Of a stretch of 20,000 nt of DNA, positions 1 to 20,000 are shown piece after piece. The stretch is from IMG/VR virus record IMGVR_UViG_3300044693_000067; one strand, written 5' to 3'. Every line of letters begins with the position of its first letter. Positions within the stretch are counted from its first letter, which is position 1. The translations under genes and the position numbers were made by a program. The notes under the pieces were generated by a model, which had not been told where the DNA came from, ran no database searches, and was given only the letters and a program-made list of their open reading frames with translations. Origin of the DNA: an uncultured virus (IMG/VR IMGVR_UViG_3300044693_000067) (Duplodnaviria; Heunggongvirae; Uroviricota; Caudoviricetes).

Positions 1-412
1 CGGACCGAACGGGTAGCAGGTCGTCTGTCTTAGCGCGCGCTTCTAGTTCACCGCATGAGGCATCACTAAAGGCATCGAGGAAACGAACCGGCGCGTTCAT
101 CGTTCCGGCGAGTTGGTACGCTACTGCGCAAAGGGCTTGATAGCGATCCTCGTTTGCTTGCAGCCTGCGCACCTCGGCGATAAGGGAGAGGGCGACTTCG
201 GGCGTGAAGTTCTCAAGCCACGAACCGACAGCAAATCCGAATAACAGATCCGGTTGACCGTCCTGATGCACGATAGGCTCAATGACGCGCACCTTCTCGC
301 GCCCCTGATCGGCGAACACGCGACGCCAAGAGTTCGACGTCCATATCTCCCACTTTCCAGCGGGAGCGGCTTTCGCCAGCGCTTCTAGCTCGTCTAGTTG
401 GGTGGGGGTCAT
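1..412 (-). CDS. Ead/Ea22-like phage protein, partial (runs off the left edge)
   Basis: Translated by hand, not in the ORF track: MTPTQLDELEALAKAAPAGKWEIWTSNSWRR...FTPEVALSLIAEVRRL. The 'L.ALA.AA..G.W' and 'P..AL.LI.EV' patterns resemble Ead/Ea22. The ATG overlaps the stop of the 409..1716 ORF. Confidence 0.7.
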   Translation of the reverse strand, partial: MTPTQLDELEALAKAAPAGKWEIWTSNSWRRVFADQGREKVRVIEPIVHQDGQPDLLFGFAVGSWLENFTPEVALSLIAEVRRLQANEDRYQALCAVAYQLAGTMNAPVRFLDAFSDASCGELEARAKTDDLLPVRS

Positions 413-1716
413 GCTGCGTCCTTAGAAAATTCCTGCTCTCCGAGCAAGAGTGACAAATGCGTATGCAGCCTGAGCCGCCACGACTCCGTTTCCGACTTGA
501 CGGAGTTGGTGATTGCGGGATTCGTCCACCAGATAGGCCATCCCATCAGCCAGCATGCGAACGCCGGGTTCAGTCGCCGGCGCAAGGTCCGGGCGGTCGG
601 CGACAATTCGCGCCCATCGAGGATCGATTGGACCGGGTGCAAAGAGCTCGTCATGTCGGCTGCCTGACCGGCCAGCACGATCCCGTGTCCCTTGCCATGT
701 GTCGGAGCCATCTTCGTCGTGCGGTTGCTGTTCTCGCTGCTCGTTGGCGTGGCCCAATGCCTCACTTCCGATTCCAGCCCCACTTGACGCTTGCCGTTCT
801 CCGTCTTGCCACGGCTCGCCACCACTTCCGCAGATACGGAGCGGCCACCGTTCGGAACATTGGGAGTTGACCATTGCGCAGTCATGCTCGGGAGCGTCAA
901 ATCGCCTTTGCTGCCCGCTTGATTCGGTCCACCCTTCGTTCCATCGCTCGCTTTCGGCGTGGCCCAGTTCACTGCCGCAAGGGCTAGTGTCGGACGCACA
1001 GTGGCATTCGGCGAATCGCTGCGGTTCGTGCGCTCCATCGCGTTTGCGTCCGGGGTAGCCCACTGATGCACTTGCTTGGCAAACTCGCCGCCTGCGCCGA
1101 TTTTGCCCGTCTCCGCTTCTATTCCCGACATTCCGAACGGAGTCAACCATGTCCCGCCATCCAAAGCAGAACCATCGATTGCGTTCGTGGTTGGCACCGA
1201 CATCGGACGCGCGAATATGCATCCATTCCGCATTCCACCCGCGGTCGGCCAGTTCTCCCAGGACTCGGGAGGCCGCGCGCTCTTCGAGTTCTCCTTCGGC
1301 TTCGTCCACAACGGTGGCGGTGGCAGAAGCGATGCCTGTGACGTTCTCCAAAACGATGAATCCCGCACCGCAAGCGTCTGCAATGTCGGCAACGGTGAAG
1401 AAGAGTCCCGATCGCCTTCCGTCGAGTCCAGCGCGTCTGCCTGCAACCGAAAGGTCTTGGCATGGGAAACCGGCAACGACGCAATCCACGCGTCCGCGCC
1501 ACGCTGCGCCATCGAAGGTGAGCAAGTCAGACCAGATAGGCGCCGGATCAAGCGCTCCCGCCTCCATAAGCGCGACAAGTTGACCGGCTGCACTGGCTTC
1601 GCGCTCCACGTAACAAACGGTTCGATGTTCGATGCCAAGAAACTCGCATGCGGCTCGGAAGCCTTCTCCGAGCATTCCGACGCCGGCGCACAACTCGATG
1701 GAATGAATAGCCACAT
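409..1716 (-). CDS. Alternative-frame ORF overlapping the C5 methyltransferase; WxTP repeats and motif IX-like LNPAFACWLMGWP (putative second subunit)
   Basis: 435 codons open in a shifted frame on the same strand. Repeats WPTA, WLTP, WATP, WATP, WSTP, WATP. RRLNPAFACWLMGWPIWWT resembles the motif IX region of phage C5 methyltransferases. The stop is coupled (ATGA) to the downstream gene. True start uncertain. Confidence 0.65.
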   Translation of the reverse strand: MWLFIPSSCAPASECSEKASEPHASFLASNIEPFVTWSAKPVQPVNLSRLWRRERLIRRLSGLTCSPSMAQRGADAWIASLPVSHAKTFRLQADALDSTEGDRDSSSPLPTLQTLAVRDSSFWRTSQASLLPPPPLWTKPKENSKSARPPESWENWPTAGGMRNGCIFARPMSVPTTNAIDGSALDGGTWLTPFGMSGIEAETGKIGAGGEFAKQVHQWATPDANAMERTNRSDSPNATVRPTLALAAVNWATPKASDGTKGGPNQAGSKGDLTLPSMTAQWSTPNVPNGGRSVSAEVVASRGKTENGKRQVGLESEVRHWATPTSSENSNRTTKMAPTHGKGHGIVLAGQAADMTSSLHPVQSILDGRELSPTARTLRRRLNPAFACWLMGWPIWWTNPAITNSVKSETESWRLRLHTHLSLLLGEQEFSKDAA

Positions 1717-1720
1717 TCAA
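422..1720 (-). CDS. DNA (cytosine-5)-methyltransferase, main frame
   Basis: Motif I ELCAGVGM, motif IV GFPCQDLS (catalytic PC), motif VI ENV, motif VIII HERNRWF, motif X LRQVGNGVV. Confidence 0.92.
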   Translation of the reverse strand: MNVAIHSIELCAGVGMLGEGFRAACEFLGIEHRTVCYVEREASAAGQLVALMEAGALDPAPIWSDLLTFDGAAWRGRVDCVVAGFPCQDLSVAGRRAGLDGRRSGLFFTVADIADACGAGFIVLENVTGIASATATVVDEAEGELEERAASRVLGELADRGWNAEWMHIRASDVGANHERNRWFCFGWRDMVDSVRNVGNRSGDGQNRRRRRVCQASASVGYPGRKRDGAHEPQRFAECHCASDTSPCGSELGHAESERWNEGWTESSGQQRRFDAPEHDCAMVNSQCSERWPLRICGSGGEPWQDGERQASSGAGIGSEALGHANEQREQQPHDEDGSDTWQGTRDRAGRSGSRHDELFAPGPIDPRWARIVADRPDLAPATEPGVRMLADGMAYLVDESRNHQLRQVGNGVVAAQAAYAFVTLARRAGIF

Positions 1721-2328
1721 GCCGCCTCCCGATTCATTTCAATCCGACGTTCCAACCTGCGAGCCTTCTTGTTCATAATCCGTTTGAGCCGTTGCAAATA
1801 CTCAATCGACCACTTAGCGGTTCCTTGCATTGCTTCGATGCGCTCGACGAACTCAAAACCGCGGCGTTCGATGAGTCCCTTTCGAAAATCAGAATGCATG
1901 CCGCCCCTGTCTCGATTGCATTTTTTGCACTGCAACGCCAGATTGGGAAGAAAAAATCTGAGATGCGGGGCGCTTCCTACCGATCGAAAGTGACCTGCAT
2001 CAAACGCTCCGCCGAACCTCGCTTGCAATTTGATTCCGCACGAGATACACCCATGCCCATCACGAATGTCCCGCAGTCGGGCCACCTTGTTGACAATCAC
2101 CTGGGCCTCGGCAATCCACTCGCGCCTAGTCTTCAGCTTTACCTTCGCCTCCCGCGTCGCCTTCCGTTCCTCGCGCGCTGCCTTAGCCTCTTTGCGAGCT
2201 GCCATCTTGCGGGCGTATTCGAGCGAGCAGGGCACCGAGCAAACCTTCGTCATCGCGCGGAACGGCGTGAAGATGCGCTTGCACACGGCGCAGGCTTTGG
2301 GTTTGAGAGGCTTGGACGCGATGGTCAT
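1717..2328 (-). CDS. ninG: NinG/Rap-family recombination endonuclease
   Basis: CAVC and CSVPC at the N-terminus; RLRD...CISCG...DAGHFRSVGSAPHLRF...QCKKCN; start placed at ATG 2328 behind GAGGAA. Confidence 0.92.
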   Translation of the reverse strand: MTIASKPLKPKACAVCKRIFTPFRAMTKVCSVPCSLEYARKMAARKEAKAAREERKATREAKVKLKTRREWIAEAQVIVNKVARLRDIRDGHGCISCGIKLQARFGGAFDAGHFRSVGSAPHLRFFLPNLALQCKKCNRDRGGMHSDFRKGLIERRGFEFVERIEAMQGTAKWSIEYLQRLKRIMNKKARRLERRIEMNREAA

Positions 2329-2453
2329 TTCCTCACCCTGCATTCGAATACGTGCGTACCGATTAGAAATGAGCCCATGTAGGTGCATTCGGCCTGCACA
2401 GTCATGTATGCGATCGTCCATGCAGCGAAGAAAACGATGGCACCTTTAATCAC
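2325..2453 (-). CDS. Small hydrophobic protein (42 aa)
   Basis: GTG start, MIKGAIVFFAAWTIAYMTVQAECTYMGSFLIGTHVFECRVRK; stop overlaps the ninG ATG and the ORF fills the gap. Confidence 0.5.
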   Translation of the reverse strand: MIKGAIVFFAAWTIAYMTVQAECTYMGSFLIGTHVFECRVRK

Positions 2454-2922
2454 GTTCGAACTCCATCAGTACGGCCTCGACCATCTGTTCCCGGCCTTCG
2501 TCATTCAGATGCGGCCATAGATACCGATAAGCCGTCGGCGAGCGCATGAATGCCTTGATGCCCTCATGGACGTCATGGAACTCAGTGTCGTCTAGCGCTT
2601 CATATGAGATCGACTTCGGCAGCGCGACAAGCGAGCCATCGGGACCAGGCATGAAGTCGACATGACCGGCTCCCACCTCCATCCACTTGCGCATACGATC
2701 TGCGTCGTCGAATACTTCCTGTGTGCCAAAGAACGCGCCCAGCATCGCAAAGTGAAGTCGATGAAACTTCGGACTCCGCGGCAACTTGAAGTCGAACGCG
2801 AGCGTATCGCCGGGGCGCAAGTTATCGAGCTTCTTGCGAAACCGGCCGTAGGCGCGCGTGTCCTTTTCGGTTAGACCGGTCAGCTTGCCGCGCTCGTCGA
2901 TGCGAAGGACGACTTTGCTCAT
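2446..2922 (-). CDS. DUF1367-like phage protein
   Basis: PRSPKFHRLHFAML and PKSISYEALD motifs; nin-region position. Confidence 0.75.
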   Translation of the reverse strand: MSKVVLRIDERGKLTGLTEKDTRAYGRFRKKLDNLRPGDTLAFDFKLPRSPKFHRLHFAMLGAFFGTQEVFDDADRMRKWMEVGAGHVDFMPGPDGSLVALPKSISYEALDDTEFHDVHEGIKAFMRSPTAYRYLWPHLNDEGREQMVEAVLMEFERD

Positions 2923-3089
2923 CCTCTGAACTCCGCGTGCGCCAACGTTTCCAACAACTCCACCGCATCTTTGATCTCACTGACGAGATTCATGGCGCGC
3001 GGATTCTCGCGAAAGCCCTTGGCCGACGCTTCTTCTAGCTGGCTGTGCATATGCTTGATGCGGACGATCATTTCTGCTGTGTTGGTCAT
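2919..3089 (-). CDS. Hypothetical protein (56 aa)
   Basis: MTNTAEMIVRIKHMHSQLEEASAKGFRENPRAMNLVSEIKDAVELLETLARAEFRG; ATGA overlaps with both neighbours. Confidence 0.7.
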   Translation of the reverse strand: MTNTAEMIVRIKHMHSQLEEASAKGFRENPRAMNLVSEIKDAVELLETLAHAEFRG

Positions 3090-3592
3090 GCTGACTCCGA
3101 GTTCGATACGGCGATTTGTCGAGCGTCGTGCTCACGCGCTGCGTGCTCAGCCATGCCATTGCTATCGGCGATAGTCCAGTGTTTAGGGTCTTTGCTGGCG
3201 TGAAGTTCTTTCAGGCGCGCGACGTGTGGCGTCAGTGAGTCAAGGAATTCGATGTAGCCGCCTGCAACTTGACGGTCATCGTTGAGCATGCCGGCCGCTT
3301 GAGCGTCGACAAGAATCGCGATGCAGGCTAGGGCGTGGGCGAAGTGGGGAAGGCCGCTATCGACGTCGTAGTCCTGGCCCTCGAACCACTTGTCGAGGTG
3401 TCGTTTTGCTGCGTCAACATAGATCGACGCCCGCACACCAGCGACGCGCCAGTTTGATCGGCCATACTTGAGCATGCCGTCGAGCAGCCCAAGGCAACCG
3501 AGTGCGCTTGCTGTTGCCGGCCAAAGATGGAGCGGCAGCTTTCCTGCCCCGATAGCGTCCTTAGGATTTTCCGCATTCGTTGCCTTGAGCAT
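3086..3592 (-). CDS. dATP/dGTP diphosphohydrolase domain protein (DUF5664-like)
   Basis: NPKDAIGAGKLPLHL, G.LKYG..NWR, Y.DAAKRHL..WFEGQD.D.DSGLPHFAHA. Confidence 0.85.
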   Translation of the reverse strand: MLKATNAENPKDAIGAGKLPLHLWPATASALGCLGLLDGMLKYGRSNWRVAGVRASIYVDAAKRHLDKWFEGQDYDVDSGLPHFAHALACIAILVDAQAAGMLNDDRQVAGGYIEFLDSLTPHVARLKELHASKDPKHWTIADSNGMAEHAAREHDARQIAVSNSESA

Positions 3593-3906
3593 TACGCCGC
3601 CTCCGCGATCAGATCCATCAAGCCGAAGATTTCGAGGCCAAGTTTCTGCGCCGCAAGATGCTCAATGCGCGCACCAAATGACGCCTCCCATCCGGGCAAC
3701 ATGCAGATCGCCGTGCAGCCTTCCATCGCGCGCAGATCGGCGGCGATGCAATGCAGCCAATGCGCCGTTTCATCGGGATTGACTTCTACCGGGTTCACGA
3801 CTTCCCAGCGTAGGTTGCGAAGGCGCACTGCAGTTCGGTTAAAGAGCGGGAAATTGAACCGGTCGATCCCCGACATAGGACCACTGATGTAGATACGTCC
3901 TTTCAT
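3592..3906 (-). CDS. DUF4406 protein (nucleoside deoxyribosyltransferase-like fold)
   Basis: IYISGPMSG...NFPLF...VVNP...MLPGWEASFGARIE. Confidence 0.88.
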   Translation of the reverse strand: MKGRIYISGPMSGIDRFNFPLFNRTAVRLRNLRWEVVNPVEVNPDETAHWLHCIAADLRAMEGCTAICMLPGWEASFGARIEHLAAQKLGLEIFGLMDLIAEAA

Positions 3907-4292
3907 GCGGCCTCCCCGAAAAATGCAGCGATGAACGGATCTCGCCTGACAACGACCGTCGACTTTGAGACGTATCGCTCATGAATCGGTATGCAGCGCC
4001 GCCCGCTTGCATCTCGCTTGTAGCGCTTCTTTGGCTTTCTCTCTCGCACGGCATCATCCCCGGGGCCGGAAACATATAAGGCGACCATATAGTTTTCTCG
4101 ATCAGGATTGCGGTCGAACGAATCGATGTGGACGAGCTTTTGCTCATGCAGTCGGCGCATGTACTTGTCGACGTTTTGCCTTACCACCCCCGAGATCTCG
4201 GCTAACCGATTCTTGGAAACCGGCCCATGCTTGGCGATCAGGCGAAGCAATTCCGACATGCGCGGAGTTACTTCCATTTTTTGGCGGCTCAT
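3903..4292 (-). CDS. Winged-helix HTH DNA-binding protein
   Basis: LLRLIAKHGPVSKNRLAEISGVVRQNVDKYMRRLHEQKLVHI, followed by a basic tail. Confidence 0.8.
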   Translation of the reverse strand: MSRQKMEVTPRMSELLRLIAKHGPVSKNRLAEISGVVRQNVDKYMRRLHEQKLVHIDSFDRNPDRENYMVALYVSGPGDDAVRERKPKKRYKRDASGRRCIPIHERYVSKSTVVVRRDPFIAAFFGEAA

Positions 4293-4323
4293 ACAGTCTC
4301 CTTCTCAAGTGCTTTAGCGGTCT

Positions 4324-4581
4324 TCATGCATCCACCGTTTCGACCAATTCGCCGACATAGGGATGCGGAATGCCGTGCTCGGCGCAGTACACGGCAAGTC
4401 CTCGACCATTGCTCTCGGCATACCCGGCCCGATGGGCTTGGGCCAGTGACGTGAGGTAATGCGTGAATTCGGTAGGTGACTCGCGTAGCGCCGCCTTTAC
4501 GTGGTCTTTGATCGCTTCTGACCACTCGTAGTACCAAGCGAGGTACTTGAGGTCTTGGAGCATCTGAGGAGAGATTCGCAT
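4324..4581 (-). CDS. Hypothetical phage protein
   Basis: Abuts the helicase stop; in operon orientation. Confidence 0.7.
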   Translation of the reverse strand: MRISPQMLQDLKYLAWYYEWSEAIKDHVKAALRESPTEFTHYLTSLAQAHRAGYAESNGRGLAVYCAEHGIPHPYVGELVETVDA

Positions 4582-5541
4582 TTAGAAATCCTCCAACTCG
4601 ACCGCCGCGCCGTCGACCGGGTAACGGCGCGGATTCTGTCCGCGGTGCTCGACGTATTGCATCGACGCACCATCGAACCAGAAACCGAAAACGCCTTCGT
4701 AGTCGCCGTTGCGCTGCTTCTCGAGCGACAGATAGCAATCCGGCTCGCCCATCACCTCGTCTTCCTCGACCTTTTTGAGTTTCATCTTTCCGCTGCCGAC
4801 CGCTTCTTTGCGCTTGTTGCGCCAGACGATGAAGAGGTTGTCAGCAAGGTCGGTGATTGACCCGCTACCCTTGATGTCAAACTTGCCCGGTCGATCGTAT
4901 TCGCTACCGGCTTTCTTCACGTGTGCGATCAAGTGAATGTGCGCGCCGGTGTCCTGGGCGATAGCAGTCAGCGAATTCACGAAATCCTTCTGACCGTTGT
5001 AGTCGTCGTCGCCCGGGACACACTTCATGAGGTTGTCGATCATGAAATGCTGAATGCGGAAGTTCTCGACGGCGTAGCGGACAACGGCGAGCATCTTTTG
5101 CGGCTTCACGCTGCCCGTATGGTCGTAGAGCCACAAGCGCTCATCAGTCCAGCTATGCATGCTGCGGATGAATTCTTGCGGGGGGCGTGCGTCGCCAGCC
5201 GCCTGCTTCGTCATGCGAAGCATCGTCTTTTCAGGCTTCATTTCGAGCGAGGCGATGCAGACGCGCTGGTTTTGCAGGCAAAGATCAAGGGCGACTTGGC
5301 TCGTCAACATCGATTTCCCGTGCCCATTTATGCCGCCCCATATCGTCAGTTCGCCATTGCGAAATGCAAACCGGCCTTCGGTCTTCTGCCACCCGAGCTG
5401 TACATCGGGAAGCGTGGCGCGGGTGTATAGCGCATCAATGACGCCTTGCTCCCATTCGCTCGCAGGACGGATCTTATGAACGTCTTCCGGCTCCGACATG
5501 TAATCGGACAGGTTGATTTTTTCGCCGTCGATGATCTTCAT
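4582..5541 (-). CDS. DnaB-like (SF4, T7 gp4/Twinkle-type) replicative helicase
   Basis: Walker A GGINGHGKS, SLEM, Walker B FMIDNL, HLIAH, DIKGSGSITDLADN, LEKQRNG; start placed at ATG 5541. Confidence 0.9.
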   Translation of the reverse strand: MKIIDGEKINLSDYMSEPEDVHKIRPASEWEQGVIDALYTRATLPDVQLGWQKTEGRFAFRNGELTIWGGINGHGKSMLTSQVALDLCLQNQRVCIASLEMKPEKTMLRMTKQAAGDARPPQEFIRSMHSWTDERLWLYDHTGSVKPQKMLAVVRYAVENFRIQHFMIDNLMKCVPGDDDYNGQKDFVNSLTAIAQDTGAHIHLIAHVKKAGSEYDRPGKFDIKGSGSITDLADNLFIVWRNKRKEAVGSGKMKLKKVEEDEVMGEPDCYLSLEKQRNGDYEGVFGFWFDGASMQYVEHRGQNPRRYPVDGAAVELEDF

Positions 5542-5542
5542 G

Positions 5543-5953
5543 TCAGAAACCCATTCTTGTGAATTCGCGCGTTTGCCAAGCGAACCAAGGGAGCAATTCG
5601 ATCCCAAGAGACTTCGCTCGAGCCTTTCGCGTCGCCTCCGTCGCGTTGGCGGGAAAATCGAAATAGACTTGCGCGCCCGTCTTACGGTCGACGTCCCAAA
5701 GCGACAGCGACTTCGGGCACTCGTTGCGGATCGACTTCAGTTGCGCCGCCACGGGTTGCCCCTGACGAGCAAATGCAATCAAGTCCAGGCCAATGGCCCA
5801 GCGCCAGTCGTAATCGCGATCAGGGCGGGCATACACTGTGAACCCGTTATCCTCGTTCTCAATGCGGCCAATGAACGAGACGAGCACCCAAAGGGCAGGT
5901 TGCTTGCCTTGTTCGCGAAGGGCGGCGATTTGCGCTGCGTTGGCGGCCATCAC
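5543..5953 (-). CDS. Hypothetical protein between initiator and helicase
   Basis: Overlaps the initiator stop and ends 2 nt before the helicase start. Confidence 0.75.
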   Translation of the reverse strand: MMAANAAQIAALREQGKQPALWVLVSFIGRIENEDNGFTVYARPDRDYDWRWAIGLDLIAFARQGQPVAAQLKSIRNECPKSLSLWDVDRKTGAQVYFDFPANATEATRKARAKSLGIELLPWFAWQTREFTRMGF

Positions 5954-6591
5954 AGGTATTTCTCCCCGCCAGCCGACGATTTCGCCGGCTTGTCATTGAT
6001 CTTTGCCCAGTCATCACGGATGGCATTCATCAACGCCGAATCCCAGTTCGCGTAGGTGTAACCCTTCGCTTCAGCCTTGCTCACGAACGACTTGAAATGC
6101 TCATCAAGGCGATCAAAACCCTCTTTAGCCGCCCAATCGATAACCCGCTGACTTACGCAGAAACCTTCGGGCATGGCCGTTTTTGGAGTTTTCGTGCGCG
6201 TAGCGCTCTTACTCTTATCTTCTCTATTCTTATCTTCTCTACTCTGGGCCGTTTCAGTAACGTTACATGCCTGTTCCTGTAACTGTTTCTGTGCCTCGCG
6301 ATGCTTGCGAACCCGCTCTGTGCTTGAGTCAGACGCCTTTTGGCGCTTGTCCCACTGAAGGATCTCCCATCGCTCATCAATGAACTTTTTCTGCATGAAA
6401 AGGGCCTTCGTCTCCGCAAGCTGTGTTTCATCGATACGCAGTGCGAAACAGATGTCTTGTTCCTGTAACGTTTCAAGCGTGTTACTGCAACGGAAGCACA
6501 TCAGCATGATTAGCCGACGTTGCATCGCCTCCGACATGCTTTGCACTTTCGGATCGGTAGCGAACTCGTGATACAGGCGAAACCAATCCAT
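5950..6591 (-). CDS. Phage replication initiator / replisome organizer
   Basis: MDWFRLYHEFATDPKVQ N-terminus, STERVRKHRE, REDKNREDK linker, C-terminal helical domain (YANWDSALMNAIR); lies upstream of the helicase. Confidence 0.82.
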   Translation of the reverse strand: MDWFRLYHEFATDPKVQSMSEAMQRRLIMLMCFRCSNTLETLQEQDICFALRIDETQLAETKALFMQKKFIDERWEILQWDKRQKASDSSTERVRKHREAQKQLQEQACNVTETAQSREDKNREDKSKSATRTKTPKTAMPEGFCVSQRVIDWAAKEGFDRLDEHFKSFVSKAEAKGYTYANWDSALMNAIRDDWAKINDKPAKSSAGGEKYL

Positions 6592-6776
6592 TAATGGGCC
6601 TCAGGAGCCTTAGGGTTTGAAACCTTCGCCACATACCGCCGCAGCACTCGAATCGCCTCGCCAGCCATCCGCGTAGCCGGCGTATGCTCTTGGCACACCG
6701 ACATTCGGTGCAGCAGTTCGGACAGGTGTGCAAGGTCGGGGTCTGGGATCGGGAAGACGTCGGGCGGCATCTTCAT
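6591..6776 (-). CDS. Hypothetical protein (61 aa)
   Basis: MKMPPDVFPIPDPDLAHLSELLHRMSVC...; stop overlaps the initiator ATG (TAATG). Confidence 0.6.
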   Translation of the reverse strand: MKMPPDVFPIPDPDLAHLSELLHRMSVCQEHTPATRMAGEAIRVLRRYVAKVSNPKAPEAH

Positions 6777-6805
6777 GGCCTGGATTGACCGCAACGTGCG
6801 TCCTC

Positions 6806-6976
6806 TCATAGCGGCCTCCGATACCGCGGCTTCTCGGTCATTCGAGCCAGCGACGCACAAAGCAGCGTAACGATTTGATCCTTCTGCGTCTTGCTGCGCG
6901 CTTCTCGAACCTTGCGGGCCAATTCGTCTTGCTCGATCCATTGCGACGGAGCGGGATTTAGGAGGTCGCGAGTCAT
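6806..6976 (-). CDS. Hypothetical protein (56 aa)
   Basis: MTRDLLNPAPSQWIEQDELARKVREARSK...; GGAG RBS upstream. Confidence 0.6.
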   Translation of the reverse strand: MTRDLLNPAPSQWIEQDELARKVREARSKTQKDQIVTLLCASLARMTEKPRYRRPL

Positions 6977-7062
6977 CTCAGGTACTCCACCACCCAACAA
7001 AATGCCCATAGCGCAATACCAGCGGTTAGAGCGCCAGAGCAGAAGGCTATGAAGGTTTTCAT
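6973..7062 (-). CDS. Small membrane peptide (29 aa)
   Basis: MKTFIAFCSGALTAGIALWAFCWVVEYLR; ATGA overlaps at both ends. Confidence 0.55.
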   Translation of the reverse strand: MKTFIAFCSGALTAGIALWAFCWVVEYLR

Positions 7063-7811
7063 GCGGACTCCATCAAGAGATCGGCTTGGCGTTGACGCTC
7101 GGCGAGGAGCCCCTGATAGGCCGGGTTCAACTCGCATCCAGCAAAGTGACGGCCGAGCGTTCGAGCTGCGATGGCAGTCGACCCGCTGCCCATGAAAGGG
7201 TCGATGACGATCCCGCCGGCAGGAACGGAATAGCGAATCAGCGGCGCGACGATGCCGAGCGGCTTTTGCGTCGGATGCAATGCGTTGCCGTGCTCGTTCG
7301 CGACGTCAAGAACGCTGACCTGCAGGCGTGGGCCACCGTCTTCGCTCACGTAGTGGCCTGAGTCGATATATCCGGTATGGGTCGGGCGCGTCTTGCGGCG
7401 AACGGTCTTGGCCGCGGCATCCAGCGTGTATTGCGGGTCCTTGTAGACGTCAGCCCACGCGCCGCGGTAGAACTGCACTGCGTGCTCGTGAACGCGGCGG
7501 AATCGATCATTCTGGAAGCCGGTGCCGTTCTGCTTGCGCCATACGATGTCTTGCGCGTACTTGAAGCCGAACGATTCCATTTCGTCGAACAGCGTCGCCA
7601 CGAAACGCATACTGCCGAATACCCAGATCGATGCAGCGGGCTTGAGGACGCGCGATACGTGGACAATCCAGCCTTCGCAGCGTCGATCCCATTCAAGCGA
7701 CGTGTCGCCGTAGGGAGGATCTGTCACGCATGCCTCGGCGACACCTGCAGGCCATGCCGCCATGATCTGTCGGCAATCGCCAGGATGGCAGTGATCGAGC
7801 CAATCACTCAC
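7059..7811 (-). CDS. DNA amino-methyltransferase (N6-adenine/N4-cytosine, beta class)
   Basis: TDPPYG precedes HPTQKP and DPFMGSGST (motif IV before motif I, beta order); GTG start at 7811 likely. Confidence 0.93.
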   Translation of the reverse strand: MSDWLDHCHPGDCRQIMAAWPAGVAEACVTDPPYGDTSLEWDRRCEGWIVHVSRVLKPAASIWVFGSMRFVATLFDEMESFGFKYAQDIVWRKQNGTGFQNDRFRRVHEHAVQFYRGAWADVYKDPQYTLDAAAKTVRRKTRPTHTGYIDSGHYVSEDGGPRLQVSVLDVANEHGNALHPTQKPLGIVAPLIRYSVPAGGIVIDPFMGSGSTAIAARTLGRHFAGCELNPAYQGLLAERQRQADLLMESA

Positions 7812-7865
7812 AGCGCACCCCAAGGCATCCAAAGCATGTAGACAAACACGATCCACAGTCCCATC

Positions 7866-8018
7866 TCACACCCCGTAATAGAGTCGTTCGAATGCAGCAC
7901 ACAATGCGGCGATGACCGGGTTATGGCCGACGACGTAGCGGTTCAGGCGATAGCGGTTCTCGAACGTGCCGTGGTTCATCACCCGGGCACAGATCGTAAG
8001 TTTTTCGAGTGGAGTCAT
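7866..8018 (-). CDS. Hypothetical protein (50 aa)
   Basis: MTPLEKLTICARVMNHGTFENRYRLNRYVVGHNPVIAALCAAFERLYYGV; AAGGAG RBS and ATGA overlap. Confidence 0.6.
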   Translation of the reverse strand: MTPLEKLTICARVMNHGTFENRYRLNRYVVGHNPVIAALCAAFERLYYGV

Positions 8019-8332
8019 GTCCGCTCCTTCATCTTCACTTCGATCTCAATGGGCGGCAGTTCGACTGCCTCTGGAATGTCCAGGCGCGTATAGAGGCCCG
8101 CGAGCTTCAATAGTGGGATGACCAACTTTCCAGCCTCGGTCAGTTGAAAACTAGTGAATTCGCCTTCGGTCTTGCGCTCGCACAGCCCTTTGGCGATTAG
8201 CGAGTTGCCAGTGTTCAGGTATCCCCATGTCCATCCGAACTGGTCCATGTGAGACATCATCTCGGTTTGACGACGCGACAGCGATAGGGTGAATGCGCCG
8301 CCCGTAACGTAGTCCTTGAACTGATCGCTCAT
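8015..8332 (-). CDS. Hypothetical protein (possible wHTH)
   Basis: LIAKGLCE...FQLTEAGK pattern; AGGA RBS. Confidence 0.7.
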   Translation of the reverse strand: MSDQFKDYVTGGAFTLSLSRRQTEMMSHMDQFGWTWGYLNTGNSLIAKGLCERKTEGEFTSFQLTEAGKLVIPLLKLAGLYTRLDIPEAVELPPIEIEVKMKERT

Positions 8333-8448
8333 CGTCCTTGTCCTCAGTGCTTACCCGCGCACGCGCGGAAACAATTGGAAGTGTTTGATAACCATCAATC
8401 CCGATTGCACCCAGAGGCGCAAAGTCGGCATCGTGGGGGAGTGGTTGC

Positions 8449-8631
8449 TCATTGATCGATGCCCATGAATTTGTGCGGATCGACGCGGTACATCTCGACT
8501 TCAACCGCCGATAGAGCCTCTTGGCCCTGCACGGTCATCGTGTGCTTGCGGCCGAAGTAGCGCGCATACCGCAATGCGTTTCCGTCGATCACGACAAGCG
8601 CTGGCCCGTCGAAAATCCGCTCTTGAGTCAT
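8449..8631 (-). CDS. Hypothetical protein (60 aa)
   Basis: ATGA overlap with the upstream gene; GAGG RBS. Confidence 0.6.
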   Translation of the reverse strand: MTQERIFDGPALVVIDGNALRYARYFGRKHTMTVQGQEALSAVEVEMYRVDPHKFMGIDQ

Positions 8632-9050
8632 GCGACCCTCACGTAACCCATGCTTTGAATCTGCTCTTGAACCATCTGAGAAAGCAGCGCTTTAACGTGA
8701 TCCGGCACTTCGCCTTCGGGGCGCGTGAGCCACTTCTCAAGATCGCGGTCGCACTTCTCGGCCCATTGTTTGATGGCCGTGTTTGAGCACACGCGCTGAA
8801 GAATTGATTCCTGTTCGCTCGACAGGTAGCCCTTGCCGTACTTCACCTTCGCCAAGTGCGCGCCCTTGAAGCCGAGATAACTGGCGATCTCGCCTTCGTT
8901 CTTACGGGAGATCCGATGCTCCAAACAAAGGCGGATTGCATCGCCATAGCTCTTGCACGACTCGATCAATGCTTCGTCGAGCTTCCGCGGACGCGGGATG
9001 TCGGTGAGCACCGGAAGGGCCATCTGAGCCAGGGAATAGAAATCTTTCAT
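8628..9050 (-). CDS. CII-position transcriptional regulator (HTH-like)
   Basis: Directly downstream of cro; EGEIASYLGFKGAHLAKVKYGK is HTH-like; start placed at ATG 9050. Confidence 0.6.
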   Translation of the reverse strand: MKDFYSLAQMALPVLTDIPRPRKLDEALIESCKSYGDAIRLCLEHRISRKNEGEIASYLGFKGAHLAKVKYGKGYLSSEQESILQRVCSNTAIKQWAEKCDRDLEKWLTRPEGEVPDHVKALLSQMVQEQIQSMGYVRVA

Positions 9051-9156
9051 GGGAACGCCTTTGTTTTTGCTGTTGCGTCGTGTTGCTTTAACCGTTAAAA
9101 ACGGGGCCAAATAAAGGCGCCGATAAACGACGCCAACAAAAACCGATATGACCTAC

Positions 9157-9516
9157 CTAAGCCCGAGCCTCTTTCGTCTTGCCCCGACTCTTGCCGCCTT
9201 TTCGCTTCGATGCGTTGTCTACCGAACCCCCGATGGCTTGCGTATCGTCGGAAGCCTCGTATGCTGGACGTTCAGGAGCACAGAGAACGTCACGCAGCAC
9301 CGTCCAGTTTTCATGCGGATTGAGTGCTTCGCAGCGCACACCAGTCTTTCGTTCGATCAGCGCGCACTTGCTAGCGTCACTCACGATTCCGAGCTTCAGC
9401 CAATGCGAAACCGTCTGCTGCGTAACGCCGATCATTTTTGCGAGCTTGGATTGCGTGCCCGCGACCTTGATCGCGCGTTCGATTCCGCTCTCTTCGTTGG
9501 GTGGTGTGCTCATCAT
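9157..9516 (-). CDS. cro: Cro/YdaS-like HTH regulator
   Basis: IERAIKVAGTQSKLAKMIGVTQQTVSHWLK...IERKTGVRCEALNP; divergent from the repressor. Confidence 0.88.
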   Translation of the reverse strand: MMSTPPNEESGIERAIKVAGTQSKLAKMIGVTQQTVSHWLKLGIVSDASKCALIERKTGVRCEALNPHENWTVLRDVLCAPERPAYEASDDTQAIGGSVDNASKRKGGKSRGKTKEARA

Positions 9517-9531
9517 TCGTTTGTAAGTGAC

Positions 9532-9606
9532 TACAAGCGTATTTGTAGCACAGACGCCGACGATCTACAAGCACATTTGAAGGTGCTTGATACAAAATCC
9601 TTTGTA
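9532..9606. promoter_or_regulatory. OR-like operator array: three TACAA-N6-TTG(T/A)A sites
   Basis: TACAAgcgtatTTGTA 9532-9547; TACAAgcacatTTGAA 9566-9581; TACAAaatcctTTGTA 9591-9606. Confidence 0.85.
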
Positions 9607-10394
9607 TGAAAACACTAGCCGACCGCCTTGCGTGGGCCATGAAGTGCGCCGGCCTTGATCCACACCAAAGTCAGAGTGAGCTTGCTCGACTAGTAGGAGC
9701 GCCATGCAGGGCGCAAAACATCCAGAGCATCCTCAGCGGTTCTCAGAAGACAAGCAAGTACACGCCGCGCATCGCCCAAGTTTTGGGGTGCGACGGTGTT
9801 TGGCTGGCAGAGGGAACAGGGAAAGCACCTACAAAGCGCAAGCACAATCTCGCACTTGTTGATGCATCGGGCATAAGCCAAGAAACACGTCAATTTGATG
9901 AATCATTTGCCGCGAACCCGGATAAGATTGGGACCACAAAGCCCCCCGGATTCGGAGAACTTGGACCGGCTAAACGAGTGGGGCGCAGAGAGATTCCACT
10001 TATAAGCTACGTGCAGGCCGGCATGATGACAGAAGCGATAGACCCATTTTCATTGGGCGAAGGATTTGAGACCATCCTGACCGATCAAGAGTGTTCCGAG
10101 CAGTCGTTCGCGCTGCGGATCAAGGGGAGGTCAATGCTGCCCCGTTTCGAGCCGGGGGATACGATCGTGATCGATCCCCAAAGGCAACCCAGGCCAGGCG
10201 ATTTCGTTGTCGCAAAGAACACGGAAGAAGAGGCGACATTTAAGAAGTACCGGCCTCGCGGTGTCAACGACCGCGGCGATGTCGTCTTCGAACTCGTCCC
10301 GTTGAACGAGGACTTCGCTACGCTGCACAGTGAGCGCGATCATCTACACATCATCGGGGTCGCGATAGAGCATCGCAAGCCGCTGCTCGAGTAA
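9606..10394 (+). CDS. cI: CI-like prophage repressor (HTH plus S24 LexA-type peptidase)
   Basis: N-terminal HTH (SQSELARLVG); IPLISYVQAG cleavage site; FALRIKGRSM catalytic Ser; ATFKKY catalytic Lys. Confidence 0.95.
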   Translation: MKTLADRLAWAMKCAGLDPHQSQSELARLVGAPCRAQNIQSILSGSQKTSKYTPRIAQVLGCDGVWLAEGTGKAPTKRKHNLALVDASGISQETRQFDESFAANPDKIGTTKPPGFGELGPAKRVGRREIPLISYVQAGMMTEAIDPFSLGEGFETILTDQECSEQSFALRIKGRSMLPRFEPGDTIVIDPQRQPRPGDFVVAKNTEEEATFKKYRPRGVNDRGDVVFELVPLNEDFATLHSERDHLHIIGVAIEHRKPLLE

Positions 10395-10417
10395 CCTCCT
10401 TCACGCCACCAAATAGG

Positions 10418-10441
10418 GCCCGCCATCAAGCGGGCTTTTTT
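10418..10441 (+). terminator. Rho-independent terminator after cI
   Basis: GCCCGC-catcaa-GCGGGC followed by TTTTTT. Confidence 0.85.
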
Positions 10442-10452
10442 GTGTCGCGCAT

Positions 10453-10505
10453 TACAAGGAAAATTGTAACAAGCACTTGCGACTACAAAGACGCTTGTAT
10501 ATGAT
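10453..10505 (+). promoter_or_regulatory. OL-like operators and PL-like sigma70 promoter
   Basis: TACAAggaaaaTTGTA 10453-10468 and TACAAagacgcTTGTA 10484-10499; -35 TTGCGA 10477-10482, 17 bp spacer, -10 TATGAT 10500-10505. Confidence 0.85.
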
Positions 10506-10577
10506 GAAGTCCATCAACAGCGCACCGAGCGCTACGAACGAAGGCTCGGACAACGCAATCACGCGAGGGGAACGAAG

Positions 10578-10793
10578 ATGAAAACCTGCTACATGGTTTC
10601 GGTGATTGGCAATACTAGGGCAGTTCTGGCGTCCTGTTTTGCCAACACGAGAGAACAGGCCGAGTCTGCATGCGCCGCGCTTTTCGTAGATGCATTCGGC
10701 CAGAACGGCGAGGCAACGGCGTTTGATGAAGGCGCAACGCCGGGCATCTGGATCGAGGGATCGCCGGAATACGTTCGCAGCGTACTCGCCTAA
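10578..10793 (+). CDS. Hypothetical protein (71 aa)
   Basis: GAGGGG RBS; first ORF after the PL-like promoter. Confidence 0.7.
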   Translation: MKTCYMVSVIGNTRAVLASCFANTREQAESACAALFVDAFGQNGEATAFDEGATPGIWIEGSPEYVRSVLA

Positions 10794-11023
10794 CCCCGCG
10801 CCCGCTTCTAGGAGAACGATGATGGTTCAAATCAGCAACGAAGAATATGCGGCGCTCGTTGGCGAGCGCGATGCCATGCGTAGAACGGTCGAGGGCGTGC
10901 GACAGCATCTTTGGGAGTTCAACGCTGATCGGCGAGACAACCCGCTGCATGCCGCGTATGTCGAAACGCGCACTGTGCTCGAACAGTACCGCGCCTAACC
11001 GCGCCCGCTTATAGGAGAACGAT
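10787..11023 (+). repeat. Direct repeat of a stop/RBS module, two copies (10787-10820 and 10992-11023)
   Basis: CGCCTAACCCCGCGCCCGCTTCTAGGAGAACGAT vs CGCCTAACC--GCGCCCGCTTATAGGAGAACGAT. Confidence 0.85.
10819..10998 (+). CDS. Hypothetical protein (59 aa)
   Basis: AGGAG RBS; MMVQISNEEYAALVGERDAMRRTVEGVRQHLWEF... Confidence 0.7.
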   Translation: MMVQISNEEYAALVGERDAMRRTVEGVRQHLWEFNADRRDNPLHAAYVETRTVLEQYRA

Positions 11024-11200
11024 ATGCACTTTCACGTCACGATGATTTCGAAGGTTTCGGACTACGACGTTGAGTTGAGAAACATCTTCTGGGAGTCATT
11101 GCAAGAAGCCAAACAGCGAGCCCCGATGATGATGGCGACGCCGGATATGTGGTTGGTTACGTCGATCTTTGACGCAGCGACGGACGAGCAACTGTTTTAA
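11024..11200 (+). CDS. Hypothetical protein (58 aa)
   Basis: AGGAG RBS; MHFHVTMISKVSDYDVELRNIFWESLQEAKQRAPMMMATPDMWLVTSIFDAATDEQLF (hand translation). Confidence 0.7.
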   Translation: MHFHVTMISKVSDYDVELRNIFWESLQEAKQRAPMMMATPDMWLVTSIFDAATDEQLF

Positions 11201-11345
11201 GAAATCCCGCTTCGGCGGCCATTGATAGACCTGTTCGTAGCGCAATGCCTACCGCATTGCAGTGCGAATAGCACGAAGTACCCGCGCATCGGCGCACCGC
11301 TCGTGACAGGAGCGGCGATCTTTAAAAACGTGGTGATTGAGTTTT

Positions 11346-11435
11346 GTCAGAGCGGGGCTCCTAGTAGGTGGACGCGCGGCCTTGATCGGGCCATTGATCA
11401 ACGCGACAGGTTCGAATCCTGTGGCCCGCTCTGAC
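11346..11435 (+). ncRNA. Degenerate tRNA-like element 1
   Basis: T-arm ACAGG-TTCGAAT-CCTGT (11406-11422); closing stem GTCAGAGCGGG/CCCGCTCTGAC; D and anticodon arms non-canonical; no CCA. Confidence 0.5.
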
Positions 11436-11688
11436 GACATTCGATCACTGCTTCATAGCGCGCGCCACGTAAGGCCAGAACACCGGAGATATCTGGCGCG
11501 CCGTTGTCCCTATGGTGGACCCGAGAAAGCAGAGTATCGCAACCATTCCGCGAATGCGGCACCGAATACAGCAACCGCTGGTGTAGAAAGCGGAGCGCCC
11601 GCAATAGTCACGCCGACAGGATCGGTGGTGGCGTTGCGGAAGGCGTGCGAGCCTGGGAGACAGACTGGGCTCGCACGCGAAGCAGTTT

Positions 11689-11813
11689 TCAGCGATGCCG
11701 TGGTGTAAGGAGCATGGCCGAGCGGCCCTCGGTAAGTAGCCTAGGCGGTTCGATTCCGCAATGTCTGGGGACATGGTGAACGGATCTGGTGCAAGTCCAG
11801 ACGGCATCGCTGA
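11689..11813 (+). ncRNA. Expanded tRNA-like element 2
   Basis: 12-bp closing stem TCAGCGATGCCG/CGGCATCGCTGA; D-arm-like TGGTGTAAGGAGCA; terminal T-arm TCTGG-TGCAAGT-CCAGA; second internal T-loop GCGG-TTCGATT-CCGC. Confidence 0.5.
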
Positions 11814-11820
11814 GCACTGC

Positions 11821-12021
11821 GAGCGCTTTGATGGAACGGGAATGCGCAGGCTGATGCGCAGCCAGCGAGAGGCTCGCCACCTGAATCAGGTTATCGGACG
11901 CATGGGCAGGGAAACCGAAGAGTGTTTAGTAGCGCCAGAAGCGCGAAACGCCGAACTGCCGATGAGCCGTGCAAGTAGCGTAAGCCGGAGATCAGCACCG
12001 GCCCCGTTCCATGAGAGTGCT
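11821..12021 (+). ncRNA. Structured RNA domain with potential loop-loop (kissing) interaction
   Basis: Stem ATGGAACGGG/CCCGTTCCAT encloses hairpins TGCGCA-GGCTGA-TGCGCA and GCCGG-AGATCAGCA-CCGGC; the loops are complementary (GCTGA/TCAGC). Confidence 0.55.
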
Positions 12022-12232
12022 CAGGCGTGGCGATTGGCCCGATAGTTCGGATCAAGAAAGTGTGCGAAACGCGTTCGCCGTCGCCAATCGCCACGACCTG
12101 AGCATTCTGAATTCCCCGCCCCTGGATATGGGGCATTACGAGAGCAGGTGCGTTGCTAGGGATGGGGCCCGTTAGGCCCCGAAACGAATTCAATCGAGCG
12201 CTAAGCGCTTAGGACTACTAACGGAGCAAACG

Positions 12233-12694
12233 ATGGCTTGCGATATCCACGCATTCGCCGAACGGCGAAACGAAAGCGGTGAATGGGTTCTCGTAAAAGA
12301 CGGGGTTTTCGGTTTCCGTAGCTACGGCATATTCGCGTTCCTGGCTGGCGTGAGGAACTATTCCGATGTGACGCCGATTGCGCCGCCGCGAGGTTTTCCT
12401 ACTACGGCTGCGCCTGAGATTTCTGCTTCCTACGAGAGTTGGGATTGCGATGCGCATACGGCTTCTTGGTTAACGATGAAGGAGCTGCTTGATTTCGACT
12501 ACTCGGCTTCGATGGAGGACAGACGCTGCACACGTCAGACCGGGCCGAATTCGTGGACTGGGGGCGCAACCTGCGAGCCCGGTGAAGGCAAACGTCAATC
12601 ATGGCGTGAATTCCTTGGTGACGCGTTTATTGAGGAATTGCGGCAACTCAACGCTGCCGGAGCCGAAAGAGTCGTCTTCTTCTTCGACAACTGA
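12233..12694 (+). CDS. Conserved-type hypothetical phage protein (MxCDIH N-terminus)
   Basis: GGAG RBS; MACDIHAFAE...RSYGIFAFLAGVRNY...PRGFP...SWLT..EL...RVVFFFDN. Confidence 0.8.
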   Translation: MACDIHAFAERRNESGEWVLVKDGVFGFRSYGIFAFLAGVRNYSDVTPIAPPRGFPTTAAPEISASYESWDCDAHTASWLTMKELLDFDYSASMEDRRCTRQTGPNSWTGGATCEPGEGKRQSWREFLGDAFIEELRQLNAAGAERVVFFFDN

Positions 12695-12695
12695 T

Positions 12696-12881
12696 ATGCA
12701 AACCATCCTCGACCTTAAAAGCGACACCGACAACTCGTCTCCTACCGATGTGATGTTGACCGGCGAGCACGAGGATGGTGTTGATTGGATGCGGATCACG
12801 TTGAGCAATCCGCATCGAGAGATTGTCATCTGCCGCTCAGAGTTGATGAAGACGTTGGGCGTGCTGTGGAGGCCAGAATGA
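12696..12881 (+). CDS. Hypothetical protein (61 aa)
   Basis: Starts 1 nt after the upstream stop; ATGA overlap downstream. Confidence 0.6.
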   Translation: MQTILDLKSDTDNSSPTDVMLTGEHEDGVDWMRITLSNPHREIVICRSELMKTLGVLWRPE

Positions 12882-13051
12882 TCGATCCCAAATTCCTAGG
12901 CGTACCGCCCGCTGGGCTCATCGAAGACAGCAAGGATCGCGTGGTGCATGTGATCTTCTTCGGTTCGTCGCACTACGACGAATATCAAATGCTCGACGGT
13001 GTGAGCCACTACAGCGGAAGCGTCTCATACGACCGGGTTTGTTTGCAGTGA
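12878..13051 (+). CDS. Hypothetical protein (57 aa)
   Basis: GGAGG RBS; MIDPKFLGVPPAGLIEDS... Confidence 0.6.
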   Translation: MIDPKFLGVPPAGLIEDSKDRVVHVIFFGSSHYDEYQMLDGVSHYSGSVSYDRVCLQ

Positions 13052-13066
13052 TGCAGGGAGGCGGTT

Positions 13067-13216
13067 ATGAAGCCGCTAGTAGATGGATGGCACGGGTATG
13101 ACGACTGGCTGACGCGCGAGATACCCGACGATGAGCCGCCGCTAACCGAGGCCGAGCAGCGTCAGCAACGAGAGAACGAGCAGGACGCTCGATTTGTTCA
13201 ACGACTGTTTGAGTGA
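13067..13216 (+). CDS. Hypothetical acidic protein (49 aa)
   Basis: GGAGG RBS; MKPLVDGWHGYDDWLTREIPDDEPPLTEAEQRQQRENEQDARFVQRLFE (hand translation). Confidence 0.6.
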   Translation: MKPLVDGWHGYDDWLTREIPDDEPPLTEAEQRQQRENEQDARFVQRLFE

Positions 13217-13219
13217 GAG

Positions 13220-13474
13220 ATGAAACACCTTGCACTGATTTTCGTCATCGCAGCGCTTGCTGGATGTACCGACGCTGACCGCGCTCAACTCGGCGCGTTC
13301 GGCAATAAATTCGAAATCACGCTCTATTCGGCCAGCGGGTCTGTCATTAAGCAATGGCGATCCAATGGAAAGGTCCAGACGGAAGACCATAGCGATGGCT
13401 GGTACTTTATGGACGCGACAACTGGAAAGCTGGTTCGCGTGAGCGGAACAGTGGTTGTCGATCCATTGGATTGA
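13220..13474 (+). CDS. Putative lipoprotein
   Basis: MKH, hydrophobic stretch, lipobox LAG-C. Confidence 0.8.
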   Translation: MKHLALIFVIAALAGCTDADRAQLGAFGNKFEITLYSASGSVIKQWRSNGKVQTEDHSDGWYFMDATTGKLVRVSGTVVVDPLD

Positions 13475-13481
13475 GACCCTC

Positions 13482-13721
13482 ATGCAAACCATCGAAGAAC
13501 GCATCAAACCCATCATCGCCGAACAGTTCTGCGTTCCGGTCGATGAGGTCGATCTATCGGCCAACCTCGTCGAGAAGTACACCTCTGATTCGCTTGATCT
13601 CGTCGAACTGACGATTCAGGTCGAGGACGAGTTCGGCATGGAAGTGCCCGACGAAACAATGTGGGGCTTCTCGACCGGCCAGCAGATCATTGACTACGTT
13701 CGGGCGAACGTCAAAGCGTAA
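13482..13721 (+). CDS. acpP: Acyl carrier protein (AcpP-like)
   Basis: MQTIEERIKPIIAEQF...DSLDLVELTIQVEDEFGMEVPDE...TGQQIIDYV; phosphopantetheine Ser in DSL; acidic, 79 aa. Confidence 0.9.
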   Translation: MQTIEERIKPIIAEQFCVPVDEVDLSANLVEKYTSDSLDLVELTIQVEDEFGMEVPDETMWGFSTGQQIIDYVRANVKA

Positions 13722-14186
13722 TTCCCCGAAGTCACGGTGACTTTATAAGCCGCAGAGGTGAGACGCCTCGGATTGGCTCCCCGAAGGAGCCGGAAACATA
13801 GCACCCAGCCGGAGGTGGCCTAGAAACAACGGCAGACGAAGCGTTACCGGGTTTGCCAGCAATGGCACGTGATTGCATAGCACGCCTCCTTACCGGGTCG
13901 ATCAAAAATGCTTGGCGTGGTTCCTGACGGTTCAGGCAAGACTGTGCCTTGACGCTAGTAGGTCGATGCGTGATTCGTCGGACAGCCGGGAAAGACCGGC
14001 ACCCTGACAAGTGGCGATGATCGGTAGCGGGCGGGATGCCCTGAAATAGAGCGCCTTTCGTCGTCACCTGCCAGGGAAAGCGGATGTCGACAGTACCCGC
14101 AGCCGTTATTTCGCACCAGGACGTAGGCGGGAAGTGCGCGGGGAAACACGAACGTAGCGAAGTACCTGACTAATTTAGGAGTCCTA
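13722..14186 (+). ncRNA. Structured non-coding tract (multiple hairpins)
   Basis: 465 nt with no convincing plus-strand ORF; hairpins GGCTCC/GGAGCC (13775-13791), GCCGG-GAAAGA-CCGGC (13985-14000), long stem 14002-14020/14058-14076. Confidence 0.4.
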
Positions 14187-14468
14187 ATGGCAACGATCAG
14201 CAAGCTAAAACCCGGTGACGTTCTGTATGACGTCCATAGCCACAAGATGGGCAATACGACGATGACGACGATGGGTTGCTGGACGGTGCGCGTTATTGAG
14301 GTTCACGAAGACCACATTGTTGCTTCGTGGAACGGAAACACGGCTCACCGCATGTATGAGCACAACGTGAAGAGGTTACGAGTCAATAAGCCGGTATTCG
14401 TAAAGTCGGGATTCGGGAAACGCCTAGCCACTCGCGCCGAGATAAAGGCAATGAAGGAGCCGCAGTAA
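14187..14468 (+). CDS. Hypothetical protein (93 aa)
   Basis: AGGAG RBS; MATISKLKPGDVLYDVHSHKMGNT... Confidence 0.75.
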   Translation: MATISKLKPGDVLYDVHSHKMGNTTMTTMGCWTVRVIEVHEDHIVASWNGNTAHRMYEHNVKRLRVNKPVFVKSGFGKRLATRAEIKAMKEPQ

Positions 14469-14593
14469 TGGACAACCTCATAGAAGCTTTCCTCGGCGCT
14501 CTAACGATAGTGACGGGGCTTGGGTTCTTTGCAACTGTCGCCGCGCCTTTCGTGCATGACGGCGCGCTGTTTCTTCAAATTTTCGGGAATTGA
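14468..14593 (+). CDS. Small membrane protein (41 aa)
   Basis: TAATG overlap and AAGGAG RBS; MDNLIEAFLGALTIVTGLGFFATVAAPFVHDGALFLQIFGN. Confidence 0.55.
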   Translation: MDNLIEAFLGALTIVTGLGFFATVAAPFVHDGALFLQIFGN

Positions 14594-14594
14594 G

Positions 14595-14915
14595 ATGAAG
14601 CTGATTCGACGCCTTTTCACATGGAACGACCGCCGCCGCGCTCGCGATTACCTGCAAGACGTTTGCGAAGAACGAGCTGAGATGCGCCGCAAGCTGGACG
14701 AGATCAACCGCAAGGCGGATCGAGCGCTTCAAGACGCGCTTGAACTCGATTTTGAGTGTTTTCGCGAGCAGTTCTTCGGTAAGCGTGATCCGGTGCATAC
14801 CGGATTCATTGGAAGCTCGGCAAAGTTGTTCGGGATCGAAAGCCCGACGCAATTTGTCGTCGAAGTGCCTCCGCTGAAGGCGAGCAAGTATGTTCCACTT
14901 GCGGAGGCGGCATGA
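14595..14915 (+). CDS. Hypothetical protein (106 aa)
   Basis: MKLIRRLFTWNDRRRARDYLQ...; ATGA overlap downstream. Confidence 0.7.
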   Translation: MKLIRRLFTWNDRRRARDYLQDVCEERAEMRRKLDEINRKADRALQDALELDFECFREQFFGKRDPVHTGFIGSSAKLFGIESPTQFVVEVPPLKASKYVPLAEAA

Positions 14916-15148
14916 GCAAGATCATTCAACTAGCCGTAGCGCTGAACAACGAAGGCGAAGAAAGCCTGTATGCGCTGACGGATGACGGGCAGGTTTTGCA
15001 ACGGCGATATGCGTTGCTGCCACGCAAGATTGAGTATGTGGAAAAGCCGACAAGATTTATTGACGGTTGGACCGAAGGTTGGGCACCCGTCGAGAGTGGT
15101 TGGTCCATGCCGATCAAGCATCTCGAAGATAAGTCGGGGGCATCGTGA
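14912..15148 (+). CDS. Hypothetical protein (78 aa)
   Basis: GGAGG RBS; overlaps neighbours on both sides. Confidence 0.7.
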   Translation: MSKIIQLAVALNNEGEESLYALTDDGQVLQRRYALLPRKIEYVEKPTRFIDGWTEGWAPVESGWSMPIKHLEDKSGAS

Positions 15149-15504
15149 GCGAGTGCTACTGCGATTACGAAATGCCGACGTTCTTTAGTCAGAGCGAAAG
15201 CATCGCGCGCAAGCAACATGTTTGCAACGAATGCCATTGTGCAATATCTGCCGGCAGCAAGTACGAACGCACTGCTGGTAAGTGGGACGGTAGATTCGAA
15301 CAATACAAGACATGCACAAAGTGCGTCGAACTGCGCAATTACATGAAGGCACATATCCCGTGTTTTTGCTGGTCGCTCGGCGGATTGTTGGGCGATGCGA
15401 TTGACGAGGCGAGACAGTGGAGGCGGGATGCTCCGGGGCTTCTGTTTCATGTCTATCGCCATGTCGTAGCGGCAAAGCGGGCAAGGGATGGAGGCGTGCC
15501 GTGA
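15145..15504 (+). CDS. Putative zinc-binding phage protein
   Basis: CYCD, ARKQHVCNEC, YKTCTKC. Confidence 0.75.
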   Translation: MSECYCDYEMPTFFSQSESIARKQHVCNECHCAISAGSKYERTAGKWDGRFEQYKTCTKCVELRNYMKAHIPCFCWSLGGLLGDAIDEARQWRRDAPGLLFHVYRHVVAAKRARDGGVP

Positions 15505-15701
15505 GCGAATGGATGTGCGTCGATGAACGGATGCCGGAAGACGATGCTGTTGTGCTCGTCTCGGCATGGGCCTGGGGAAAGCCCGGCGGACAGCGCTTCA
15601 TGATGATCGCTAGGCGGTGTGGATCAGTGTTCTTGAGCGAAGAAACCGGCGACGATCTATACACGCCGACGCATTGGATGATACCGGAGCCGCCGAAATG
15701 A
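15501..15701 (+). CDS. DUF551-domain protein
   Basis: MSEWMCVDERMPE...VLV...PTHWMIPEPPK. Confidence 0.8.
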   Translation: MSEWMCVDERMPEDDAVVLVSAWAWGKPGGQRFMMIARRCGSVFLSEETGDDLYTPTHWMIPEPPK

Positions 15702-15853
15702 ACAAGCTCGACCAGTGGGCGCGACGCCACCGCATTCTCGCCGGCATTGCCGCATTTCTAATCATCGCTGTCTGCCTTGAACTCGCGCATCGGATCGATC
15801 AAGAGAACGATTCGCGGGTGTATTGGCAGATGACATCGAGGGGTCAAACATGA
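15698..15853 (+). CDS. Small single-TM protein (51 aa)
   Basis: MNKLDQWARRHRILAGIAAFLIIAVCLELAHRID... Confidence 0.65.
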   Translation: MNKLDQWARRHRILAGIAAFLIIAVCLELAHRIDQENDSRVYWQMTSRGQT

Positions 15854-17133
15854 GCGAATCGAAAGAACTGACTCTGCCCGAACGCGCTGCAGTAGCGCTG
15901 GGCACGCCGAAGTACGAGCAGGAAATCCGCGAACTCGTCGCCAAGTCGGTAACGATCACGGAGGTAAAGAACAAGGACGGCCGCGAGCAATGCCACGGCG
16001 CGATGATGACCCTCAAGAACGCGCGGGTTGCCATCGAGAAAGCGGCGAAGGCGGCTCGCGAGGATGCGACGGCGTTTTCCAAGGCGGTTATCGCAGAAGA
16101 GAAGCGCCTTGTCGCGCTCGCGACGCCCGAGGAAACGCGACTGCAAGCGTTGCGCGACGCTTGGGATGAAGCAGAAGCCGCCGAAAAGGCTCGCAAGGCC
16201 GCTGAAGAAAAAGCGAAAGTTGACGCGATCCGAGCCAAAATCGACCAGATCAAGGATTCCATCGTCTTCGCGATGGGCAAGTCGGCCGCTGAGATTCAAG
16301 GCGCTATCGACGAACTCACGACGCATGAAATCACGCTTGAAGAATTCGGCGCGCTTGCTGGCGAAGCGCAGGTTGCCAAGGTCGCATCTCTGGCAAAGTT
16401 AGGCGAAGCATTGACCGCCCAGCAAGCGCACGAAGCCGAAACCGCCCGACTCGCCGCCGAACGCGAACAGTTGGAGCGAGCGCGGGCAGAAGCGGCAGAG
16501 CGGGAGCGCCAAGCCGCCGCCGAGCGTGCCCGTATCGATGGCATCAAAGAGCGTATCGCCCAGATCAAAGCGACGGTTGCTATGCAGGCAGGGAAGCCTT
16601 CGGCAAGCATTGAGTCGGCGATTAGCGCGCTGCAAGCGATGGGCATGGATGGGCTTGGCGAGTTTTTCGATGAAGCCGAAGAAGCCCGCCACGGCGCTAC
16701 CGTGGCTCTCGGTGAGATGGCCGCAACGATGCGCGCGCACGAGGCGCAGCAAGAGGAATTGAAGCGCCAGCAAGCCGAGTTAGCCAAGAAACAGGCCGAA
16801 CAGGAAGAACGCGAACGCATCGCCCGCGAAGCAGCGGAGGCCGAAGCAGAGCACAAGCGCAAAGAGGATGAGGCCCGCGCCGCTGCCGAAAAGCTCGAAA
16901 CGGACCACGCCGAGGCGCTGATCGAGAACGCGCGGATGGATGCGGAGCGGAAAGCGGCGGGTGAGCAGCGCGCAGCACAAGAGGAAAGCCTGCGCCGCCA
17001 GCAAGTCGAGTTCGAAGCAACCGGCCCCGAGGATTGGGAAATCGTACAGGTCGTCGCGGATCACTATGACGTGTCGACCGACGTCGCGCGTCATTGGTTG
17101 TCGCGGCATGTTTGGATGGAGAGAGCGGCGTGA
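15850..17133 (+). CDS. Long Ala/Glu-rich coiled-coil phage protein with internal duplication
   Basis: 427 aa from ATG 15850; heptad-rich; located upstream of recT. Confidence 0.8.
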   Translation: MSESKELTLPERAAVALGTPKYEQEIRELVAKSVTITEVKNKDGREQCHGAMMTLKNARVAIEKAAKAAREDATAFSKAVIAEEKRLVALATPEETRLQALRDAWDEAEAAEKARKAAEEKAKVDAIRAKIDQIKDSIVFAMGKSAAEIQGAIDELTTHEITLEEFGALAGEAQVAKVASLAKLGEALTAQQAHEAETARLAAEREQLERARAEAAERERQAAAERARIDGIKERIAQIKATVAMQAGKPSASIESAISALQAMGMDGLGEFFDEAEEARHGATVALGEMAATMRAHEAQQEELKRQQAELAKKQAEQEERERIAREAAEAEAEHKRKEDEARAAAEKLETDHAEALIENARMDAERKAAGEQRAAQEESLRRQQVEFEATGPEDWEIVQVVADHYDVSTDVARHWLSRHVWMERAA

Positions 17134-18158
17134 GTAACGCACTGCAGATTATCACCGACGAGATTTACGGCATCCGCCCTAGTTTTGAGGCCGTTGCCGT
17201 AGATCGCTCGATCAACTTCGAGCGCGAGGCCGGGTTCGCGATTCAAATCCTGTCAAACAACGACTACGCGTTGACCGTCGCCCTGAATAATCGGCAGTCG
17301 GTCATCGATGCAGTCACAAACGTTTCGGCAATCGGAATCAGCCTTAACCCGGCCAAGAAGCAGGCGTACTTGGTCCCGCGCGACAAGAAAATATGCCTTG
17401 ACCTCTCCTATATCGGGTTGCTCGACCTGGCAATTGCATCGGGTTCAATCATGTGGGGGCAGGCCGAACTCGTGAAGGAGACCGATGAATTCCGGCTGAA
17501 TGGATTCGACAAGCCGCCGACACATGAGCGTGCTCCGTTCGCAAAGAACCGCGGGGAAGTTGTCGGCGTGTATGTGGTTGCCAAGACTCACGATGGTGAC
17601 TACCTGACATGCACGATGACAATCGATGAGGTCAACGACATTCGTAATCGATCGAGCGCGTGGAAGGCGTATCTCGAAAAGAAGAAGTCCTGCCCATGGG
17701 TTACTGATCCAGGCGAAATGGCAAAGAAGACGGTCATCAAGCGCGCCTACAAAACTTGGCCGAAGACTGACCGCCTCGACAAGGCCATCCACTTCCTGAA
17801 CACGGAAGGCGACGAAGGGATTGAATCGATCCGACAGCAGACTCAGGCCGGATGCCCCGAGGAAGTCTTGTCATCGTGGTGCGCAAAGGCAAAGACGGCA
17901 CTCACTAAAGACGCGCTGACCAAGATTTGGACGGATGGCCTAGCGGTTATCAAACCGACGAAGGACATGCGCGCATACAACACGTTCAAGGATAAGGTCG
18001 CAGCGCGCGGAAAGGAACTGGACGCTCCGCCATCGGATGGCAAGACGATCGACGTCCAAGCAACCGAAGTGAAAGGTCGCGAACCAGGATCGGATGACGA
18101 GTTGCAGGCGGATTTCAATCGGCAGATGGCAAAGGAGGCCGCAAGTGCGAATCATTGA
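17130..18158 (+). CDS. recT: RecT-family single-strand annealing recombinase
   Basis: GISLNPAKKQAYLVPR, SYIGLLDLA, PWVTDPGEMAKKTVIKRAYKTWP; GTG start. Confidence 0.92.
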   Translation: MSNALQIITDEIYGIRPSFEAVAVDRSINFEREAGFAIQILSNNDYALTVALNNRQSVIDAVTNVSAIGISLNPAKKQAYLVPRDKKICLDLSYIGLLDLAIASGSIMWGQAELVKETDEFRLNGFDKPPTHERAPFAKNRGEVVGVYVVAKTHDGDYLTCTMTIDEVNDIRNRSSAWKAYLEKKKSCPWVTDPGEMAKKTVIKRAYKTWPKTDRLDKAIHFLNTEGDEGIESIRQQTQAGCPEEVLSSWCAKAKTALTKDALTKIWTDGLAVIKPTKDMRAYNTFKDKVAARGKELDAPPSDGKTIDVQATEVKGREPGSDDELQADFNRQMAKEAASANH

Positions 18159-18912
18159 ATGTGAGCAGGGTAGCCCTGAGTGGTTGCAGGCCCGTGCCGG
18201 GTGCATTACCGCCAGCATGTTCTCGACGGCGCGCAAGAAGGTTGGTTTGCTAGATGAGCGGCAATCTCAATTCGTATCCCTGCGCTTGGCCGGGGCACCT
18301 GAAAAAGCAGCCGCCGAGGCGGCGGGATACAAGGCAGTTCCGCGCTCTGACATCATTGAGCGCGCGTTGCGCGGCGAGAAGATCGGCGACTGGTCGGATG
18401 CGGCCAAAGACTACGCATTTCGCCTGGCTATCGAGCGCATCAGTGGAATGCCGCTAGATGAAGGATTCGAAACCTGGAGCATGAAACGCGGCCACGAACT
18501 CGAGCCGCAGGCCCGCATGGAGCACGAGTTGCAGACCGGCCTATTCGTCAAGCGCGCCGGTTTCGTGACAACGGACGACGGAATTTTCGGTGCAAGCGCC
18601 GACGGTCTTATCAACGACGACGGCGGTAGTGAATACAAATGCTTCGTCGATCCAGCGCGCCTTCGGGCCATCTATATGGATGACGACTTCTCAGAGATCG
18701 TCGACCAGGCAATGGGCTGTCTTTGGCTGACCGTGCGCTCATGGTGGCATACCTGCCTGTTTTGCCCAGCGCTTGAGCCGGTCGGAAAGCAACTCCGGTG
18801 GAGAGAGTTTAAGAGGGACGACGACTACATCGAGAAGATGGAATCTGACCTTTGGGAATTCGCGCAACTCGTGAACGAGTACGAGCACGCGCTTCGAAAG
18901 CAAGCTGCCTAA
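18145..18912 (+). CDS. YqaJ/lambda-exonuclease-family protein
   Basis: EQGSPEWLQARAGCITAS, MKRGHELEPQAR, GASADGLI, EYKC. Confidence 0.92.
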   Translation: MRIIECEQGSPEWLQARAGCITASMFSTARKKVGLLDERQSQFVSLRLAGAPEKAAAEAAGYKAVPRSDIIERALRGEKIGDWSDAAKDYAFRLAIERISGMPLDEGFETWSMKRGHELEPQARMEHELQTGLFVKRAGFVTTDDGIFGASADGLINDDGGSEYKCFVDPARLRAIYMDDDFSEIVDQAMGCLWLTVRSWWHTCLFCPALEPVGKQLRWREFKRDDDYIEKMESDLWEFAQLVNEYEHALRKQAA

Positions 18913-19065
18913 CCAAACCCCAACCCCACTAGCCACGATGTAGAGCCAATAGGCGCGCGGATCTCGTAGCTGGTGGGTGGAGGGGCCTAACTCTTTCCCT
19001 CGGAGCCGCTTAACGCGGCATTTTGTGCGCGGCCAGTATGGCGCGCCGCTTTTTTTGGAGAAATC

Positions 19066-19425
19066 ATGCAACAAATTCAACTGCCGCCGCTCGCCGAAGG
19101 CGAGGTTTATCTCGGTGGCTTCGTCGACGCGAACGGTGACGTCTCTCACACGATCCTGCTTCCTGGCGACAGAGATGGTGCCACATGGCAGGAACAGATG
19201 GACTGGGCCAAATCGATCGGCGGCGACCTGCCTAATCGCATCGAGCAGGCGATGCTTTACGCCTGCCACCGGGACCAGTTCAAGAAAGCCGCGTATTGGA
19301 GTAACACGATCGATGACGAGGTAGCCGCCTACGCCTGGTCTCAGGACTTCGGCTACGGCAACCAGAGCTGCTGCAGCCGCAGCAGCGACCTGCGCGCTCG
19401 GGCCGTCCGCAGATTAGCTCTTTAA
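19066..19425 (+). CDS. DGR target protein 1 (DUF1566/CLec-like, C-terminal variable region)
   Basis: GGAG RBS; TWQEQMDWAK...DLPNRIEQAML...AYWS...AWSQDFGYGNQ...RARAVRR. Confidence 0.88.
   Translation: MQQIQLPPLAEGEVYLGGFVDANGDVSHTILLPGDRDGATWQEQMDWAKSIGGDLPNRIEQAMLYACHRDQFKKAAYWSNTIDDEVAAYAWSQDFGYGNQSCCSRSSDLRARAVRRLAL
19324..19415 (+). repeat. DGR variable repeat VR1 with IMH-like 3' end
   Basis: Gap-free 92-nt match to 19809-19900; 19 mismatches, none at codon position 3. Confidence 0.88.
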
Positions 19426-19454
19426 TTATTCAGTCATTTAAACGGAGGGACGCA

Positions 19455-19919
19455 ATGACGATCACGCTGGAACATATCGAGGCGGAACACTCGCGTATCG
19501 CCGCCTTGATCGAGCAATTCAAAAAGCAGCCGAAGGCGACCGAGTATCACGTGGACGCGGCGACGATTCCACTCGCGGCCGGGGAGCGCTTCGCAGGACC
19601 GATCTTGAATGACGACGGCACGCTGAGCCATTACCTGATTCTGTTGCCGGGTCAAACGGAAGACGTAAGCTGGGATAACGCGAAGGTATGGGCCGCTAAG
19701 CAAGGCGGGGAGTTGCCGACTCGTCGCGAGCAATCGCTCCTGTTTTCCAACTTGAAGCACCAGTTCGACGAGCGAGCCTATTGGTCGTGCGAACAATACG
19801 CGGGAAACGACGCCTGCGCCTGGTGTCAGTACTTCGACGGCGGCAGCCAGTTCTACGACGGCCGCTACGGCACCCTGCGCGCTCGGGCCGTCCGCAGATT
19901 TATTCCTTCAGTAATTTGA
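19455..19919 (+). CDS. DGR target protein 2 (DUF1566/CLec-like, paralog of target 1 with N-terminal helical extension)
   Basis: GGAGG RBS; SWDNAKVWA...ELPTRREQSLL...AYWS...AWCQYFDGGSQ...RARAVRR. Confidence 0.88.
   Translation: MTITLEHIEAEHSRIAALIEQFKKQPKATEYHVDAATIPLAAGERFAGPILNDDGTLSHYLILLPGQTEDVSWDNAKVWAAKQGGELPTRREQSLLFSNLKHQFDERAYWSCEQYAGNDACAWCQYFDGGSQFYDGRYGTLRARAVRRFIPSVI
19809..19900 (+). repeat. DGR variable repeat VR2 with IMH-like 3' end
   Basis: See VR1; identical tail CCTGCGCGCTCGGGCCGTCCGCAGATT (19874-19900 = 19389-19415). Confidence 0.88.
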
Positions 19920-19934
19920 CAATTTAAATCCAAC

Positions 19935-20000
19935 GTGGCCTTGCATACTCAACTCCCGATTTATCGAGCGGCCTACGGATTGCTCGATGTCGTGACTGAT
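19935..20000 (+). CDS. Avd-like four-helix-bundle protein (DGR accessory), partial
   Basis: GTG start, MALHTQLPIYRAAYGLLDVVTD, truncated at the edge; LPIY..AY.L resembles Avd/four-helix-bundle N-termini; directly follows the VR-bearing genes. Confidence 0.7.
   Translation, partial: MALHTQLPIYRAAYGLLDVVTD

Follow-up and report, generated by a model that had tools for sequence, protein, structure and literature searches.

The stretch of DNA analysed here (the window; 20,000 nucleotides) closes with two tandem genes on the + strand, referred to below as target genes 1 and 2, and with the start of a third gene. Target gene 1 (19066–19425) encodes a protein of 119 aa and target gene 2 (19455–19919) one of 154 aa, and they are followed on the same strand by the first 22 codons of avd (19935–20000), which runs off the end of the window. 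The preliminary description of this DNA had pointed to an Avd-like reading frame at 19935, and this is correct: it begins with a GTG start, and 19 of 21 residues are identical to the N-terminus of gp45, the Avd of phage Magia.

Upstream, a gene for a CI-type S24 repressor (9606–10394) stands at the head of the + strand operon. To its 3’ side, also on the + strand, lie a terminator-like hairpin (10415–10438), a promoter-like site (10477–10505) and a long run of small genes, which ends in the genes for a RecT annealing protein (17094–18158, + strand; Pfam RecT, 1.5e-28) and a YqaJ-type exonuclease (18094–18912, + strand; Pfam YqaJ, 7.5e-10), assigned to PHROG 148 and 149. The − strand encodes a helicase loader, a DnaB-type helicase, NinB, NinG and two DNA methyltransferases. 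The window comes from a temperate phage, or prophage, of the lambdoid style. RecT reaches no more than 51% identity with proteins of Yersinia phages, and the helicase is ~41% identical to those of lambdoid enterobacterial phages. No Rfam family reached its gathering score in the window.

Just 5’ of the ribosome-binding site of target gene 1 we found two hairpins (19005–19058, + strand), the second of which is followed by TTTTTTT. The predicted fold of this region shows both hairpins, with an energy not better than that of shuffled sequences (z −0.23). Magia is annotated with a terminator at the equivalent spot, and nucleotide identity to Magia is 53% at 19000–19065 compared to 73% in the body of target 1. 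The hairpins could possibly form an intrinsic terminator that bounds the gene cassette on its left side. The two target genes had been described as part of the early operon, after recT and the exonuclease gene and under the CI-controlled promoter. The position itself stands, with recT and the exonuclease gene upstream and the S24 CI-type repressor on the same strand. However, because terminator-like hairpins intervene between the exonuclease gene and target gene 1, simple co-transcription from the CI-controlled promoter is only something that we infer.

The bodies of the target genes share 49% nucleotide identity, and the proteins are 42% identical over 111 residues; to judge from these sequences, the gene bodies are old paralogues. 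Their 3’ ends, in contrast, align without gaps over 92 nucleotides with 78% nucleotide identity (VR1, 19324–19415, at the 3’ end of target gene 1, and VR2, 19809–19900, near the 3’ end of target gene 2; both + strand). The 19 mismatches between VR1 and VR2 fall in 14 codons, 13 of the form NNC and one of the form NNT (TCT/TGT), and when scored in the frames of the two open reading frames (19066–19425 and 19455–19919) all 19 lie at codon positions 1–2. The chance that 19 randomly placed mismatches would all avoid position 3 is (2/3)^19 = 4.5e-4. Furthermore, third positions are identical in 30 of the 31 repeat codons compared to 27 of 79 aligned gene-body codons (Fisher p 3.7e-10), the reverse of normal drift. 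To the 3’ side of the last mismatch (19388/19873), both repeats end in an invariant, GC-rich, IMH-like tail of 27 identical nucleotides (19389–19415 in VR1 and 19874–19900 in VR2, + strand), with the terminal sequence ...GCCGTCCGCAGATT. Realignment therefore confirmed what the preliminary description had reported of the repeats: the gapless pair with its codon pattern, the conserved third positions, the identical GC-rich tails and the diverged paralogous bodies. The observation is real and far from chance.

A 22-nucleotide segment of the tail occurs exactly twice in the window at ≤3 mismatches, with 0 occurrences expected from 200 shuffles, and we found no third VR or template repeat (TR) within the window at that threshold. 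We also searched for the locus elsewhere. An exact 26-mer of the VR tail was absent from viral, metagenome and genome contig collections, a megablast of positions 18000–20000 against phages returned no match, and a protein-guided scan of genome contigs gave no relative.

Both targets appear to be built on a DUF1566/Lcl_C domain with a C-type-lectin fold. Target 1 is the bare domain, with no N-terminal extension, while target 2 has an N-terminal helix (residues 5–23) followed by the domain. The Pfam Lcl_C matches of target 1 (E 9.4e-6, 26.3 bits) and target 2 (E 7e-5, 23.5 bits) are below the gathering score of 34.9, and no NCBIfam model claimed either protein. Some close homologues of target 2 carry a precomputed PF07603 match and the NCBI name DUF1566 domain-containing protein. 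An AlphaFold2 model of target 2, built from an alignment of 114 homologues, has a mean pLDDT of 91.2 and shows helix 5–23 and then a mixed alpha/beta domain. The best Foldseek match of this model in the PDB is 8q4e, the C-terminal domain of Legionella Lcl (E 3.6e-5; TM 0.56/0.64, 24% identity), followed by dozens of C-type lectin domains with a probability of about 1.0. These PDB matches include collectins and tetranectin, in both of which the neck helix is aligned, as well as a Bdellovibrio fibre tip. A profile search against solved structures likewise gave 8q4e as the sole match for target 2 (E 0.006). In a viral fold library, the top matches were phage DUF1566 proteins, both short and long fibre-like; among the long ones, one of 594 aa has a Peptidase S74 domain and another of 1034 aa has collagen repeats. 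The model and its lectin matches agree with the earlier proposal that the variable repeats lie in C-terminal CLec-fold domains, and they predict that the targets adopt a C-type-lectin fold of which the VR is a part.

A homologue search with target 2 returned 979 proteins of similar length and only 2 longer relatives, and thus the target family is essentially standalone. The one longer relative that we examined is a fusion, with the domain N-terminal and the extra part C-terminal of it. The named homologues among the 120 listed are nearly all Burkholderia/Paraburkholderia proteins called ‘DUF1566 domain-containing protein’. Of these 120, 114 were aligned, and P0024, P0038, P0055, P0082, P0088 and P0092 were omitted because of incomplete coverage or an unusual length. 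In this alignment, 10 of the 14 residues at which VR1 and VR2 differ have an entropy of ~3 bits, and 9 of the 11 remaining residues in the 118–142 region have ≤0.73 bits. Of the scaffold residues interleaved with the variable ones in VR2, W123, Q125, G130 and Q132 are invariant and F127 is nearly so. The sequence cluster to which target 2 belongs has 3 member sequences, which might be VR variants, and the protein is recorded on a contig of 69,068 bp. A simple hydropathy scan found no hydrophobic N-terminus, lipobox or membrane-span-like segment in either target.

The arrangement of repeats and avd suggests a diversity-generating retroelement (DGR) with two targets. The window stops at 20000, before any TR or reverse transcriptase (RT) gene, and the assignment therefore rests on the internal signature of the repeats, the avd start and close synteny with more complete loci. 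With target 2 as the query, tblastn matched 11 phage records, and in 7 of these at least 80% of the query is covered. The 7 include the Burkholderia phages Magia, vB_E192a and vB_PL1, and the pair Shewanella phage vB_Sb_QDWS/‘Hujiaoplasma phage zrk29-1’. We compared the window with five relatives that contain the cassette, namely Magia, vB_E192a, vB_Sb_QDWS and two IMG/VR contigs, and in all five the order is target 1, target 2, avd, TR and RT gene.

The closest comparison is with Magia, a Burkholderia cenocepacia phage, in which the order is RecT ... regulator, terminator, gene 47, gene 46, Avd-like protein, RT, ... integrase. Gene 47 encodes a 120-aa protein annotated as ‘lectin fold domain protein; potential DGR target’ and is 73% identical in nucleotides to target gene 1, while gene 46 encodes a 154-aa protein annotated as ‘hypothetical’ with 66% protein identity to target 2. 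Over 19066–20000 the window and Magia share 72% nucleotide identity, and the VR1 tail matches that of Magia at 23 of 27 nucleotides. Magia gp45 matches Pfam bAvd with 49.5 bits, above the gathering score of 40, and NCBIfam DivGenRetAVD with 53 bits, below the cut-off of 80. The RVT_1 model matches the RT of Magia and also that of the relative L003; no NCBIfam model claimed the relatives’ RT, for which there were only sub-threshold matches to other RT classes. The best solved relative of the Magia RT is 8ub7 (E 7e-35), which we take to be the DGR RT of BPP-1. The Magia protein also has YVDD and the IGNLSSQ form of (I/V/L)GxxxSQ, a motif that a passage in PMC3521204 gives as a hallmark of DGR RTs.

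Between avd and the RT gene, each of the five relatives has one AAC-rich copy of the repeat, the TR. We compared the TRs and VRs over the 91-nucleotide repeat in 11 ungapped pairs from the five relatives, leaving out a twelfth pair (L003, VR at 5946) that has an indel, and found that 127 of 129 mismatches lie at TR adenines. The repeat ends also differ in a consistent manner, with ...CAGATCG in the TRs and ...CAGATT in the VRs (CAGGTT in one VR of the relative L004). The Magia TR, which has 27 adenines in 91 nucleotides, has an adenine at 15 of the 19 sites at which VR1 and VR2 of the window differ. The four other sites (19325, 19331, 19375 and 19387) are not adenine in the TR of Magia or of any other relative, and thus the TR of the window phage must differ from theirs. 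At each of these sites one of the two window VRs has an adenine, which fits a TR of its own with extra adenines.

These results bear on whether a DGR need be invoked at all. Gene conversion of the 3’ end between the paralogues, together with ordinary positive selection on a binding surface, could be considered given that there are only two copies and no template within the window. However, selection alone does not account for the restriction of all 19 changes to positions 1–2 of NNC/NNT codons, nor for the coincidence of 15 of the 19 sites with adenines of a relative’s TR, and it leaves unexplained both the adjoining avd and the adenine-specific pattern in the syntenic cassettes. We regard it as highly improbable and, on the codon-position pattern, the Magia TR adenines, avd and the adenine-specific relatives, we reject it in this plain form.

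Evidence that such a cassette is active comes from two public records of one related phage, OK094664 and OP650936, each of 47,902 bp. After rotation and reverse complementing, the two records differ at 31 positions. Two VRs account for 27 of these, and 26 of the 27 coincide with a TR adenine: all 14 in the VR of the target-1 homologue, and 12 of the 13 in the VR of a third, remote target (gp65, upstream of RecT). Neither the TR nor the target-2 homologue’s VR differs between the records, and the remaining 4 differences are scattered outside the VRs. This is the pattern that recent mutagenic retrohoming would be expected to leave. The two records could thus represent a natural before-and-after of retrohoming at two of three targets, making this phage a tractable experimental system.

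We conclude that VR1 and VR2 are most probably the variable repeats of a genuine multi-target phage DGR that is cut by the end of the window, with a probability of roughly 90%. The proposal in the preliminary description, that both genes are targets of one DGR with its TR and RT beyond the window, is thus strongly supported, albeit indirectly, by five relatives with the same gene order and adenine-specific mismatches. The cassette would have the order target 1, target 2, avd, TR and RT, with both targets and the first 22 avd codons in the window. By analogy with the five syntenic relatives, the TR would be expected between avd and the RT gene, ~450–550 nucleotides beyond the end of the window, and should have adenines at all 19 of the VR1/VR2 difference sites, mostly in AAC codons. 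Mutagenic retrohoming is an established mechanism in BPP-1, and we infer that it operates in the window phage as well. The DGR RT and Avd would reverse-transcribe the TR RNA, miscopying adenines, and the resulting cDNA would replace the VR up to the GC-rich IMH tail. The C-type-lectin scaffold would therefore stay fixed, while each target acquires a random set of residues of its own.

It could also be that the VRs and the avd start are relics of a decayed DGR, in which the TR or RT has been lost or inactivated. Both would lie beyond the window end, and among the relatives there are possible signs of decay: the TR of L004 has 23 adenines compared to 26–27 elsewhere, with GAC in place of AAC, and in L003 one of the VRs differs from its TR by an indel. 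In the window, however, both target open reading frames are intact, the two 27-nucleotide tails are still identical, and the avd start is intact and conserved. The TR and RT are moreover kept in all five readable relatives, one of which shows the recent adenine-specific change. A decayed element is therefore improbable, though less so than gene conversion, and a genuine multi-target DGR remains our preferred reading.

The cassette closely resembles a known one. The Magia genome announcement (MT701587; Gafford-Gaby et al. 2021, PMC7883833) described a potential DGR that comprises RT, Avd and short targets. Magia has a 120-aa target, a 154-aa target and avd in the same order as the window, on the same strand and the same side of the early recombination genes, and its cassette lies upstream of the integrase gene. 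The two differ in backbone, in that the Magia cassette follows an AAA ATPase and a regulator gene, while that of the window lies directly after the RecT and YqaJ exonuclease genes. Magia also has a third, remote VR in gene 57, whereas none was found in the window, and its TR lacks adenine at 4 of the sites at which the window VRs differ. In all six loci (the window and the five relatives) the cassette shares the strand of the early-left arm; its position is 3’ of repressor or recombination genes wherever the upstream region is visible, and 5’ of the integrase gene wherever the downstream region is. In vB_Sb_QDWS the RT gene is followed by that of a Gam-like ‘host nuclease inhibitor’, and the tail genes lie past the integrase gene on the opposite strand. 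Because the cassette is 72% identical to that of Magia in DNA while the backbone is not Magia-like and has only distant similarity to other phages, these comparisons point to a mobile cassette, and it looks like a horizontally exchanged module.

The DGR of phage BPP-1 (mtd-avd-TR-brt) shares with the relatives of the window the order target, avd, TR and RT. It also resembles this cassette family in that the VR lies C-terminally in a C-type-lectin-fold protein and has a GC-rich end (the IMH in BPP-1, an IMH-like tail in the window), and in the adenine-specific change in AAY codons. It has one target, compared to two or three in the cassette family. The BPP-1 target is a tail-fibre-tip protein, and its cassette lies at the end of the tail genes, whereas the window targets are standalone DUF1566-type domains of 119–154 aa encoded in the early-left arm. 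BPP-1 has a stem-loop downstream of the VR, a feature that is not universal in DGRs; at the VR ends of the window, the 76-nucleotide DNA folds no better than shuffles (z 0.30 and 0.10), and the same is true of the Magia VR and TR folds.

Among other C-type lectins, the Legionella pneumophila Lcl C-terminal domain (8q4e) resembles target 2 in fold only and is, to our knowledge, not a DGR target. Also comparable are targets of the DUF1566/CLec2 class, among them Legionella LdtA and the tandem targets in Stenotrophomonas sp. SKA14 (PMC5758913, PMC6642488). Like the window targets, those of this class have weak DUF1566 matches over the VR. LdtA is stated in PMC5758913 to be a surface lipoprotein, whereas neither window target has a lipobox or a signal-like N-terminus. 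A section of Wu et al. (2018, PMC5758913) puts the DUF1566-type class at 14% of DGRs, with about half of that class being short proteins with the DUF1566 domain alone. DGRs with several targets or VRs are put at ~15% in that source and at 28.6% in a passage of a second survey (Yan et al. 2019, PMC6642488). Since this cassette already appears in the Magia paper, and short DUF1566-only targets and multiple targets in the surveys, it is not a new kind of system. The preliminary description had called the targets unusual; they are indeed small, signal-less and encoded after recombination genes, but they are not new, as Magia is annotated with this cassette at the equivalent position. The window DGR is ordinary for its family and adds little new as a DGR. 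What the six loci do bring out is a cassette family in the early-left arm, with targets that are free domains without an anchor, and a window backbone that is unrelated to Magia's.

With regard to function, we suggest with low confidence that the targets are soluble, standalone domains that bind ligands and are produced in the cytoplasm. We lean slightly, at somewhat less than even odds, towards a non-structural function connected with the early/accessory arm. This lean comes from the early-left placement of the genes and from the absence of an anchor in target 1, while the neck-helix-plus-lectin shape of target 2 and its fibre-like fold matches lean the other way, towards a virion or extracellular role.

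Such a role, in which the targets are host-recognition or adhesion proteins that are bound to the virion or released at lysis, in the manner of Mtd of BPP-1, and not early-phase binders in the cytoplasm, is a tentative and somewhat less probable explanation. Long fibre-like phage proteins (594 aa and 1034 aa) are among the viral fold matches, and the collectins, tetranectin and the Bdellovibrio fibre tip were aligned through the N-terminal helix of target 2. The absence of a signal peptide is compatible with this role, as virion proteins also lack one. A survey (PMC8144416) in its relevant part annotates the viral DGR targets of clades 1, 4 and 6 mostly as tail-structure proteins. On the other hand, the genes lie in the early-left arm, flanked by recombination genes and the integrase gene, and the tail genes of both fully mapped relatives belong to a separate unit on the other strand. 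Target 1 consists of the bare domain and has no anchoring part, and among homologues there are only 2 longer relatives compared to 979 of similar length, with the extra part of the fused one being C-terminal.

A more specific form of the non-structural role, which the preliminary description had raised and which we treat as speculation and consider unlikely, is that the targets are hypervariable cytoplasmic binders directed against variable host proteins such as defence systems, in a cassette that is portable between unrelated temperate phages. In a non-exhaustive search of titles and abstract openings, we found no proposal of DGR-diversified anti-defence proteins in phage early operons. If true, this would be a DGR that serves adaptive counter-defence or host takeover and not receptor switching. 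What the ligands are of hypervariable lectin folds that are made by a phage and left unanchored is a question that this cassette family could answer.

The genome paper for Burkholderia cenocepacia phage Magia (MT701587) named just two targets for its diversity-generating retroelement (DGR), genes 47 and 57 (PMC7883833). Our alignment of the template repeat (TR) with the variable repeats (VRs) showed that gene 46 (7001-7465), labelled 'hypothetical protein' in the record, also carries a full VR, and that its mismatches to the TR fall at adenines (11/11). With this VR counted, the Magia DGR has three targets, not two.

The TR of L004 (IMGVR_UViG_2617271008_000003, about 6999-7089) contains 23 adenines, compared to 26-27 in the TRs of other relatives, and codon comparison showed GAC in place of the AAC of other TRs, with the same G's present in both L004 VRs. 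This template looks partly eroded or overwritten. In L003 (IMGVR_UViG_3300038443_000654), the VR of the target-1 homologue, which ends near 5958, matches its own TR over only the last ~49 nt before register is lost, and this loss of register indicates an indel, although the reading frame of the ORF (5605-5976) remains uninterrupted.

Record comparison showed that OK094664 ('Shewanella phage vB_Sb_QDWS') is the same 47,902-bp phage as OP650936, which is titled 'Hujiaoplasma phage zrk29-1', is flagged UNVERIFIED_ORG and has a different stated host. Across the whole 47,902 bp the two records have 31 differences, 27 of them within two DGR VRs. Since one phage stands under two stated hosts, and its DGR cassette has 88% DNA identity to Burkholderia phages, at least one of the host labels is, on these comparisons, doubtful.

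The early plus-strand gene run of the window includes a tRNA-Ile (GAT) predicted by ARAGORN (11354-11431), which overlaps a mechanical ORF (11337-11708), and, amid small early genes, an acyl-carrier-protein-like gene (13455-13721; Pfam PP-binding 2.4e-11; PHROG 5934). Immediately 5' of RecT, a plus-strand gene (15823-17133) encodes a 436-aa protein whose sole match is PHROG 21091 (unknown function, 4.4e-49); a UDG match was weak and below threshold. On the minus strand (3086-3906, with 409-1716 and 7059-7856), a dATP/dGTP diphosphohydrolase-like gene adjoins one of the DUF4406 (nucleoside 2-deoxyribosyltransferase-like) type, and two genes for DNA methyltransferases lie on this strand too. Together these may represent a nucleotide or DNA-modification set.

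The window's DGR cassette (19066-20000) has 72% DNA identity to Magia, and among the phage records searched the window RecT and helicase had no match above 41-51% protein identity. The cassette thus looks, from sequence, like a module that unrelated temperate phages have exchanged with one another.
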